Shown: positions 1 to 64,000 of the stretch, in pieces
How positions within the stretch are numbered: position 1 is the stretch's first letter
Layout of the letters: each line of letters begins with the position of its first letter
Source: Sulfurimonadaceae bacterium
Lineage (GTDB): Bacteria; Campylobacterota; Campylobacteria; Campylobacterales; Sulfurimonadaceae
Assembly (NCBI GenBank): GCA_041571435.1
Contig: JBFFUI010000008.1
Coordinates: forward strand, 4,581 to 68,580
Reading direction: 5' to 3'
Length of the DNA: 64,000 bases
Program-made: the position numbers and the translations under genes
The notes under the pieces: generated by a model
Told to the model about the DNA's origin: nothing
The model's input: only the letters and a program-made list of their open reading frames with translations
Databases searched by the model: none

Positions 1-786
1 AATCTCACTTTTTTCCAGTGAGTCGATCTCATCATAGATCGCTTTGATCCGCTCGCTTGTACGTGCTTCATAGAACCTTCCGCCTGTCTCCTGAGCGATC
101 TTTTCCAGGACAGCGGGGCTATAATCACCTCTGCCACCGACACCGATGACATAGACTTTGATAGCGTACTTCTTTGCCGTCTTGATTGCAACATCGAGCG
201 GGATCGTCCCCGCATTGTCAATACCGTCCGTCAATAAGATAGCGACCTTCTCTTTTGAGCTGGAATCTTTAAACAGTTTGGCGCTCATAAAGAGTGCTTC
301 GTAGAGTGACGTACGCTGTTTCCCGGCAACACCGACCCCGATCTTCTGCAGAAGCTCACTGATACTCTTTTTGTCATAGGTCAGCGGAACAGCCACATAG
401 GCAAAGTCGGCAAAGATGGTCAGCCCCAATTTATCGTGTTCACGCTTTTTCAAAAAATCCAAGACAATCTCTTTGACGATCTCAAACTTGTTGAACTGCT
501 CCATCGAACCGCTGGCATCCAGCAGCAGCGAGATCTCATACCCTTTGTCGTTCTGTACAACGATCTCATCTTCTTCAATCGGACTTGCAAGCGCCGTGAT
601 CAGCAGTAAGATTACAAGGAACTTCAGTGTGTTCATCAGAAGGCTCTGCTTCTGCGCTACCTTTTTTAACATCGGCAGGTTTGGCAGGATCAGCTGCTGA
701 CGTTTTGCTTTGCAAAAGCGCTCACAGACAAAAAAGAGCACCACCAAAACAAAAAGGAAGGGGTATTCAAAGACAATATTACCCAC
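1..786 (-). CDS. vWA domain protein (BatA-like), 3' end runs off the window
   Basis: Not in the ORF track. Manual translation from GTG at 786: MGNIVFEYPFLFVL...YEISLLLDASGSMEQ (MIDAS DxSxS)...LGLTIFADFAYVAVPLTYD. Overlaps the stop of the upstream gene. Confidence 0.85.
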   Translation of the reverse strand, partial: MGNIVFEYPFLFVLVVLFFVCERFCKAKRQQLILPNLPMLKKVAQKQSLLMNTLKFLVILLLITALASPIEEDEIVVQNDKGYEISLLLDASGSMEQFNKFEIVKEIVLDFLKKREHDKLGLTIFADFAYVAVPLTYDKKSISELLQKIGVGVAGKQRTSLYEALFMSAKLFKDSSSKEKVAILLTDGIDNAGTIPLDVAIKTAKKYAIKVYVIGVGGRGDYSPAVLEKIAQETGGRFYEARTSERIKAIYDEIDSLEKSEI

Positions 787-1162
787 GGACTGCCTCCTTG
801 ATAAACGTCTCCATCCTGCTTTTCAATGCAGCATCAAGCTCTGGCACCTCTTTTTTGAACTTGTACCTCTCCAACGCTTCCAGAATCTGCTCCAGCTCTC
901 GGCGCTGATCGTCGTTGACAGCATAGTGTGCCAGATGGGAGAAGGCATAGGCACTCTCTTTTGCATCACCGAACTCAAACTTTTCAAGCAGTGCCATCGC
1001 CAGTTTTTTCTGTGTCATCGGCTCTTTTTTGGTCAGATACTTGTACAAAAGTACCGCCAAAAGCAGCACAGCGACAAGCAAGAGACCCGTAATTCCTAAA
1101 AGATAATAGAATGAATAGTCTGTCACCTCGACAAGCCCTTTAATATCGCGCAGCTCTTCCAT
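779..1162 (-). CDS. DUF4381-like single-TM protein of moxR/bat operon
   Basis: LRDIK motif followed by one TM helix; lies between the DUF58 and vWA genes. Confidence 0.65.
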   Translation of the reverse strand: MEELRDIKGLVEVTDYSFYYLLGITGLLLVAVLLLAVLLYKYLTKKEPMTQKKLAMALLEKFEFGDAKESAYAFSHLAHYAVNDDQRRELEQILEALERYKFKKEVPELDAALKSRMETFIKEAVRG

Positions 1163-1164
1163 AA

Positions 1165-1995
1165 TTAATGCCTAAACAGTGTGGAGAGCTTGACAAACGG
1201 CTCTTCATCGGTATAAATTTTTGTGTATCGGATACGGTGCTGGTCAAAATGCATCACCAGTTTCTTGTCATGCAACGCTATACTCTTTTTATACGCGTTC
1301 AGGATCTTTGGCGAGAGCATGAACTCTTCGTTCTTCATCGTGTTGGGATCGATCAGGTCCATCTCGCCAAAGAGCTTCGGTTCCTCTTCAAAACGGTCGC
1401 GTACCATCACGGCAAAGACCTCATGTTTGTTCAACAGCGAGAGGTCAAGGTCACCGTAAAAATCGCCAATGACAAAAATAAGTGATTTTCGTTTTATCCG
1501 TTCGTTGACATACTGTACAAAAGCAGTAAAATCACTCTCTTTTTCCAGCGGATCAAGGCTGAGTGCTTTCTCCAGTGTGATGTGGAGTGAACCCATCTTC
1601 TTGGTCGGCGGCATAAAGAACTCCTCTCTGTCCGAGAAGAACAGTGTACTCAAACGGTCATCGTTCTTAATGCTCGAATAAGAGAGGAGGGCCAGGATCT
1701 CTGCCATCAGCTCCTGCTTAAAACGTTTCGTACCGAAATAGATGCTGCCGCTGACCATAAAAGCGACCACGATGTTGAGTTCGCGCTCTTCATTAAAGAG
1801 ATTGACAAAAGGACGTCCCGACTTTGCGGTGACCTTCCAGTTGATCTTGCGGACATCATCGCCGATCTCATACTCTCGTAACTCTTTAAAGTCGAGCCCA
1901 TTGCCTGAAAAAAGTGATGGTGAACCACCCGCATTCTGACCAAAGATGTTACGTCGGGTCTTGATGAGGATCTCTTCGGTTTTATCGAGGAACAA
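1165..1995 (-). CDS. DUF58 family protein (MoxR-associated)
   Basis: GxGLDFKELREYxxGDDVRKINWKVTAK and EEREL motifs. Confidence 0.9.
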   Translation of the reverse strand: MFLDKTEEILIKTRRNIFGQNAGGSPSLFSGNGLDFKELREYEIGDDVRKINWKVTAKSGRPFVNLFNEERELNIVVAFMVSGSIYFGTKRFKQELMAEILALLSYSSIKNDDRLSTLFFSDREEFFMPPTKKMGSLHITLEKALSLDPLEKESDFTAFVQYVNERIKRKSLIFVIGDFYGDLDLSLLNKHEVFAVMVRDRFEEEPKLFGEMDLIDPNTMKNEEFMLSPKILNAYKKSIALHDKKLVMHFDQHRIRYTKIYTDEEPFVKLSTLFRH

Positions 1996-2004
1996 GCGCT
2001 CTCC

Positions 2005-2952
2005 CTACGGCAGTTTAATGGTTTGAAGGATCTTTGTCACAATATCATCAGCGCGTACACCGGCTGCCTCCGCCTTGTAGTTCAGGATAATACGGTGACG
2101 CAACACACCATGCACCACATCGGCGATATCCAGCGGTGTGACAAAGTCATTGCCGCGGATGTACGCTATGGCTTTGGCCGCTTTATAAAGGTTGATCGAC
2201 GCACGCGGGCTTGCCCCGTATTCAAGGTACTCCGCAATACCGTTCACCCCGTACTTCTCAGGCTCGCGTGTCGCATAGATAAGTTTGACGATATAGGCCG
2301 TGACCGCGTCATCAATATGCACCGTTTCAACATCCTCTCGCATGGCAATGATGTCGGAAGCATCGGCCACCTTCTCAATGACGCCGAAGTTACGGTTGGC
2401 CACGCGGTTGACGATCTCGATCTCTTCGTCAAAACTGTTGTAGTCGACATTGACCTTCATCATAAAGCGGTCAAGCTGCGCTTCCGGGAGTTGGTATGCC
2501 CCTTCCTGTTCGACGGGGTTCTGTGTCGCCAGTACCAAAAACGGTTCATCCAGTCTGAAGCTCTCTTCTGCGATCGTGATCTGTTTCTCCTGCATCACCT
2601 CCAGAAGTGCAGACTGCACTTTCGCCGGGGCACGATTGATCTCATCAGCCAATAGCAGGTTGGTAAATGCGGGACCGTGCTTGATCTTGAACGACCCCTC
2701 TTTCTGGTCATACATTTCGGTGCCGACAATGTCACTCGGCAGAAGGTCAGGTGTGAACTGTACCCGCTTAAAATCAAGCCCAAGGGCTTTTGCCAGTGCA
2801 TTGATCGCTGTCGTCTTTGCCAGACCCGGCACCCCCTCGACCAAAATGTGACCGTCGCTGATCAGTCCGATCAACATTGCATTGATCAGCTCTTCCTGGC
2901 CGACCATAACCTTTTTGACTTCATTTTTTATCGCATCTATCTTTGCTTTCAA
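2005..2952 (-). CDS. moxR: MoxR family AAA+ ATPase
   Basis: GHILVEGVPGLAKT, RVQFTPDLLPSD, LLADEINRAPAKVQSALLE, GASPR motifs. Confidence 0.95.
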   Translation of the reverse strand: MKAKIDAIKNEVKKVMVGQEELINAMLIGLISDGHILVEGVPGLAKTTAINALAKALGLDFKRVQFTPDLLPSDIVGTEMYDQKEGSFKIKHGPAFTNLLLADEINRAPAKVQSALLEVMQEKQITIAEESFRLDEPFLVLATQNPVEQEGAYQLPEAQLDRFMMKVNVDYNSFDEEIEIVNRVANRNFGVIEKVADASDIIAMREDVETVHIDDAVTAYIVKLIYATREPEKYGVNGIAEYLEYGASPRASINLYKAAKAIAYIRGNDFVTPLDIADVVHGVLRHRIILNYKAEAAGVRADDIVTKILQTIKLP

Positions 2953-3081
2953 AACAATCCTTTATGAGCTGCAGTGTAGGTGATTCACCGAAAGTTTGCA
3001 AAGATTATAATCCTGCATCACTAATATTCAGTAAACACTTATGTGGTGTATTTTGTACTAAAGTCCGATCTTGTGCGAAAG

Positions 3082-3495
3082 TTACATGCCCATCACGGTC
3101 ATAATGATTTCACGCGAACCGCCACGGTCACGATGTTCACCCAGATATATCCCCTGCCAGGTGCCGAGGTTAAGTCTGCCATGGGTCAAGGGTACGGTCA
3201 CCGAACTGCCCAGCAGTGATGCTTTAAGGTGCGCTGGCATATCATCACTGCCTTCATAAGTATGGATGAAATAGTGTTTGTCGTCACAGGTCGCATTCAT
3301 AAATGATTCCATGTCGGTTCGAACGGACGGATCAGCATTTTCATTGATGGTCAGTAGTGAAGCGCTGGTGTGTTTGATGAAGATATGGACGATGCCGTTA
3401 TGCAGATTGCACGATTGCAACGCTTTCTCGACCTCATCGGTTATCAGATGAAAACCACGTGGATAAGGTCTCAATTTTAGTGTTGTCTGGAACAC
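3082..3495 (-). CDS. yjbQ: YjbQ/UPF0047 family protein
   Basis: HTSASL, PAHLKASLLG, LGTWQGIYLGEHR. Start moved to GTG 3495, which has an SD-like GGGAGAGAGG upstream. Confidence 0.9.
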   Translation of the reverse strand: MFQTTLKLRPYPRGFHLITDEVEKALQSCNLHNGIVHIFIKHTSASLLTINENADPSVRTDMESFMNATCDDKHYFIHTYEGSDDMPAHLKASLLGSSVTVPLTHGRLNLGTWQGIYLGEHRDRGGSREIIMTVMGM

Positions 3496-3641
3496 GCCTC
3501 TCTCCCGTATATTGAATAGTTTATTGTAACCAACTCTGACGGGAACTTTCACGGTTGTTTAAACCTGAACATTATATGGATTCTTTCATAATAAACGCTG
3601 TTTTAGAAAGTATATAATAGAAAATAGTCAAAGGAGAATAA

Positions 3642-3737
3642 ATGGATCTCTCTATGTTCACTGAGCTCAATACATGGTTGTATCTATCACCGGTTATTGT
3701 CGTCATACTCTATTTTGCACTCTCTTTTTGGAAATGA
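3642..3737 (+). CDS. small 31-aa single-TM protein
   Basis: TATAAT at 3613, AAGGAG SD at 3631, ATG 3642: MDLSMFTELNTWLYLSPVIVVILYFALSFWK. Below the ORF-track cutoff. Confidence 0.65.
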   Translation: MDLSMFTELNTWLYLSPVIVVILYFALSFWK

Positions 3738-3848
3738 CAGGTCTAAAACTATGATAGTTTGATAACTTTTCCAAACTCTTAGTACCTCTATTTTTCACGT
3801 TTTTTTGGTAAAAACCAGTATCACTTTACATTCAGAACAGGTTGAATA

Positions 3849-4205
3849 ATGGCACAACAACTTTCAAAATTACATGTACGTTTTATTCAAATGCAAAAAC
3901 ATTTTGTTCTGCAGCGCAGTGCTGACAGTAATAATGAGACACTTCCCCTCCAACAACTTTATATCAAGAGCAATAGCAGTTTTTATTTAGCTAATTTCGC
4001 TGACGATATCGATGACGGTACGATCGTGCAGCTCTCTTTTAAAGAGAGCAATGACTATCTGTCATCGCTGAGATGCACGCTCAAAACAAAATGTATTGAA
4101 AGAGGAAGTGATGAATATAAAGAGGCTCTGCTCTTTTTTAATATGGATGCATCAGCTGTTAAACAGCTGCTTCTACTCACAATTGAGACGGTAGAGGCAA
4201 AATAG
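3849..4205 (+). CDS. hypothetical protein, weak resemblance to pyridoxamine 5'-phosphate oxidase-like split barrel
   Basis: RFIQMQKHF start and C-terminal LRC...EALLFF...KQLLLLTIETVE pattern recall PNPOx-like proteins; remote match only. Confidence 0.45.
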   Translation: MAQQLSKLHVRFIQMQKHFVLQRSADSNNETLPLQQLYIKSNSSFYLANFADDIDDGTIVQLSFKESNDYLSSLRCTLKTKCIERGSDEYKEALLFFNMDASAVKQLLLLTIETVEAK

Positions 4206-4291
4206 TGTACGGAGAACGTATTTGTATTGAAGTAGTAACGTTGAAGCAGCAGCCGGAACGCGCCCGGCTATCAAAGGGTAGCAGTAGATGC

Positions 4292-5470
4292 CTAGTGGCA
4301 GCCACATCCTGTTCCGCAGCTTTCGCCGCCGGAAGCCGGTTGCGTTTCTTGTTTCGGTGTAGCACCTGTTGAACACGCAGATACGCCCGGAGGTGTCGTC
4401 GGTTGGATCGATTGGTTGTCTACACCGCCCTCTTCGTTGATCTTCTCGATCGTTGCCCAGATCGATTCAGCGGCTATCATAAAGCGTTTCGCTGTCTCAG
4501 ATTCCGGCGCGAAGTAGGTAACCGGTTTACCGGCATCGCCACCGCTACGGACAGCGGGTTCGATAGGGATCTCCGCGATCACTTTTGTATCAAACTCTTC
4601 TGCCATCGGCTGTGTCGTACCTTTGCCGAAGATGTCATACTCAACACCGGTATCCGGCGCGATAAAGCCTGACATATTCTCAACGATACCCGCGATAGGG
4701 ATGTTCAGTTTTTTGAACATATCTAGTGAACGGCGGGAGTCATCCAGAGAGACAGTCTGCGGTGTAGTAACCGTAACACCAGCAGTAACCGGTACGGACT
4801 GTGCAAGCGTAAGCTGTGCGTCACCCGTTCCTGGAGGCATATCGATAACTAGACAGTCGAGTTCAGACCAGAGGATGTCACGCAGGAACTGCTCGATCGC
4901 TTTCATGATCATTGAACCGCGCCAGATCAGTGACTGACCCTCTTCCATCAATGAACCCATTGACATCATCTCTACACCGTAGGCCTGGATAGGAAGAACT
5001 TTGTTACCGTTGACTTCCGGTTTGACATTCTCTACACCCATCATACGAGGGACGTTCGGCCCGTAGATATCGGCATCGAGAAGACCAACCTTCTTACCCT
5101 GCATTGCAAGGGCGATAGCCAGGTTGACAGATGTCGTTGATTTACCGACCCCGCCTTTACCCGAGCTGACCATGATAAAGTTCTTGACCTGCGGTGCGAT
5201 ATTTTTACCCTTTGAAGAGCTCTCGCGAGGCATCTTAGGCGCTTGAATGTTAACTGCAACATCTGCTGCACCTTCACGTTTAAGGGCTTCCGTCGCTTCG
5301 ACAGTAATCTGATGTGCCACTTCCGGTGCACTTGATGTGATCTCGACAGTGAAACTGACGTCTTCACCGTTTACTTGAATATCTTTAACAAAACCGAATG
5401 TAACGATATCTTTGCTGAAACCCGGGTAGATAACAGTTGCTAAAGCTGATTTTACTTTTTCTTCAGTCAT
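4292..5470 (-). CDS. mrp: Mrp/ApbC/NBP35 family ATPase (Fe-S carrier family) with N-terminal DUF59 domain
   Basis: SGKGGVGKST, DADIYGPN, DMPPGTGD, VENMS motifs; Cys-rich tail. Confidence 0.92.
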   Translation of the reverse strand: MTEEKVKSALATVIYPGFSKDIVTFGFVKDIQVNGEDVSFTVEITSSAPEVAHQITVEATEALKREGAADVAVNIQAPKMPRESSSKGKNIAPQVKNFIMVSSGKGGVGKSTTSVNLAIALAMQGKKVGLLDADIYGPNVPRMMGVENVKPEVNGNKVLPIQAYGVEMMSMGSLMEEGQSLIWRGSMIMKAIEQFLRDILWSELDCLVIDMPPGTGDAQLTLAQSVPVTAGVTVTTPQTVSLDDSRRSLDMFKKLNIPIAGIVENMSGFIAPDTGVEYDIFGKGTTQPMAEEFDTKVIAEIPIEPAVRSGGDAGKPVTYFAPESETAKRFMIAAESIWATIEKINEEGGVDNQSIQPTTPPGVSACSTGATPKQETQPASGGESCGTGCGCH

Positions 5471-5540
5471 AAATTCTCCTATAGATTTTTTACTATTAAA
5501 ATTCTAGCGCAATACAATTAAGATAAATATTGTCTTATTT

Positions 5541-5569
5541 AAAAGCGGACTTCTTTTAAGTTCACTTTT
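5541..5569 (-). terminator. probable intrinsic terminator after thiC
   Basis: Imperfect inverted repeat aaaagcggactt...aagttcactttt just past the thiC stop. Confidence 0.5.
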
Positions 5570-5583
5570 ACATAGCGCAAGTG

Positions 5584-6966
<1,383 letters not shown>

Positions 6967-7283
6967 CTATTCTCCTGTGATGGCAGCAACGACATCGTCG
7001 CAACTTACCATCAAATAATAATCGTAATATAGTCGGTAAGACTGAAATAGCCTCACTACTCTATAAGTAAGGCAAAAAGTTTCAACTCTACTTAATTTTG
7101 CAATACTCTTTATTTTAGCGATGACATTATAATCTAGCGTTCCTCTATATAAGATATAACCATCTTCACCCTTTTTCCTCTCAATTATGAGTTACAAATT
7201 GTTACTAATATAAAAACCAAAAGATAAAAGAAAGCTTTTGACGTGTATAATTTCGTAACAGTTTCTAAGGAACAGGAGTCTTT

Positions 7284-8405
7284 TTGTCTGAAATAACGCT
7301 TATCTTGTTAGCTGCTGGGAGTTCCAGTCGCTTTGGACTGCCTGTTAAGAAGCAGTGGCTCCGTATAGACCATGATCCCTTGTGGCTATTTGTCGCAAAT
7401 CAATTCCAACAAACTGCGTTATTTAGTAACATCATCGTCACTGCACATAAAGAAGAGGTGCCTTTTATGGAAGGGTTCTGCGACTATAAAGTCGTAGAAG
7501 GCGGTGAGACACGTCAGCAGTCACTGAAGAATGCACTTGAAACGGTCACGACGCCCTATGTGCTTGTCAGTGATATCGCTCGCGCCTGTATCGACAAAGC
7601 GTTGATAGAGACGCTGATCGATGCCAAAAAAGTTGCCGATGTGCTTGTTCCGGCTCTGAGTGTGCAAGACACCGTCGTCTATGACAGCAGTACCATTGAC
7701 CGCGATCTTGTCAAACGCATTCAGACACCGCAGCTCTCAAAGACAGCCGTCTTGAAAAAAGCGCTTCAGACCGATACCGAGTTCACGGATGAAAGTTCGG
7801 CTGTTATAGCGAACGGCGGGTCACGCTACTTCATCGAGGGCTCCGAAGATGCCCACAAAATAACCTTCGCCCATGATCTGACAAAACTTCCGTGTATCAA
7901 AGCGCCCTCCTCTTCAACACTTGTCGGAAGCGGTTTTGATGTACACGCTTTTGAAGCCGGGCGAGAGATGGTGCTTGGCGGGGTCAAAATCGATACTGAT
8001 TATGGTTTTAAAGCCCACAGTGACGGCGATGTCGCTATTCATGCCCTTATTGATGCCCTGTTAGGCGCCGCCGGACTGGGCGACATCGGCATGCTCTTTC
8101 CGGACAGTGACGACACCTACAAAGGCATCGATTCAAAAGAGCTTCTCCGTACGACCGTGCTTCGACTACACCAGTTTGGGCTTATTGTGGTCAATGCTGA
8201 CATTACCATCGCCGCAGAGGCACCTAAACTCAGTAAATATAAAAACGAGATGCGAACAACCTTGGCGCAGATTTTGCAGGTACCGACTTCGCGTATGAAT
8301 GTCAAAGCGACAACAACAGAAAAACTTGGCTTTATAGGCCGTAAAGAAGGCGTCGGCGTTATGGCCAGCGCGACATTAAACTACTATGATTGGACACAGA
8401 AATAA
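7284..8405 (+). CDS. ispDF: bifunctional IspD/IspF
   Basis: N-terminal LAAGSSSRF..KQ cytidylyltransferase motif; C-terminal GFDVHAF, HSDGDVAIHA, KATTTE motifs. Confidence 0.97.
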   Translation: MSEITLILLAAGSSSRFGLPVKKQWLRIDHDPLWLFVANQFQQTALFSNIIVTAHKEEVPFMEGFCDYKVVEGGETRQQSLKNALETVTTPYVLVSDIARACIDKALIETLIDAKKVADVLVPALSVQDTVVYDSSTIDRDLVKRIQTPQLSKTAVLKKALQTDTEFTDESSAVIANGGSRYFIEGSEDAHKITFAHDLTKLPCIKAPSSSTLVGSGFDVHAFEAGREMVLGGVKIDTDYGFKAHSDGDVAIHALIDALLGAAGLGDIGMLFPDSDDTYKGIDSKELLRTTVLRLHQFGLIVVNADITIAAEAPKLSKYKNEMRTTLAQILQVPTSRMNVKATTTEKLGFIGRKEGVGVMASATLNYYDWTQK

Positions 8406-9296
8406 ATGCGTATATTAATTATTGAAAATGAGATCTATTTGGCACAGAGTATCGCTGCAAAACTGAGCGAACTGGGTCACACTTGCGACATGAGTTCATC
8501 GACGCAAGACGCACTTAAGCGTATCCCTTACGATGTCATTCTCCTTTCAACAAACATCAATGACCAGGACATCTACCCTGTCATCGATGCCTATAAAGAT
8601 GCCGTTGTCATATTGATGGTCTCTTACATCTCCAATGACACTGTCTCGAAGCCGTTAAGTGCGGGTGCCAAAGATTACATCTTGAAGCCGTTTATGATCG
8701 AAGAGCTTATCCGCAAGATCGAACATTTCCAGGACTATGAGCGCCTTAAACGCCAGAATGCCACCTACCAGCGTTATCTAAAGCATGTTTTCAACGGCAT
8801 CAACATTGACGAAAACCTTGAAGATATTGAGGTCCCTATCTTTATCTCCAGCAACTTTCAAAAATACACCGATGCTTTTGCTTTCTCCTACGCTGAGATC
8901 CACAATAAGACTCTCCATTTCGTCTCACTGGCGAACAGCGACGCCTTCAGTGAGATCGAAAAACTTTCTGCAAGCACTTTGATCTACGCCAATGATTTTC
9001 AAGCCGTCAAAAAAGCGGATAAAAAAGCATTTTTTGAGCTGATCGAAGGGCGCGAAGCGATCATTTCAAGTACCGACAGTATCGATGAGGATATGGATTA
9101 CACTGTAGTTGAGATAAAAAGTGACAACAACGTCTTTGAACAGGGCGATATTCTCCCTATCGAAGACTATGTCAAATATATTGTGTTAAATTATCAACAC
9201 AAGTTCCCTGATACTGAGCTCTCCAAGAAGCTAGGGATATCTCGTAAAAGTCTCTGGGAGAAAAGAAAAAAATATGGCATCATCAAGAAAAAATAA
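8406..9296 (+). CDS. atypical response regulator (REC + Fis-type HTH)
   Basis: N-terminal receiver fold (ILIIEN...DYILKPF); C-terminal DTELSKKLGISRKSLWEK HTH. Confidence 0.8.
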   Translation: MRILIIENEIYLAQSIAAKLSELGHTCDMSSSTQDALKRIPYDVILLSTNINDQDIYPVIDAYKDAVVILMVSYISNDTVSKPLSAGAKDYILKPFMIEELIRKIEHFQDYERLKRQNATYQRYLKHVFNGINIDENLEDIEVPIFISSNFQKYTDAFAFSYAEIHNKTLHFVSLANSDAFSEIEKLSASTLIYANDFQAVKKADKKAFFELIEGREAIISSTDSIDEDMDYTVVEIKSDNNVFEQGDILPIEDYVKYIVLNYQHKFPDTELSKKLGISRKSLWEKRKKYGIIKKK

Positions 9297-10464
9297 CACC
9301 CTCTATATTGATCAGGAAGCCCTCTCCGCACTTGCTTTATTAAAAGCGGGTCTGCTCTACCCCGTCACCTCCCTAATGAACAAAAAGCAGACGATGGACG
9401 TCCTGGAGACAGGCACGTACAACAAGAAGATATTCCCTTTCCCTCTCATCCTGGCACCAAGCGGCAAGATAAACGAAGAGGTTCTAGCCGAGGCTGAGAC
9501 CGGTGACAGACTCACCCTTGTCTCTGAAGATGTGGAGGTCGGCCACCTTATCGTCGAAGAGGTCTTTGAGATCAACCCGAAAGAGCGTGTCCGCCAGATC
9601 TACGGAACAGACAACCTTGAACATCCCGGTGTCAAAGCGACCTATTCGAGGCTGGGTAATACGGCCGTTAGCGGTGATTTCGAGATCGACCTTTCGACGA
9701 TAACGCAGCGCAAAAAAGATATCGAAACAGCCAAACAGCGTATAGGCGCACAGCATGTCACCGCTATTATGATGGGGGCCAACCCTCTGCACCGTGCACA
9801 TGAACGACTTATCCGTCAGGCTTTGGATAAAACTGACCTTGTTGTCATCTTTTTACTAAAGCCCTTTAACAGTACCGATCTGCAGTTTGATCTGCGCAGC
9901 GAAACACTGACCTATTTTGTGCAGAACTTTTTACCGACAAACCGCGTTATCGTCGTACCATTGGAGAACAGCTACATCTTTGCCGGCTATAACGAAGTGA
10001 TCATCGATTCTATTGTTGCCAAAAACTTTGGGTGCAATCGCTTGACAATCGGTCAGAACCATGCCGGTGTCGGTATGTACTATGATCAGAATACAAACAA
10101 ATCGATCATTGACAAATTGACAGGACTCGACATTGAAGTCGATATCGCTTCTGAATATGTCTACTGCAATGTCTGCAAGACACTTGTCAGTACCAAAACC
10201 TGCCCGCATGGTCAGCACCACCATATCTCATATCATTCAGACTCTATCCTTGAACTCATCAAACTGGGTCTCTTGCCACCTGCGGTCTTGATGCGAAAAG
10301 AGATCGCAGCCATCATACTGTCACATCTCTTTCCGGATCGTTTTAAAAACCTTGAGAAGCTCTACTACGACATCATGCCGGTAACCGGTCTACTCGAAGA
10401 GCATACCGAGAAAGATTTTTATATAGAGTTGATGAAGCTCTATCAGACCACCTCTCTAACGTAA
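9274..10464 (+). CDS. ATP-sulfurylase (Sat)-like nucleotidyltransferase
   Basis: PUA-like N-terminus, NPLHRAHE, IGQNHAG, Cys cluster CNVC...CPH; several canonical residues differ. Confidence 0.8.
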   Translation: MASSRKNNTLYIDQEALSALALLKAGLLYPVTSLMNKKQTMDVLETGTYNKKIFPFPLILAPSGKINEEVLAEAETGDRLTLVSEDVEVGHLIVEEVFEINPKERVRQIYGTDNLEHPGVKATYSRLGNTAVSGDFEIDLSTITQRKKDIETAKQRIGAQHVTAIMMGANPLHRAHERLIRQALDKTDLVVIFLLKPFNSTDLQFDLRSETLTYFVQNFLPTNRVIVVPLENSYIFAGYNEVIIDSIVAKNFGCNRLTIGQNHAGVGMYYDQNTNKSIIDKLTGLDIEVDIASEYVYCNVCKTLVSTKTCPHGQHHHISYHSDSILELIKLGLLPPAVLMRKEIAAIILSHLFPDRFKNLEKLYYDIMPVTGLLEEHTEKDFYIELMKLYQTTSLT

Positions 10465-10528
10465 TTGCCGTCAAGAGAGCAGAAGCTGATTTTCACATAG
10501 TGAACTGCTTGCACCATAAAGGACAATA

Positions 10529-11044
10529 ATGAATTGGTTTTTTCTCACTGTATTTTACAGCGGTCTTGCACCTAAAGCTCCGGGAACCGTAGGGACCATA
10601 GTCGCACTGCCTATAGGGGTAGTGATCTTGGCCTACTTAGGTCCGCAGACACTTTTTTTAGCGGCATTGCTGTTGACGCTCGCCGGCGTTAAAGCGGTCA
10701 ACAAGTATCAGGAGAGCTCAAATACACACGATGACGGACGTATCGTAATCGATGAGCTGGTCGGAATGTGGTTGGCACTCTCTATAGCGCCGGGTATCTA
10801 TACACCGTTGGACGAACTGCTTGTACTTGAAAACGGTATGCTGATCCAAATCGTTTTAAGTTTTGGCCTATTTCGCTATTTTGACATCAAAAAGCCCTCT
10901 ATCATCGGCCGTATAGACCGTGAAGCACCGGGCGGCTACGGCGTAATGTTCGACGATGTCCTAGCAGGTATCGCAGCAGGTATACTAACGGCTATTATTT
11001 GGCAAGGTATTTTGGTCTCAGGCGTGATCGAGTATCTCAAATAA
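10529..11044 (+). CDS. pgpA: phosphatidylglycerophosphatase A
   Basis: PKAPGTVGT, IVIDELVG, FRYFDIKKP, GVMFDDVLAG. Confidence 0.95.
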   Translation: MNWFFLTVFYSGLAPKAPGTVGTIVALPIGVVILAYLGPQTLFLAALLLTLAGVKAVNKYQESSNTHDDGRIVIDELVGMWLALSIAPGIYTPLDELLVLENGMLIQIVLSFGLFRYFDIKKPSIIGRIDREAPGGYGVMFDDVLAGIAAGILTAIIWQGILVSGVIEYLK

Positions 11045-11081
11045 GCTGTGACGCTGCTTCACCTCTCTTCTTTATAACACT

Positions 11082-12416
11082 TTAGTTGGCCGCGTTTCCG
11101 GCCACGTTGAGCGGATCCCATGTTTTGGAGATCGGCGGGGCATAGCAAAAGTCCATCATCCCAAGCTCTTCCGTCGTCATCTTCGCTTTTATCGCCATAG
11201 CAATGACATCGATACGGAGTGCCGCACCTTTTTTGCCCAGGATCTCGCCCCCTACTATCACTCTGCTCTCTGCTTCATAGACAAGTTTGATGTAGATGTC
11301 TTGTTGATTCTTGTAGAACGCTGACTGATCTTTATCTTTGACAAAAACAGTCTTGCATGCCAGCCCCATCTTGGTGGCATCACTCTCATTGATCCCGGTA
11401 ATCGCTGCTTCCAAATCCATCACTTTAACACAGGCTGAGCCCAATGAGCCTGGGTACCATGCATGACCGCCGGCCATGTTCTCTCCCGCAACACGTCCGA
11501 GTTTGTTCGCACCGGTAGCCAGAGGAATGTAGACATCATCTTTTTTGACAATATGCGGTACAGTGGCACAATCGCCTGCGGCATAGACATCTTTTAGAGT
11601 TGTCTCGGCTCTCCCGTTAATGACAATAGCACCGTTTTCCAAGGTCTTGATACCCGTGTTTAAGACAAACTCCGTATTGGGTTTAAAGCCGGTAGCAATA
11701 ACGACCAAGTCTGTTTCATAATTGTTTTTATCCGTCACGACACGCTGCACTGTTGTCTCACCTTCAAAACCTTTTACACCTTCATTCAAGACCAGTTCAA
11801 CGTCGTGTCCAAGCAACTCTTCATGCATCATATCCGTTATGCGTTCATCAAATATACGGTTGAAGACACGCGGCCCCCTTTGGATCAAACGCACCTTTTT
11901 ACCCAGGTTTTTCATCGCTTCGACCACTTCGATCCCGATAAAACCGCCGCCGATAATAGTGACATCTTTTACCGTATCACTCTGTACAAGCGCTTTGAGT
12001 CTTTTACCGTCATCCAACTTGGTCAAGGTAAAAATATTTTCCAATCCTATATTATCAAAAGGCGGTTTAATGACATTTGCCCCTGTTGCGATCATCAATT
12101 TGTCGTAGTGGTGTGTCGTCACATTTGAACTGCGCAAATCTTTGACCTGCACCGTTTTATCGTCTGCTGATACCGAGAGGACCTGATGTGCTGTCTGTAC
12201 ATCGATACCCGCATCACGCATCTGTTCAACCGATCGCGCCAACATGGTATGTTCATCCTGAAAAAAATCACCTACATAATAGGGAAGACCGCAAGCCCCG
12301 AAAGAGACGATCTCACCCATCTCATAGACTGTTATCTCAGCATCTTTTGCAAATCGTCTCGCTTTTGCCGCTGCACTCATCCCTGCGGCGATACCGCCAA
12401 CAATAATAATTTTCAT
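11082..12416 (-). CDS. CoA-disulfide/persulfide reductase-NADH oxidase family flavoprotein
   Basis: GGIAAGMSAA, SFGACGLPY (single active-site Cys), GGGFIGIE, C-terminal YAPP; no rhodanese fusion. Confidence 0.88.
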   Translation of the reverse strand: MKIIIVGGIAAGMSAAAKARRFAKDAEITVYEMGEIVSFGACGLPYYVGDFFQDEHTMLARSVEQMRDAGIDVQTAHQVLSVSADDKTVQVKDLRSSNVTTHHYDKLMIATGANVIKPPFDNIGLENIFTLTKLDDGKRLKALVQSDTVKDVTIIGGGFIGIEVVEAMKNLGKKVRLIQRGPRVFNRIFDERITDMMHEELLGHDVELVLNEGVKGFEGETTVQRVVTDKNNYETDLVVIATGFKPNTEFVLNTGIKTLENGAIVINGRAETTLKDVYAAGDCATVPHIVKKDDVYIPLATGANKLGRVAGENMAGGHAWYPGSLGSACVKVMDLEAAITGINESDATKMGLACKTVFVKDKDQSAFYKNQQDIYIKLVYEAESRVIVGGEILGKKGAALRIDVIAMAIKAKMTTEELGMMDFCYAPPISKTWDPLNVAGNAAN

Positions 12417-12603
12417 AATATCGTTACCCTTTTATACTCTATATGTCCTATTATAATACAAAACGTACATAGATTGACGCTGTTAATAGCAGACGGTGGT
12501 CTGATCAGAAATAGTTTAATGTACTAATGGGTGAATAATTATCTGTGTGTTATGTTGAAGATGGGGAAAAAGGAGGGTTGACGTGCGGAAATCTGATCGT
12601 AGC

Positions 12604-12858
12604 TTAGAGATTAAGCTTCCAGAAGTCGTTGAGTTCCGAACGCAAGCGTTCAAGAACCTGTTCACGTGTTTCGGTGTTGTCAAAAGCAAGCATTTTAGCC
12701 AATTCAGATGCACTGAGGCGCTCTGTATAATGCTTTTCGACGTACTTCATCGCTTTTGCATTGAACTTTTTGGCGATCGAAAGTGATAGTTCTTTGTCAA
12801 ATGCGATGGTATCTGGGTGTTCATTGTTGATTAATACTAAATATCCAATAGGTCTCAT
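12604..12858 (-). CDS. hypothetical protein (84 aa)
   Basis: ORF fills the intergenic gap; TGnTAAGAT promoter-like element 7 nt before ATG. Confidence 0.6.
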   Translation of the reverse strand: MRPIGYLVLINNEHPDTIAFDKELSLSIAKKFNAKAMKYVEKHYTERLSASELAKMLAFDNTETREQVLERLRSELNDFWKLNL

Positions 12859-13004
12859 AAACGTAATCTTAGCAAAAAAAAGTGCATTTGGCTAGAGGTA
12901 AAGGAAAATTTGTGCTAATTTTTGCTAATGATGCCAGAAATATGAGACTCAGACATCTATAATTACTTCTAATAATAGCTGTTTGTCTGAAAAAAGGATG
13001 ATGA

Positions 13005-13517
13005 TCAGATCATCATCGGATCAAAAGTCGGCTCGATCTCTTCGTAGTCTGCAACAATCTGGTCAAACATTTTCTGTGTCTTTTTGGCCTTCGCAATCTG
13101 GGCGTCAAAAATCTTTCTCGATGACGGGAACGCGTCAGCTAGTTCCGTATAGATCATTATACGCCCGTTAAGGTGCTTGTTGAATTCTGTAAATGCTTTA
13201 CTGAGAAATTCACGTTTTGTCGTATGACGGAAAAGCGCTTTGAGCATCTTGTCGCGCTCTTTAATAGGGATCGACTCGTCGATGCCGTCAGCAACACGTT
13301 TAAGATCGATACGTGAAAGATAGACACCGCTCTGACTCGGTGCAAGCAGCTTCTCCTGCAGTTCATCTACAAAAGCCGGATACGGCTCTTCATCGACTGC
13401 ATCACCACGGTCCGGGTTCTCTTCAGTGTCACAGCTTCCGTCTTCACTGATCTCACATTTGTCGCGTACAAACTTGTCAAATTCTGCTCTTAGTTCGTCC
13501 ATGTTGCCATTGATCAT
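13005..13517 (-). CDS. hypothetical acidic protein, last gene of molybdoenzyme cluster
   Basis: AGGA SD, 12-nt gap from the upstream gene, host-like codon usage. Confidence 0.8.
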   Translation of the reverse strand: MINGNMDELRAEFDKFVRDKCEISEDGSCDTEENPDRGDAVDEEPYPAFVDELQEKLLAPSQSGVYLSRIDLKRVADGIDESIPIKERDKMLKALFRHTTKREFLSKAFTEFNKHLNGRIMIYTELADAFPSSRKIFDAQIAKAKKTQKMFDQIVADYEEIEPTFDPMMI

Positions 13518-13529
13518 TATTATTTCCTT

Positions 13530-14288
13530 CTAATTATTTTTTATAAAATTGTAAGCGTTTTTTGTCAAACGCTCCAGTTGTGCCTCATAGCCTATATATT
13601 CGACATCGAGTTCATTCGCACGCTGACGAAGTGCAGAGATCTGCTTCGCATTTTTAAGGTCAATACAAATTGGCGGCAGCTTTGCCACCTTTGCCAATGA
13701 GCTGATCGTCGAGGCGTCAATAACAGCGTCATAGTCACTCAGATCGCATGCATCTGTCAAACGGTTGATATCGATCGATACACTCTCATTCATGGCCATC
13801 AATGACTCGACATATTCATGATAATAGAAAAGAGTATGCTCTCTCTGTGTCAATGCTATCGCCTTTGCCAATGCCCCTGCACCGATTACAGCGATCTTTC
13901 TCGCCTGTTTTTCATCAAGCAGTTCAAAAAGAGATTGTATCGCAATAAAATCGCCGATAAGCTTTTTATCTTTCACTAAAACCACATCACATGCGCCGCA
14001 CGCTTTGGAAAGTTCACTTTGAATGTCTACGATCTCAGCGGCATCTTTTTGATACTCGGCGCCGATGAAAGCACCGCTTAACTGAGCATCACGCATGTTG
14101 GAGAGTGTAAAGTAGAAATCGTCTTCGCGAATGTTCATCGGGATCATCATCGCATCATCACCCGCAGCTTTGAAAAGACGGTTTACACTCACGGACAGAC
14201 GGTTTTGCTGCGCCTCTTCGGCAATAAAACCGAACAGTTTGGTCTGACGGCCGATCTGGTTGGATTCGTTCATACTGTCAACACTCAT
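13530..14288 (-). CDS. shikimate dehydrogenase-fold protein, catalytically degenerate
   Basis: TKLFGFIA start, GAC, LIGD and IGAGALAKA motifs align with AroE, but the catalytic Lys and Asp are substituted. Confidence 0.75.
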   Translation of the reverse strand: MSVDSMNESNQIGRQTKLFGFIAEEAQQNRLSVSVNRLFKAAGDDAMMIPMNIREDDFYFTLSNMRDAQLSGAFIGAEYQKDAAEIVDIQSELSKACGACDVVLVKDKKLIGDFIAIQSLFELLDEKQARKIAVIGAGALAKAIALTQREHTLFYYHEYVESLMAMNESVSIDINRLTDACDLSDYDAVIDASTISSLAKVAKLPPICIDLKNAKQISALRQRANELDVEYIGYEAQLERLTKNAYNFIKNN

Positions 14289-14297
14289 ACCATCTCC

Positions 14298-15407
14298 TTA
14301 CATATCATCTGAAATACCCCAAAGCTCTCGTGCCTCTTCTTCTTCACATTGGCACTGATAACACATCTTTGCACCGGCCAATGAGGTAAACAGACGTCCA
14401 CACTCATTGCAGTTCTTTACATCAAACGTGACAAGATTCTGGACTTGCGGCTCAAAAAACTCTTTTATATTATACGCGTTGGAACGTGTCAGAGCATCCG
14501 TTTCGCACACATCATGGCAGACATGGCACTTAATGCATAAAAATGGATCGAAATCGATCTTTGAATTACGGACGTTCGAGGTCAACGCACCCGTCGGACA
14601 GACACGGTAACACATCTGACATGCCGTACACTTTTCCAAGTCAAAAAGTTTTTGTGACGTAAAACTCAGTTCTGTCGCATCAACCACGTGATAGGTCGAC
14701 GGTTTCTCTGCACGTTTCAGAGCGGTAAAGAGCAGTTTACGTCTGTCCGGAATACCTTTCTGTTTTAACTGTGCGATCTTATCGTTTGTGATGGTATGTT
14801 CAACCAGCTCGTCGGTCGCTATCTCAACCTCACGGTCAAACTTCTGTTTTGCCGTTGCCGCATTTTTGAGTGTAAAAGCTCTGAAAAAGTCACGTCGTTC
14901 GCCTTCAGGTACGTCAGTCATCTCCTCAGGCGTATACGCTCTGTTTTCCAGTCTGACAGCAGCACTGCTCTCCATAGCCTCGAGCACATAATTCGCCTCT
15001 TCGGCTGTTGATTCGATCTGCCCTCTGCAGGTGTGGGCGATATCACAGTTCTCACAATGTCCCATATCAAATGTTACGCCATTTTTTAACGAAGCCAGTG
15101 CGATGACATGCTCAACATTCAAAACAGAGATACACGGAACATTTTTGCGGCATGAGATCAGCGACTCTTCGCTTGAAGCGAATTCGAAAAAGAACTCTGT
15201 CAAACTGAAGTCATCTAGCGTTAATGCTTCGGAGGGACAGACACCTGCACATCCGCCGCAAGCAACGCATTTAGAAAAGTTTATCGCTGGTAGCCCGTCA
15301 TTTATAACAATAGCATTGGTCGGACAGATGCGCTCACATTTATCACACTCGCTGAACTTGGCGAGAGAACGGATACAGGCAGACGTATTAAGAGCGATCG
15401 CTGCCAT
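14298..15407 (-). CDS. polyferredoxin (multiple 4Fe-4S motifs)
   Basis: CDKCERICP, CVACGGCAGVCP, CTACQMCYRVCP, CIKCHVCHDVC plus extra Cys groups. Confidence 0.9.
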   Translation of the reverse strand: MAAIALNTSACIRSLAKFSECDKCERICPTNAIVINDGLPAINFSKCVACGGCAGVCPSEALTLDDFSLTEFFFEFASSEESLISCRKNVPCISVLNVEHVIALASLKNGVTFDMGHCENCDIAHTCRGQIESTAEEANYVLEAMESSAAVRLENRAYTPEEMTDVPEGERRDFFRAFTLKNAATAKQKFDREVEIATDELVEHTITNDKIAQLKQKGIPDRRKLLFTALKRAEKPSTYHVVDATELSFTSQKLFDLEKCTACQMCYRVCPTGALTSNVRNSKIDFDPFLCIKCHVCHDVCETDALTRSNAYNIKEFFEPQVQNLVTFDVKNCNECGRLFTSLAGAKMCYQCQCEEEEARELWGISDDM

Positions 15408-16036
15408 TATTCCGTAGCGAGGCTTTCATTGATTAGTTCGTTGTCGGAAAGCATAAACTCAAGCGCCATCTCAGCAGCATCATAATAGAGCGGTGTACGC
15501 GCTTCATACTTCATATTGATCAGGTAGAGTGGTGCCCACTGCAGGAGATGTTTGTTCAAGAACTCGCTTTGCGCTTGCAAAAGGTGTTCAACCGCATTGG
15601 TATCACCCTCTTCCATCGCTTTCATCTGCGCTTCGCACAGATGATGCATAAACTCAAGTTCAACACCGATGTGGTCACTTGAAACAACACGTGCGATCTC
15701 ATAGTCGACGATAAAGTCGTAGGCGCTGTACATGTCTGTTACCGGGTTAGCCCCGCCTGTTTCGATCTTTTGGTCGTCACGCGTGTAAAATGTCTCATAA
15801 GGGACAAGGTGCAGGACTGAAAGGTTCACAAAGTCTGGATTCAAATGTTCGCCCAAGAGCGCACTGTTTTGAAGAGTACTTAGTGGTTCCCACTTCTTTA
15901 GGTTTGGAAAAAACTCTAAGATCTGATCGTCATTTTTGATCGTCGTCAGCATCTCGTCATCGAGCTCTTGCATAAGTATTCTTGAAAGTAGTGCATATAT
16001 ATTACTGCGTGCTTGTGTCTGTTCCATGCGTATCAA
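15407..16036 (-). CDS. TorD/DmsD family molybdoenzyme chaperone
   Basis: PYETFY, DHIGVELEFMHHL, FLNKHLLQW motifs; start may be ATG 16027. Confidence 0.92.
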   Translation of the reverse strand: MIRMEQTQARSNIYALLSRILMQELDDEMLTTIKNDDQILEFFPNLKKWEPLSTLQNSALLGEHLNPDFVNLSVLHLVPYETFYTRDDQKIETGGANPVTDMYSAYDFIVDYEIARVVSSDHIGVELEFMHHLCEAQMKAMEEGDTNAVEHLLQAQSEFLNKHLLQWAPLYLINMKYEARTPLYYDAAEMALEFMLSDNELINESLATE

Positions 16037-16068
16037 TATTCCTGAAAAAAATTATGGGGGATTTTAAC

Positions 16069-16091
16069 CAAGTAGGCTGAAAGCCTACTTG
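16069..16091. other. perfect 10-bp stem-loop between catalytic subunit and chaperone genes
   Basis: caagtaggct-gaa-agcctacttg. Confidence 0.75.
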
Positions 16092-16101
16092 AAAAAAGAA
16101 G

Positions 16102-19100
16102 TTAGTCTTTGATCTCAACCGCGTAGGCTTTCTCTGAAAGAGCAACCCAAGGACGCTTGATATGACGCGGACGACGCCATTTGTTCGCTGTATTAAGAGG
16201 ACGAGTAAGCTCATCTCTCCACGCCTGGTATGTTTTGAAGTTATTTTCATAGTTGACATAGATGTCACCGATGTTGTCACCCGGTTGAGCAGGTTCCAAA
16301 ATAACTTTCTGGTGCCAACAGTGCATACCCGAGATCGGATCCGGGTGCGTCGGTGCCACAGCATTTTGCCATGAACCAGAAAGACCGTCCCACCAGATGT
16401 TGTCACTGTCTTTGTTATAGGCAGCAAAACGCTTAGTATGGAAAGGTTTAATGCCTTCTACATAACGCATAAGACCTTTTTTACCGTCCATGACCATCTC
16501 GGCAGTCGGAACACCGAAGCTGTTCATACCTGCAGTACCGTCGTAATCTTCGATCATGATCTCTTGACCGATGCGACCTGCAGCTGCAGGGCTGTCTGCC
16601 ATAAACTTAGGATCGTTCATGTTACGCGGTACCGGCTGACCGTCAACTTTACCGTCTGTTACACCGTTAGGAATCGTTACAGAGTTTTTAAGTTTCCAGC
16701 GTCCACCATGGTGTGAACATGCCAGTGTACCAGGAAGAACACCTTCAGTCGGTACGGCCATCGCTACGAAGTAACCGCTTTCAAGACCTGAAACCGTGTC
16801 AACGATACGGACACGGATCGCATCACCACGCTTGAAGCCTTGACGCTTCGCATCCGGAGTTGAGATCCAGATCGGGTCATGGTTTTGCGAGATCTCCATA
16901 AGGTGCTTAGAGTTCGCAGAACGCGTGTGAATGTTGTATGGAAGACGGAATACTGTGTTCAATGCATACGAGTTCTCTTCAGTCATATACATATGGTTAA
17001 CGTGAGAGACAATGTGAACCATCTCCTCTTTCTCTTTCTCGTTACGAGGGTAGAAAGGAATCGCATACTCCGGCCATTTCCACTCGTCAGATGCGAACCA
17101 CTCTGAGAAGAAGTCAAGTTTTTTGTCAAGTGTCGCAAAACCTTCCATCTTAACACCGTCGATCTCGATACCAATAGGTTTTTTACCATCATCGTATTTC
17201 CATGCGTCGCTGCCATGTGCTTTTGTTGTCATGACACCCGTACGCTTATCGATCTCGACATGATGTTTATTATATTTGTGACCGTGTGCGATGTAGTTTT
17301 CACCATCTTCTTTGATCACACGCTCTTGTGCCGAATAGATATTGTTCTCTTCCATCCATGCACCGTGATCTCTCATGTACTCGTATACTGGGTACTCAGA
17401 GTCTTTGTAACGCGGGTCTGAAGTCGCTGTAGACTTCAGGTTCGGCAAGTTGTCACCGAACGCAGCATCGTACCATTCAGAGATCGTAACCGGTTTGCCT
17501 GGGTTCTTTTTAGACTCCCACATTTTCTTGATACCAAGAGAGCCATCCGGATCGATGTAGTTAACACCCATGTCGAACCAGAACTCATTCTCTTCCCAAA
17601 CTTCACCAAGACCAGCTTTGATGTGTGCTTCAAGTGTTGCACGGTTAGGGTTTTTAGGTTTCCAACCTGCTTTCTCAAGCGCAACACGCATAACCGGCTG
17701 ACGGAATGATGTCCAACGTGCCGGCATCGTCGCTTCAGAGTGCTGATCGTGACGCTCGCCGGCAAGACCAACTGGAAGTACGTAATCAACATGCCAGTTT
17801 GTTTCAGACCATACAGGAGAAAGGTTAAAGGTAAGTTCCATTTTGGACTCGTCTTTAAGCACTTCCAACCAACGGAAGCCGTCTGGGTTGATCCATACCG
17901 GGTTGTACATACGTGGGATCCAGACAGCCAGTTTCTGTGGAACGTTGAGTCCTTTTTTGATCCATTTGTCCTGCCACTCAGTATCGGTTAGAAGGTGTGG
18001 CAGAAGGTATGACATCTCATACGTAGAGAGAGGCCATTCAGGCGGCCAAGAAAGTTCATTCCAGACATCGACTTTAGGAACGTTTGCACCGCCCTTACCT
18101 TGACCGACAGTCGCAGCACCACCCTTACCGGCAACAGAAATAACGTGCCAGTGGTGGAAGAATGTACCACCTTTAGGACCGATCGCACCGCGTAGACCAA
18201 GTGCAAGGTAACCTGTACGACCTGAGACCCAACCACCACGGTTACCCGCAGCTGTTGCACGCCAGAAGTATGACGCGATAGAGGTGTCAGCCCAGAGGAA
18301 CATGTCGTATAGTTTCTCTAGTTTGTACGCCGGTACATGCGACTCTTTAACTGCATAGTCAAGTGTATATGGTGCATAAATCTCTTTTAGCATTTCCATG
18401 TACGACTCAAAACTGCCATCTTTCGGAAGTGCAGAGATATACCCTTTTTTAACCATGAAGTTCAGATAATCTTTGTTATCCATCATCACTTCCCAGTTAA
18501 ACCACTTCTTGACAAATGCTTTATTGACCTTGTCTTCTTGAAGCATACGCTGTACAAGATAGAGGTAGATTGTCGGTTCTGTACCTGGCCATGCTGCGAT
18601 CCAAAGGTCTGCCATACCGGCAGAGTTAGACATACGCGGATCCATAACAACAAGTTTTGCACCTTTTTTACGTGCGTCAGCAATGTGACCTGCAGCCTGC
18701 TGGAAGTAGTGACCCGCATCGGCTGCGTGTGACGAGTTAAGGAAAACAAGTTTCGCGTTTGCCCAGTCCGGAGACGTACGGTCATCATTTGCCCACTGGA
18801 TAGTCGGCGTACGACCACCTGAAGAACAGATGTTAGTGTGCGAGTTGAATGCATCCGTGTTCAGTGTTTCCCAGAATTTTCCGGTGAAACCGTTCTCGTT
18901 CGGACGACCGACGTGGAACATAACTGATTTTTTAGAAAGCTCATCCCCAACACGTAGAGTGTCACCCATCTTCTTACCGATGGTTGTCATCGCTTCATCC
19001 CAAGTCGTACGGATCCATTTACCTTCACCGCGCTTAGAGCCCGGAGCACGTTTGATCGGGAATGCTAGACGATCCGGATCATACATTTGAGACTGTGTCG

Positions 19101-19521
19101 CATAACCTTTAGCACAGTTACGGCCACGAGAACCCGGGTGAAGCGGGTTACCCATATATTTTTTAACGGTAAAGGTCTTCTTATCGATCCATGCTGTCAG
19201 ACCACAAGAGGCCTCACAGTTTGAACAGGCTGTCGGAACGATCGCGAAATCGTTGACATAGATACCATCTGGGTTCTCTTCGCTCTGTACACCGTGACGG
19301 CCGATACCACCACGTTTCCAGTCTTGGCCATCAAGCTCTTTAAAGTCTTCCCACTGATCCAACGGCGGATAGAATGATAGTGAATCAGGCGTGTTCGTAA
19401 ATTTGCTTTCACTGACTGATTCTGCAATGGCGTCAGTTGTGAAAACGCCCTTTGCAATTGCAGCGCCGGCAACAGTAAATGCCGCGCCTTTTAAAAATGT
19501 TCTTCTACTTTCTAAATACAT
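16102..19521 (-). CDS. Tat-exported DMSO-reductase-family molybdoenzyme catalytic subunit (PsrA/TtrA-like)
   Basis: SRRTFLK Tat signal, CSNCEASC...C FS0 motif, HTNIC putative Cys Mo ligand, C-terminal HTRSAN MGD-binding domain. Confidence 0.93.
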   Translation of the reverse strand: MYLESRRTFLKGAAFTVAGAAIAKGVFTTDAIAESVSESKFTNTPDSLSFYPPLDQWEDFKELDGQDWKRGGIGRHGVQSEENPDGIYVNDFAIVPTACSNCEASCGLTAWIDKKTFTVKKYMGNPLHPGSRGRNCAKGYATQSQMYDPDRLAFPIKRAPGSKRGEGKWIRTTWDEAMTTIGKKMGDTLRVGDELSKKSVMFHVGRPNENGFTGKFWETLNTDAFNSHTNICSSGGRTPTIQWANDDRTSPDWANAKLVFLNSSHAADAGHYFQQAAGHIADARKKGAKLVVMDPRMSNSAGMADLWIAAWPGTEPTIYLYLVQRMLQEDKVNKAFVKKWFNWEVMMDNKDYLNFMVKKGYISALPKDGSFESYMEMLKEIYAPYTLDYAVKESHVPAYKLEKLYDMFLWADTSIASYFWRATAAGNRGGWVSGRTGYLALGLRGAIGPKGGTFFHHWHVISVAGKGGAATVGQGKGGANVPKVDVWNELSWPPEWPLSTYEMSYLLPHLLTDTEWQDKWIKKGLNVPQKLAVWIPRMYNPVWINPDGFRWLEVLKDESKMELTFNLSPVWSETNWHVDYVLPVGLAGERHDQHSEATMPARWTSFRQPVMRVALEKAGWKPKNPNRATLEAHIKAGLGEVWEENEFWFDMGVNYIDPDGSLGIKKMWESKKNPGKPVTISEWYDAAFGDNLPNLKSTATSDPRYKDSEYPVYEYMRDHGAWMEENNIYSAQERVIKEDGENYIAHGHKYNKHHVEIDKRTGVMTTKAHGSDAWKYDDGKKPIGIEIDGVKMEGFATLDKKLDFFSEWFASDEWKWPEYAIPFYPRNEKEKEEMVHIVSHVNHMYMTEENSYALNTVFRLPYNIHTRSANSKHLMEISQNHDPIWISTPDAKRQGFKRGDAIRVRIVDTVSGLESGYFVAMAVPTEGVLPGTLACSHHGGRWKLKNSVTIPNGVTDGKVDGQPVPRNMNDPKFMADSPAAAGRIGQEIMIEDYDGTAGMNSFGVPTAEMVMDGKKGLMRYVEGIKPFHTKRFAAYNKDSDNIWWDGLSGSWQNAVAPTHPDPISGMHCWHQKVILEPAQPGDNIGDIYVNYENNFKTYQAWRDELTRPLNTANKWRRPRHIKRPWVALSEKAYAVEIKD

Positions 19522-19533
19522 TGATATCCTCTC

Positions 19534-20442
19534 TTAACTCATAGGTAGTAGTTGTGGAATCATCAACCATACATGTTTGACAATCCATAGACCAGCTAAC
19601 GCAAGGATAGCTGCTAATTTAAGAATGTTTTGGTTTTTGTTGACAATACTTAAGACCACTAGTACAAATGGAATGATGTAAGCAGTAACTTGACCGATCC
19701 AGAACATTGCCTGATACTCACCACCATGTTTGATGTACTCAAGTACAGCTGCAACCTCTTCAGCTTTCATCGGTCCGAAAACCAACTCCGCCATATACAT
19801 AATGAATGCCGCAAGTGCACTGAACCCGAGGATGATGCTCAGGTCACGTTTCGCTTCTGATGACAGCTTGTTCATGAACGTGTCCATCAAAAGAACCGTA
19901 GCTGAACCCGAAAGCGTCGCTGCAAGTACCATCTGGGCCGACTCTGTCGGCATCTGCCATAGTTCACGTGCCGTTGCCTGTGCCATAAGACCTGCCGTAT
20001 AAAGTGTTACAGGAATTGCAAGTACAGTTACCCATAGCAGTGTCTTGTCAAAGGCTGCATCGTCTTTTTTGATGAACGAAAGATAGGCAAGCAGGAACAA
20101 TAGAGCGACAAACGCCGTCGCCATCCAAGCACCCACCGTAATCGCCGATGTAACATGCGGATAGAAGAAAATGTGCCACATTCTAAACGGCTGATGAAGG
20201 TCCGCCAGAGTGAACAACAGGAACAGGTGAATAAATACAATTGATACGACTGTAATCGGGAAACGGTAGCCGGCTGATTCATTCGGGTACTTTTTCAACA
20301 GGTAGAACAGCATAAAGATAACACCTGTACCAATACTTTTAGCCCACATATTCATCGTAACCAGCCAAGGCCATACAATACCAGGAAGACCAACGTCCAA
20401 TGTCACAACTGCATTAGTTGCTGCGATAGTTTCGTGTACCAT
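19534..20442 (-). CDS. NrfD/PsrC family membrane anchor (quinol-interacting)
   Basis: About 8 hydrophobic helices; DLHQPFRMW and SAITVGAW motifs. Confidence 0.92.
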   Translation of the reverse strand: MVHETIAATNAVVTLDVGLPGIVWPWLVTMNMWAKSIGTGVIFMLFYLLKKYPNESAGYRFPITVVSIVFIHLFLLFTLADLHQPFRMWHIFFYPHVTSAITVGAWMATAFVALLFLLAYLSFIKKDDAAFDKTLLWVTVLAIPVTLYTAGLMAQATARELWQMPTESAQMVLAATLSGSATVLLMDTFMNKLSSEAKRDLSIILGFSALAAFIMYMAELVFGPMKAEEVAAVLEYIKHGGEYQAMFWIGQVTAYIIPFVLVVLSIVNKNQNILKLAAILALAGLWIVKHVWLMIPQLLPMS

Positions 20443-21080
20443 TAGTGACCTCCTAGCGGCATTTTTGAAGTAATCTTGTTAAACAACGAGTGTCCTTCTA
20501 CCCTGTGTGACGCAAGTGGGTTCAATGTAACGTTTCCGCCACCGACATAGTAGTGGTGCGGGTTCGTACCTTTTTCAGGTTTACGAACCTGAACATCACC
20601 TTGGTGCTGCATGATATACTTGGAGATGTTTGAAGTAGGGTCTTCAATATCACCGAAGATATTCGCTTCGACCGGACATGCGACAACACATGCAGGCATC
20701 ATCGAAGAGGCAATACGGTGTGCACAGTATGTACATTTGTCGGCCGTCTGTGTTTCCGGATCGATATAGATCGCGCCATATGGACAAGCCATAACACAAC
20801 CCGCACAACCGATACAACGTTCTTTGTCAATATTGACAATACCGTTTTCGATATAGTGAAGTGCACTGACCGGACAAATACGTTCACACGGTGCATTTTC
20901 ACAGTGGTTACAACGAAGTGGTGTAAATGTACGTTTCGTTTCCGGGAACGTACCTACATCAACATACTTAACACGAAGACGCCATGTAGAAAGAGGAACT
21001 TCATTCTCAACCTTACATGCGATCTCACATCCCTTACAACCCATACACAGGTGTAAGTCAACGAGGAAACCTAATTTCAT
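20442..21080 (-). CDS. four-cluster 4Fe-4S electron transfer subunit (PsrB/DmsB-like)
   Basis: CMGCKGCEIAC, CNHCENAPCERICP, CIGCAGCVMACP, KCTYC...PACVVACP. Confidence 0.95.
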   Translation of the reverse strand: MKLGFLVDLHLCMGCKGCEIACKVENEVPLSTWRLRVKYVDVGTFPETKRTFTPLRCNHCENAPCERICPVSALHYIENGIVNIDKERCIGCAGCVMACPYGAIYIDPETQTADKCTYCAHRIASSMMPACVVACPVEANIFGDIEDPTSNISKYIMQHQGDVQVRKPEKGTNPHHYYVGGGNVTLNPLASHRVEGHSLFNKITSKMPLGGH

Positions 21081-21112
21081 CCATTCTCCTTGAGCCAGAT
21101 ATTAAAAGTAAT

Positions 21113-21129
21113 AGCAATCATTATGCCAA
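21113..21129 (-). promoter_or_regulatory. sigma54 (-24/-12) promoter of the molybdoenzyme operon
   Basis: Minus strand TTGGCAT-AATGA-TTGCT with correct GG/GC spacing, 33 nt before the start codon and its AAGGAG SD. Confidence 0.75.
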
Positions 21130-21383
21130 CTAATGCACGTCAAAAGACATGCTTATAATTGGCACTATGGGGCTACACGCTACGTTGATACTACCTGACA
21201 AAAGGTTAACTGAAACTAAAAAATTAGTGATGAATTGTAAAAAATTCAATGACATGGGAAAAAAGGGAATAGTCAGTTTTGCACATATAACAGGGAATTG
21301 ATTATAATATTTTATAAATTTGAACAACTGCGAGATACAGCTGATTTATATGAAGATGAGGGGGGGGTGATAAATGAAGGAGG

Positions 21384-21875
21384 CTACTCCTCCTCATCGC
21401 CCTCTTCTTCGATATAGTCGTCAGGATTTGCTAGACAGTCAAGACCGTCCGCATGTTTTTCAACGCCAGCACCGTATTCGTATGTCAGCTCGCCGCCATC
21501 TTTGCCTTGTTGCAATATCATAGCTGATGCGCCTAACAGTAAGACAACTGCCAATGCCTCAAGCCAGAACTTCTTCATCTGGCAACCTGCAAAATTAACC
21601 ACTGCGATGACACCCATCGCGATGGCAAGGTAAAGACCAAGTGTCTTATGTTCAACCAGCTCTTCTTGGCCTTCTGTACTCAAGAGAGGATAGACGTCCG
21701 GTCCAACCTGTGAACCGGTATACCATGCCGCGATCACACCAAGTGCCGCTAAGACCAGAAAACGTGCAGAGATCTTTGACATCCCTTCACTGCGTGTGAT
21801 CATATAGCTTAGACCAAGAACGAGGGCCACTAGGGGAAGAACGATTGCAAAATGCGCTGCTGCTGGATGTAACAT
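21384..21875 (-). CDS. DUF2231-like membrane protein
   Basis: LHPAAAHFAIVL, EHKTLG, GGELTYEYG; four TM helices; start at ATG 21875 after AGGAG. Confidence 0.75.
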   Translation of the reverse strand: MLHPAAAHFAIVLPLVALVLGLSYMITRSEGMSKISARFLVLAALGVIAAWYTGSQVGPDVYPLLSTEGQEELVEHKTLGLYLAIAMGVIAVVNFAGCQMKKFWLEALAVVLLLGASAMILQQGKDGGELTYEYGAGVEKHADGLDCLANPDDYIEEEGDEEE

Positions 21876-21974
21876 AGTACATACTCCTGTATTTGTATTT
21901 GAGAGTATCATACACAAAACTTATAGCAATGTAAATAGAAATCGTTCAAAAGTAAAAGAGTTAGAAGATTTTGT

Positions 21975-22001
21975 AAAAAACAGTCGACGCGTTATCGACT
22001 G
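21975..22001 (-). terminator. intrinsic terminator after hisD
   Basis: Minus strand cagtcga-taacgcg-tcgactg-tttttt. Confidence 0.8.
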
Positions 22002-22020
22002 CGTGGAAGAAGGAATTCGG

Positions 22021-23313
22021 CTATTTGTCCATTCTTACGCGGACCGACTGCTCGTGTGCCGTCAAGCCTTCCGTATTTGCGATCAAGGCGCATGCTTCAC
22101 CGATCTCATTGATCGCGGCATTGGAAAAGGCGATGATCGATGACTTTTTCATAAAGTTCTCAACACCGAGCGGCGAGTAGAACTTCGCAGTACCACCGGT
22201 CGGCAGGGTGTGGTTCGGACCGGCCACATAGTCCCCTATCGCTTCCGGGGTGTTGTGCCCCAGGAAGATCGCACCGGCATGTTTGATGCTTGGCAGCAGT
22301 TCAAATGGGTTGTTCGTTGCCACTTCGAGGTGCTCCGGAGCGATCTCGTTCATCAGCGCTATCGCCTCTTCCATCGTTTCGGTGATGATGATAGCACCGC
22401 GCTCTTCGATCGACTTGCGTGCGATCTCCTGACGCGGCAGTTTCTGCAGCCATTTTTCGATCTCCATCTGAACCTCTTCGGCTATTTTCAGTGACGGTGT
22501 GATCAGGATTGATGAGGCCATCTCATCATGCTCTGCCTGTGAAAGCAGATCGATCGCCATGTGGTTCGCGTTGGCACTTTCATCTGCCAGCACACCGATC
22601 TCGCTCGGTCCCGCGATCATATCGATATGTACTTCGCCGAAGACCATCTTTTTTGCCGTCGCGACAAAGATGTTACCCGGACCCGTGATGACGTCGACTT
22701 TAGGGATCGTCTCTGTGCCGTAGGCCATCGCCGCGATCGCTGACGCACCGCCGACCTTGTAGACATCACTGACACCGCAAAGGTGACATGCCGCCAGCAG
22801 AAGTTCGTTTGGCTCATTGTCCGGTGTCGGTGTACAGACGATGATCTTTTCGACACCCGCGACCTGCGCAGGAATGACGTTCATCAGCAGTGACGATGGG
22901 TATGCCGCTTTACCGCCCGGAATGTAAAGACCGGCACTGTCGACTGGCGTCACTTTTTGCCCAAGGATAGTACCGTTGGCCTCTGTATCAAACCATGACT
23001 TCGGCAGCTGCTTTTCATGGTAGGCTTTAATACGGTCATAGGCCAGGTGAAGTGCCGCTTTCAACTCGCCATCCAGCTCTTTATATGCCTTTTCCATAGA
23101 AGCCGTATCGATCTTGAGATCAACATCTGTTGCCGGTGTCCAGTTGTCGAACTTGGCAATGTGCGTTTTGAGGGCACTGTTCTTGTCGGCTTTGATCTCA
23201 TTGATAATACCGCCAACAATACCGGACACATGTTCGATGTCCATCTTGCCACGCTCCAGCAGTTCGCTGAAAAGTTCGTTAAAGTCTGCGTCACTTGTCT
23301 TTGTAAAAATCAT
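22021..23313 (-). CDS. hisD: histidinol dehydrogenase
   Basis: GLYIPGGKAAYPSS, DMIAGPSE, SQAEH, APEHLE, GDYVAGPNHTLPT. Confidence 0.98.
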   Translation of the reverse strand: MIFTKTSDADFNELFSELLERGKMDIEHVSGIVGGIINEIKADKNSALKTHIAKFDNWTPATDVDLKIDTASMEKAYKELDGELKAALHLAYDRIKAYHEKQLPKSWFDTEANGTILGQKVTPVDSAGLYIPGGKAAYPSSLLMNVIPAQVAGVEKIIVCTPTPDNEPNELLLAACHLCGVSDVYKVGGASAIAAMAYGTETIPKVDVITGPGNIFVATAKKMVFGEVHIDMIAGPSEIGVLADESANANHMAIDLLSQAEHDEMASSILITPSLKIAEEVQMEIEKWLQKLPRQEIARKSIEERGAIIITETMEEAIALMNEIAPEHLEVATNNPFELLPSIKHAGAIFLGHNTPEAIGDYVAGPNHTLPTGGTAKFYSPLGVENFMKKSSIIAFSNAAINEIGEACALIANTEGLTAHEQSVRVRMDK

Positions 23314-23416
23314 CTCATCGTCTCAATCGAGGATAGGTACCTCTTAAATTTAGCGCAATTATAGCAAAAATATCTGTCGCCCTCGTTATGTGCCGTTTGG
23401 CAGAGACCGACTTTGC

Positions 23417-24634
23417 CTATTTTGACTCAACGTTGTTGGCTTTTTGCATCGCTTTGAACGCCTTTAATGCATGTCTGTCAAGCCGAAATTTGTATCGCCA
23501 GGTGATCAGCCTCTTTAATACATACCCTAAAAACCCGGAGACTTTGATGGTATCAAAAAGCACGACGGCTGCATTATAACCGCCCAAGGCGACCATCATG
23601 CCTTGCAACCCAAAAGATATATGTTGCGGACGTTCACCTTTCAACTGCGCTTTGATATTTTGGACCACGACACCTGCCGACTGTTCTGCAGCATTTGCCG
23701 TAGCCGGAATGACATGACCTCCCGCATCGACCAGGGCCGCAACATCCCCGATGGCGTAGACATATTTATGGCAGGTCACCTGCAGCGTCTGATGCACTTC
23801 TACTTGCCCCTTCGCATTGAGCGTACAGCCCAATGACTTGGCCAAGGAGGACGCTTTGACACCGCCTGCAAAGATCATAAAGTCGAAATCAACACGGCCA
23901 CCGTTGTTGAGGATGACCGCACTCTCTTTCACTTCGGCAATACGCGTGTTGTAAAGGACCTTCACGTCAAGCGCTTCCAAACGTTGCTTCGCTTTTTGCT
24001 GAAGATAGGGGTTCGTACCGTCAAGAACTTTATCCCGAGAGGCAATAAGATAGATCTGAATACCCTCACACATTATTCGGTTGTCTTGAATAAACGCTTT
24101 GGCGTAGTTACCCATCTCAGCAGCGATCTCGACACCGCTCAATCCCGCCCCGCCGATGACGACATTAAAAGCTCTGCTGAACGGGTCATCTTCACTCTGC
24201 ATACGTGCATACAGCTGCTTCTCAAACTGCTGTTTAAATTCAAACGCGCGTTTCAGGGTCTTGACCCCATGAGAGTACTCTCTCAGCCCGGGTATCGAAG
24301 CCGGAAAGTGGGTACGGCTTCCGGTTGCAAGGACAAGATAGTCAAAGGGTAACGATTCTTCCCCGCATAACACCACTTTTCGATTGAGATCGATCTCTTT
24401 TATAATCGCTTTTTTATAACTGGCATTTTTATAGTGATCGCACAATGCGACGAGATCGACGGTGACATCCGTCAGTGTGACTTTGTTGGCAACGAGAGCA
24501 TAGGCTTCGGTCTGAAGATAGTGATAAGGGTTCTGGTCGATCAGGAGAATTTCAAGCTCTTTGACACTGCTAAGACCCTGCATCGTACGTACCCCACCGT
24601 AACCGCCGCCGATAATTATGAGTTTTTTCTTCAT
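23417..24634 (-). CDS. type II NADH:quinone oxidoreductase family flavoprotein
   Basis: GGGYGG, GAGLSGVE, YAIGD, GMMVALG motifs; start taken at ATG 24634. Confidence 0.85.
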   Translation of the reverse strand: MKKKLIIIGGGYGGVRTMQGLSSVKELEILLIDQNPYHYLQTEAYALVANKVTLTDVTVDLVALCDHYKNASYKKAIIKEIDLNRKVVLCGEESLPFDYLVLATGSRTHFPASIPGLREYSHGVKTLKRAFEFKQQFEKQLYARMQSEDDPFSRAFNVVIGGAGLSGVEIAAEMGNYAKAFIQDNRIMCEGIQIYLIASRDKVLDGTNPYLQQKAKQRLEALDVKVLYNTRIAEVKESAVILNNGGRVDFDFMIFAGGVKASSLAKSLGCTLNAKGQVEVHQTLQVTCHKYVYAIGDVAALVDAGGHVIPATANAAEQSAGVVVQNIKAQLKGERPQHISFGLQGMMVALGGYNAAVVLFDTIKVSGFLGYVLKRLITWRYKFRLDRHALKAFKAMQKANNVESK

Positions 24635-24770
24635 CTTGGACTGTGCCTCAATAGTATGAAAATTCATAATAACGTATTTTCTGCTGATTTCAAAGTTTCA
24701 GAATCGCTAAGTGGTGATTTACAGAGATTATTCAGGGAAGGGTAGCGGAGGAAAAGTGTCTATCGAGTCA

Positions 24771-24804
24771 TCCTGGCAGGCATGTTTTACATCTGCCTGC
24801 AGGA
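24771..24804. terminator. GC-rich stem-loop downstream of thioredoxin-like gene
   Basis: tcctggcaggcatg...catctgcctgcagga. Confidence 0.45.
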
Positions 24805-24816
24805 GAGCTTATAATG

Positions 24817-25248
24817 TTATTTGGAGCGTGCTTCGATTTTGAGTCGTTTGATGTACTCTTTTTTGACAATCTCGATCGCCATCAACATGTTCTTTGCGTC
24901 GATGGCACCCATGATCGGCTGGAACAGCGGCTCGCCTTTTTCATCCAAAAACCAGAGCGCCGGCGTTCCCGGTCGCCAGAGTTCCTGCGGTAGATAATCG
25001 CCCTCATCGCTGTACGATATGACCGTAACAAAGTTTGCGTTGAGCTCATTGACGACACGCGGGTCCATCAAGGTCGTCTTGTCAAGCATGACACAGTACT
25101 TACACGCGTGACTCGACGAGATAAAAAGTATCGGTTTGTTCAGCTTAGTTGCTTTGACCACACCCGACTTATAATCTTTTTCCCAATTGATCGGCGAAGC
25201 AAAAAGCATTGACGACAAGATCACAACCATTAAAACTATTTTACGCAT
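24817..25248 (-). CDS. exported thioredoxin-fold protein (SoxW/DsbD-like CxxC)
   Basis: Signal peptide, INWEKDY, CKYC, GTPA. Confidence 0.85.
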   Translation of the reverse strand: MRKIVLMVVILSSMLFASPINWEKDYKSGVVKATKLNKPILFISSSHACKYCVMLDKTTLMDPRVVNELNANFVTVISYSDEGDYLPQELWRPGTPALWFLDEKGEPLFQPIMGAIDAKNMLMAIEIVKKEYIKRLKIEARSK

Positions 25249-25306
25249 CTATTTATTCCTTACTGTTATTACCGCAGATTGTACCATGTAATAGTAACTG
25301 GCCCGG

Positions 25307-25819
25307 CTATTTTTTTGTTTTTTTCAAGATCTCTTTGGCGATCGTCTCATAATCTTTGTCGCTGACATCGATGACAAGGTCGGCCACCGCCCGGTATTGC
25401 GGTTCGCGTTCATTGTAAAGCGCCTCTGCTTTGGCGATGTCCTGAAAGAGCGGTCGTTTTTTGAGTTTCTTCTCTGCATTCGGGTGGTCGATAATGCGGT
25501 GGTAGATGGTCTGAAACGGTGCATCAAGTAGTACTATAGTACCGACTTCATGGACCTTTGGAACTTTGAAAAAGCCGCCGCCTGTCGAGATGAGTGTGTT
25601 GTCAACACTCTGACGCAACCACTGCCCTACACGCGCTTCCAGTGCACGGAAATACGGTTCACCCTCTTCTGCAAAGATCTTCTTGACCTTGCGGTTCTCC
25701 ATGCTCTCGATGATGTCATCCGTGTCGATCGCTACCATGCCGCTCTGTCGCACGATCTCCCGTGCTACAGAGCCTTTGCCTACACCCATAAAGCCGATTA
25801 ATACGATATTGTTTTTCAT
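25307..25819 (-). CDS. aroK: shikimate kinase
   Basis: GFMGVGKG, DTD, ISTGGG, RPL motifs; start ATG 25819. Confidence 0.95.
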   Translation of the reverse strand: MKNNIVLIGFMGVGKGSVAREIVRQSGMVAIDTDDIIESMENRKVKKIFAEEGEPYFRALEARVGQWLRQSVDNTLISTGGGFFKVPKVHEVGTIVLLDAPFQTIYHRIIDHPNAEKKLKKRPLFQDIAKAEALYNEREPQYRAVADLVIDVSDKDYETIAKEILKKTKK

Positions 25820-25855
25820 GGGCGTAGTGTAGCAGATAATCAACTATGAAGAGAT

Positions 25856-25887
25856 AAAAAGGTTATCGTCACTACAAAAGAGACGAT
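25856..25887 (-). terminator. probable intrinsic terminator upstream of aroK
   Basis: Minus strand atcgtc-11nt-gacgat-aacc-ttttt. Confidence 0.55.
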
Positions 25888-25954
25888 TATGCAAAGATCA
25901 CTTTCAGATACATGAGAGCAGAAGGTGGTGCCAAGACTGCAGCCTACACAATAG

Positions 25955-25975
25955 CTATCCAACTGTTTTTATCAT
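25955..25975 (-). other. 6-codon sORF (MIKTVG) behind an extended Shine-Dalgarno
   Basis: Minus strand AAAGGAGGTGAA-ATG ATA AAA ACA GTT GGA TAG. Confidence 0.45.
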
Positions 25976-26061
25976 TTCACCTCCTTTTTTCCATGCTCTT
26001 TTATATTATTTTGGATTGTAGTAAAATAGTAGATGACAACCTCTAGACGAAGGTAAACACT

Positions 26062-26358
26062 ATGGAATTTTTTAATATTTCAACGCCTCTTGAAGGCAAG
26101 GAAACCATTACAGAGTTGCTGCAGTATAAAAATGTCACTATTAACCGCATCGTCTCTAATCGAATCGAAAATGGGCAGTGGTACGATCAGGAAGAGGACG
26201 AGTGGTTAATCCTCATTAAAGGTGCTGCCTTGCTTATGATCGACAATGAAGAGAAACGATTGAAAGCCGGCGATACTCTGTTTATCGCGGCGCATGAGCT
26301 CCATCGTGTCCTCTCCACCTCAGAAAATGCGCTTTGGATCACGGTGCATATCGCCTAA
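26062..26358 (+). CDS. cupin domain protein
   Basis: WYDQEEDEW..L..G, GD.LFIAAH..HRV cupin motifs. Confidence 0.85.
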   Translation: MEFFNISTPLEGKETITELLQYKNVTINRIVSNRIENGQWYDQEEDEWLILIKGAALLMIDNEEKRLKAGDTLFIAAHELHRVLSTSENALWITVHIA

Positions 26359-26361
26359 GCT

Positions 26362-27309
26362 TTATTTTCCGTCCGTCACTGTTTTTGAAGCAGTCCTGTT
26401 TTCTTTATGCAGCGGTGAGCCGCTTTTGTACGGCACCTTTGCCGAGGGAACTTTTTTACTGGCACGCTGCAGGTGCAGGTCCTGATCGTCGAAAAAGATA
26501 TGGGCATTGAATGCGGAGAGGACTTCGTCTTTGTTCAATCCCCCGAGAAAGAAAGCCTCATCAACCGTGACACCCCATGCCCGCAACGTCTGTATGACCC
26601 GTTCGTGTGCCGGCGAATTACGCGCCGTCACAATGGCGATGCGTACCGGCGACTGCTCTTTGGGGAAGTGCTGCTGTAGATAAGAGAGGGTCATCAGAAG
26701 CTTGGCGAAAGGGCCCTCCTGCATCGGCGTATCGACATTGGCTTTTTCATGTGCCAAAAAGGCTTCAAGCCCTTGTGTTTTATAGATATGCTCGCTCTCT
26801 TCTGAAAAGATCACCGCGTCGGCATCAAAGGCGATACGGATCTTGTCCGTTTCGATATTCTGCCCGACCGGCGGTGCATACAGTACGGCCGCAGCGACAC
26901 CGGAGTCGACTGCCGCCTGCACATCCTCATCCGACTTTGAGAGGAAAAGATCCACATCAAATGCCTTGAGATAAGGCGAAAGCGATGTGCCGCCGCTGAA
27001 AGCGGCTCTGGAGATATCGAGTCCATAGTGGTTGATCGTATTAAAGACCCGCAGACCGGTGTCGGGCGAGTTACGAGACATCACGATCACCTCTACAAGC
27101 TTTTTACCGCTGATCGCGTTAAGGTTCAACAGCGCCTCGACCAGGGCGAAAGCCGTCCCTTTTTCAAGGACCTCTTTTTCGTTTTCGAACTGGTGGGCAC
27201 GATAGGCTTCCAGTCCCTCTTTCATAAAAAGGTCATTTGAATCTTCAAGATCGAAAAGAGCGCGTGAAGAGATGCCGATCACCAAGATATCGCTAAGATC
27301 CAGCCCCAT
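26362..27309 (-). CDS. 5'-nucleotidase (cytosolic cN-I-like family)
   Basis: GISSRALFDL, SRNSPDTGLR, AFDADAVIF, VTARNSPAHER, FFDDQ. Confidence 0.92.
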   Translation of the reverse strand: MGLDLSDILVIGISSRALFDLEDSNDLFMKEGLEAYRAHQFENEKEVLEKGTAFALVEALLNLNAISGKKLVEVIVMSRNSPDTGLRVFNTINHYGLDISRAAFSGGTSLSPYLKAFDVDLFLSKSDEDVQAAVDSGVAAAVLYAPPVGQNIETDKIRIAFDADAVIFSEESEHIYKTQGLEAFLAHEKANVDTPMQEGPFAKLLMTLSYLQQHFPKEQSPVRIAIVTARNSPAHERVIQTLRAWGVTVDEAFFLGGLNKDEVLSAFNAHIFFDDQDLHLQRASKKVPSAKVPYKSGSPLHKENRTASKTVTDGK

Positions 27310-27407
27310 AAACGCTCCTTATTCAGTCAAAACAATCTTAGCGAAAAGAGACTAATAAAAGCATCTCTCTGTTATAATTGCGCTATCAAATTTGTGAGGT
27401 TATATCT

Positions 27408-28487
27408 ATGGCACATGGTATTTTGGAATTGGTGAAACCGGGCGTTTTAAGCGGTGATGATGTTAAATTGGTTTTTGCAGCGGCAAAAGAGCAAGGGTTT
27501 GCACTGCCTGCGGTCAATGTAGTAGGTACGGACTCTATCAACGGTGTCCTGGAAGCGGCGAAAAATGTCAACAGCCCTGTTATCATCCAGTTCTCAAACG
27601 GCGGCGGACAATACTATGCCGGTAAAGGGCTCTCGAATGCCGATGAAAAAGCGGCGATCGCCGGTACCATCTCGGGTGCAATGCATGTGCACATGATGGC
27701 GGAGCTTTACGGCATTCCTGTTATCCTGCACACCGACCATGCAGCACGCAAACTCCTGCCATGGATCGATGCACTCCTCGATGCCGGTGAAGACTACTAT
27801 GCGACACACGGCAAACCGCTGTTCAGCTCACATATGCTTGACCTCTCCGAAGAGCCTCTCGAAGAGAACATCGCGACCTGTGTCGAATACTTCAAACGTA
27901 TGAACAAGATCGGTATGACGATCGAGATCGAGCTGGGTGTCACCGGCGGCGAGGAAGACGGTGTTGACAACACCAACATCGACAACGCCCTGCTTTACAC
28001 ACAGCCTGAAGAGGTCTGCTATGCCTACGAAGAGTTAAGCAAGGTCAGTACACACTTCACGATCGCGGCATCATTCGGTAACGTACACGGTGTCTATAAA
28101 CCGGGGAACGTCGTACTGACACCGACGATCCTGGAGAACTCGCAGACCTACATCACCGACAAACACCACACGAAGCCAAAACCTGTCGATTTTGTTTTCC
28201 ACGGCGGTTCAGGTTCATCTCTAGAAGAGATCCGCGAAGCGATCAGCTACGGTGTCATCAAGATGAACATCGACACCGATACACAGTGGGCCACATGGGA
28301 CGGTGTCCGCCAATACGAAGAGAAGTACCATGACTACCTTCAGGGCCAGATCGGCAACCCGGAGGGTGACGACAAACCGAACAAAAAATATTACGATCCG
28401 CGCAAATGGCTGCGCGCCGGACAGGAGACACTGATCAAACGTGTCGAGCTTGCCTTCAACGACCTGAACGCCCTCAACAGAAACTAA
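27408..28487 (+). CDS. fbaA: class II fructose-bisphosphate aldolase
   Basis: HTDH, SSHMLDLS, FGNVHGVY, VFHGGSG, KMNIDTD; start ATG 27408. Confidence 0.98.
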   Translation: MAHGILELVKPGVLSGDDVKLVFAAAKEQGFALPAVNVVGTDSINGVLEAAKNVNSPVIIQFSNGGGQYYAGKGLSNADEKAAIAGTISGAMHVHMMAELYGIPVILHTDHAARKLLPWIDALLDAGEDYYATHGKPLFSSHMLDLSEEPLEENIATCVEYFKRMNKIGMTIEIELGVTGGEEDGVDNTNIDNALLYTQPEEVCYAYEELSKVSTHFTIAASFGNVHGVYKPGNVVLTPTILENSQTYITDKHHTKPKPVDFVFHGGSGSSLEEIREAISYGVIKMNIDTDTQWATWDGVRQYEEKYHDYLQGQIGNPEGDDKPNKKYYDPRKWLRAGQETLIKRVELAFNDLNALNRN

Positions 28488-28543
28488 AGACCTCTTCTAC
28501 CCGTTCTCGTCATATGACGAGAAACGATTCCCAAACACCACTT

Positions 28544-29470
28544 TCACAGCTCTTTATGACGATAACGCTCCAGCATAGAGCTGTTACCTTTGACACCGCC
28601 TGTATGGATATAAAGTATCTCGCCTTCCAGAGTTGCCAGCACCTCAGAGAGCGCAATAAACATCTTGGGGGCATAGAGCAGATCAAACGTAATACCCTGC
28701 TTTAAAAAGTGCTGATGCACCTCGAGGTATTCACTGTAAGGTTTTGCAAAACGGTAGTTTTTTTGTGTCTCGACGATACTAAGGTTTTCAGGCATAGCAC
28801 CCAGAAAGAGCATCTGTTCTTGAAGATACTCTTTTCCCCCTATCAAGGGTGTTGTCATCACGGTGACATCGGGCAGTGCTGTCGCAAGGAAATAGGCCGT
28901 CGTCCCTGTACCCGACGGAAGGACAACGGTAAGCGCTTTGATCTCCGCTTCTTTCTTCCATGCTATAATCTCGTCTGCCAATACACCGACACCCTCTTTG
29001 GCACTAAGATCGGCACCGCCCTGCGCCAGAATAAGGTCATACTCATTGCGCCCCACCCGGCTGTCCGGTGTTGCAGAATATAACGACTCCACGACATCAC
29101 GGTATTCTGCATGATTGAGTTCCAGCAGCTGCATACCGTCATCAAGCGCTGATCTCAGATTACCGCTGATGTTCTGCTTGAGTGTCGAGGAGAGCGCTTT
29201 GGTGATATAGAGAAAGTCCCAGCGTTTTCGTCGGCACATTGCAGCTATCGACGCCATCGCATTGGACTGGCTTCCGCCATAGGAGATCACATGTCGGTAT
29301 TCGCTTGACGGGGTATTGAGTAAGAAGTGTAGTTTTCGGAATTTGTTGCCGCTCAGATTTGCATCGACGAGATCATCACGTTTGACGTAGAGCCTTCTGC
29401 CGCGAAATGTAAAGGCATCAACAGCAGAAGGAAGGTTGATGTTATTTTCCGTAGGTGATCTTAGCAGCAC
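28544..29470 (-). CDS. PLP-dependent D-cysteine desulfhydrase/ACC deaminase family
   Basis: KRDDL..SGNKFRK, YGGSQSNA, SGTGTT, HTGG; start codon uncertain. Confidence 0.85.
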   Translation of the reverse strand: MLLRSPTENNINLPSAVDAFTFRGRRLYVKRDDLVDANLSGNKFRKLHFLLNTPSSEYRHVISYGGSQSNAMASIAAMCRRKRWDFLYITKALSSTLKQNISGNLRSALDDGMQLLELNHAEYRDVVESLYSATPDSRVGRNEYDLILAQGGADLSAKEGVGVLADEIIAWKKEAEIKALTVVLPSGTGTTAYFLATALPDVTVMTTPLIGGKEYLQEQMLFLGAMPENLSIVETQKNYRFAKPYSEYLEVHQHFLKQGITFDLLYAPKMFIALSEVLATLEGEILYIHTGGVKGNSSMLERYRHKEL

Positions 29471-30281
29471 TTTGAAGCGACTTCATCTTCTTTTCCATCG
29501 CTGCTTTGAATTTTTCCATCTTCAGCTTCTGTTCGATAAAGCTCTTGACCTCGTTGAAACCGAGTTTTTTGCCTTTGATCTTGTCTTCAAGATAGATAAT
29601 GTGGTAACCAAATTGTGTTTTAACCGGAGTCGTAGTGATCGTGCCCACCTTCATGGCAAAGACTTTGTCATTGAACTCAGGTACCATCTGACCCTGAGGG
29701 AAAGAGCCAAGGTCGCCGCCCTTTGGACCGCTAGGACCGGTAGAGAACTTCTTCGCATCTTCAATAAACGCCTGCTTGAGAGCATCACCCTGCTTCCCTT
29801 TTAGACCGGCAATGATCTTGTCCGCTTCCGCCTCAGTCTTTACAAGGATATGACGGGCATGGACCTTCTCTTTTTCAACAAACTCATTGGCGTGCGAATC
29901 AAAATACTTTTTAATCTCGGCATCCGTCAAAGTGATCTTGTCAAACTGCTGCTTTTCCCACACCTTGGAGGCAAGCTGCTTTTCAACACGTTTCATCACT
30001 TCTGCAAGTTCCGCCTTATATTCCGGTGATGTCAGTACACCGCTTTTCTTGGCATCGGCATACACGAGTTCCTGTGCGATCATCCCTTCGACGATACGTT
30101 TGCGAAGCTCGACCTGTTTCTCTTTAGGCAGGGTGTTAAAACGGCCTTGTGTACCTTCCATCAGCACTTGGTTAACCTCATCACTCGTGATCTGTGTACC
30201 ATTTACTGTTGCAACAACTGCAGCTGCTGCCATTGAACTTAGTAGCGCTGTTGATACTAATACTTTTACTGCTAATCTCAA
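29442..30281 (-). CDS. periplasmic PpiC-type peptidylprolyl isomerase (PEB4/SurA-like)
   Basis: Signal peptide, ARHILV, GGDLG, MVPEF, KTQFGYHII. Confidence 0.93.
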   Translation of the reverse strand: MRLAVKVLVSTALLSSMAAAAVVATVNGTQITSDEVNQVLMEGTQGRFNTLPKEKQVELRKRIVEGMIAQELVYADAKKSGVLTSPEYKAELAEVMKRVEKQLASKVWEKQQFDKITLTDAEIKKYFDSHANEFVEKEKVHARHILVKTEAEADKIIAGLKGKQGDALKQAFIEDAKKFSTGPSGPKGGDLGSFPQGQMVPEFNDKVFAMKVGTITTTPVKTQFGYHIIYLEDKIKGKKLGFNEVKSFIEQKLKMEKFKAAMEKKMKSLQSAAKITYGK

Positions 30282-30465
30282 ACGAATTCCTTAGGTTAAT
30301 ATTATGAAAAGAGTATAGTCCCGCTTGTTAAACGGATAGTGAATAGCTTTGTAAAAAAGAGGGGATGCGGTTAATGAATCAAATGAATAAGTTGGCGAAG
30401 CGACATGCTCGCAAAAGCGGCGATGTTGACCGCTGCTGAAAATGCCGCTATTCGACAACGTGAAC

Positions 30466-32421
30466 TTAGGCGATCTGAACGTGAAGATGCTTTTCGAGGA
30501 TATATTCAAGTTTGGCACGAGTCAAAGGCTTTGCCAGATAGTCATCGAGACCCTCTTGCAGGATGTTCTCTCTATCGCCTTCCATTGCCAATGCCGTCAA
30601 TGCGATGATCGGCGTATTATTCTTTGTTTTACGCTCTTTGATCTCCTGCGTGGCAAGAATACCGTTTTTGATCGGCATATCGATATCCATGAAAATGATA
30701 TCAAACTCCTGATTCTCACACATACGAACAGCCTCTTCCCCGTCTGACGCCACTGCCACTTTCATATCGTACTCCTGCAGCAGGATAGAGATAAGACGCT
30801 GGTTGATCAGGTTGTCTTCAACCACCAAAGCACGGACTCCTTTTTGAGTCAGCTTCTCTTTTGCCCCCTCTGGTTCTTCCAGTTTGAAGGCCGCACTGAC
30901 ATGTTCGGCAATACGAGTCGGCAACAACGGTTTGTTGATCACGTAATCCACAATATGCGTGGTGCGCGTCTGCAGTTTTTCGCCGGCATCCAGGACCAGT
31001 ACAACGCGGCACTTCTTATGATAGCTACCAAGTTTCATCAGCCATGCAGACTGTTCTTGAGACGCTATGAGATAGAGCATATCAGTATCGTCATAGATCG
31101 TTTCGTCAAGGGTGTGCACTTTATCAACGTTCAGACCGAAACTGCGCAGATAGTTTGTCAGCAGATTGGCGTCATCGATCTTTTTGTCATCAAGCAGTGC
31201 TACCTTGACACGCTTGTTCTCCACCGTCTGGAATGCATTCTCTCTGGCGGCACTGAATGTCAGTGTGAAACTGAACTGGGATCCGCGTCCCACTTCAGAG
31301 GTGATCTTAAGATGGCCGCCCATCAGTTCGACAAGCCCGTGAGAAAGGCTGAGTCCGATACCCAGACGTTGATCAGCCTGATTGCCCGATTCAAACGGTG
31401 TGGTCACTTTTGCGATCTGGTCTTTAGGGATACCCTGACCGGTGTCGCGTACGGTAAAGCCGATCGTACAACGGCCTGACTCCGGCCACTTGAGTAGTTT
31501 GACTTCGACGATGACCTTACCGCCTCTAGGGGTGAACTTTAAGGCATTGTTGATCAAATTATTCATGATCTGTTTAAGTTTACGCAGATCGCCCTGGATA
31601 TAGGTTGGCAGTTTGGCTCCGACATAGAATGAGACACTGATCCCTTTGTCACGCCCTTCAGAGGTATAAAGCTGGGCCATCTCCTCCATCTCGGCAAAAA
31701 GGTTGAATTCGCTGTTGTTGACTGTGAATCGTCCCCCTTCCATCTGTGAAAGGTCCAGAAGGCTCTCTATATTGGTCATAAGATTACGTGCGGATGAGTG
31801 GATCATATGGATATACTCACTCTGGCTTTCAGTCGGATGCGTATGTTCCAAAAGTTCGACAAAACCAAGAATACCGTTCATCGGTGTTCTGAACTCATGC
31901 CCGATGTTGGCCAGGAACTTGGTTTTCATCTGTTCGATTTCACTTGTCTTGCAGAGTGCCTTCTCAAGCTCGGAGACATCATTCATCTGCACAAGATAAA
32001 GGTCGATCCCTTTCTGTTTCAGGAGGCGCACCTTGATGTTCATATGACGTTCGACACCGTCTTTGTCTTTGATCAGGACACGATAGCCTTCCACACTTTT
32101 GTTATCTTTGATGTAGTCAAGCCATTTATTTTCTTCATCCGTAAAGACCTCATCCGCCTCGCTCTCAAAAAGCTCTCTGATACTTTTGTGCTTCTTTCTG
32201 AAGTCTTCAATGTTCTCATAATCAAAAAATGTGAAAAAGACTTTGTTAGCACCCAACCATCCGTTCTCTTTGGTATAAAAGAGCATAATTGAACTATCAA
32301 GATCCAGGATCTGATAAAAGAGGTCTTTACTGACAAAACCTTCTTTGTCCATCGAACCGGTCAGTGATGACTTTGGCTCTTGAGTAGAAAAGAGATTACT
32401 CATAAACGAAAATAAACCCAT
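30466..32421 (-). CDS. cytoplasmic hybrid histidine kinase (PAS-like, HisKA, HATPase, REC)
   Basis: FLANIGHEFRTP, NLINNALKFT, DTGQG, GLSLS, C-terminal DIIFMDIDMP REC; no TM segment. Confidence 0.92.
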   Translation of the reverse strand: MGLFSFMSNLFSTQEPKSSLTGSMDKEGFVSKDLFYQILDLDSSIMLFYTKENGWLGANKVFFTFFDYENIEDFRKKHKSIRELFESEADEVFTDEENKWLDYIKDNKSVEGYRVLIKDKDGVERHMNIKVRLLKQKGIDLYLVQMNDVSELEKALCKTSEIEQMKTKFLANIGHEFRTPMNGILGFVELLEHTHPTESQSEYIHMIHSSARNLMTNIESLLDLSQMEGGRFTVNNSEFNLFAEMEEMAQLYTSEGRDKGISVSFYVGAKLPTYIQGDLRKLKQIMNNLINNALKFTPRGGKVIVEVKLLKWPESGRCTIGFTVRDTGQGIPKDQIAKVTTPFESGNQADQRLGIGLSLSHGLVELMGGHLKITSEVGRGSQFSFTLTFSAARENAFQTVENKRVKVALLDDKKIDDANLLTNYLRSFGLNVDKVHTLDETIYDDTDMLYLIASQEQSAWLMKLGSYHKKCRVVLVLDAGEKLQTRTTHIVDYVINKPLLPTRIAEHVSAAFKLEEPEGAKEKLTQKGVRALVVEDNLINQRLISILLQEYDMKVAVASDGEEAVRMCENQEFDIIFMDIDMPIKNGILATQEIKERKTKNNTPIIALTALAMEGDRENILQEGLDDYLAKPLTRAKLEYILEKHLHVQIA

Positions 32422-32629
32422 CTGTAATTCCTATTTTGTGAATATGTTACATTTTAACAACCAATCATTTTAGCCAATAGAGTTAAAGATTTTCTAAAAA
32501 AGTGCCGATTATGCGCAAAAGATGTCCATACACTTACTCTTTAATGCTAAAATGGCTGCAAATATTTAACAATACTGCTCCCATTTCAAAAGGATAGCGG
32601 GCGGTACTTTACCAAAGAGACAGCTAAAA

Positions 32630-33277
32630 ATGAAAAAAGCCACCAAAAAAGAGATCCTTGCCATAAAAGAGTCCTTTTTAGAACGTTACGATGCAGCCGT
32701 TACCGAGCTGACCTACTCCAATGCCTTTGAACTTGTCATCGCCGTTGCCCTTTCAGCACAGTGCACCGACAAACGTGTCAACCTGCTTACCCCTGAACTT
32801 TTCAGAAAATACCCGGACCCCGTTGCACTGGCCAATGCCGATATCAACGACATCAAAGCCATTATCAACAGCTGCTCATTTTTCAACAACAAGGCAAAGA
32901 ACCTGATCAAGATGGCCCAGCGTCTGGTCGAAGTCTATGACGGCAAGGTGCCGCTGGATGAAAAAGAGCTTGTCACTTTGGCCGGTGTAGGTCAAAAGAC
33001 AGCCCATGTGGTGATGATAGAGTTTACCGGGGCCAACCTTATGGCTGTCGACACCCACGTTTTTCGTGTGGCCCATCGCTTGGGGCTCAGTGATGACGAA
33101 ACAGCGCTCAAAACAGAAGAGACCCTGGTCAAAAAGTTTAAAACCGACCTGCATGCGCTGCACCAGGGGATGGTACTCTTTGGCCGCTACATCTGTACCG
33201 CCCAAAACCCAAAATGTGACAGCGACTGTTTTTTACAGGAGTTTTGTAAAAGTAAAAAGAGCTTCAAAGCAAGATAG
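32630..33277 (+). CDS. nth: endonuclease III
   Basis: LSAQCTD, LAGVGQKTA HhH, AVDTHV, C-x6-C-x3-C-x5-C. Confidence 0.96.
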   Translation: MKKATKKEILAIKESFLERYDAAVTELTYSNAFELVIAVALSAQCTDKRVNLLTPELFRKYPDPVALANADINDIKAIINSCSFFNNKAKNLIKMAQRLVEVYDGKVPLDEKELVTLAGVGQKTAHVVMIEFTGANLMAVDTHVFRVAHRLGLSDDETALKTEETLVKKFKTDLHALHQGMVLFGRYICTAQNPKCDSDCFLQEFCKSKKSFKAR

Positions 33278-33400
33278 AAGCTGGCAATAATCAGGAAAAC
33301 GTCTCATCTTTGGTGCAGCTTTTGCAAAAGTGATCCTGAAGCTCCACTATGCCGTGCAAGAGAGTCAAGAGCTAGGCCGTTCACCGAAGATGTGCTCTTT

Positions 33401-34009
33401 TTAGAACTTGTATTGGACACCGAGATAGAGCGTACCGATGAAATTGTAATAACTTCCTTGCCCGCTCAAATCGTTCACCTCTTGTGTCGTATCAAACTTA
33501 CTCCAGTCTCCTTCATACGCAGCACGGAAACCCAGACCCCCTAAAGCACGCGGTGTGTAGAGCAGGCCAATTCCGTAATGCAGGCTCACAAAAAGATCGC
33601 GGTCATACACGGTACCTTTATCGGCTGCCAGCCATAATACTCCTGCCCCGGCAATAACAAAAGGTCTCAGCTGGTTGTGCCAAAGGTCACTTCCGTAGTT
33701 CAGATAAACAGCTGTCGACATCGGTGTGAAGGTCTCTATCGTCTCGCCGTTTTTGGTCACATCATATATGCCGTATCCGGTAAAAGAACCTTCAAGTGTC
33801 GCTTCATGGTTAAACTTGTAGCCTGTATAGAGTTTGTAGGCACCACTGACATCACTGAGTTCGCCCCCGATATCCGAAGCTGCACCGGCATCGTTATAGT
33901 AGGTCGCACCAGCACCCAGACCGATAAAAAAACCTTCACCGTTGCGTCTCGCATCCAGTGTAAGCGGCAATAAAACAAGCAGTGTTAATGTCAGTAATAT
34001 TCTCTTCAT
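33401..34009 (-). CDS. outer membrane beta-barrel protein (OmpA-like TM domain)
   Basis: Signal peptide, alternating Gly/aromatic strands, terminal YKF. Confidence 0.8.
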   Translation of the reverse strand: MKRILLTLTLLVLLPLTLDARRNGEGFFIGLGAGATYYNDAGAASDIGGELSDVSGAYKLYTGYKFNHEATLEGSFTGYGIYDVTKNGETIETFTPMSTAVYLNYGSDLWHNQLRPFVIAGAGVLWLAADKGTVYDRDLFVSLHYGIGLLYTPRALGGLGFRAAYEGDWSKFDTTQEVNDLSGQGSYYNFIGTLYLGVQYKF

Positions 34010-34048
34010 AGTTCCCTCTGATTGTAAAAAATGTAGTGTAGCACTTTA

Positions 34049-34867
34049 TCACTTCTGCTTAACAAAGAAGAGGCGCGGGTCGACCATCGCACCGTTGAGT
34101 GAAACACCCCAATGCAGATGCGGGCCGGTAACACGTCCTGTCGCACCTACCTCCCCGATCTTTTCGCCTTTTTTGACAATCTGCCCTTTTTTGACGTCGA
34201 ACTTGTGCATATGACAGTACATACTGACCAGTCCAAGACCATGATCGATAAAGATGACGTTGCCGTTAAAAAAGAACTCCCCCATCTCGACGATCTTACC
34301 GCCGAGCGGTGCTACGATCTTTGTACCGGTGGGTGCAGCCATATCGACCCCGCTGTGCGGACGGCGGGGTTTGTTGTTAAAGTAGCGGCGTTTGCCGAAG
34401 TCATCGCTGATCTTGACCTCGACCGGCTTGACCATGGAGAGGTCGCTGAACTTTTTCGGCGAAAACAGGGCTAGCGCTTTTCGTGAACGGCTAGATTCCT
34501 CTTTGATGCGCTGCATATCCTCTTTCAGAGGCGAGACCTTGCGCTTGTTTTTCATGTTGATGTACTGCTTTTCATACGCTTTGTCGTCGAGATAAAAAGA
34601 GTGGAACTGCTCTTTTTCGCCCTCTTTGATAGTCACCTTGTACGGCTCTTTGATTTTTTGGTTCAGCCCTATTCCCGCTACGATGAAATACTTATCTTGC
34701 ACTTGCGATGGGAGTACCATCAACTGACGTTTTCCAAGGTAGGCTTTCGGTTCGACCTTGCTTTCGACCTCCTGCACGATCACACCCCCTGGAAAAGGGG
34801 CATTTTCAGGCAGTACAAGACCAAAGCCGTTAACAGCAAATAGCAGTATAAGCAGATTAATCTTCAT
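34049..34867 (-). CDS. M23 family metallopeptidase
   Basis: HSGVD, YCHM, TGPHLH motifs. Confidence 0.92.
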   Translation of the reverse strand: MKINLLILLFAVNGFGLVLPENAPFPGGVIVQEVESKVEPKAYLGKRQLMVLPSQVQDKYFIVAGIGLNQKIKEPYKVTIKEGEKEQFHSFYLDDKAYEKQYINMKNKRKVSPLKEDMQRIKEESSRSRKALALFSPKKFSDLSMVKPVEVKISDDFGKRRYFNNKPRRPHSGVDMAAPTGTKIVAPLGGKIVEMGEFFFNGNVIFIDHGLGLVSMYCHMHKFDVKKGQIVKKGEKIGEVGATGRVTGPHLHWGVSLNGAMVDPRLFFVKQK

Positions 34868-36131
34868 CCAGACTCCTCACAATATTTTGCAATGATAGAT
34901 AGACACGCTCTACCGATGCAAGCTCCACTTTTTCACGGTTGGAGTGCGGGTGCATGATGTTCGGTCCGATGGAGGCCATTGCGATACCGGGATGCTTCTC
35001 TTTGATGATCCCGCACTCCAATCCTGCATGGATGGCACCGTAGCTTGCCTTTTCGAACAGGTGCTTCGTCATATTCAAGACCAGGTCTGAAAAGCTGTTC
35101 TTCTCGGGTTTCCAGGGCGAGTAAAAGCCTTCCGACTCGACGTCGAACCCCTCTTTAGCAAAATAGGACGTAGTCTCACGCTCGAGTGCTATAAGCTCCT
35201 CTCTGTCCATGGAACGGCCGCTGAGTTGAACGCGCAAGGCCTCCTCAGAGCTCTCTATCAAAGCGAGATTAATACTGGTCTCGACAATGTCGAGGTCTCT
35301 GTTTAGAGCACGCACGCCGCTCTCAAAACCTGCCAGCATGGCGATGATCGCACAGCTCTCACCCATCACATCGGCCTCCTGCACGCCCAGATAGACGGCA
35401 CCCTCGATTGTGGCTTCCTCTTCAAGACCGAAGACGATCTCCGCCTTTTTAGGGATGGAGTTACGGCGTTCACCGCCGCTTACCTTGACGATAAAGCTCT
35501 CGGTCTCACACAGTTTTTTGAAAAGAAGAGAGATCGCATTGGGAATGTTTTTGTCGATATCGACTCCCGAGTGCCCGCCGGCAAGACCACTGATCTCGTA
35601 CGTGTAAAGATGCAGCTTCTTTTTTTGGCGTGTCAACGCTTTTGTGGCGATGATGTCAACACCCCCGGCACAACCGATGGTGACGACCCCCTCCTCCTCC
35701 GAGTCAAGATTCAGCAGGTAAGGGGTTGAAAGTTCCAGCTCCAGACCTCTCGCTCCCAGCAGTCCGACCTCTTCTTCAGCCGTAAAGAGGCAATCCACCT
35801 CAGCACCACTCTCCATCAGCGTCAACATCATCGCCATCCCCATACCGTTATCAGCACCCAGTGTCGAATCTTCGGCAGAGAGCCACCCTTCTGACTCTTT
35901 GAGTTGCAGAGGAAATTCGACCCCAATGCAGACCATATCGTAGTGTGCCTGCAGCGTCATCTTCGCACCCTCTTTTTTTGCCAATATGTTTCCGACCGCA
36001 TCCGTAGAGACCCGGTAGCCGTAGGACGAACATCTTTCTACAAGGTATGCTTTCATCGCTTCAGCTTCATAAGAGCAGTGCGGGATCGTACAGAGTGTAT
36101 TGAAATGGTCAATAACTGTTGATACTGACAT
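34857..36131 (-). CDS. pepD: M20 family aminoacyl-histidine dipeptidase (PepD-like)
   Basis: QAHYDMV, LGADNG, EEVGL, NLDSEE, IHAGLECG, HPHS; start ATG 36131. Confidence 0.88.
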   Translation of the reverse strand: MSVSTVIDHFNTLCTIPHCSYEAEAMKAYLVERCSSYGYRVSTDAVGNILAKKEGAKMTLQAHYDMVCIGVEFPLQLKESEGWLSAEDSTLGADNGMGMAMMLTLMESGAEVDCLFTAEEEVGLLGARGLELELSTPYLLNLDSEEEGVVTIGCAGGVDIIATKALTRQKKKLHLYTYEISGLAGGHSGVDIDKNIPNAISLLFKKLCETESFIVKVSGGERRNSIPKKAEIVFGLEEEATIEGAVYLGVQEADVMGESCAIIAMLAGFESGVRALNRDLDIVETSINLALIESSEEALRVQLSGRSMDREELIALERETTSYFAKEGFDVESEGFYSPWKPEKNSFSDLVLNMTKHLFEKASYGAIHAGLECGIIKEKHPGIAMASIGPNIMHPHSNREKVELASVERVYLSLQNIVRSLDED

Positions 36132-36139
36132 ATGCCATC

Positions 36140-36850
36140 CTACTTTATCGCGATAAAGGTCGCAAAATTGGCCCACCGGAAGATGCATTCGCAGTGCGAA
36201 AAACCGCAGCGCTCTGCCATCTCTATGTTTTCTGCTTCCGTGTACGGGATCAGGACATTTTCCAGGGCTTCACGCTTCTGCGCTATTTCGTATTGACTGT
36301 ACCCCTGTTCTTGTTTAAAATCATAATAGCAGTCGATCAGCTCTTTGTTGAGCTTGGAGTTTGAACTCACCACCTTCTCACTGAAAATAAACGCACCGCC
36401 GCCGTTCATCACACCGCTGATCTTTCTGATCAACTCTTCGCGGACAAGCGGTCGGATAAACTGCAGCGTGTAGTTGCTGATGACGACATCACAAGGCTGG
36501 TAATCATAGGAGAGGATATCTGCCTCTTTTACCTCAACATTCGAGTTAAACGCAAGGATCTTTTTTTGTGCCTGCTCCAACATCGATGGGGCATTGTCCA
36601 GACCGACCAGCCGGGCATCGACCTCCAATGAGCGTTCGACGTCCAAAAGCGTTGACGCCGTAGAACAGCCAAGATCATAGACCAGACCACCTTCAGGAAG
36701 GTAATTCTTCGCAAACCGCTGTGTCAGTTTCATCGCCTCGGCGTAAAAGGGAACAGAGCGCTGCAGCATGTCGTCAAAGACTGCCGCTATCTCCGCATCA
36801 AACTCAAACTGTTTTGCTATCGGCTTGTTAAATACTTCATCTTTTTTCAT
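36140..36850 (-). CDS. cmoA: carboxy-S-adenosyl-L-methionine synthase
   Basis: FDDMLQRSVPFY, DLGCSTA, NYTLQF, KREALENVL. Confidence 0.96.
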   Translation of the reverse strand: MKKDEVFNKPIAKQFEFDAEIAAVFDDMLQRSVPFYAEAMKLTQRFAKNYLPEGGLVYDLGCSTASTLLDVERSLEVDARLVGLDNAPSMLEQAQKKILAFNSNVEVKEADILSYDYQPCDVVISNYTLQFIRPLVREELIRKISGVMNGGGAFIFSEKVVSSNSKLNKELIDCYYDFKQEQGYSQYEIAQKREALENVLIPYTEAENIEMAERCGFSHCECIFRWANFATFIAIK

Positions 36851-36884
36851 AAAGATATTTTAGCGAATAAGTTGCAATATCGCT

Positions 36885-37065
36885 ATGAATCCTACCCTGG
36901 AAAATTATGCGTCAAACGTCCGGGACTTTTATTGACAACACCTGCGACAAAGATATGACCTCTGTCTATGTGGAGTTTCTGCCCCAAATACCGGAAAAAG
37001 TGAGTAGTACCAGAACAGTTCTGGCGTTCTATAGCGCATTGTCACACTGCTGCAGGGCTGTGTAG
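36885..37065 (+). pseudogene. frameshifted, truncated 5' remnant of a class I SAM-dependent methyltransferase
   Basis: MNPTLENYASNVRDF, then after a frameshift at T4 (36927-36930) IDNTCDKDMTSVYVEFLPQIPEK. This resembles the pre-motif-I N-terminus of a common methyltransferase family; the LDAGCG motif is absent. Confidence 0.5.
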
Positions 37066-37156
37066 AAAAGTACCTAAATCCAACTTTTTATTGTAAATTT
37101 ACTTCTAAACAGGTATCGTAATAATATATACTATAATAAACCAGAAGGGGTTTTAT

Positions 37157-38446
37157 ATGAAAACGATTCAATTGGGGAGTAAGAAATTCTTGTTAATGGT
37201 GGCCGCGTTGTTTGTGGTCACATCGTTCATAGCCATTATGAGTAAGGGCTGCAGCGGAGACGGCAGCAGCACTAGTGGTGGCATATTTGTCGAGGCTCCG
37301 GGTGAACCGACGAATTTTACGGTCGTAGCGACAGCCGCTGGTGGGGACCTCTCTGCCACGCTGGCCTGGTCGGCACCGACGACAGGCGGTGAGACGACCT
37401 CCTATGAGATCTATCGCAGCAATTCAGCCGACAACATTTTTGATCCGGCTAACCGCCTGATCTCCCTGCCGGCCACAACCTTTGAGTTCATCGACAATGC
37501 CGGGCTGGAGAGGGGCGTAACGACCTACTGGATCGTCGCCGCCAAGAACGACGGCGGGGAGACCCCTACGCTTTCAGAAGGCTATACCCCTCCTGGCCAC
37601 GGTGGGGGTGAAGTCGAAACCTACGGCAACAACTTCGCCGCAGCGATGATCTTTGCCGACGGGTATGGTATCAGCGGACAGCAGATTACCGGGAGCTGGA
37701 CGGAAGACAACCTTTCGCTCATCGACTACGCTACCGGGCTGCGTCCGTCTGACTTGGAAGCCCCGACACAATTTCCGTACTTCGACGAGAACACGACATT
37801 TGAGCTAGGCGGCGTGACCTACTACAAGCAGAAGACCGCCAGCACATGGCAGGGGGAATGGATAGACGGGTCGAACTCGCTGGTTGAACACAATGTTACG
37901 GCAGCGTGGGGCGACAACCTGATCAGCCAGACCCTGAACACCGAATCCATCGTCAGGGTCGAGATGGTGCTCTCCGAAGACCTGGACACCAACATGACCT
38001 CTTACAAGATGGTTTCGCTTTACGGTACTAAGGATGTTGAGATATACGGGACAGACGGCACAACCTACGAAAACAACAGCTCATTCGTCTTTGCTACCAA
38101 TGCCCACCTGACGATTCAGCAAGTGGATGAAAACGGCACTGTGCTGGCGGAGGTGGAAGACCAGACGCTCTTCGACGGAAGCGTCCCAGACGGCCCGGGC
38201 AAATTCGGAGCTGAGATCAATGTGGCCGGTAACCTTACGTACGGATACGTATGGGACCTCAAGCAAAACCCTGTCCCGGCGGGAACATATCGGATCACGT
38301 TCTCGCTGGACGGCACGTCAGTTCCTACAGGTACGCCGAACAACACCATTATCGGTTCGGTCGCAGTGCCAACCGAAGGAGACCCAAGCACATTCCCTGT
38401 GCTCGATTCCGAAACTTCTACACACATCGACATTATCATCCACTAA
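37157..38446 (+). CDS. exported/lipoprotein with fibronectin type III domain and uncharacterised C-terminal domain
   Basis: Hydrophobic leader ending SKGC-SGDGSS; APGEPTNF...LAWSAP...YEIYRS...YWIVAAKNDGG FN3 pattern; visibly GC-richer than neighbours. Confidence 0.75.
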   Translation: MKTIQLGSKKFLLMVAALFVVTSFIAIMSKGCSGDGSSTSGGIFVEAPGEPTNFTVVATAAGGDLSATLAWSAPTTGGETTSYEIYRSNSADNIFDPANRLISLPATTFEFIDNAGLERGVTTYWIVAAKNDGGETPTLSEGYTPPGHGGGEVETYGNNFAAAMIFADGYGISGQQITGSWTEDNLSLIDYATGLRPSDLEAPTQFPYFDENTTFELGGVTYYKQKTASTWQGEWIDGSNSLVEHNVTAAWGDNLISQTLNTESIVRVEMVLSEDLDTNMTSYKMVSLYGTKDVEIYGTDGTTYENNSSFVFATNAHLTIQQVDENGTVLAEVEDQTLFDGSVPDGPGKFGAEINVAGNLTYGYVWDLKQNPVPAGTYRITFSLDGTSVPTGTPNNTIIGSVAVPTEGDPSTFPVLDSETSTHIDIIIH

Positions 38447-38469
38447 CAGCGACCCTTTCGGGGGAACAA

Positions 38470-38496
38470 TCAGCAGGGAACGTTTCTGCCTGCTGA
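38470..38496. terminator. stem-loop after FN3 gene
   Basis: tcagcagg-11nt-cctgctga. Confidence 0.5.
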
Positions 38497-38614
38497 GCAG
38501 GTTAGCGATAAGAGATGAAGGCCCTTTGAGTGATGGACATAGGGCTCACGAATGACCTGCGTCAAGAACGCAAAGGCGAAAAATGGTTAAACTTGTCAGC
38601 AAAAAAAGTGTCGA

Positions 38615-38974
38615 ATGAGCACGCTTGAAACAGTGATGATGGCGACCTTTGTTCTGGCCTTGGGGTTTAGCGGGTGGAAACTCTATGCTTTCCTGCCCAC
38701 CAAACCTCTGAAAGATGATGATACGACCTCTGTTTCCGTCGAAACGTTAAAAACGATAATGTATGATGTCATCCATTCAGGCGAACTTGACGAAGAGGCG
38801 ATCGTCACCAAGATGAAAGAGCATCCGAAGTTTGACCATGACCACTTCTGGCGTTTTAACCATAACCGCCTAAAGCAGCTTTTGAACAGCCACTTTCTGG
38901 AGCATCCTCACCATCAGAACATTGAACATATTCATGACCACCTTACAGGTAAAGATCAGAGCGTATCAAAATAG
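38615..38974 (+). CDS. hypothetical protein with N-terminal TM helix
   Basis: TM helix, DDTT motif, His-rich C-terminus. Confidence 0.7.
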   Translation: MSTLETVMMATFVLALGFSGWKLYAFLPTKPLKDDDTTSVSVETLKTIMYDVIHSGELDEEAIVTKMKEHPKFDHDHFWRFNHNRLKQLLNSHFLEHPHHQNIEHIHDHLTGKDQSVSK

Positions 38975-40395
38975 TTCATCTCTGCTGAACGCAGGATCCG
39001 TATATTGTTGGTCGTACCCGGGACACCGACCGGATCACCCGCAGTCAAGACGTAGCACCCTTCGCGCTCAAGCACCTCGTCTCGAAGACCTTTTTTGATC
39101 ACCTCGCTCATCATCTGGTCCAAAGAGCTTTTGCAGACCAAAAATGCAGGTGCAACACCCCAGACGATCGTCAAGGAGCGTGCCACACGCTCATCGTGCA
39201 TGATAGCCAGAATAGGTTTCTTTGGACGATAGCGCGCCAGTTTTTTAGCCGATTGTCCCGAAGTCGTCAAGGCCAAAAGTGCATTGGCATTCAGGTTATC
39301 GACGAGCATCACGGCCGATTCATCGATCACATCCATCTCGTCATGCATCGTAAAACCTGAAAAACGACCGTACTGATAGATCTTTTCTGTCTCACGAATC
39401 GTGTTGACCATTGTCTCTACTGCCAGAACAGGGTTGTGACCAATGGCACTCTCTTCGGAGAGCATCACCACATCCGTACCATCGAGAACGGCATTGGCGA
39501 CGTCAGAGATCTCGGCACGTGTCGCCGTCTCGCTCTCCGTCATAGAGAGCAGCATCTGCGTGGCTGTAATAACAGGCTTACTCGCTTCGTTGGCCTTGTG
39601 TATCACACGTTTTTGAATCGCCGGCACTTCATAATACGGCACTTCGATACCCAAATCCCCGCGCGCGACCATAATACCGTCACTCGCATCCAAAATCTCA
39701 TCGATGTTCTCTACAGCATCAAATTTTTCGATCTTGGCAAAGAGCTGCTGATGACCGCCATGCTGGTCAACGATCGCACGTGCGTTTTGCATGTCGGACG
39801 CATTCTGGACAAACGAGATCGCCATGAAATCGACATCGTTCTCAATACCCCACAACATATCTTCGCGGTCTTTCGGTGTCAACACATCGATACCGATACG
39901 TGTATTGGGAAAGTTGACGCCCTTGTTTGAAGAGAGCTTTCCGCTGTTTTGCACAACTGCAATGACCGTTTCACCAACACTCTCGACTTTGGCACGAATA
40001 TTGCCATCGTAGAGATAAATATACTCGCCCTCTTTCATCTTAGGCAAAATGTCACTCTGGTTAATAGAGAGCTTGTAATGGTCCTCCTTGAGCTGTGCAC
40101 CTACAATATTTTCCTTGACGAACTCCAGGATATCGCCATTTTTGAGCAGAAAATCATCCTCCAGCTTTCCGACACGTACCTTTGGTCCGCTGATGTCCTG
40201 CAATACACCGACAATAAGCCCTGTGTTTTTCATAGCCTGTCGTATCAACTGGAGAACACAGGAGTGATACTCATGAGTTCCATGCGAGAAGTTCATCCGA
40301 AAGACATTGACCCCGGCCCTGATCAACGCTTCCAATTGTTCCAGTGAATCTGATGCCGGTCCCACTGTTGCCAGGACCTTTGTTCTTTTTTTCAT
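38956..40395 (-). CDS. pyk: pyruvate kinase
   Basis: KVLATVGPAS, RMNFSHG, GPKVR, AKIE, MVARGDLG, MLSEESA; start ATG 40395. Confidence 0.98.
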   Translation of the reverse strand: MKKRTKVLATVGPASDSLEQLEALIRAGVNVFRMNFSHGTHEYHSCVLQLIRQAMKNTGLIVGVLQDISGPKVRVGKLEDDFLLKNGDILEFVKENIVGAQLKEDHYKLSINQSDILPKMKEGEYIYLYDGNIRAKVESVGETVIAVVQNSGKLSSNKGVNFPNTRIGIDVLTPKDREDMLWGIENDVDFMAISFVQNASDMQNARAIVDQHGGHQQLFAKIEKFDAVENIDEILDASDGIMVARGDLGIEVPYYEVPAIQKRVIHKANEASKPVITATQMLLSMTESETATRAEISDVANAVLDGTDVVMLSEESAIGHNPVLAVETMVNTIRETEKIYQYGRFSGFTMHDEMDVIDESAVMLVDNLNANALLALTTSGQSAKKLARYRPKKPILAIMHDERVARSLTIVWGVAPAFLVCKSSLDQMMSEVIKKGLRDEVLEREGCYVLTAGDPVGVPGTTNNIRILRSAEMNYFDTL

Positions 40396-40546
40396 CCCCT
40401 CTCCTTCATGCCTCAAGTTTGTAATTGGTACTATTCTAGCATTGTAAAGCAACCGGATGGTTACAATGAGACGGGCATAATTTAAAATATGCTAAAATCG
40501 ACAAACGTATATTTACGATCTATTTTGTGTTAGTGAAAGGAAGCCT

Positions 40547-41206
40547 ATGCGTCTTAGTATAGACGAATATGCAAGTCGTTTTGAAGTCCCGATTGCAACG
40601 ATACACAAGCAGCTTCGCAACAGAGAGCTTGATTACAGTATCGACAATGGTGTTGTCTACATCCTGCTCTCAAGCACACCGGAGCCAAAACAGAAGACAT
40701 CTGTGGGCACCATTATCGCCCTTTACCAAAAAGAGAACCAGCATCTCAAAGAGAAGGTCGAAGAGCTTGAGAAGAAGATCGATAGACTCATCGATGACAA
40801 GGAGCAGATGCTCAGAGAAGAGCGTAACCGTATTGAACATCTCTATCAGACAAAAGATGAGCAGCTCAGAACGGTACTGGAGCTTATGAATACAAAGATG
40901 CAGCTCGCTCAGCCTACAGCCAGAGAAGAAGCGACGAAAGATAACAGCGGCGTCGATATTGATGTCGACACCGATCATGATATAACTGTTGAACCTGACG
41001 ATACCGACAGCGAACCGCATAACCCACATAAGATCTCACTGCGCAGATACCTTAAAAACATCGGTCTTGAAAGTCACGAGAAACGTATCATCAAACGCCG
41101 TTTTGCCGGCGCATACGGAAGTGATATCAGAATTCTGCAGCATGGTGGCGAGTTTTATCTCGACCTCTCTAAATTCGACTACAGTGACCTGCTGAAAATC
41201 CATTAA
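40547..41206 (+). CDS. HTH plus coiled-coil protein (DUF3972-like)
   Basis: N-terminal excisionase-like HTH, central coiled coil, conserved-looking C-terminal domain. Confidence 0.6.
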   Translation: MRLSIDEYASRFEVPIATIHKQLRNRELDYSIDNGVVYILLSSTPEPKQKTSVGTIIALYQKENQHLKEKVEELEKKIDRLIDDKEQMLREERNRIEHLYQTKDEQLRTVLELMNTKMQLAQPTAREEATKDNSGVDIDVDTDHDITVEPDDTDSEPHNPHKISLRRYLKNIGLESHEKRIIKRRFAGAYGSDIRILQHGGEFYLDLSKFDYSDLLKIH

Positions 41207-41458
41207 TTCAAAAATAAGATTTCCTTATCATACTTATCGTTTTTGTTACTTTTCTTAACAACTTTCACCCCCTGTAGGCTCCGAACTGTGGGGGGTTTGT
41301 GAAAAAAAACAGCCGTTTCCAACGATTTCTTCCTAAATATTATAAAAAGAAGAAAACTTTAAGCTTAGAGAGTATAAAGTAGTCCTAGTTGAATCATTGA
41401 ACCCCCTAATACAGGGGAGAATTTGATGTCAAACATCTTGAAAAAAAGGGCATTTCGT

Positions 41459-41743
41459 ATGAATAAAGCACAATTCGTTGAACTCGTTCAAAAAAACGGT
41501 GACTACAAAACTAAAGTTGAAGCAGAAACTGCAATCAAAGCATTTACAGAATCAGTAACAGAAGCACTAGTAGGTAAAGAAGATATCTCTCTAGTAGGTT
41601 TTGGTAGCTTTGCAGCATCACTTCAAAAAGGTAAAAGTGGTAAAGTACCAGGTACTGACAAAACTTATACTACTCAAGATAAAATGGTACCTAAGTTCAA
41701 AGCCGGTAAAAGTCTTAAAGACCGCGTTGCTGCTGGAAAATAG
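41459..41743 (+). CDS. hup: DNA-binding protein HU
   Basis: MNKAQFVE...LVGFGSF...PKFKAGKSLKD; start ATG 41459. Confidence 0.95.
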   Translation: MNKAQFVELVQKNGDYKTKVEAETAIKAFTESVTEALVGKEDISLVGFGSFAASLQKGKSGKVPGTDKTYTTQDKMVPKFKAGKSLKDRVAAGK

Positions 41744-41752
41744 TCACCCCTT

Positions 41753-41772
41753 GTCACGCGCTTTAGCGTGAC
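41753..41772 (+). terminator. stem-loop after hup
   Basis: gtcacgc-6nt-gcgtgac. Confidence 0.55.
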
Positions 41773-41880
41773 CCCCTCTCTTAAACTTTTCAAATCCTTT
41801 TTTAACTGTTTATAAAACTAATCTCTCTCCATTCATGCTGTGTTACAATCCGTAGATCTATCGCAATGCCGGAGGAAAAG

Positions 41881-42273
41881 ATGCCTAAAATAGTCAAATC
41901 TGCACAGCAGTGGCGTGAAAAGCTCTCTGCTGAAGCCTATGCCGTCTGTCGGGAGCATGGTACAGAGGCTCCTTTCAACGGCATGTATTACGATTGCCAT
42001 GAAGAAGGCACCTACCGCTGCGTATGCTGTGATGCCCCACTGTTTCACTCTGAAACCAAATTTGACTCCGGCACCGGATGGCCCAGCTATTATGAAGCGA
42101 TCGAAGATGCCGTCATCGAAAAAAAAGATGAGCGCTATGGCATGGTAAGGGTCGAGGTCTTATGTGCCAGCTGTGATGCCCATCTTGGCCACGTTTTTGA
42201 TGATGGCCCGGAACCGACCGGCCTGCGCTACTGTATCAATTCGGTATGTTTAACGCTGGATGAAGAAAAATAA
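41881..42273 (+). CDS. msrB: peptide methionine (R)-sulfoxide reductase
   Basis: [33 protein letters not shown]; Cys rather than Sec. Confidence 0.97.
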
Positions 42274-42427
42274 GAGACAAGCAAAGATGGTGATTACGAT
42301 ATAACGCTAAATGTCCCATCGTAAAAAGTTTCTGATTCTGTGTAGATTGTGTTGAACGCAGACTGAAAGCGCACTACTGTGCGCAAAGAGTCTGAGTCGG
42401 GTGTAAGATGCTCTGAAGAGAGAACTT

Positions 42428-42976
42428 TTAGAAGTGGAACTCGATGCCGGCACCGTAGTTTGTAATGCTTTCACCGATCACCGTATAATCGATATAGGCA
42501 TCCAGATGTTGCATGATCGTAATGCCCCCGCCGATACCAGAAGAGAAAGTCACGTCACGTGAGTTGACAACATTATCGCCGCTATTGAAATATTCAGCAC
42601 CGCCAAGATTCGGGAAGATAATCCCGAAACGCGGTTTGACATAGATGATGTCCGTTACAGGAATACGGTAAACGGCATAGGTAGCCAATGTAGTCACATT
42701 GACTTTGTCGCGATCGTTATTCGGCCCTTTATAATCCACTTTAGGATCAACGACAGACTTTGTCAACTCTACCTCGGCACCGAAACCTTCTAAAACCGCA
42801 TCTAGCGTCATACCTCCGCGTGCCACGGCAGCCAGACCCATATCCCAATTTTGCACATTCTTCGGTACTGCTTCAAGTGCCACACCGCCGCCCGCGTAGA
42901 AACCGACCTCTGTTGCCATTGCACCAGTACTCAATACTGCTGTTGCTAAAAGTGCTGAAGTGAACTTTTTCATCAT
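42428..42976 (-). CDS. small outer membrane beta-barrel protein
   Basis: Signal peptide, beta-strand pattern, terminal FHF; start ATG 42976 after AAGGA. Confidence 0.8.
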   Translation of the reverse strand: MMKKFTSALLATAVLSTGAMATEVGFYAGGGVALEAVPKNVQNWDMGLAAVARGGMTLDAVLEGFGAEVELTKSVVDPKVDYKGPNNDRDKVNVTTLATYAVYRIPVTDIIYVKPRFGIIFPNLGGAEYFNSGDNVVNSRDVTFSSGIGGGITIMQHLDAYIDYTVIGESITNYGAGIEFHF

Positions 42977-43060
42977 TAATTCCTTACTATTGATTAATAT
43001 AATGCGCACATAGTAGCATACTTTGCTATAATTATTTAAACTACCCACTTCTTGGAGAAC

Positions 43061-43636
43061 ATGATGAAGCTTCTACTATCACTTCTTTACACACTTAGCA
43101 CGCTGGCTTTTGCAGATCTGCACGAAACTCTCTCAAAACCGGAGAAAATGAACACTAATCATCCTGTAGCCGTACTTGAAACGACTCAGGGAACGATCGA
43201 GATCGAGCTCCGTCCCGATTATGCTCCTTTGGCTGTCGAAAACTTCAGCACCCATGTCAAAGAGGGGTACTACAACGGCCTTATCTTTCACCGTATCATC
43301 AAAGACTTCATGATCCAGGGCGGTGACCCTACCGGAACAGGACGTGGTGGACAATCAATCTGGAACAAACCTTTTAAAGATGAGTTTGCGCCTAATGTTA
43401 CCTTCAACAAACGGGGTATCCTGGCCATGGCCAATGCCGGTCCTGGGACCAATGGAAGCCAGTTCTTCATCACGACTGCGCCGACGCCCTGGTTGAACGG
43501 CAGACATACAATCTTCGGTTATGTTATAAAGGGGATGGATGTTGTCGATAAGCTGAATAATGTAGCGACTTCTGGCCGCAGCCGCGGTGACCGTCCGCTT
43601 GAAAAACAGACGATTTTGAAAGCCTATATGAAATAG
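43061..43636 (+). CDS. exported cyclophilin-type peptidylprolyl isomerase
   Basis: FHRIIKDFMIQGGD, AMANAGPGTNGSQFFI, HTIFG. Confidence 0.95.
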   Translation: MMKLLLSLLYTLSTLAFADLHETLSKPEKMNTNHPVAVLETTQGTIEIELRPDYAPLAVENFSTHVKEGYYNGLIFHRIIKDFMIQGGDPTGTGRGGQSIWNKPFKDEFAPNVTFNKRGILAMANAGPGTNGSQFFITTAPTPWLNGRHTIFGYVIKGMDVVDKLNNVATSGRSRGDRPLEKQTILKAYMK

Positions 43637-43665
43637 GTTCTTACGCACGCAGGCAAGTACCCGTC

Positions 43666-44808
43666 TTAAATTTGCTTCAGACCTTTTTGTATCTTCAGGG
43701 CTTGCACATGCTCTTTTACGTCGTGAACACGCACTATCGCAGCGCCATTGCTAGCCGCTGCAAGGTGCAGGGCCAATGTACCGCCCAGACGCTCTGAGAC
43801 ATCTGAAGGATCGATCTTGTCGATCAGTGATTTGCGGCTGGCCCCGACAAGAAGCTGTTTTCTAAGTCGTAAAAAGTGTTCAAGATGGGTGATCAAGGTC
43901 AGGTTGTCATCCAGGCTCTTTCCAAAACCTATCCCGACATCCAGTACAATATCTTTGATCCCGTAAAGGTGTGCTTTGGCAATACGCTCTTGAAAAAAGG
44001 CGTAGATCTCATCCAAAATATCATCGTATTCAGGCTTCTGCTGCATCGTCTCAGGTGTTCCCTTCATATGCATAATGATCACTTTGGCCTGAAACGCTGC
44101 AACCACTTCACAGAGTTCGTCACTTTCCAGGCCTTTAATATCATTGATAATGTGAAAGCCTCTCTCCAGAGCATACCGCGCTACCAAAGGCTGATAGGTG
44201 TCGATGCTGAACTCTGCCTGCTCAAGCAGTGCCGAGCCTTTCAGCAGGTCGATAATCGGTTTGACACGTTCAAGTTCTTCCTGCGCGCTCACCTCTTTTG
44301 AGCCGGGGCGGGATGAAACACCGCCGATGTCGATGATCGCTGCCCCATCCGCTATCATCGTTTCGATCTTTTTCAGGGCGTCATCCGCTTTAAAGCGGCT
44401 CTTGTCAAAGAAGCTGTCGTCATTGGCGTTAATGACCCCCATCACCTGACATTGACGGGGCTTTTCTGTTTTGAGGATCGCCTGAAGCTGATGGGCGACT
44501 TTTTTGAGACCAAAAGGCTGTGTCAGCTCTTTGGTACTCAGTATCTTCATATGTTTTCTTGACGCTATCAGCAGGCAGTCAACATACTCATTCTCGGCAA
44601 TAATCGTCCCTTTTGGAACTGCCAGCTCGGCACCGATCGAGAGGGCATCTTGTTTCAAAACATGGGCAGCTGGCGTTTTTAGACCTTTTATGCTCACCAG
44701 ATAGATCGCTGCTTTGGCGCTCATAATATTAAGCCCGCCGGCATCAACGCCTATCGCTTTGAGATACTTTCTGACATCTATATCGGCAGACAACTGTTTA
44801 ACTGTCAC
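43666..44808 (-). CDS. folP: dihydropteroate synthase with epsilonproteobacterial N-terminal extension
   Basis: GVINANDDSF, DIGGVSSRPG, DVGIGFGK, GASRKS, RVHDV. Confidence 0.95.
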   Translation of the reverse strand: MTVKQLSADIDVRKYLKAIGVDAGGLNIMSAKAAIYLVSIKGLKTPAAHVLKQDALSIGAELAVPKGTIIAENEYVDCLLIASRKHMKILSTKELTQPFGLKKVAHQLQAILKTEKPRQCQVMGVINANDDSFFDKSRFKADDALKKIETMIADGAAIIDIGGVSSRPGSKEVSAQEELERVKPIIDLLKGSALLEQAEFSIDTYQPLVARYALERGFHIINDIKGLESDELCEVVAAFQAKVIIMHMKGTPETMQQKPEYDDILDEIYAFFQERIAKAHLYGIKDIVLDVGIGFGKSLDDNLTLITHLEHFLRLRKQLLVGASRKSLIDKIDPSDVSERLGGTLALHLAAASNGAAIVRVHDVKEHVQALKIQKGLKQI

Positions 44809-45427
44809 GTTTCACCTTTGGAAGAAATGTCATCAGAAGTGTAACGAGAATCGTCTGAAGGCGGCCGTTTAACTCAAGAAGCCGGTAACTGCGGTCGAAG
44901 ATATCGATCTGTTGTTCACTGAGGCTAAGACCGTCGATGACCGTTGCCCTGTGATAAAGCGATTCGATCAGGGCTTTAGCCTCATGTTTGGCGAGGCGGT
45001 CATGGGCTTTCACAAAATCAAAGAGTGTCGAAAGGTCAAGGTTTTTGAGTTTGATGTCAAGCTCTTTGTGAAAAATGCTGGTCTGCTCTTTAATGATCTT
45101 CAATCGTGATCGTACTGTCGGAAGCAGTGTTGACTTGCTTTCCGTAATAATAATAAGTTCAATATTGCGAGGAGGTTCTTCCAGAAGTTTGAGCAGAGCG
45201 TTTTGTGAAAGAGTATTAAAAGTTTTGGCAGCCAGAACAAGATATTTTACCTCTTCTTCTGCAATGTATGCTTCTGCCATCACCGCCTTGGAGTCATCTA
45301 TCTTAAAGTCATCGCGCACAAAACTGACAACACGATGCGGGGCCAACTCCTGCTGGAGTGTCGTACTTCTCTCTTCAATGTTGTCGCAGATTAAAATATG
45401 GCTGCCAAGCCCGCTACTCCTCGACAT
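44798..45427 (-). CDS. holB: DNA polymerase III subunit delta'
   Basis: QNALLKLLEEPP, LLPTVRSR; start ATG 45427 after GGAGAGG. Confidence 0.88.
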   Translation of the reverse strand: MSRSSGLGSHILICDNIEERSTTLQQELAPHRVVSFVRDDFKIDDSKAVMAEAYIAEEEVKYLVLAAKTFNTLSQNALLKLLEEPPRNIELIIITESKSTLLPTVRSRLKIIKEQTSIFHKELDIKLKNLDLSTLFDFVKAHDRLAKHEAKALIESLYHRATVIDGLSLSEQQIDIFDRSYRLLELNGRLQTILVTLLMTFLPKVKRDS

Positions 45428-45959
45428 TAACCTCTCCGAAGAGCACGGCATTTAGCGACTTGTCGAACTGACGGTAAAGCTGTAGCAGTTTTATATCCAA
45501 AAGCGGATCATACGAACGCATCGTATAGGCATTTTGGTACTCTTCGTCCATCAGCCATAAAAAGCTTCTATCGTGGTTTTTCGGCAAGTCGGCTGCCTTG
45601 TCGTTTCCCCGACCGATATACCAGAAGAAGTAGTCACCTTTGTACGAGAGGCTTAACATATCCTCAAGCATTTCAAGGGTATCACTGTTGATGGTGTTGT
45701 AGTTTGGATAGAGGCTTTCCATACGGGCAAACGAGATCATTGGCCGGTCTGTTGACGCTTTGTTGATCGTATTGACAATATAATGTCCGAACCATTGACG
45801 GTCGTTATCGGTTACGACGACAACACTTTTTCCATCCGTTATCTGTTTGAGTGCCTGTGCAATAGTAGCCGTCCATTCAAAACGGGACTCTTCAAGCCAA
45901 GAGAGCATTGCACCTTCGTCACGAATGCTGTCAAGTGTCCATTTGATGAAGGCCTGCAC
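45414..45959 (-). CDS. hobA: DnaA regulator HobA
   Basis: FIKWTLDSIR...WLEESRFEW, YFFWYIG, DIKLLQLY; lysC-hobA-holB-folP synteny. Confidence 0.9.
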   Translation of the reverse strand: MQAFIKWTLDSIRDEGAMLSWLEESRFEWTATIAQALKQITDGKSVVVVTDNDRQWFGHYIVNTINKASTDRPMISFARMESLYPNYNTINSDTLEMLEDMLSLSYKGDYFFWYIGRGNDKAADLPKNHDRSFLWLMDEEYQNAYTMRSYDPLLDIKLLQLYRQFDKSLNAVLFGEVNVEE

Positions 45960-45966
45960 GTTAGAT

Positions 45967-47178
45967 CTACTTATCTAACTCGTAGGCGTTATGAAGTGAA
46001 CGAACAGCAAGTTCGGAATACTTCTCATCGATTACCATTGAGACTTTGATCTCAGATGTTGAGATCATCTGAATGTTGATGTTCTCCTGTGCCATTGTCG
46101 AGAAGGCTTTTGCTGCGACGCCCGTGTGCGACTTCATCCCGACACCCACGATAGAGACTTTACAGATGCTCTCGTCAAAACTCGCATCCTGGATCTCGTC
46201 TTTCTGACAGAAAAGCTCTACGACCTTCTTTGCATCATTAAGCTCATTATGCGGCACCGTAAAGTCCATATTGGTCGAACCGTCATGACCGGATGTCTGG
46301 ATGATCATGTCGACGTTGACATTGCTTTTCGCCAAAGCACCGAAAATATCAGATGCGATTCCAGGACGGTTGACAACGCCTTCAAGGGCGATACGGGCTT
46401 GGTTGCGGTCAAGTGCGATACCGCTGACTAATGGTTTTTCCATGATATTTTCTTCCTTTGTAATAAGAGTACCTTCTTCATCTGAGAAGCTTGAACGGGT
46501 AACGAGGTTGACATTCAGTTTTTTAGCCAGTTCTACCGAACGGTTTTGAAGCACTTTCGCACCCAACGATGCCAATTCCAACATTTCGTCATATGAGATC
46601 CTGTCAAGTTTTTTGGCACTTGGTTCGATCCGAGGATCGGTCGTATAGATCCCGTCTACATCCGTATAGATCTCGCATAGATCTGCATCGATTGCACCGG
46701 CAACAGCTACTGCTGAAAGGTCAGAACCGCCTCGGCCAAGCGTTGTGACCCGTCCCTCTTCGTTAACACCCTGGAAACCGGCGATCACCAAGATCTTACC
46801 TTCTGCCAACGCATTTTTCATCGGTGCCGGATCGATCCGTTCAATACGGGCTTTTGTGTGCACTGCATCGGTGATGATACCGGCGTGTCTGCCGCTCATC
46901 GATGTCGCATTGTGCCCCATCTGATTGAGTGCGATAGAGAGCAATGCCGCGGTGACACGTTCACCTGAGCTCAGCACCATATCCACTTCAGAACGCTCAG
47001 GGTTCTCCCCGAAATACTCTGTATATCCGACTAACTTGTTCGTCTCACCACTCATCGCGGAGACAACGACAACGACCTGATGACCCTCTTTCACTGTTTT
47101 AGAGACACGATTCGCTACATTTTGTATACGATCAAGATCGCCGACACTGGTCCCACCAAACTTCTGTACTATTACCAT
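45967..47178 (-). CDS. lysC: aspartate kinase
   Basis: VQKFGGTSV, TTLGRGGSD, DPR, two ACT domains. Confidence 0.97.
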   Translation of the reverse strand: MVIVQKFGGTSVGDLDRIQNVANRVSKTVKEGHQVVVVVSAMSGETNKLVGYTEYFGENPERSEVDMVLSSGERVTAALLSIALNQMGHNATSMSGRHAGIITDAVHTKARIERIDPAPMKNALAEGKILVIAGFQGVNEEGRVTTLGRGGSDLSAVAVAGAIDADLCEIYTDVDGIYTTDPRIEPSAKKLDRISYDEMLELASLGAKVLQNRSVELAKKLNVNLVTRSSFSDEEGTLITKEENIMEKPLVSGIALDRNQARIALEGVVNRPGIASDIFGALAKSNVNVDMIIQTSGHDGSTNMDFTVPHNELNDAKKVVELFCQKDEIQDASFDESICKVSIVGVGMKSHTGVAAKAFSTMAQENINIQMISTSEIKVSMVIDEKYSELAVRSLHNAYELDK

Positions 47179-47648
47179 TACAGTAACCCTTCTTTTTTGA
47201 AATGTTCTATAACCTGTTCATAGACAGGCTTCTTGAATTTAGCCACCATATCCAGTACGGAATTCACATCGATATATTTGTGGTCTTTAAACTCTGGATA
47301 TTCCGTTTCAAGATCAATCAGTGTCTCATCTTTGATACGCACAAGGAAATAACGCTGTGTCTGACCGTGGAAAGGGTACATCTTCTTAGCAACATGTTTT
47401 GGAAAATCGTAAGAGATCCATTCCGGATGCTCACCGATCACTTCAATCTCTGCTGTTCCGATCTCCTCTTCCAACTCTCTGAAAAGTGCCTCTATAGGGG
47501 TTTCACCCTCATCTATTCCGCCTTGCGGGAATTGCCACATACCTGAAATGTCACTGCGCTCGGCCACAAAGACCTGTTTCTCATCAGGATAACTTGATGA
47601 GACAATAATTGCAGCAACATTGGGACGGTACTTCTTAATATTACTCAT
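47178..47648 (-). CDS. rppH: RNA pyrophosphohydrolase
   Basis: YRPNVAA, WQFPQGGID..E...ALFRELEEEIG Nudix box. Confidence 0.95.
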   Translation of the reverse strand: MSNIKKYRPNVAAIIVSSSYPDEKQVFVAERSDISGMWQFPQGGIDEGETPIEALFRELEEEIGTAEIEVIGEHPEWISYDFPKHVAKKMYPFHGQTQRYFLVRIKDETLIDLETEYPEFKDHKYIDVNSVLDMVAKFKKPVYEQVIEHFKKEGLL

Positions 47649-47856
47649 AGTTTATATCTTTGTTTATACGGCACTTTTTATGACCTTAATTAGTATGCGT
47701 ATTATAGTATGAAAGGTTTAAAATGGGATAAATATTTCTAAATAAACGTCTACTAAACGACGATACTGTTATGGAGGCAGAGCTGCAAACCTTTTATACG
47801 ATTCGGTAGGGTAAAGACTAACCCGGAACTAACCCAAAACCGACTAAACTACGTTT

Positions 47857-48909
47857 ATGTTATTATATATTCACATCCCTTTTTGCGACTCTAAATGCCA
47901 CTACTGCAGCTTCAACTCGTATGTCGATCTCTTCCATCTTCGGGAGCGTTACATGGAAGCGCTTCAAATACAGCTAAAATATGAGCTTGAGCACTTCGGT
48001 GTTAAAGCGAAGAGTATTGAGACGATCTTTATCGGCGGCGGCACCCCTTCAACCGTCAAACCTGATCTCTACCGCCCGCTCTTTGAGATGCTTCAGCCCT
48101 ACGTCCAAGACGGTGCAGAGATCACCTCCGAGGCCAACCCCAACAGTGCCACAGATGAGTGGCTTGAAGGGATGCATGCACTGGGAGTAAACCGTATCAG
48201 TTTCGGCGTGCAGAGCTTTAATGACGAAAAGCTTAAAAAGCTGGGACGTGCGCACAAAGCAGCCGATGCTTCATCCGCCCTGATACGGGCGAAAAAAGCC
48301 GGCTTCAAACACCTCTCAATAGACCTGATCTACGCAGTCGAAGGCGACACCAAAGCACTGCTTTCACACGATCTTCAAGAAGCATTTAAACTGCCTATCG
48401 ATCATCTCAGTGCCTATGCCCTGACGATAGAAGAGGGAACGCCGTTTGCCTCCACACCCGATGTCGCAAACGAAAAACTTGCCTTGACGGAGTGGTTTTT
48501 AAAAAGCATTAAAGCCCGTTTCCCTACCTATGAAATTTCCAACTTCGGAAACTACCACTCTAAACACAATCTCGGCTATTGGCAATACAAAGACTATATC
48601 GGGCTGGGTTCCGGGGCTGTCGGCTTCCTGAAAGAGACCCGTTTCTATCCGACTAAAGATGTCAAAACCTATATAGAAAATCCGCTCGATATTCAGAGTG
48701 AACATCTTGACGAAGCGGCGATCAAAACTGAGAAAATATTTTTGGGATTGCGTTCTGTTGTCGGTGTCTCTCAAGAGATACTCTCGGCACAAGAGATGAA
48801 AAATGCCCGCCTGCTGGTCGATGAGAAAAAGCTGCTTTTTAAAGAGGGTACGTTCTATAATGAAGATTATCTGCTCAGCGATGAGCTGGCCCTTTTTATA
48901 CTGCAATAG
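47857..48909 (+). CDS. hemW: radical SAM heme chaperone HemW
   Basis: LYIHIPFCDSKCHYCSF, GGGTPS, YEISNF, HNLGYW. Confidence 0.92.
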   Translation: MLLYIHIPFCDSKCHYCSFNSYVDLFHLRERYMEALQIQLKYELEHFGVKAKSIETIFIGGGTPSTVKPDLYRPLFEMLQPYVQDGAEITSEANPNSATDEWLEGMHALGVNRISFGVQSFNDEKLKKLGRAHKAADASSALIRAKKAGFKHLSIDLIYAVEGDTKALLSHDLQEAFKLPIDHLSAYALTIEEGTPFASTPDVANEKLALTEWFLKSIKARFPTYEISNFGNYHSKHNLGYWQYKDYIGLGSGAVGFLKETRFYPTKDVKTYIENPLDIQSEHLDEAAIKTEKIFLGLRSVVGVSQEILSAQEMKNARLLVDEKKLLFKEGTFYNEDYLLSDELALFILQ

Positions 48910-49003
48910 TCAATCGGGCACTTTTATCTTTCGTAAAAAGTTTCACCCCTTTTTAAATATATCATCGATATAATCGCAAAAACTATAAACTTAGGCGGTC
49001 AAT

Positions 49004-49444
49004 ATGTTTGGTATGGGTTTTGCCGAGATCTTGATAATCGGTGTTATTGCTATCCTCTTTCTAGGGCCGGACAAACTGCCTGAGACCATGGTCCAGATCG
49101 CAAAATTCTTTAAGTCCGTAAAGACAACCGTCGCATCAGCAAAAAGTTCGATAGAAGATGAACTTCATCTTCAGGAGATCAAAGAAGAGGCCAACAACTA
49201 CAAACGCCAGCTGGCTGAAGCCAGCAATGAACTCGGCCGTGTGAGCGGTGTCGAGGATCTTAAAGAGGAGATGCGCGACATCAAAAAAGATGCCCGTGTC
49301 GAGATAAATGAACCCGATGAAGTCGCTGCACCTGCCGCACCGAAGAAACCTGAGGTAGTCACCTTCGCCAAAAAATCAAAAAAACTCGATATCGAGACGC
49401 CCTCATCAGATGAAAAAGAAACGAAACCAAGTGAGAATGCCTAA
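49004..49444 (+). CDS. tatB: Tat translocase TatB
   Basis: MFGMGFAEIL...FLGPDKLP. Confidence 0.93.
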   Translation: MFGMGFAEILIIGVIAILFLGPDKLPETMVQIAKFFKSVKTTVASAKSSIEDELHLQEIKEEANNYKRQLAEASNELGRVSGVEDLKEEMRDIKKDARVEINEPDEVAAPAAPKKPEVVTFAKKSKKLDIETPSSDEKETKPSENA

Positions 49445-50283
49445 TGTTTGAAGATTTGAAACCGCATCTGGTTGAGCTGCGCAAACGCCTCGCCATCTCT
49501 GCCATCAGTATCGTCGTCGCATTTTTTATCATGTTCTATTTCCATGAATTTCTTTTGGAGTGGATGATCGCACCGCTCAACGATGCACTTATTGAGGTGG
49601 GTAAGAAATCAATGCATGCCGCCGAAGGTATGGTAACGACCAATCAAGTCGGCGGGGCCTTTTTTGTCGCACTGAAAGTTGCTTTCTTCTCCGGAATACT
49701 ACTGGCACTACCGGTTATTCTCGCACAGATCTGGATGTTTATCGCACCCGGTCTTTACGCCAATGAGAAAAAAATGCTACTGCCGTTTATCTTCGGCGGT
49801 ACGATCATGTTTGCCGTCGGTGTTGCCTTCGCCTACTACATTGTCACACCTTTCGGTTTTGACTTTTTGATCACCTTCGGTAGTTTCAAATTCACACCGC
49901 TGATAAATATCGAAGATTATGTCGGCTTTTTTACCAAGATCATGTTCGGTTTCGGACTTGCTTTTGAACTACCGGTCTTTGCCTATTTCCTGGCTCTTTT
50001 GGGACTTGTTGATGACAGACAGATGATCGCCTTTTTCAAGTATGCCGTGGTCATTATCTTTATTGTTGCCGCGCTTTTGACGCCGCCTGATGTTCTCACA
50101 CAACTCTTGATGGCAGGTCCACTTATCCTGCTTTACGGCATCTCTATCCTTCTCGTAAAACTGGTCAACCCGGCTGAAGACGAGCCGGAAGAAGATGCCA
50201 GCGACGAAGATGGTGTTGCCATCTTGAAAGATGCCCTCGGCATTGAAGATGACGATGCAGCCAGATCCACTCAAGACAAATAG
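49444..50283 (+). CDS. tatC: Tat translocase TatC
   Basis: HLVELRKRL, PGLY, FELP, TPPD. Confidence 0.97.
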   Translation: MFEDLKPHLVELRKRLAISAISIVVAFFIMFYFHEFLLEWMIAPLNDALIEVGKKSMHAAEGMVTTNQVGGAFFVALKVAFFSGILLALPVILAQIWMFIAPGLYANEKKMLLPFIFGGTIMFAVGVAFAYYIVTPFGFDFLITFGSFKFTPLINIEDYVGFFTKIMFGFGLAFELPVFAYFLALLGLVDDRQMIAFFKYAVVIIFIVAALLTPPDVLTQLLMAGPLILLYGISILLVKLVNPAEDEPEEDASDEDGVAILKDALGIEDDDAARSTQDK

Positions 50284-51283
50284 TTACGACTTCACACTTC
50301 CGCCGGAGCTGATCGCCACACGCCCGGTTGAACCGCGCGACCATGCGCGCCTATTGGTCTATGACCGTGCTACCGACACCATTACCCATTCACGTTTTGA
50401 TGCGCTGGAATCTTTTTTGCCGAAAGAGTGTGCCATCATCTTTAACGATACCAAAGTGATCAAAGCCCGCCTCTACGGCCATAAAGAGAGTGGCGGCAAG
50501 TTAGAGATGCTGATCAACCGTCCTTTGGATGCCCACAATGTCAACGTCTACGTGCGCGGTAAGGTTAAAGTCGATACTGTTATCTATTTTGAAGAGGGGT
50601 TTACTGCCAAAGTCACCGCTTTACATGATGATGGCAGCCGCGATGTCCATTTCTTTCTAGATGACAAGGTCTTGCGTTTTGAGGAGGTCCTGCCTATTAT
50701 CGATAAACAGGGACACATTCCACTTCCTCCATATATGCAGCGTGAAGATGCCAAAGAAGATGAAAATGATTATCAGAGTGTCTTCGCCCGCCATGAGGGT
50801 GCCGTGGCTGCACCGACTGCCTCGCTTCACTTTACATCAGAACAGTTTGAACGCATCTGCAAAAGTCATCCCCATGCATCCGTAACACTGCACGTCGGTG
50901 CTGGGACCTTCAAGCCCGTAGACAGTGAGATCATCACCGATCACCCTATGCATTCCGAATACTATAACATCTCCCCCGAAGCAAAAAAACTCTTTGACAG
51001 TCAACTGCCGCTGCTGTGTATCGGAACCACTTCGACACGTACTATCGAATATTATGCCCGTCACCAAGGGCAGCTTTCCGGCGAGGCTAACCTCTTTTTA
51101 CACCCCGGGAACAAGCCTTTGCGGGTCAACCATCTGTTGACAAACTTCCACTTGCCTCAGTCCACTCTGCTGATGCTTGTTGCCGCTTTCGTCGGTGTTG
51201 AAAAGACCCATCAGCTCTACCAAGAAGCTATCAAAGAGAAGTACCGTTTCTACTCCTATGGCGATGCCATGCTGATCTTATAA
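50255..51283 (+). CDS. queA: S-adenosylmethionine:tRNA ribosyltransferase-isomerase
   Basis: FNDTKVIKARL, PLPPY, AAPTASLHF, TNFHLP, YGDAMLI; start ATG 50255. Confidence 0.97.
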   Translation: MQPDPLKTNSYDFTLPPELIATRPVEPRDHARLLVYDRATDTITHSRFDALESFLPKECAIIFNDTKVIKARLYGHKESGGKLEMLINRPLDAHNVNVYVRGKVKVDTVIYFEEGFTAKVTALHDDGSRDVHFFLDDKVLRFEEVLPIIDKQGHIPLPPYMQREDAKEDENDYQSVFARHEGAVAAPTASLHFTSEQFERICKSHPHASVTLHVGAGTFKPVDSEIITDHPMHSEYYNISPEAKKLFDSQLPLLCIGTTSTRTIEYYARHQGQLSGEANLFLHPGNKPLRVNHLLTNFHLPQSTLLMLVAAFVGVEKTHQLYQEAIKEKYRFYSYGDAMLIL

Positions 51284-51348
51284 AATAATTTTCAATCTCG
51301 CTTCCGTTTAAGTTATAACTTTCTATAATGTATCCACAAAGATGATGG

Positions 51349-53196
51349 ATGAACAGCTTACGAATTTTAATTGTAGATGATGAAAAGATCACCACTAATA
51401 TTCTCTCCAGAATGCTTGAGGACAAGACCCATATCGAGGTGCTCACCTACCACAGTGCCCAAGAGGCGCTAAAGGCAGTCGAGAGCAGTCCATTTGACAT
51501 CATTCTCTCAGACATAAACATGCCCGGTATGAACGGTTTGGAGATGGTCAAAGAGATCCGTAAAAAAGACAAAGGTGTGAAGATCGCTATCTTTACGAAC
51601 TTTGACAACAAACAATATATGCTTGATGCTATTGAATACGGCGTCAACCAGTTCTTCTCCAAACCCTTTAAAAAAGAACATTTTCTTGACGTCATCAAGA
51701 ACCTCTCCGATGAGATCCTAGCAAAACGTGAGACGGAGAGAGCCCTCAATCGCCAGCAGAACATTCTCCATTCGATCAAAGAGATGGCCGAGCATTTTTT
51801 ACAACATGATGACTGGAACATCACCCTCCACCAACAGATGAAGGCGCTCAAAGATGCGGCAGAGGCCTCATCAATATTTATCTTTAAAAACCTAAACCCG
51901 GAAAATCCTATTGTTGCGCAACGTTATCTCTCGATCAACGATGACGTTGAAGCCTTTACCCCCAATCTTCTTCACTATAAAGCATTGAACCTTGAAGATT
52001 GGAAAAAGAGGCTCTCCCACGATGAGTATATCAACGGTATTGTCGAAGATTTTAACGAGAAACAGCAGTATCTTCTACACTCCTATAAGATCAACGCTCT
52101 ACTGATGCTGCCAGTTTTTGCCAACAACTGCTGGTGGGGCTTTTTGGGCATTGGTCACACACAGAAAAAACTGTTTGACCAGTCAAGTCTTGAGATGCTT
52201 GAAACCGTCGCCAGAATTATCGGTTCAGCTATCAACAACCAAAAAAATCTACGTTCACATGAGATCCGCAGTGCTGTCTTTGAGCATACCGTTGACGGCA
52301 TTGTCATTACCGATGCTGATAACCGTATCGTCAATATTAACAAATCATTCAGCGACATTACCGGTTTTTCGCTACAAGATGTCTCTGGAAAAGATCCGAA
52401 TATCCTGCAGTCCTCTATGCATGATCCGCATTTTTACCAACAGATGTGGGAACAGATCAATACCAACGGGTATTGGCAGGGCGAGATCAAGAACCGCCGT
52501 AAAAATGATGAAGTCTATATTGGATGGCTGAGCATCAACACTATCAGAGACAGTGAAGGTCATCTCCAGAACTATGTCGGTATCTTCTCGGACGTAACGG
52601 CACACCGCACCGACCAACTTGACTATGCCCACCTCGCAACACACGATGCGTTGACCGGACTGGCCAACCGTGTTCTGCTGAATGACCGCCTGGAACAGGC
52701 AATCAACCATGCAAAACGCTTCAACAACGGCGTTGCCGTAATCTTCTGTGATCTGGACAATTTCAAGCCCATCAACGACAACTACGGCCACACTGCAGGC
52801 GACCAGGCTCTCATACACTGTAGCGACTACTTTAGCTCCGTTGTCCGTGCAGAGGATACGGTAAGCCGTTACGGCGGGGATGAGTTTGTTATCATTCTTG
52901 GCGACATCGAAGCCACGAGCGATCTCACTGCCGTCACCGAAAAGATCCTCAACATAACCAAGATCGCCTTTAAGATCGATGAGAATGAAATCACGTTAGA
53001 GATGAGTGCCGGGATCAGCTTCTATCCCCAGGATACTGATAACGCCGTCGAACTAATCGATAAAGCGGACGAAGCGATGTACAAGGCAAAAAAAGCCGGC
53101 AAGAACCAGCTTCATTATTACAATAAACCACTTGACACGACGTTATTGCAGACAAGGCCCGACCAAAAAGAGATCGAGATTTGCTTTAACATATAG
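51349..53196 (+). CDS. diguanylate cyclase (REC-GAF-PAS-GGDEF)
   Basis: IILSDINMP REC, GAF-like segment, PAS/PAC, DLDNFK..ND..GH, RAED I-site and RYGGDEF. Confidence 0.92.
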   Translation: MNSLRILIVDDEKITTNILSRMLEDKTHIEVLTYHSAQEALKAVESSPFDIILSDINMPGMNGLEMVKEIRKKDKGVKIAIFTNFDNKQYMLDAIEYGVNQFFSKPFKKEHFLDVIKNLSDEILAKRETERALNRQQNILHSIKEMAEHFLQHDDWNITLHQQMKALKDAAEASSIFIFKNLNPENPIVAQRYLSINDDVEAFTPNLLHYKALNLEDWKKRLSHDEYINGIVEDFNEKQQYLLHSYKINALLMLPVFANNCWWGFLGIGHTQKKLFDQSSLEMLETVARIIGSAINNQKNLRSHEIRSAVFEHTVDGIVITDADNRIVNINKSFSDITGFSLQDVSGKDPNILQSSMHDPHFYQQMWEQINTNGYWQGEIKNRRKNDEVYIGWLSINTIRDSEGHLQNYVGIFSDVTAHRTDQLDYAHLATHDALTGLANRVLLNDRLEQAINHAKRFNNGVAVIFCDLDNFKPINDNYGHTAGDQALIHCSDYFSSVVRAEDTVSRYGGDEFVIILGDIEATSDLTAVTEKILNITKIAFKIDENEITLEMSAGISFYPQDTDNAVELIDKADEAMYKAKKAGKNQLHYYNKPLDTTLLQTRPDQKEIEICFNI

Positions 53197-53959
53197 TGAT
53201 TATGCCGTCCTTGACAATGATCTTTCCTTCCAGCTCATAGAGTGCGACCTTCTCTCCGTACTGTCTCAGCGCCTCTTCATAAGCGGGTGCGCCTTGGCAG
53301 AACTGCAAGAATTCATCTGCTTCAACCGCTTTGGCCTGACCATACTGTGCAACAAATGCATCAATGTCATAAATGACCTCGGCCTTACCAGCTTTGACCA
53401 GGTCCATGGTACCGTCACTCTCACCCATCCTATGGGCAAAGGTATAGATCTTTTTACCCATCGCCAGTGCATATTCAACACTGCGCATCGAACCGCTGTC
53501 ACGCAACGCTTCAGCAACAATCAGTACATCACCGAGTGCGACGACCATCTCGTTTCGCGACACAAAGCTCCATTTGGCCGCCAAGGTCCCCTCTTCGTAC
53601 ATGCTCAGCAGCAGCCCCTCTTCCTCGATCTTCTCAAAAAGTTCCCGGTTTGTCATCGGGTACCGGATGTCAAGTCCACACGGCATCACGGCGATTGTAT
53701 TGGCATAGCCTGCTCCAAAATGGGCCTGGCCGTCAACACCCATGGCCCCGCCACTGACAACAGTAACCCCGACAGCGGTAAGTCTGTGGGCCAGGTCAGC
53801 TGTCATCTGTCTGGTGTATTGCATCGGTGTTCGTGTACCGACGATACTGACCTTCGGTCTGTTCAGCAGGGCTGTGTTCCCGCGAAAGAAAATCTTTTTA
53901 GGCTCTTTTTTCATCGCTGAAAAGTGATGGAAATCCTCTCGGGGAAGCGTCTGTGTCAT
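53186..53959 (-). CDS. dprA: DNA-processing protein DprA
   Basis: SIVGTR, VSGGAMGVD, FVSRN, SGS motifs. Confidence 0.93.
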   Translation of the reverse strand: MTQTLPREDFHHFSAMKKEPKKIFFRGNTALLNRPKVSIVGTRTPMQYTRQMTADLAHRLTAVGVTVVSGGAMGVDGQAHFGAGYANTIAVMPCGLDIRYPMTNRELFEKIEEEGLLLSMYEEGTLAAKWSFVSRNEMVVALGDVLIVAEALRDSGSMRSVEYALAMGKKIYTFAHRMGESDGTMDLVKAGKAEVIYDIDAFVAQYGQAKAVEADEFLQFCQGAPAYEEALRQYGEKVALYELEGKIIVKDGIITIC

Positions 53960-54930
53960 CGTTTTGTCAGCTTGTCGATTCGGACCAGCTCCACACTGTC
54001 GAATAGTGCTGTCGACTCTTTAAGCGCTTTAAGTGTTGCTTGATGCGGATGACAGATGGCAATGCATTTGCCGTATTTGTTGGCAATGCTGATAGCCTTC
54101 TTTATCTGCGCTTTGATAGCGTCGACATTGGCATCATGGTCTAAAAAGACATCCCGTGTCTGATACGGCATCTTGTACCGCTTCATCACCTGTTCAGCTT
54201 TGGTCTCAGCTGTCGTACGCGAGTCAATAAAACCGATCTTCTCAAGCCGAAGTGCAAAAATAAGTTTGTTCATTGCCTTAGCGTCCGAGGTAAACTTGCT
54301 GCCGGTGTGGTTGTTGATGTACTCCACTTTGGGAAACTGCTGCTTGACTTTTAGAATGCGTTCAACGATCTTCTCTTTTGAATCGCTTGTAAGCAGTGTC
54401 GAGGTCTCAGGTGAGTTGAAATTCATCGCTTCCATCGGCATGTGCACCATATAGTACGGCTCTTTTGCCGCCAGTTTTGCCGAATTCGGATGGCGGGAGG
54501 TCGGTGGTAGAAAAGACATAGTGACCGGAAGATTCAGACCTTTGATCTGTTTGACATCACCCGAAAATGAGACATCATCAAATATGATGGCCAGCTTCCC
54601 TTTTTTACCCTCTATTTTTTCAATTTTTTTCTCGATGTGGTTTGGCGGCGTGCTGCTGTTGCCATACTCATGCCGGGCTGTTTGGTTGGTCAGTCTTGAT
54701 ATCTTCTGCTGCAGTCTTTTGGTCTCTTTTTTATGTTCGGTGATGACACAGGCGCTCTCCTCTTTTGCCTGGTTGTATCCGGCGTAAAAACCGACCACAC
54801 CTGCTGCGCTTAGTACCGATACAATGGCCAGCACCCAATACGAATAGTGAACAAAACGTTCTAGATCAAACCACTTCTTTGTCGATGATCTTTTTGTAGA
54901 CTTTTTAGGGGTTGTTTTTTTCACTGCCAT
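53956..54930 (-). CDS. divergent polysaccharide deacetylase family protein
   Basis: AIIFDD, HMPME, NNHTGS, FIDSRT, RDVFLD, AICHP. Confidence 0.92.
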   Translation of the reverse strand: MAVKKTTPKKSTKRSSTKKWFDLERFVHYSYWVLAIVSVLSAAGVVGFYAGYNQAKEESACVITEHKKETKRLQQKISRLTNQTARHEYGNSSTPPNHIEKKIEKIEGKKGKLAIIFDDVSFSGDVKQIKGLNLPVTMSFLPPTSRHPNSAKLAAKEPYYMVHMPMEAMNFNSPETSTLLTSDSKEKIVERILKVKQQFPKVEYINNHTGSKFTSDAKAMNKLIFALRLEKIGFIDSRTTAETKAEQVMKRYKMPYQTRDVFLDHDANVDAIKAQIKKAISIANKYGKCIAICHPHQATLKALKESTALFDSVELVRIDKLTKR

Positions 54931-55153
54931 AGTTACCTGTCATTTTTTGAGTGCTCTATTCTAATCTATATAGCGTTAGATGCGGATTAATGTGGCATTC
55001 TGCCTCAATAACTTGCCTATATCACCCAGGAAGTTTTAATACAGATTTATCGCCTCTGTAGTTAGGGTATTAATCGGAACAGTCCTTATATATTGTCATA
55101 AAATTAGCCAAAATATCACTGCACGTTGGTGAAAGATAAGTATAATGTGCACT

Positions 55154-55687
55154 ATGATTCGAAAAGTCTTTAAAAAACGAAAAAGAAGCAATGCGCTTGA
55201 TGCTGTCATCACCAAATACAATATTCCAAGAGAGTATCTCAGTGTCAACCGCAATGCTGTCTCAAAAGCGATCTTGGTAGGGCTTTTCTTTGGGTTTATC
55301 CCGATGCCGATGCAGATGTTGGCGGTCATATTTATGATACCGTTTATGAAGTTCAACGTCCCTATCGGTGTAAGTCTGGTCTGGATCACCAACCCTGTCA
55401 CGATGCCCTTTATCTTTTATGCAGAACTTATCATTGGTGACCTAATCATGCTTGAACCTGTCACACAGGACCTGGATTTCATGGTCGAGCTTTTTACGAT
55501 GGACTGGTTTTCAACCGTTTTTCTTTCCAAACTGATGGAGATCATTGTCCCGATGTACATCGGTGCGTTTTTTACCGCCACAGTACTTGCTGTTAGCGGT
55601 TACTACAGCGTCCGCTACCTCTGGTGGCGCTCTGTCCACGAAGAGAAGTTACGCAAGGAAAAAGAGAAGTTTCACAGCGGAGAGTAA
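55154..55687 (+). CDS. DUF2062 family membrane protein
   Basis: GLFFGFIP, WITNPVT motifs; start ATG 55154. Confidence 0.88.
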   Translation: MIRKVFKKRKRSNALDAVITKYNIPREYLSVNRNAVSKAILVGLFFGFIPMPMQMLAVIFMIPFMKFNVPIGVSLVWITNPVTMPFIFYAELIIGDLIMLEPVTQDLDFMVELFTMDWFSTVFLSKLMEIIVPMYIGAFFTATVLAVSGYYSVRYLWWRSVHEEKLRKEKEKFHSGE

Positions 55688-55908
55688 TTATATTTTCCTC
55701 TCTTCTCCTGATTAACAATCTATGCCTATACCTGTAGTAACAAGCAAAGCGATGTTCTGATAAGAATCATTTAAAGACTAAAAGAGTGGTGTAATTGCAA
55801 GAAGCATAGGGAGAAAGTGCCCTAGTGGACATGACGAGCGTAGTGACGATATCTCACTTGCAGTATGCCGGGGGCAAGCTGCAATGAGTAAAGTCATATA
55901 TATATTTT

Positions 55909-56952
<1,044 letters not shown>

Positions 56953-57093
56953 CTACTTCGAGGTGAAAATTTCGCGGATTATATCCTAACTAAGTAAAAA
57001 AACAGTTTATAGGAAGCTTAGTTCCTCCAACTTGCACATATCTTTTAATTTATGCGTGATAGAATTCATCAATTAAAATTTCGGATATTAACT

Positions 57094-57744
57094 ATGAAAA
57101 AATTCAATCTTCTAAAAGAGATTATTGTCATCTCGCGTAACGAGCTTCTCAAAGCGATCAACACTAATCAAGAGTTTGCAATTAACTATAAAGGCGAAGT
57201 GCTTGCTCCGCCCTATGCCGAAAAAGAGATCTTCATCTTCAAAGGCAAGGCAGAAGCGCCAAAAGTCTCTGCACTCAGTATGCCAAAACCACAGACAATT
57301 GCAGATATTCTGGGCAGCAACTATAAAATCGTAGAAGATGAAGACCGTGTTCTCATCAAAGCCGGCGGCAACTGGCAAGCACTTATCGGTCTCAATATGC
57401 CGAACTCGGGATATGACGACACCACGGCTGACGGTGTCGCAGAATTTGCCGACAGGGAGATGGAGAACATCGGCTGGATGGCGACAGACTTCGAGATCGG
57501 TTACCGTGATATGGTCGAAGAGCTAGAGTCCAAAGTTGACGGTCTCGTCTTCTGTATCGAGCAGGAGGAGCCTTATCAATTCAGCGGTATGGGCTTTTTC
57601 TTTGATATTGAGGAAGCGAAAGAGTGTCTCTTTAACTACTGTCAGGCCATCGTCAAAGAGAAGATCGCCAATGACCCTCATTTCGCAGCAGACAACCTCA
57701 CCGACGATGAGGAAGAAGCAGCGAAGTTCTTTCAAGCACTTTAA
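57094..57744 (+). CDS. hypothetical acidic protein
   Basis: Host-like codon usage; likely start ATG 57094. Confidence 0.75.
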   Translation: MKKFNLLKEIIVISRNELLKAINTNQEFAINYKGEVLAPPYAEKEIFIFKGKAEAPKVSALSMPKPQTIADILGSNYKIVEDEDRVLIKAGGNWQALIGLNMPNSGYDDTTADGVAEFADREMENIGWMATDFEIGYRDMVEELESKVDGLVFCIEQEEPYQFSGMGFFFDIEEAKECLFNYCQAIVKEKIANDPHFAADNLTDDEEEAAKFFQAL

Positions 57745-58136
57745 TCGCCGTTAGCCCGCAGCCAGCGTTCCAAAATGACCTTGGCCGCGATCGAATCAAC
57801 ACGGCCGTCACGTTTGTACTTGATCGTACCCTTCATCATATCTTCTGCTTCTATTGAACTCCCCGCCTCATCCTGATAATAAAGTGGCCCATCAAAGTCA
57901 ACCAGGTTCATAAAGTGTGCGACACGGCGGCACATCTCATCTTCTGAGCTTCCGCCCATCGGGATACCGACGACCACTGCTTCCGCTTCCCACTCTTCTA
58001 TCACCTTTTTTACGGCAGCCGACGCCTGATTGCGGTTTTTCCGCTCTACTGCTTCAAGTGGGGTGACGATCCCCTGCCCTCCGCTGTAGGCAAGTCCGAT
58101 ACGTTTAAGGCCCAGATCTATTGCAATGATCTTCAT
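57741..58136 (-). CDS. ruvX: Holliday junction resolvase-like YqgF/RuvX
   Basis: IAIDLGLKRIGLA, VVGIP, DE, DSIAA; start ATG 58136. Confidence 0.93.
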   Translation of the reverse strand: MKIIAIDLGLKRIGLAYSGGQGIVTPLEAVERKNRNQASAAVKKVIEEWEAEAVVVGIPMGGSSEDEMCRRVAHFMNLVDFDGPLYYQDEAGSSIEAEDMMKGTIKYKRDGRVDSIAAKVILERWLRANGD

Positions 58137-58137
58137 G

Positions 58138-59481
58138 TCATTTTCCAAGGCAGAAAGAGCCGAACATCTTGTCCAGCATCTCGTCATTTTCAAACGGACG
58201 AGTGATCGATGCCATGGCATGGATAGCCTGGTTCATGTGAAAAGAGAAGATCTCAAGGTCCTGATCCGCAAGTGGTTCGACCGCGTCATCGATCTCTGCC
58301 AAAGTCTTTTTGACGGCTTCGATCTGACGCGAAGAGATCAGCATCATCTCATCGGAGACATTCTGACTATCCATGATCGTCTTGAGTTTGTCTATCAGTT
58401 CACCACTGTCGGCTTTAGCGCTGATACCTATCGGTGAAAAAGCCTCAATGGCACGCTTATAAAACTTCTGCTCTAGATCCTGTTTATTGATGACACAGAT
58501 AAAAGCTCTGTCCTTTTTGTGCGCCTGCATCAGTTCGATGATCTTCTCGTCTTCTTCATCAAGCACACGGCTTCCGTCAAAGATGGCGATGACGATATCA
58601 CTCTCCTCCACGGCTTCGATGGATCGTCCGATCCCGATACGCTCTATCTCATCACCCGCCTCACGAATACCCGCCGTGTCAACGATACGGATCATATGCG
58701 AACCGATCTTCACCTGCTCTTCGATCGTGTCACGTGTGGTACCGGCGATCTCACTAACAATAGCGCGGTTGTAGTTGAGCAGTGCGTTCAGCAGTGAGCT
58801 TTTACCCACGTTAGGTTTTCCGATCAGTGAGACTTTGAAACCCTGCATAAGTCCCCGGCGGCTCTCACTCGCCTGCAATGTACGCTGGAGGTTCTTGGAG
58901 ATCTCACTCAAACGTGCCTGTATCTGCTCGATTAGGTCTTCAGGTAGATCCTCTTCGGCATAGTCGATGGTCACTTCCGAGTAGGCTAAAGCGTGCAGAA
59001 GCTGGTCTCTGACCTCTTCGACATAATGTCGCAGTGACCCCTTCATCTGCTTGGCCAGGATCTTGGCGGCATCCTCACTTTTTGCTTCGATAAGTTGTGC
59101 AATAGCTTCGGCTTCAGTAAGATCGATACGCCCGTTCATGAAAGCACGTTTCGAGTACTCTCCCGGCTCGGCCAGTCTCGCCCCTGCATTCAGTGTCGCC
59201 TGCAGGATCTCCTGGGCAACAACCATGCCGCCGTGACATTGAAATTCGACAACATCTTCTCCGGTGAAGCTTTTTGGGCCTTCAAAATAGATAGATACGG
59301 TCTCGTCGATTAATTCCTTATCAGCATTGTAAAGCGGCGTCAAATGGGCATAACGCACCTTAAATGCATCGCGTTTCGTCAATGTTTTGGCAATCGAAAG
59401 GGCATTCTCGCCGCTAAGACGAATGATGGCAATAGAACCGACGCCATGCGCCGTGGCAATAGCCGTAATAGTATCGTTCAT
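58138..59481 (-). CDS. mnmE: tRNA modification GTPase MnmE
   Basis: DTITAIAT, SFTGED, GKPNVGKSS, GTTRD, DTAG, terminal FCLGK. Confidence 0.98.
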   Translation of the reverse strand: MNDTITAIATAHGVGSIAIIRLSGENALSIAKTLTKRDAFKVRYAHLTPLYNADKELIDETVSIYFEGPKSFTGEDVVEFQCHGGMVVAQEILQATLNAGARLAEPGEYSKRAFMNGRIDLTEAEAIAQLIEAKSEDAAKILAKQMKGSLRHYVEEVRDQLLHALAYSEVTIDYAEEDLPEDLIEQIQARLSEISKNLQRTLQASESRRGLMQGFKVSLIGKPNVGKSSLLNALLNYNRAIVSEIAGTTRDTIEEQVKIGSHMIRIVDTAGIREAGDEIERIGIGRSIEAVEESDIVIAIFDGSRVLDEEDEKIIELMQAHKKDRAFICVINKQDLEQKFYKRAIEAFSPIGISAKADSGELIDKLKTIMDSQNVSDEMMLISSRQIEAVKKTLAEIDDAVEPLADQDLEIFSFHMNQAIHAMASITRPFENDEMLDKMFGSFCLGK

Positions 59482-59625
59482 GAAGTTTCCAAGTCTTTTA
59501 ATAATGACATTTTATCCAAACTGGAGATGTGAGTCATCATTAAAACGCTCATATTTTTACAGGTCTTCGAAAAAATGTATCTGTTAGTTAAATTCTCATT
59601 GATGCCGTCATAAAAGCTTCCCTTG

Positions 59626-60909
59626 CTAATATGCGTTGAGAACACCCCTCATCTTTTCATAATTTTGATTTTTTTTACAATATCTGAAAAGTCCGGTTCT
59701 TGTTGTGTAACCATATTTGTCTATTAAATCCGGATCGGCACCTTTCGACAATAACAGTTTTACCAGTTCAAAATTTCTACAGCCTTTCGCAGCCAACGTG
59801 AGTGCCGTTTCGCTCTTGTTGTATTGATAGTTTACGTCTGCACCATGTTTCAAAAACAGTTTGAACAGTTCAATATCCTCTGTAGCTAAAGAAAAAGGTG
59901 AATAGAATCCATCACTATCTCGGGCATACATATCTGCACCATGTTCGAGTAACAGTTCAACCGCTTTAAGGCTTTTCGCCATTACGGCATTATGCAAAAG
60001 TGTGTATCCCCTTTTATCCCTCTCTTCAATATTTTTACCGGAAGCGATATGTTCTTTAACTTCAATCAATTGTTTCTTATTTCTGGCAGTTATTCTTTCC
60101 AACATACGTATTCGTTGTTTTTCAACTGCGGCTTTATCTAGCTTCTTATGTTTTTTAGTTCTCATTATTCTTCTTTTATTTTGAAGGGCCCTAAGGTGTT
60201 TGTATTCTTCATTTTTTTTTCGTCTTATTTTTTCAAAATGTTCCGGGTGATAACTTTCTAAATATGCGTACCATTCACGCGAGTTATTCACGGTATCATA
60301 ACGCTCTAAATAGAGGTTCATAAATTCAGAGAAAACATCCTTGAGCGGTATCTCTTGATTACAGATATCTTTGTCGTGTTCTCCGACCGGATATAAAATT
60401 GTGATTTCAATATCTTCAATCAGATCAAAGTCAAAAATCTTTTCATTTTCAAACAATAGCAGTTCGTTGTCTCTGGATTGTTGGACTTTTTGAGGTGTTG
60501 TTGCATGATTATTTCTAGCATTTAGCCTGTAATTATTACTCTCTTCCAACCAGTCAATTCTATTTTGTTTTAGTTGCTTTTTGATGCACTCAAGAGCCAA
60601 ACCATACTGGACGCGGGCTTTAAATATCTCGTACCGATCTTTCGCATCAATAAAATATTTCATGTATTCTCTTAACTGCGTATCATAATATGCGATGATC
60701 TTATCATTGTTTGGGGATATAGGATACGCTCTGGTATAGGACTCCTCCTCAGTCAGTACCGATTGATCTATTTTGTACTTGTAACGGTTATTTGGAGCAA
60801 AGTGTTCGTATATGACGAATTGATACAACAATATAGATCCAAACATAAACAAAAAAGTAGCTGCAATCGCGATCATTGCTCTTAAAAATGAGCTTTTATC
60901 CCTTATCAT
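59626..60909 (-). CDS. membrane-anchored ankyrin repeat protein
   Basis: N-terminal TM; three C-terminal ANK repeats (GYTLLHNA...GAD, TALTLAA...GADP). Confidence 0.85.
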   Translation of the reverse strand: MIRDKSSFLRAMIAIAATFLFMFGSILLYQFVIYEHFAPNNRYKYKIDQSVLTEEESYTRAYPISPNNDKIIAYYDTQLREYMKYFIDAKDRYEIFKARVQYGLALECIKKQLKQNRIDWLEESNNYRLNARNNHATTPQKVQQSRDNELLLFENEKIFDFDLIEDIEITILYPVGEHDKDICNQEIPLKDVFSEFMNLYLERYDTVNNSREWYAYLESYHPEHFEKIRRKKNEEYKHLRALQNKRRIMRTKKHKKLDKAAVEKQRIRMLERITARNKKQLIEVKEHIASGKNIEERDKRGYTLLHNAVMAKSLKAVELLLEHGADMYARDSDGFYSPFSLATEDIELFKLFLKHGADVNYQYNKSETALTLAAKGCRNFELVKLLLSKGADPDLIDKYGYTTRTGLFRYCKKNQNYEKMRGVLNAY

Positions 60910-62156
60910 AGGCTCCCCAAGACTTTTAATCGTTCATGATCCATTTGAATAATATTACTGATATTCCAGGTTTCATTATTGGATAATACAAATGTGATAT
61001 GCAGCGAAGGGTAACTCTCCGATGTCACATAAACATATGCCAGGTTATTATAGACATCAATCTTATAGCGATAGCGTATACTTGGTTTTTTCCTCAATAT
61101 CTCTTCCAACCGATTCAGTTGTTCAGAGCTCAATGAGTGTATTTTAAGTTCAGCTAATTTTTTCGGTGAGCGTACCGATATATCTATAAGACGTTTGATC
61201 AGCTCCTGGATGTGGTTATATATCTTTGCGTTTACGTTTTCTAGTACATAGACGCCTTTTACTTCCTCGTAAACAACAAAGACCCTGTCACTGTTGCTTT
61301 CACAGACAGCCATTTTAGGTGTATAGGGAACATGAAAAGGCCTAAATTGTTCTCTGTTACGTTTTTTGAACAATCGAAGCTGTTTGTTTTCCTTGTCTAT
61401 CAGTACAATAGGCTCTTGTTTTAAAAACGCTTTTTCTAATCTTTGGGTATCGTAAAACGCCACACTTTCATAAGATTTGGTATCCCGCTTATAGTCTTTA
61501 GTCAAATCATTGTACCTGTATAGATAAAAGTTGGTAGAATCCTCATCATATGTATAGCCGACGACTTGATTGCGATCCTGTTTGCCTCGGATTGGACGGT
61601 AGGATACCAAGGATATGTTATTGTCTTCCCGATGTTCAAACATAAGGATATTGCCGGCTCCGGAATCTTTGAAATAAGTTACCTTAGCAAGTTCTTTAAC
61701 ATATATCTTGTCTTGAAGTTTTTTTTCTCTGGCGATATGGACCGTTTTGTTGTCGTCAAGGATATTCGGAATACCCCAAAACGGCTGAGACATATAGATA
61801 ATATTCAGGTTTTCAGTACCCGCTATTGTTTGATTGCCTTTATAGACTCCATAAGTATTCGGTTCTTGAAACAGATGCATGGATCTGATCTCAAAATCAT
61901 GTCTGAATTCTTTGATCAATAAAATTAGAAAAAAGAATACTATCAGAAACAGAGCTATGTAAATCAAAGTATTGTTTTTGACAAAAAGCCTTAACATGAG
62001 TGAAAATAACAGAAAAGCGACTGAACCCATAAAATACATACCCCAGATCATGTCGGGGTTACCGCTATGCGCATAAACGGGAGTACTTACGAGGAACAAA
62101 ATCGTAAATTTATTCACGAATTGTATTAATTTTTGATATGGTATATTATTTTTCAT
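60906..62156 (-). CDS. hypothetical membrane protein
   Basis: Signal-like segment, two TM helices, large soluble domain; AT-rich; overlaps the next gene by 4 nt. Confidence 0.75.
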   Translation of the reverse strand: MKNNIPYQKLIQFVNKFTILFLVSTPVYAHSGNPDMIWGMYFMGSVAFLLFSLMLRLFVKNNTLIYIALFLIVFFFLILLIKEFRHDFEIRSMHLFQEPNTYGVYKGNQTIAGTENLNIIYMSQPFWGIPNILDDNKTVHIAREKKLQDKIYVKELAKVTYFKDSGAGNILMFEHREDNNISLVSYRPIRGKQDRNQVVGYTYDEDSTNFYLYRYNDLTKDYKRDTKSYESVAFYDTQRLEKAFLKQEPIVLIDKENKQLRLFKKRNREQFRPFHVPYTPKMAVCESNSDRVFVVYEEVKGVYVLENVNAKIYNHIQELIKRLIDISVRSPKKLAELKIHSLSSEQLNRLEEILRKKPSIRYRYKIDVYNNLAYVYVTSESYPSLHITFVLSNNETWNISNIIQMDHERLKVLGSL

Positions 62157-62210
62157 AGGTTTATTTTACATGAAATCGAGTGATAGGCCAAATGAAAGAG
62201 AGAAAAGAAT

Positions 62211-63296
62211 ATGCTGAAGAGAGTTGCACAAATAATCGTGATCGGTTACATCGCTTTTACTGTTTTGATCGCGATCCTATTTTATGTCACCAATGCAATG
62301 CCTCCGCATAAAATATTGCAGGAGGAATCACAATGCATAGATGGCTTACCCCCTATCACCGTCATAGATATGGATCGGCCCTACAATACCCTTTACATTC
62401 TAGACATAAACCGTACAATTTACAAGGTTGACCCGTACAAAAGAAAACTGCTTGCGACCTATCATTTAAATCATCTTCACGACCTTCAAGGATTGTCAGT
62501 ATATGACGATGGATATGATCATTTTTTGTATGTTTCAGATCATACCTCCGTACACCGTGCAAAAGTCACAACCAATGATGTATCAGTATCTTTACGACCC
62601 GAAAAAGTATTGGACGGGCTTCAAAACCCAAAAGATATTTTTGTCTATTTCGAATATCAATATACACCGCATGAGTCAAAAAGAGTTGAAACACTTGCCG
62701 TCTTGGAAGGAGATATCGATAAGATCAATATCTATGACGTCAGGACGAAAGAATTACTGGAAAGCAAAAAAGCAAAACTTGATATTCAAGAGCACCGTAC
62801 TACCGTAGCAACGGTAGCGATGCAGAATGTACCCTACTACGTAAAATCTTGGGATAGTGAGCAAGGGATTAAAACAAGACAATATCTCAATCACATCAGA
62901 CTGTATACGAATCGTAACTCATTTTCCACTGAACTGGGGAAAATAACGCACACTCGCCACGGGAACTACATCATCCCAGATCAGAAGAATAACCTATTAT
63001 GGGTCTATGATAATTTTGGTCTATATGATTGGGATTATATCAAACTTGAAAAATCACCCTATATGGCTTTTACGTTTCCCTATACGGCTCCCGATTTTGT
63101 GAATGGGGATGCCCTCTTGAGCGGAAAAGGGAACTTTAGGACATATATTCAATACACAGATGATAAAGGACTTATTTGTGCTACAGTAACCGATACTCTT
63201 TATGGAAAAGTCAAATCCATGATTGATAGACTTTTTAAAATTTTTGTAGCACCATTTTTCTTTTTTGCTTTAATGTTTGTAGGGAAGGTTGGATAA
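62211..63296 (+). CDS. hypothetical protein with N- and C-terminal TM anchors, possible beta-propeller
   Basis: Repeating short beta-strand motifs (LYILD, LYVSD, LWVYD) between two hydrophobic ends. Confidence 0.7.
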   Translation: MLKRVAQIIVIGYIAFTVLIAILFYVTNAMPPHKILQEESQCIDGLPPITVIDMDRPYNTLYILDINRTIYKVDPYKRKLLATYHLNHLHDLQGLSVYDDGYDHFLYVSDHTSVHRAKVTTNDVSVSLRPEKVLDGLQNPKDIFVYFEYQYTPHESKRVETLAVLEGDIDKINIYDVRTKELLESKKAKLDIQEHRTTVATVAMQNVPYYVKSWDSEQGIKTRQYLNHIRLYTNRNSFSTELGKITHTRHGNYIIPDQKNNLLWVYDNFGLYDWDYIKLEKSPYMAFTFPYTAPDFVNGDALLSGKGNFRTYIQYTDDKGLICATVTDTLYGKVKSMIDRLFKIFVAPFFFFALMFVGKVG

Positions 63297-63408
63297 TCTC
63301 TGTAAAGCATCTCTTATGATAAAAGCGGAACCCCAAAATAAAAGAGTGGCTAATAGAAAGAATCGCTTAAAGGAACAAGATATTAGAAGGCGTTGCACCC
63401 CTCCATTG

Positions 63409-63999
63409 TTAATAGCTGTTATAGCCGTTAACAATGATGAACTTCGCCCCGTCGCGCGTCGAACGGATCGCGACATACTTGTCGGGGTACTGTTCGCGAA
63501 GCTGCTTCAACGCGATTTGAACCAGAACACCGTCAAGGATCTTTGTCTGGGCGCGACCGTCACGGTCAATCGATTCGCAGACACCGACCAGGTAACGGCT
63601 GATCGACTCCTCCTGGTTTTTCAGGAATTCGGCGATCTCAAGACGCAGTTGTAGACCGTACTTGGCATTGATCCAGTTGAAGATCATATATGAGAGCGCC
63701 TTATAACGGTACCCCTCTTTGCCGATCAGGAGTGCGGCATCTTCACCATTGAAGTCCAGCATCAATGTGTTTTCATCATACACGCTCACCTCGATCTCGT
63801 TGAGATCGAAACAGATCTTGGAAAAGAGTTCGTTGATCTGCTTTTTGACCTCGGCAGCGATCTCGTCAATGCTCTCAAAAGCCTCTTCGTCCTCGTCGTC
63901 GAACATCCCCTCGATCGCGTCTTCGATGTAGTCGTTTTGTTCATCCTCTTCATCCTGATCAGTGACAAAAGAGGTCGGCAGGATCGTATCGTTGAGAAT
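63409..63999 (-). CDS. jag: Jag/EloR (KhpB) RNA-binding protein, 5' end outside the window
   Basis: GEDAALLIGKEGYRYKAL KH motif, EIAEF; frame stays open to the window edge. Confidence 0.88.
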   Translation of the reverse strand: MLNDTILPTSFVTDQDEEDEQNDYIEDAIEGMFDDEDEEAFESIDEIAAEVKKQINELFSKICFDLNEIEVSVYDENTLMLDFNGEDAALLIGKEGYRYKALSYMIFNWINAKYGLQLRLEIAEFLKNQEESISRYLVGVCESIDRDGRAQTKILDGVLVQIALKQLREQYPDKYVAIRSTRDGAKFIIVNGYNSY

Positions 64000-64000
64000 A

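Follow-up and report, generated by a model that had tools for sequence, protein, structure and literature searches.

Systems resembling the locus analysed here have been described under the name of polysulfide reductase. Nitrosophilus labii HRV44 carries a cluster designated psrA1B1CD together with a chaperone gene, psrE, and its polysulfide label is based on homology and on transcript or protein abundance only (PMC11539149). In the proteome of the same strain, a run of consecutive accessions covers products of 150, 120, 355, 201, 1102, 307 and 214 aa, all of them detected (PMC11539149). PMC10045233 cites Wang et al. 2021 for psrA1B1CDE of Sulfurimonas sp. NW10, a periplasmic polysulfide reductase that may be a counterpart of the present locus. 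The chaperones that accompany such enzymes have been surveyed as well; the survey of the NarJ subfamily mentions neither a fused nor an obligate partner domain (PMC4464133).

The window, that is, the whole 64,000-nucleotide stretch of the Sulfurimonadaceae contig that was analysed, holds seven co-oriented minus-strand open reading frames in the order B, C, A, D, F, G, H (Table 1), separated by −1, 12, 65, −1, 9 and 12 nt, with a TAATG stop/start at both −1 junctions (B/C and D/F). The co-orientation, close spacing and two overlaps given in the preliminary description are all borne out by the coordinates and letters. What emerges is that a membrane-bound molybdoenzyme of sulfur-cycling bacteria comes with four helper genes, two of which (G and H) are undescribed. 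The probable arrangement is one of two linked units, in which B-C-A would encode a quinol-linked molybdoenzyme and D-F-G-H a cytoplasmic cassette for the maturation of its catalytic subunit A.

Table 1. Features of the molybdoenzyme locus, in window coordinates
Feature	Position	Strand	Description
TGGCATAATGATTGCT	21113..21128	-	exact sigma-54 -24/-12 look-alike; present letter for letter
B	20442..21080	-	four-cluster [4Fe-4S] electron-transfer subunit; Fer4_11, 16 Cys
C	19534..20442	-	NrfD/PsrC-type integral membrane quinol-interacting anchor; PF03916, 54.9 bits
A	16102..19521	-	1139-aa Mo/W-bisPGD catalytic subunit, predicted Tat-exported
Stem-loop	16069..16091	-	9-bp stem, conserved; directly 3' of A stop
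TAAAAT	16061..16066	-	conserved TA(A/C)AAT -10 box; ~35-45 nt upstream of D
D	15407..16036	-	TorD/NarJ-family redox-enzyme maturation chaperone; PF02613 (Nitrate_red_del/TorD)
F	14298..15407	-	cytoplasmic polyferredoxin; 26 Cys
G	13530..14288	-	shikimate-dehydrogenase-fold protein; weak shikimate dehydrogenase match
H	13005..13517	-	170-aa acidic all-helical protein; undescribed family
Terminator-like hairpin	12997..13017	-	spans H stop codon, then CTTTTTT

The molybdoenzyme subunits

The catalytic subunit A combines the domains Molybdop_Fe4S4 (PF04879), Molybdopterin (PF00384) and Molydop_binding (PF01568) with an SRRTFLKG Tat motif, set in the signal MYLESRRTFLKG. Its FS0 cysteines are C99, C102, C106 and C136, and Cys232 (in HTNICSSGG) falls opposite Cys173, the molybdenum ligand, in an alignment with Thermus PsrA. 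B has no signal peptide of its own and is presumably exported together with A; it is 72-98% identical across loci, and its best NCBIfam match is TtrB, at 207 bits under a cut-off of 416. C is free of cysteine and shows about seven hydrophobic segments in a crude hydropathy scan. A catalytic subunit of the DMSO-reductase superfamily, a four-cluster iron-sulfur subunit, a membrane anchor and a Tat signal on A together mark a complex iron-sulfur molybdoenzyme of the three-subunit type, and these domain and motif calls uphold the earlier assignment of A, B and C with a TorD protein to this class, in a ttrBCA-like order.

Read from its sequence, B-C-A is a Tat-exported, quinol-linked molybdoenzyme, and its place in the DMSO-reductase superfamily is within the Psr/Phs/Ttr-like part. 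The complex would face the periplasm, with A carrying Mo/W-bisPGD with a Cys ligand and the FS0 cluster, B serving as a four-cluster ferredoxin and C as the NrfD-type anchor. Relatives of A number 486 in genome contigs, and the best 80 of these 486 are 76-95% identical to it. Public records name A only generically, as a 'molybdopterin-dependent oxidoreductase', and it falls far under every NCBIfam cut-off (PhsA 124 versus 694 bits, TtrA 50 versus 1750). The best guess at the substrate is an inorganic sulfur compound.

The helper proteins

D scores 66.8 bits against PF02613, above the gathering cut-off of 22.2, and lies beside a Tat-dependent molybdoenzyme, 65-74 nt downstream of A, which makes it a TorD/NarJ maturation protein. 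Its orthologues align from residue 4, an ATG at 16027 that is the probable true start. D would hold the precursor of A. F contains two domains of the 2x[4Fe-4S] type, with a Cys cluster at its centre and a CxxC-x13-CxxC knuckle at the C-terminus. It stays under the cut-off of every NCBIfam model, and with 40.5 bits against the 102.2 of TIGR00402 it is not a NapF equivalog. In L100 a full-length paralogue of F comes after the TorD gene in a cluster for a type II DMSO reductase, and second F paralogues occur in two genomes (G113, G204).

H is called 'hypothetical' by every source, and domain searches return no family match. Its predicted structure (pLDDT 80) finds no fold match in the PDB, and no catalytic-looking motif is evident. 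Because the fold has no solved relative, the role of H has to be read by guilt by association. The H core (residues ~50-157), for which there are 114 representatives, recurs fused to TorD chaperones, and all seven full-length long matches to the H profile are fusions of TorD (PF02613) with H; where upstream sequence suffices, three of five fusion loci (L095, L096, L134) follow an A-like subunit. In both contexts examined, stand-alone H-like genes lie directly upstream of genes for ApbC/Mrp carriers, and one of these contexts adjoins a molybdenum enzyme cluster ending in a TorD gene and an F paralogue. H thus looks like a new partner of the TorD-type chaperone that matures such enzymes.

Could H be what links the chaperone to cluster delivery? 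In the proposed scheme H would act as an obligate partner domain of D and as an adaptor through which ApbC/Mrp-type carriers and F would deliver Fe-S clusters to the precursor held by the chaperone, while F, as a NapF-like polyferredoxin, and G, whose AroE fold lacks the catalytic residues, would form a second and more dispensable pair. The boldest form of this idea, in which H founds a new domain family of obligate co-chaperones for a subset of TorD proteins, physically coupling the still unfolded molybdoenzyme precursor on its chaperone to ApbC/Mrp and F, and F-G is a second new accessory unit, is tentative and may well be wrong. If true, it would open a first route to understanding how FS0 is inserted before the molybdenum cofactor in Tat-exported molybdoenzymes, and F-G would be a unit built from an AroE fold stripped of its catalytic residues.

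The model of G (pLDDT 92.9) matches AroE structures at E 1e-16 with TM scores of 0.65-0.78, so that G in this genome is predicted to keep the two-domain fold. It is not an AroE by family score (40.9 against the 200.2 of TIGR00507), and a canonical aroE is present elsewhere in the genome. Set against the product of that gene, NVTVPHK has become FIGAEYQ, NTD has become FIA and HSRS has become QQNR in G, which replaces the catalytic Lys by Gln and also the catalytic Asp and the substrate-binding Ser residues. Across lineages only the N-domain is conserved, and it carries an invariant motif of its own, IPMNIRxDD; the Rossmann domain is missing in Sulfuricurvum and at five further loci (L117, L101, L119, L122, L124). 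Since G is absent from one lineage (G204) and shortened in many, it is not essential in general.

Two other roles for these proteins have to be weighed. G and H might be regulatory, for example as sensors of redox state or of a sulfur compound that gate chaperone release or transcription instead of taking part in cofactor insertion. It would suit this idea that the conserved part of G is a ligand-binding domain with an invariant motif, that H lacks a catalytic-looking one, and that no dedicated regulator adjoins the cluster within the window. The 430-aa gene conserved upstream of the cluster is hisD, which rules it out as a regulator. Yet G and H are both devoid of DNA-binding and signalling domains, other bacteria have the H domain covalently joined to the chaperone, this domain also adjoins Fe-S carriers, and the regulators adjacent to the cluster at some other loci are ordinary two-component systems, so that a regulatory role seems unlikely. 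Slightly less credence goes to a cytoplasmic redox chain from NAD(P)H through G to F (with H) that reductively activates the cofactor or clusters of pre-A, with G as an active dehydrogenase. F is a multi-cluster ferredoxin, F and G co-segregate, and G of this genome retains a GAGxxA glycine-rich loop within its confidently predicted fold, but the losses in G just described, of catalytic residues, of the whole Rossmann domain and, in G204, of the gene itself, speak against such a chain. A maturation role is the one we favour for D-F-G-H.

Transcription units and conservation of the cassette

Spacing within the seven-gene cluster is short throughout, with the interruption between A and D occupied by a hairpin and a conserved -10 box. 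In the aligned loci 84.8% of cells in the hairpin stem are paired, against 70.2% in shuffles (0 of 500) and 21-44% when the stem is slid, and compensatory changes occur at six of its nine pairs; it is a candidate terminator or processing hairpin for B-C-A. The TA(A/C)AAT box precedes D where D follows A, and also in six genomes in which D-F-G-H is unlinked from B-C-A, which makes the copy found here a candidate promoter of the cassette. The terminator-like hairpin at the H stop codon may end the transcription unit. Because of the covarying hairpin and the conserved box between A and D, the evidence suggests two transcription units, B-C-A and D-F-G-H, the second probably with its own promoter. 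The single seven-gene operon proposed earlier is accordingly doubtful, given also the free-standing D-F-G-H of many genomes. The preliminary description had further held that separate transcription would refute a dedicated role of the last two genes; this is too strict, as separate transcription of the cassette would leave intact a functional link seen as co-occurrence.

The operon had also been described as headed by a sigma-54 promoter. The proposed TGGCAT-N5-TTGCT has the exact consensus and spacing (GG-N10-GC) 33 nt upstream of the B ATG, rpoN is present in 7 of 16 genomes searched of the same genus, and three close relatives retain the -12 GC. Transcription by sigma-54 RNA polymerase is nevertheless very improbable, and the reading is largely refuted by the missing rpoN and activator and by the poor conservation of the motif: neither PF04552 nor TIGR02395, to which control genomes responded, detects an rpoN in the genome, whose completeness is estimated at 100%, and the best sigma-54 activator match there reaches only 27 bits, while the motif is intact in only 1 of 68 orthologous upstream regions, the -24 GG being broken in one of the others (L068). 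Chance alone yields 0.16 such motifs per window, with at least one in 15 of 100 shuffles. The same letters also fit an extended -10, TG-n-CATAAT (21128-21120), at the place taken in other species by TATAAA(T), ~40 nt from the start codon of B. They are better read as a putative sigma-70-type extended -10 promoter for B-C-A, and their resemblance to a sigma-54 promoter is most likely due to chance.

Comparison of neighbourhoods across Campylobacterota, proposed in the preliminary description, finds the cassette syntenic with the molybdoenzyme. D, F, G and H remain together in most lineages: they follow A in about 28 complete loci among the 80 closest relatives, and also in L101 (AP022847.1). 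All 22 genomes without the cassette after A have one H elsewhere, and all six unlinked cassettes inspected are intact D-F-G-H operons with no molybdenum subunit nearby. The smallest clusters are B-C-A-D-H (L115, L116), and two genomes (G063, G271) divide the cassette, with F-G at a pgpA-sat locus and D-H beside B-C-A. Among 251 Campylobacteria genomes A occurs in 30 and H in 29, every genome with H also has A, and in the lone A genome without H the contig ends inside F. The association is strong (Fisher p = 4e-37 by genome and 5e-11 by genus), although these counts, which come from 13-14 genera and 5-6 families, are not independent of phylogeny. In 24 of the 29 genomes the coordinates place H downstream of A at a distance of 0.7-3.4 kb.

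The reading of G and H as chance neighbours, the one an aroE paralogue serving aromatic metabolism and the other an arbitrary small protein, is hardly credible despite their having no annotated function, for it is refuted by the co-occurrence (H in 29 of 30 genomes with A and 0 of 221 without it) and the TorD-H fusions, and the F-G-H order kept in all six unlinked copies and the aroE elsewhere in the genome also speak against it. The data support instead that G and H are real accessory genes tied to the molybdoenzyme. The earlier claim that they are dedicated to it stands as far as synteny, co-occurrence, fusions and proteome go; what F, G and H do biochemically we infer.

Comparison with known systems

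The N. labii cluster shares the gene order and the set of a Tat-exported molybdenum enzyme, NrfD anchor, TorD chaperone and ferredoxin, its proteins of 214, 307, 1102, 201 and 355 aa corresponding to B, C, A, D and F of locus L119, whose A is 63% identical to that of the window. The detected lengths equal those of the L119 reading frames except for B (214 versus a 222-aa frame, of which 214 align) and the G-like protein (120 versus 131). It differs in that five genes are named, the 120-aa and 150-aa 'hypothetical proteins' at the G and H positions being unnamed; the assignment of these two to G and H uses gene order and length rather than sequence.

Salmonella TtrBCA has the same B-C-A order, B and C find their best NCBIfam matches in TtrB and TtrC, and TtrA, like A, is unusually long, Tat-exported and of the Cys type in its active site. 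Gene order alone matches, however: the equivalog scores do not place the enzyme among tetrathionate reductases (TtrC 26 versus 314 bits, with TtrB and TtrA similarly short of their cut-offs), and no TtrSR lies beside the cluster. We know of no D-F-G-H cassette in Ttr. PsrABC/PhsABC (Thermus 2vpw, Wolinella, Salmonella) provide the best solved relative of the first 340 residues of A, with an aligned FS0 motif and Mo ligand and an NrfD anchor without haem. By full-length similarity A is nonetheless outside Psr/Phs, as its PhsA score also indicates: it is ~375 residues longer than PsrA, matches 2vpw over residues 88-341 only, and the order is ABC there and BCA here.

G and H are named in none of the described Psr, Ttr and Sre systems, as the preliminary description had it. 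Like TorD, DmsD and NarJ, D is a genuine member of PF02613 beside its own enzyme; the NarJ survey mentions no partner domain, while the chaperone here always comes with H, whether H has its own gene or is fused to it. F resembles NapF, the cytoplasmic Fe-S maturation helper of NapA, as a cytoplasmic multi-cluster ferredoxin in a similar placement, without being its equivalog. G shares with AroE and its paralogues the predicted two-domain fold, and differs from them in its replaced catalytic Lys/Asp and Ser residues, in a dispensable Rossmann domain and in its place within a maturation cassette.

The locus and its B-C-A enzyme

The preliminary description had proposed a sigma-54-headed molybdoenzyme operon with linked helper genes. 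Its seven co-oriented genes are real: all 7 of 7 ORFs lie head to tail on one strand (table), and from B to H they are separated by -1, 12, 65, -1, 9 and 12 nt, with TAATG at both -1 junctions, so that the ORFs, gaps and overlaps are all borne out. The B-C-A molybdoenzyme and its linked helper genes likewise stand, but the sigma-54 heading does not, as rpoN is absent from the genome and the motif is not conserved. Alignment of D orthologues begins at ATG 16027, and a T-run-bearing, terminator-like hairpin spans the stop codon of H.

Features of the locus in window positions, with the proteins of N. labii HRV44 matched to genes by their order and length rather than by sequence
Feature	Position	Strand	Length or location	N. 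labii protein
84-aa ORF	12604-12858	minus	84 aa, just downstream of H	
H	13005-13517	minus	170 aa	150 aa, hypothetical
G	13530-14288	minus	252 aa	120 aa, hypothetical
F	14298-15407	minus	369 aa	355 aa, 4Fe-4S protein
D	15407-16036	minus	209 aa	201 aa, TorD family
TA(A/C)AAT box	16066-16061	minus	3' of hairpin, upstream of D	
Hairpin, 9 bp	16091-16069	minus	65-nt A-D spacer, after stop of A	
No counterpart in window				113 aa, cytochrome c
A	16102-19521	minus	1139 aa	1102 aa, molybdopterin oxidoreductase
C	19534-20442	minus	302 aa	307 aa, NrfD/PsrC
B	20442-21080	minus	212 aa	214 aa, 4Fe-4S
Motif TGGCATAATGATTGCT	21128-21113	minus	33 nt ahead of ATG of B	
DUF2231 gene	21384-21917	minus	177 aa, between hisD and B	

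Pfam and NCBIfam models identify B as a four-cluster ferredoxin with 16 Cys (top match TtrB at 207 bits, under the cut-off), C as an NrfD-type anchor, A as a molybdopterin oxidoreductase, D as a TorD/NarJ chaperone and F as a polyferredoxin with 26 Cys. A carries the Tat motif SRRTFLKG and the motif of an N-terminal Fe-S cluster, FS0 (C99, C102, C106, C136), and in alignment its Cys232 falls on the molybdenum ligand of Thermus PsrA, Cys173. Resemblance to solved structures is confined to residues 88-341.

Species-representative genomes hold 486 relatives of A. Identity is 76-95% for the best 80, which almost all carry the label Sulfurimonas, Sulfuricurvum or unclassified Sulfurimonadaceae/Campylobacterales. 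Cultured carriers of A orthologues include Nitrosophilus labii HRV44 and Sulfurimonas sp. ST-25, HSL1-2 and S. microaerophilic. Relative to the AP022847.1 orthologue (72% identity overall), A has an insertion of ~35-45 residues at ~955-1000; orthologues of 60-76% identity found by the class-wide search align over residues 1-952 only.

What does the enzyme reduce or oxidize? Public names of A are all generic ("molybdopterin-dependent oxidoreductase") or "Psr" by homology, and the substrate is not assignable from sequence because A scores under every NCBIfam equivalog cut-off. Sulfurimonas-, Sulfuricurvum- and Nitrosophilus-type bacteria feature prominently at sulfidic redox interfaces. Family placement and ecology make an inorganic sulfur compound the best guess.

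Candidate signals upstream of B and between A and D

The proposed -24/-12 site ahead of B, TGGCATAATGATTGCT, fails as a sigma-54 promoter on several counts. Neither the sigma-54 DNA-binding domain nor the rpoN equivalog model matches anything in the genome (estimated 100% complete; control genomes are positive), and the search for a sigma-54 activator AAA+ domain gave a top match of 27 bits, in Clp/Lon-sized ORFs. The motif is intact in 1 of 68 orthologous upstream regions; the three next-closest relatives have a degraded form and the others none, and 0.16 matches of its type are expected by chance per window. Its letters also fit an extended -10 box, TG-n-CATAAT, and at roughly this distance from the ATG of B other species have TATAAA(T). 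We conclude from these comparisons that TGGCATAATGATTGCT is in all probability a sigma-54 look-alike, which removes one false lead; to our knowledge, a respiratory operon under sigma-54 control would be unusual for Campylobacterota.

Within the genus rpoN is patchy (7 of 16 genomes searched), and the sigma-54 system has seemingly been lost repeatedly, the present genome having neither rpoN nor an activator. The upstream neighbours of B are hisD, which is conserved, and a DUF2231 membrane protein gene. The former is the 430-aa gene considered as a regulator, a reading rejected on its identity. The latter occupies this position in about a quarter of 80 related loci (43-75% identity) and is preceded by a -10-like box of its own and by a hairpin resembling a terminator.

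The A-D spacer also carries candidate signals. RNAalifold predicted no structure there; the hairpin was spotted by eye and is supported by pair counts. The stem has 84.8% of its cells paired over 19 species; shuffling lowers this to 70.2%, with none of 500 shuffles attaining 84.8%, and sliding the partners lowers it to 21-44%. Compensatory changes are seen in six of the nine pairs, and the loop, TTT(C/T)AG, is invariant. The TA(A/C)AAT box lies equally far from D where D-F-G-H is unlinked from B-C-A. We infer from this layout that the B-C-A unit probably ends at the hairpin and that D-F-G-H has its own candidate promoter, with read-through possible. The TTCAG...TAAAAT part (16061-16091) is also retained upstream of unlinked D and may be a regulator site besides a promoter.

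Co-inheritance and kinship of the helper genes

Synteny of the last two genes, G and H, with the molybdoenzyme in other genomes, on which their proposed dedication to it depended, was supported: the cassette is conserved, and H co-occurs with A in 29 of the 30 A-bearing genomes of the Campylobacteria sample. At each of 80 close loci, the four genes D, F, G and H either directly follow A as a group or are all missing there. Genomes without the cassette after A have exactly one strong H elsewhere (22/22), which in the 6/6 inspected is the final gene of an intact D-F-G-H operon beside pgpA and ATP sulfurylase (sat), with no molybdenum subunit nearby in any of the six. The cassette in the window has the same pgpA-sat neighbours. 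Being all-or-none after A and intact when unlinked, D-F-G-H has been separated from B-C-A by rearrangement at the A/D junction and never broken in these lineages.

Among the 251 genomes of the class-wide sample, A orthologues (60-85% identity) occur in 30, from 14 genera and six families. H is found in 29, every one also with A, and in the sole genome with A and no H the contig ends inside F. The association gives Fisher p-values of 4e-37 by genome and 5e-11 by genus, which overstate independence because the counts share ancestry. In 24 of the 29, comparison of coordinates puts H 0.7-3.4 kb downstream of A. Two Sulfurimonas-type loci (L115, L116) have a reduced B-C-A-D-H cluster and keep the F-G pair at the pgpA-sat locus, so the cassette divides into D+H and F+G. 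A further lineage (L120/G204) has B-C-A-D-F-H, and no G was found anywhere in the G204 genome. As a genomic marker, the co-inherited four-gene cassette is preferable to the catalytic subunit on its own.

Around the locus (9274-12416 and 23417-24667), ATP sulfurylase and pgpA adjoin the cassette as in many relatives, and the region is bordered by two pyridine-nucleotide-disulfide oxidoreductase genes, of 444 and 416 aa. The 84-aa ORF belongs to no family and is conserved, at 93-96% identity, in L001, L003 and L023 alone, the three closest relatives.

G matches shikimate dehydrogenase weakly in the family databases (46.7 bits against a cut-off of 252). Its predicted structure is a two-domain shikimate dehydrogenase fold (pLDDT 92.9), with AroE structures as top PDB matches (E 1e-16, TM 0.65-0.78, 13-20% identity). 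Could G be the housekeeping aroE? That reading is rejected, as the canonical gene lies at C11:26984-27760 on a contig of the same genome. When G is aligned to that AroE, the catalytic Lys (NVTVPHK to FIGAEYQ), the Asp of NTD and the substrate-binding serines of HSRS are missing from G, which has an invariant motif of its own, IPMNIRxDD. In Sulfuricurvum and several vent lineages it is shortened to an N-domain of 120-160 aa. Dehydrogenase activity is unlikely, since many lineages do without the Rossmann domain.

H matches no Pfam or NCBIfam family. Its own family comprises at least 811 clusters, every one "hypothetical" and none with a Pfam domain; the AlphaFold model is all-helical (pLDDT 80), and a fold search against the PDB found no solved relative (best E 1.3). 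Searching 1.8 billion representatives with an H profile found 114 proteins sharing a core of residues ~50-157. All seven full-length matches of 299-372 aa join an N-terminal TorD/NarJ domain to the H domain. At the five fusion loci with enough upstream sequence, three fusion genes directly follow an A-like gene (L095, L096, L134; 31-44% identity to the family-specific C-terminal part of A) and one a tandem rhodanese gene. A metagenome scan for fusions with a single protein, P0232, gave no match; one with a four-sequence fusion alignment gave eight short loci. Stand-alone relatives of 115-130 aa have an ApbC/Mrp-type Fe-S carrier gene immediately downstream in both contexts seen (n=2), one of which adjoins a type II DMSO-reductase cluster ending with TorD and a full-length F paralogue.

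Other copies widen this picture. In L129 (1-2475) a fusion gene stands between tandem-rhodanese and SulP-family permease genes with no preceding molybdenum subunit, neighbours that hint at a link between the fusion family and sulfur compounds. L100 (AP022847.1, 612-11431) holds a type II DMSO-reductase-family cluster as a second system in one genome, with a 958-aa A, an Fe-S subunit, an EB_dh/cytochrome c subunit, TorD, an F paralogue and rhodanese; facing it is a divergent three-gene cassette for a 189-aa protein (faint LRV matches), a 123-aa H-like protein and a carrier of the ApbC/Mrp type. Additional H-like and F-like copies occur in five sampled genomes (G113, G204, G062, G054, G093).

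Protein detection, published names and a proposed assembly route

In the N. labii HRV44 proteome table, eight proteins with consecutive accessions (WP_187647113 to WP_187647120) are all detected, and the enzyme's peptides and spectra are abundant (PMC11539149). That paper labels the cluster "psrA1B1CD" with a chaperone "psrE" and leaves G and H unnamed; they are also unnamed in another paper, which gives "psrA1B1CDE", by citation, for the periplasmic polysulfide reductase of Sulfurimonas sp. NW10 (PMC10045233). The S. hydrogeniphila genome paper makes no mention of psr. Lengths equal those of ORFs in the Nitrosophilus-matching locus L119 for H (150), F (355), D (201), A (1102) and C (307 aa); three L119 calls differ in length, at 131 aa for the G-like ORF, 222 aa for B (with 214 aligned) and 118 aa for the cytochrome ORF. 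Nitrosophilus-matching loci have small extra genes between A and D (L119 5212-5568; L122 6716-7790), one of which, on the opposite strand, matches the detected c-type cytochrome by size and position.

A step missing from accounts of molybdoenzyme biogenesis is the supply of Fe-S clusters to a chaperone-held precursor, and for this the cassette is a testable candidate. Expressing B-C-A in a foreign host may fail if D and H, perhaps also F and G, are left out. TorD-family proteins bind the Tat leader and precursor of their enzyme. Building on the observed architecture, folds, co-inheritance, fusions and proteomic detection, we favour a model in which D, by analogy, would bind A's precursor and its Tat leader, and H would act as the co-chaperone of D, bringing Fe-S delivery to that precursor. 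A and B would then exit via Tat, dock on C and exchange electrons with the quinone pool. F and G would assist or proofread, F in an assisting role likened to that of NapF.

Follow-up and report, generated by a model that had tools for sequence, protein, structure and literature searches.

The gene at positions 13530..14288 on the minus strand of the window (the whole 64,000-nucleotide stretch of Sulfurimonadaceae DNA analyzed here) encodes a 252-aa protein that belongs to an undescribed, order-wide family of pseudoenzymes derived from the shikimate dehydrogenase (SDH) AroE and tied to one molybdoenzyme and a polyferredoxin. A literature search for an SDH-like gene in these molybdoenzyme operons returned no mention of one. 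The original prediction, made from the DNA alone, had described an SDH-fold protein that has lost the ability to be a shikimate dehydrogenase and has been repurposed as part of a molybdoenzyme operon; the former statement is supported by the active-site residues that have been lost, and the latter by the gene order across genomes. On balance, we consider it probable that this protein acts in the cytoplasm as a non-catalytic accessory (maturation) factor, in partnership with the polyferredoxin.

Fold and former active site of the SDH-like protein

The start codon of the SDH-like gene, an ATG, is preceded by a GGAG ribosome-binding site located 5 nt upstream. The homology of the encoded protein to SDHs is real yet weak, and falls under every curated family cut-off: the Pfam Shikimate_dh_N model (PF08501) scores 23.1 bits (cut-off 27), the best NCBIfam aroE model 46.7 bits (cut-off 252) and TIGR00507 40.9 bits (cut-off 200). 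In the PDB, a phmmer search matches the protein to the Aquifex SDH (2hk9, E=2.6e-7), and the profile of a 96-sequence family alignment matches SDH with E=6.6e-11. On the basis of the AlphaFold model built on this alignment (pLDDT 93.2, pTM 0.87), the full two-domain SDH/AroE fold is confidently predicted; the best 50 PDB matches that Foldseek finds for the model all belong to the SDH/AroE family (E down to 1.7e-16, TM 0.63-0.78), with 5-ketofructose reductase (7col) at the top. Both the alignment to Shikimate_dh_N and the structure prediction, which had been proposed as checks on the original prediction, recover the relationship to SDH, and in the alignments to solved SDHs the catalytic Lys is not conserved.

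Three parts can be delineated in the protein. The N-terminal domain (residues 1-125; 13914..14288, minus strand) corresponds to the former shikimate-binding domain and is the conserved core of the family, with a mean pairwise identity of 62.5%. It is followed by a Rossmann-like domain (residues 126-232; 13593..13913, minus strand) that contains the IGAGALAKA loop and is dispensable in many lineages, and by a C-terminal helix (residues 233-252; 13533..13592, minus strand; helix 234-251 in the model) that is predicted to pack back onto the N-terminal domain. No signal peptide or transmembrane segment was seen by eye at the N-terminus (MSVDSMNESNQIGRQTKLFG), and the protein is likely to be cytoplasmic.

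All the peptide strings quoted in the original prediction are present in the translation (GAFIGAEYQ, residues 72-80; GACDV, residues 98-102; IGDFIAI, residues 111-117; IGAGALAKA, residues 135-143), and most of the substitutions read from them hold in the alignments. The catalytic Lys (K65 of Escherichia coli AroE, in the NVTxPxK motif) had been predicted to be replaced by Gln and indeed pairs with Q80; among the 96 relatives, this column contains Gln in 74, Val in 15, Leu, Arg and Thr in two each, Met in one and Lys in none. The Asn and Thr of NVT are replaced by F74 and G76, in agreement with the proposed change of T61 to Gly, and N86, the Asn of the GAxNT (GAVNT) motif, pairs with D101, as had been proposed as well. 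The substrate-binding serines of the HSxSP motif (HSKS in E. coli), which had been described as absent, are replaced by N29 and L31.

The predicted change of the catalytic Asp (D102 of E. coli) to Ala is less clear-cut. In an ungapped MAFFT alignment to AroE of the same genome (KLIGYNTDADGF vs KLIGDFIAIQSL), this residue pairs with A116, in agreement with the secondary structure of the model (strand 109-113, helix from residue 116), whereas HMMER places D113 opposite the Asp by opening a gap of three residues. Both columns are unconserved among the 96 relatives (D67/E23/other 6 in column 113; A41/L19/S17 and others in column 116). Replacement of the catalytic Asp by A116 is the most likely interpretation of these alignments.

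A search for a separate canonical aroE, also suggested along with the original prediction, located one on another contig (contig 11). The encoded protein of 263 aa scores 86.7 bits and has intact NVTVPHK, VVNT and YNTD motifs, which rules out that the gene at 13530..14288 is the only aroE of this genome. Judging by the residues that have been lost, the SDH-like protein has the fold of a shikimate dehydrogenase but cannot function as one.

The molybdoenzyme operon and its conservation in Campylobacterales

The SDH-like gene is the sixth of seven genes in a tightly packed operon on the minus strand. The operon begins with genes for a four-cluster Fe-S subunit (B; 20442..21080, minus strand; 212 aa), which is TtrB-like (NCBIfam TtrB, 2.8e-61, below the cut-off), an NrfD/PsrC-type membrane quinol subunit (C; 19534..20442, minus strand; 302 aa; PF03916, 1.4e-14) and a Psr/Phs/Ttr-like Mo-bisPGD catalytic subunit (A; 16102..19521, minus strand; 1139 aa) with the Pfam Molybdopterin and Fe4S4 domains. 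The A subunit is predicted to be exported by the Tat pathway, its translation containing the Tat motif SRRTFLKG, and Cys232 is a putative ligand. Next come a chaperone of the TorD/NarJ family (15407..16036, minus strand; 209 aa; PF02613, 2.7e-18; NCBIfam TorD, 2.6e-15) and a polyferredoxin that is predicted to be cytoplasmic (14298..15407, minus strand; 369 aa), with four Fer4 motifs and a C-terminal CxxC...CxxC. The polyferredoxin matches the RnfB, FwdF and MvhB polyferredoxins in the PDB and, weakly, NapF (2.4e-10). The last gene of the operon, downstream of the SDH-like gene, encodes an all-helical orphan protein of 170 aa (p170; 13005..13517, minus strand) that is retained in this operon throughout the order. 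No Pfam or NCBIfam match was found for p170, and a model with pLDDT 83 showed no fold match in the PDB. A terminator-like hairpin followed by a T-run (12997..13017, minus strand) is located at the p170 stop codon and marks the end of the operon. The SDH-like gene is separated from its neighbors by stop/start spacings of 9-12 nt, and in relatives stop and start codons often overlap.

Among PDB entries, the A subunit is best matched by Thermus PsrA (2vpw, 3.9e-32), although over residues 88-341 only, and the identity of this subunit across the order is 60-92% in the genomes sampled. The A orthologue of Sulfurovum strain NBC37-1 probably is the 'PsrA' with Cys-257 that is discussed in PMC10045233, because it combines a clear Tat motif with an active-site Cys near residue 251. 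The name 'PSRLC3' is a Chlorobi term that is inapplicable to this enzyme.

We sampled 17 loci from 17 other Campylobacterales genomes, which span about six families and include further genera of Sulfurimonadaceae. The order B-C-A-TorD-polyferredoxin-SDH-like-p170 is found in 16 of these 17 loci, one of which is cut by a contig end. At the remaining locus, from Sulfurovaceae (L109), the polyferredoxin gene directly precedes the p170 gene and the SDH-like gene is absent; two other sampled genomes of the same genus contain no SDH-like match either. The SDH-like protein is not indispensable, given that one Sulfurovaceae genus keeps the operon without the SDH-like gene at the locus examined. Members of the family with only 23-30% identity retain the same order of the TorD, polyferredoxin and SDH-like genes.

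The association extends beyond this set. Nearly all of the 80 species loci that were recovered with the family motif have the genes for the TorD-like chaperone, the polyferredoxin, the SDH-like protein and p170 side by side, and B-C-A is located upstream of this four-gene cassette in only about 14 of the 80 species genomes. Where the cassette is detached, an orthologue of A was found elsewhere in each of the nine genomes checked (68-92% identity). The split operons take the form of either [B C A] with a separate [TorD polyferredoxin SDH-like p170] or [B C A TorD p170] with a separate [polyferredoxin SDH-like], the latter being exemplified by Sulfurimonas indica. In the split arrangements that could be resolved, the polyferredoxin and SDH-like genes are still adjacent, and the polyferredoxin gene followed by the SDH-like gene is the constant pairing in the arrangements seen, with the exception of one locus (L085) at which the polyferredoxin was not detected.

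In a sample of 401 genomes of the phylum, A orthologues (at least 60% identity) are present in 59 genomes from seven families, and SDH-like matches of the family type are found only in families that carry A, apart from four fragmented assemblies. The SDH-like gene is restricted to Campylobacterales genomes that carry one Tat-exported, Psr/Ttr-like molybdoenzyme of approximately 1100 aa, and is co-inherited with this specific Mo-bisPGD enzyme.

A remodelled N-terminal domain and an optional Rossmann domain

In a collection of 5.8 billion proteins, we identified 676 homologues of the 252-aa protein, for which the named sources are Sulfurimonadaceae or Campylobacterota. The short form from Sulfurovum has more than 1000 homologues, and in both cases all those with a source name come from Campylobacterales. 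When 1.84 billion cluster representatives were searched exhaustively with HMMER, only about 50 reached E<1e-10, and the weaker matches grade into ordinary SDHs. The relatives are annotated either as 'hypothetical protein' or, by JGI, as 'shikimate 5-dehydrogenase'; the latter label is wrongly applied to many family members and is flagged here as a systematic misannotation.

The alignment of 96 family sequences contains 24 invariant columns, and the strongest of these are located mainly in the N-terminal domain. The family has a new signature, I-P-M-N-I-R-x-D-D-x-x-F-T (residues 49-61), complemented by the invariant E78 and D101. The IPMNIREDD portion of the signature (residues 49-57; 14118..14144, minus strand) is located in the beta2-alpha2 loop, and P50, M51, N52, R54, D56 and D57 are invariant in all 96 sequences. 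The invariant polar and acidic set of the N-terminal domain consists of N52, R54, D56, D57, T61, N64, E78 and D101, and even the most distant and the shortened members still show NI[RK]x[DE][DEH]F. C100 is a Cys in 95 of the 96 relatives, but in an alignment that includes distant members it is a Cys in 13 of 27 sequences and Val, Ile or Phe in the other 14. The possibility that C100 is a persulfide carrier, by analogy with FdhD, was set aside given these replacements in distant members.

The SDH-like gene is under purifying selection, which acts more strongly on the N-terminal domain than on the Rossmann domain: the dN/dS values are 0.065 and 0.12, respectively, although dS is near saturation, so that these ratios are approximate. 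Accordingly ranked, the mean pairwise identity is 62.5% for the former and 54% for the latter. The original prediction that the NAD(P)-binding loop is kept holds for the protein encoded in the window, in which the Gly-rich GxGxxA loop is canonical (IGAGALAKA), but not for the family as a whole, where the second Gly is kept in 57 of the 96 full-length relatives and replaced in 39 (41%), with variants such as IGATPLAGA and IGISPYAKA. All 96 full-length sequences have an acidic residue where beta-2 ends, and the full-length forms may have an adenine-nucleotide site as an add-on.

The Rossmann domain is missing altogether from many orthologues that occupy the same position in the operon. Such forms come from Sulfurovum, strain NBC37-1 among them, several genera of Sulfurimonadaceae and three additional families, and the loss concerns Sulfurovum plus at least five other lineages. 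The shortened orthologues, of 125-165 aa (157 aa for the Sulfurovum form), consist of the N-terminal domain and the final helix, the nucleotide-binding domain having been cleanly excised. In a maximum-likelihood tree of the N-terminal domains, the short forms are polyphyletic, with seven changes by parsimony (7-8 over the bootstrap range), at least two of which are forced by well-supported branches. No correlation was found between the loss of the Rossmann domain and either changes in p170 or the subtype of A. The Rossmann domain is an optional appendage in this family. Because the loop Gly is often lost and the Rossmann domain has been repeatedly deleted, the conserved, selected core of the family, as judged from the sequence comparisons, is the remodelled N-terminal domain rather than NAD(P) binding.

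Proposed role, alternatives and relation to known systems

We propose that the SDH-like protein is a dedicated cytoplasmic accessory of the Campylobacterales-specific, Tat-exported Psr/Ttr-like molybdoenzyme and that it would work with the polyferredoxin encoded directly upstream, beside the TorD-like chaperone and p170. The functional unit would be the remodelled N-terminal domain with its eight invariant polar and acidic residues, which from the topology of SDHs are predicted to line the former substrate cleft. Most likely, the protein takes part in the maturation of the catalytic subunit prior to export, in a manner analogous to the NapF/NapD-NapA system, through loading of Fe-S clusters and/or Mo-bisPGD, or through quality control. 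In this process, the N-terminal domain probably serves as an adaptor or a ligand-holding partner of the polyferredoxin, with which the SDH-like protein would form a complex, rather than as a dehydrogenase. A role in the maturation of the A subunit is favored because export signals are not apparent in the accessory proteins, whereas the enzyme itself is exported by Tat, because a TorD-type chaperone heads the accessory set, because the polyferredoxin is NapF-like in kind and because the accessory set often lies at a distance from the structural genes and would then be transcribed separately. An assembly factor was one of the options in the original prediction, and it is the one retained here, with the mechanism as a suggestion by analogy.

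A specific version of the maturation model, which we regard as doubtful, is that the remodelled shikimate pocket holds a cofactor intermediate or a metal (candidates include MPT or Mo-bisPGD, a guanine nucleotide and a divalent or Mo/W ion) and, together with the polyferredoxin, passes it on to the apo-enzyme. This would account for the replacement of the shikimate ligands by the new invariant polar and acidic set together with C100 (in 95 of 96 sequences), for the location of the invariant residues in loops along the C-terminal edge of the sheet of the N-terminal domain and for the retention of the N-terminal domain alone in shortened forms; however, the replacement of C100 in 14 of the 27 sequences that include distant members speaks against it, and a protein-protein interface would explain the conservation of these residues equally well. 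With a similarly low probability, the isolated SDH N-domain with its new invariant Asn/Arg/Asp/Asp/Glu/Asp pocket might be a novel ligand-holding module that, together with the polyferredoxin, delivers or redox-conditions a cofactor (Mo/W-bisPGD, its pterin or the FS0 cluster) for what is a widespread molybdoenzyme of the sulfur cycle. If so, this module would represent a new class of molybdoenzyme maturation factors, born from an enzyme of primary metabolism. The Rossmann domain, in turn, could make the protein an NAD(P)H redox sensor or regulator that makes enzyme assembly or activity dependent on the cytoplasmic redox state. The IGAGALAKA loop of the 252-aa protein, the acidic end of beta-2 in every full-length relative, as in NAD-type Rossmann folds, and the dN/dS of the Rossmann domain are compatible with this unlikely option, but the degenerate loop in 39 of the 96 sequences and the repeated loss of the entire domain, from Sulfurovum plus at least five other lineages, lead us to reject NAD(P)H sensing, which the original prediction had offered, as the core function of the family, and do not support nucleotide carriage in that place either; at best, sensing is a lineage-specific add-on.

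Given its constant pairing with a four-cluster polyferredoxin akin to electron wires of the RnfB, FwdF and MvhB types, the SDH-like protein could also be envisaged, along with p170, as part of a cytoplasmic electron-transfer module that feeds or drains electrons of the respiratory complex. We consider this quite improbable: the catalytic A/B subunits are exported via Tat, the NrfD/PsrC-type C subunit, from what is generally known of PsrC, contains no heme that could carry electrons across the membrane, no flavin-binding domain that would couple NAD(P)H to Fe-S clusters is present, and the cassette, often detached from B-C-A, would then be transcriptionally separate. Even less probable is a neofunctionalized active enzyme, a dehydrogenase or another catalyst with a new substrate and a different catalytic set. 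Strong purifying selection and the conserved, predicted polar pocket would fit such an enzyme, and SDH-family members with other substrates do exist, for example, 5-ketofructose reductase (7col); such enzymes, however, are not known to have lost the Lys/Asp dyad or the nucleotide site, whereas the SDH-like family has Lys in none of the 96 sequences and has repeatedly deleted the cofactor domain, which a hydride-transfer enzyme cannot do without. Finally, the loss of the catalytic residues and the absence of the gene from one genus that keeps the operon might suggest a decaying, functionless duplicate of aroE. This explanation is hardly credible and is effectively refuted by the conservation data, namely dN/dS values of 0.065-0.12, the 24 columns that are invariant across 96 sequences, the position in the operon that is kept across about seven Campylobacterales families, and a good ribosome-binding site.

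Sulfurimonas and Sulfurovum are dominant in sulfidic redoxclines and at hydrothermal vents, and the molybdoenzyme in question is among the most conserved respiratory complexes of these genera in the genomes sampled. A four-protein accessory set, comprising the TorD-like chaperone, the polyferredoxin, the SDH-like protein and p170, is now defined for this enzyme, and these helper genes probably will be required for its heterologous expression. In addition, the SDH-like family is a clean case of a transition from enzyme to pseudoenzyme with progressive loss of a domain.

The host operon resembles PsrABC, PhsABC and TtrBCA: its structural genes follow one another as B-C-A, like those of ttr, and encode a TtrB-like Fe-S subunit and an NrfD subunit. 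The A subunit is closest to Thermus PsrA and, like PsrA, is putatively Cys-ligated, but it exceeds PsrA/PhsA in length by about 350 aa, and the match to them is limited to residues 88-341. We know of no characterized Psr, Phs or Ttr operon that carries an SDH-like or a p170 gene.

With AroE and the other members of the SDH superfamily (YdiB, SdhL, Ael1, RifI and 5-ketofructose reductase), the SDH-like protein shares the N-terminal alpha/beta substrate domain, the Rossmann domain and the C-terminal helix. It also retains several AroE motifs, namely N36 of SPxxHN, G72, D88, the GxG loop and D-x-x-x-[ND]-A-[TS]. It differs from AroE in the absence of the catalytic Lys and of the substrate-binding Ser, Asn and Thr, with the Asp position unconserved, and its family is distinguished by the new IPMNIRxDDxxFT motif and the optional Rossmann domain. 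Furthermore, the gene belongs to a respiratory molybdoenzyme operon and is not associated with genes for aromatic amino acids.

NapF and NapD, a cytoplasmic multi-[4Fe-4S] ferredoxin and a private chaperone, are needed for the maturation of NapA and not for catalysis. The host operon similarly encodes a multi-[4Fe-4S] ferredoxin and a chaperone together with a Tat-exported Mo-bisPGD enzyme; unlike NapD, however, this chaperone is of the TorD/NarJ type, and the role of the set in maturation is proposed by analogy. To our knowledge, Nap systems have no SDH-fold or p170-like partner. The SDH-like protein is also comparable to the redox-enzyme maturation proteins (REMPs) TorD, DmsD and NarJ, in that it is a system-specific helper encoded in an operon for a complex iron-sulfur molybdoenzyme, with a true TorD member in the same set, although its fold is unrelated to theirs. 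Whereas the REMP systems known to us need only the single chaperone, in the host operon three further accessory proteins are conserved in addition to it.

Operon division and possible accessory gene pairs

In Sulfurimonas, the seven-gene operon is divided in at least two ways, as seen at the loci L113 (Sulfurimonas indica NW8N, G003:C51) and L076. In one arrangement, the structural genes B, C and A of the molybdoenzyme stand apart from a cassette consisting of the TorD-like, polyferredoxin, SDH-like and p170 genes, whereas in the other, the TorD-like and p170 genes stay with the structural genes, and the polyferredoxin and SDH-like genes form a separate unit. These two different splits suggest two functional pairs, one formed by TorD and p170, the other by the polyferredoxin and the SDH-like protein. 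In the window, the cassette is flanked by genes for IspDF, a response regulator, ATP sulfurylase and PgpA (7284-11044, plus strand), and these genes also adjoin the detached cassette in other Sulfurimonas (loci L003 and L076), so the chromosomal site of the cassette is probably ancestral and the position of the structural genes is the variable part.

Just 3' of the operon in the window lies a gene for a CoA-disulfide reductase (11082-12416, minus strand; NCBIfam, 646 bits). The closest relative (L010) has such a gene at the same place, and other genomes do not. Some organisms use members of this family as NAD(P)H sulfur reductases.

The p170 family and loss of the SDH-like gene

The final gene of the operon (13005-13517, minus strand) encodes p170, a 170-aa protein of an orphan family without a family match in Pfam or NCBIfam and without a fold match in PDB. 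The predicted model (pLDDT 83) is all-helical, with an N-terminal helix, an acidic linker containing Cys and a core in which SG[VI]Y.SR.D[IL]K is invariant. The p170 gene is retained wherever the operon is found, including where the SDH-like gene is lost. Such a loss is seen in Sulfurovaceae genus g45 (L109, G191:C9), where p170 directly follows the polyferredoxin gene and the SDH-like gene is absent from the operon; this genus is a natural knockout lineage for that gene. Many proteins of the SDH-like family, among them the 157-aa forms that consist of the N-domain only, are called 'shikimate 5-dehydrogenase' in the automatic JGI/IMG annotation, a misannotation that propagates.

The catalytic subunit and its Tat signal

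Catalytic subunit A (16102-19521, minus strand) is conserved far above its accessory proteins. Its relatives fall into two length classes, one of ~1130-1146 aa with identity of at least 77% and the other of ~1089-1142 aa with 60-76% identity, and a segment near residues 952-996 is variable. The orthologous A subunit of Sulfurovum sp. NBC37-1 (L100:3821-4120) carries a clear Tat motif, ESRRSFLKG. Sulfurovum PsrA proteins have been stated to lack twin-arginine signals and to work in the cytoplasm (PMC10045233); this statement may not be valid for the NBC37-1 A group or may stem from mis-called start codons.
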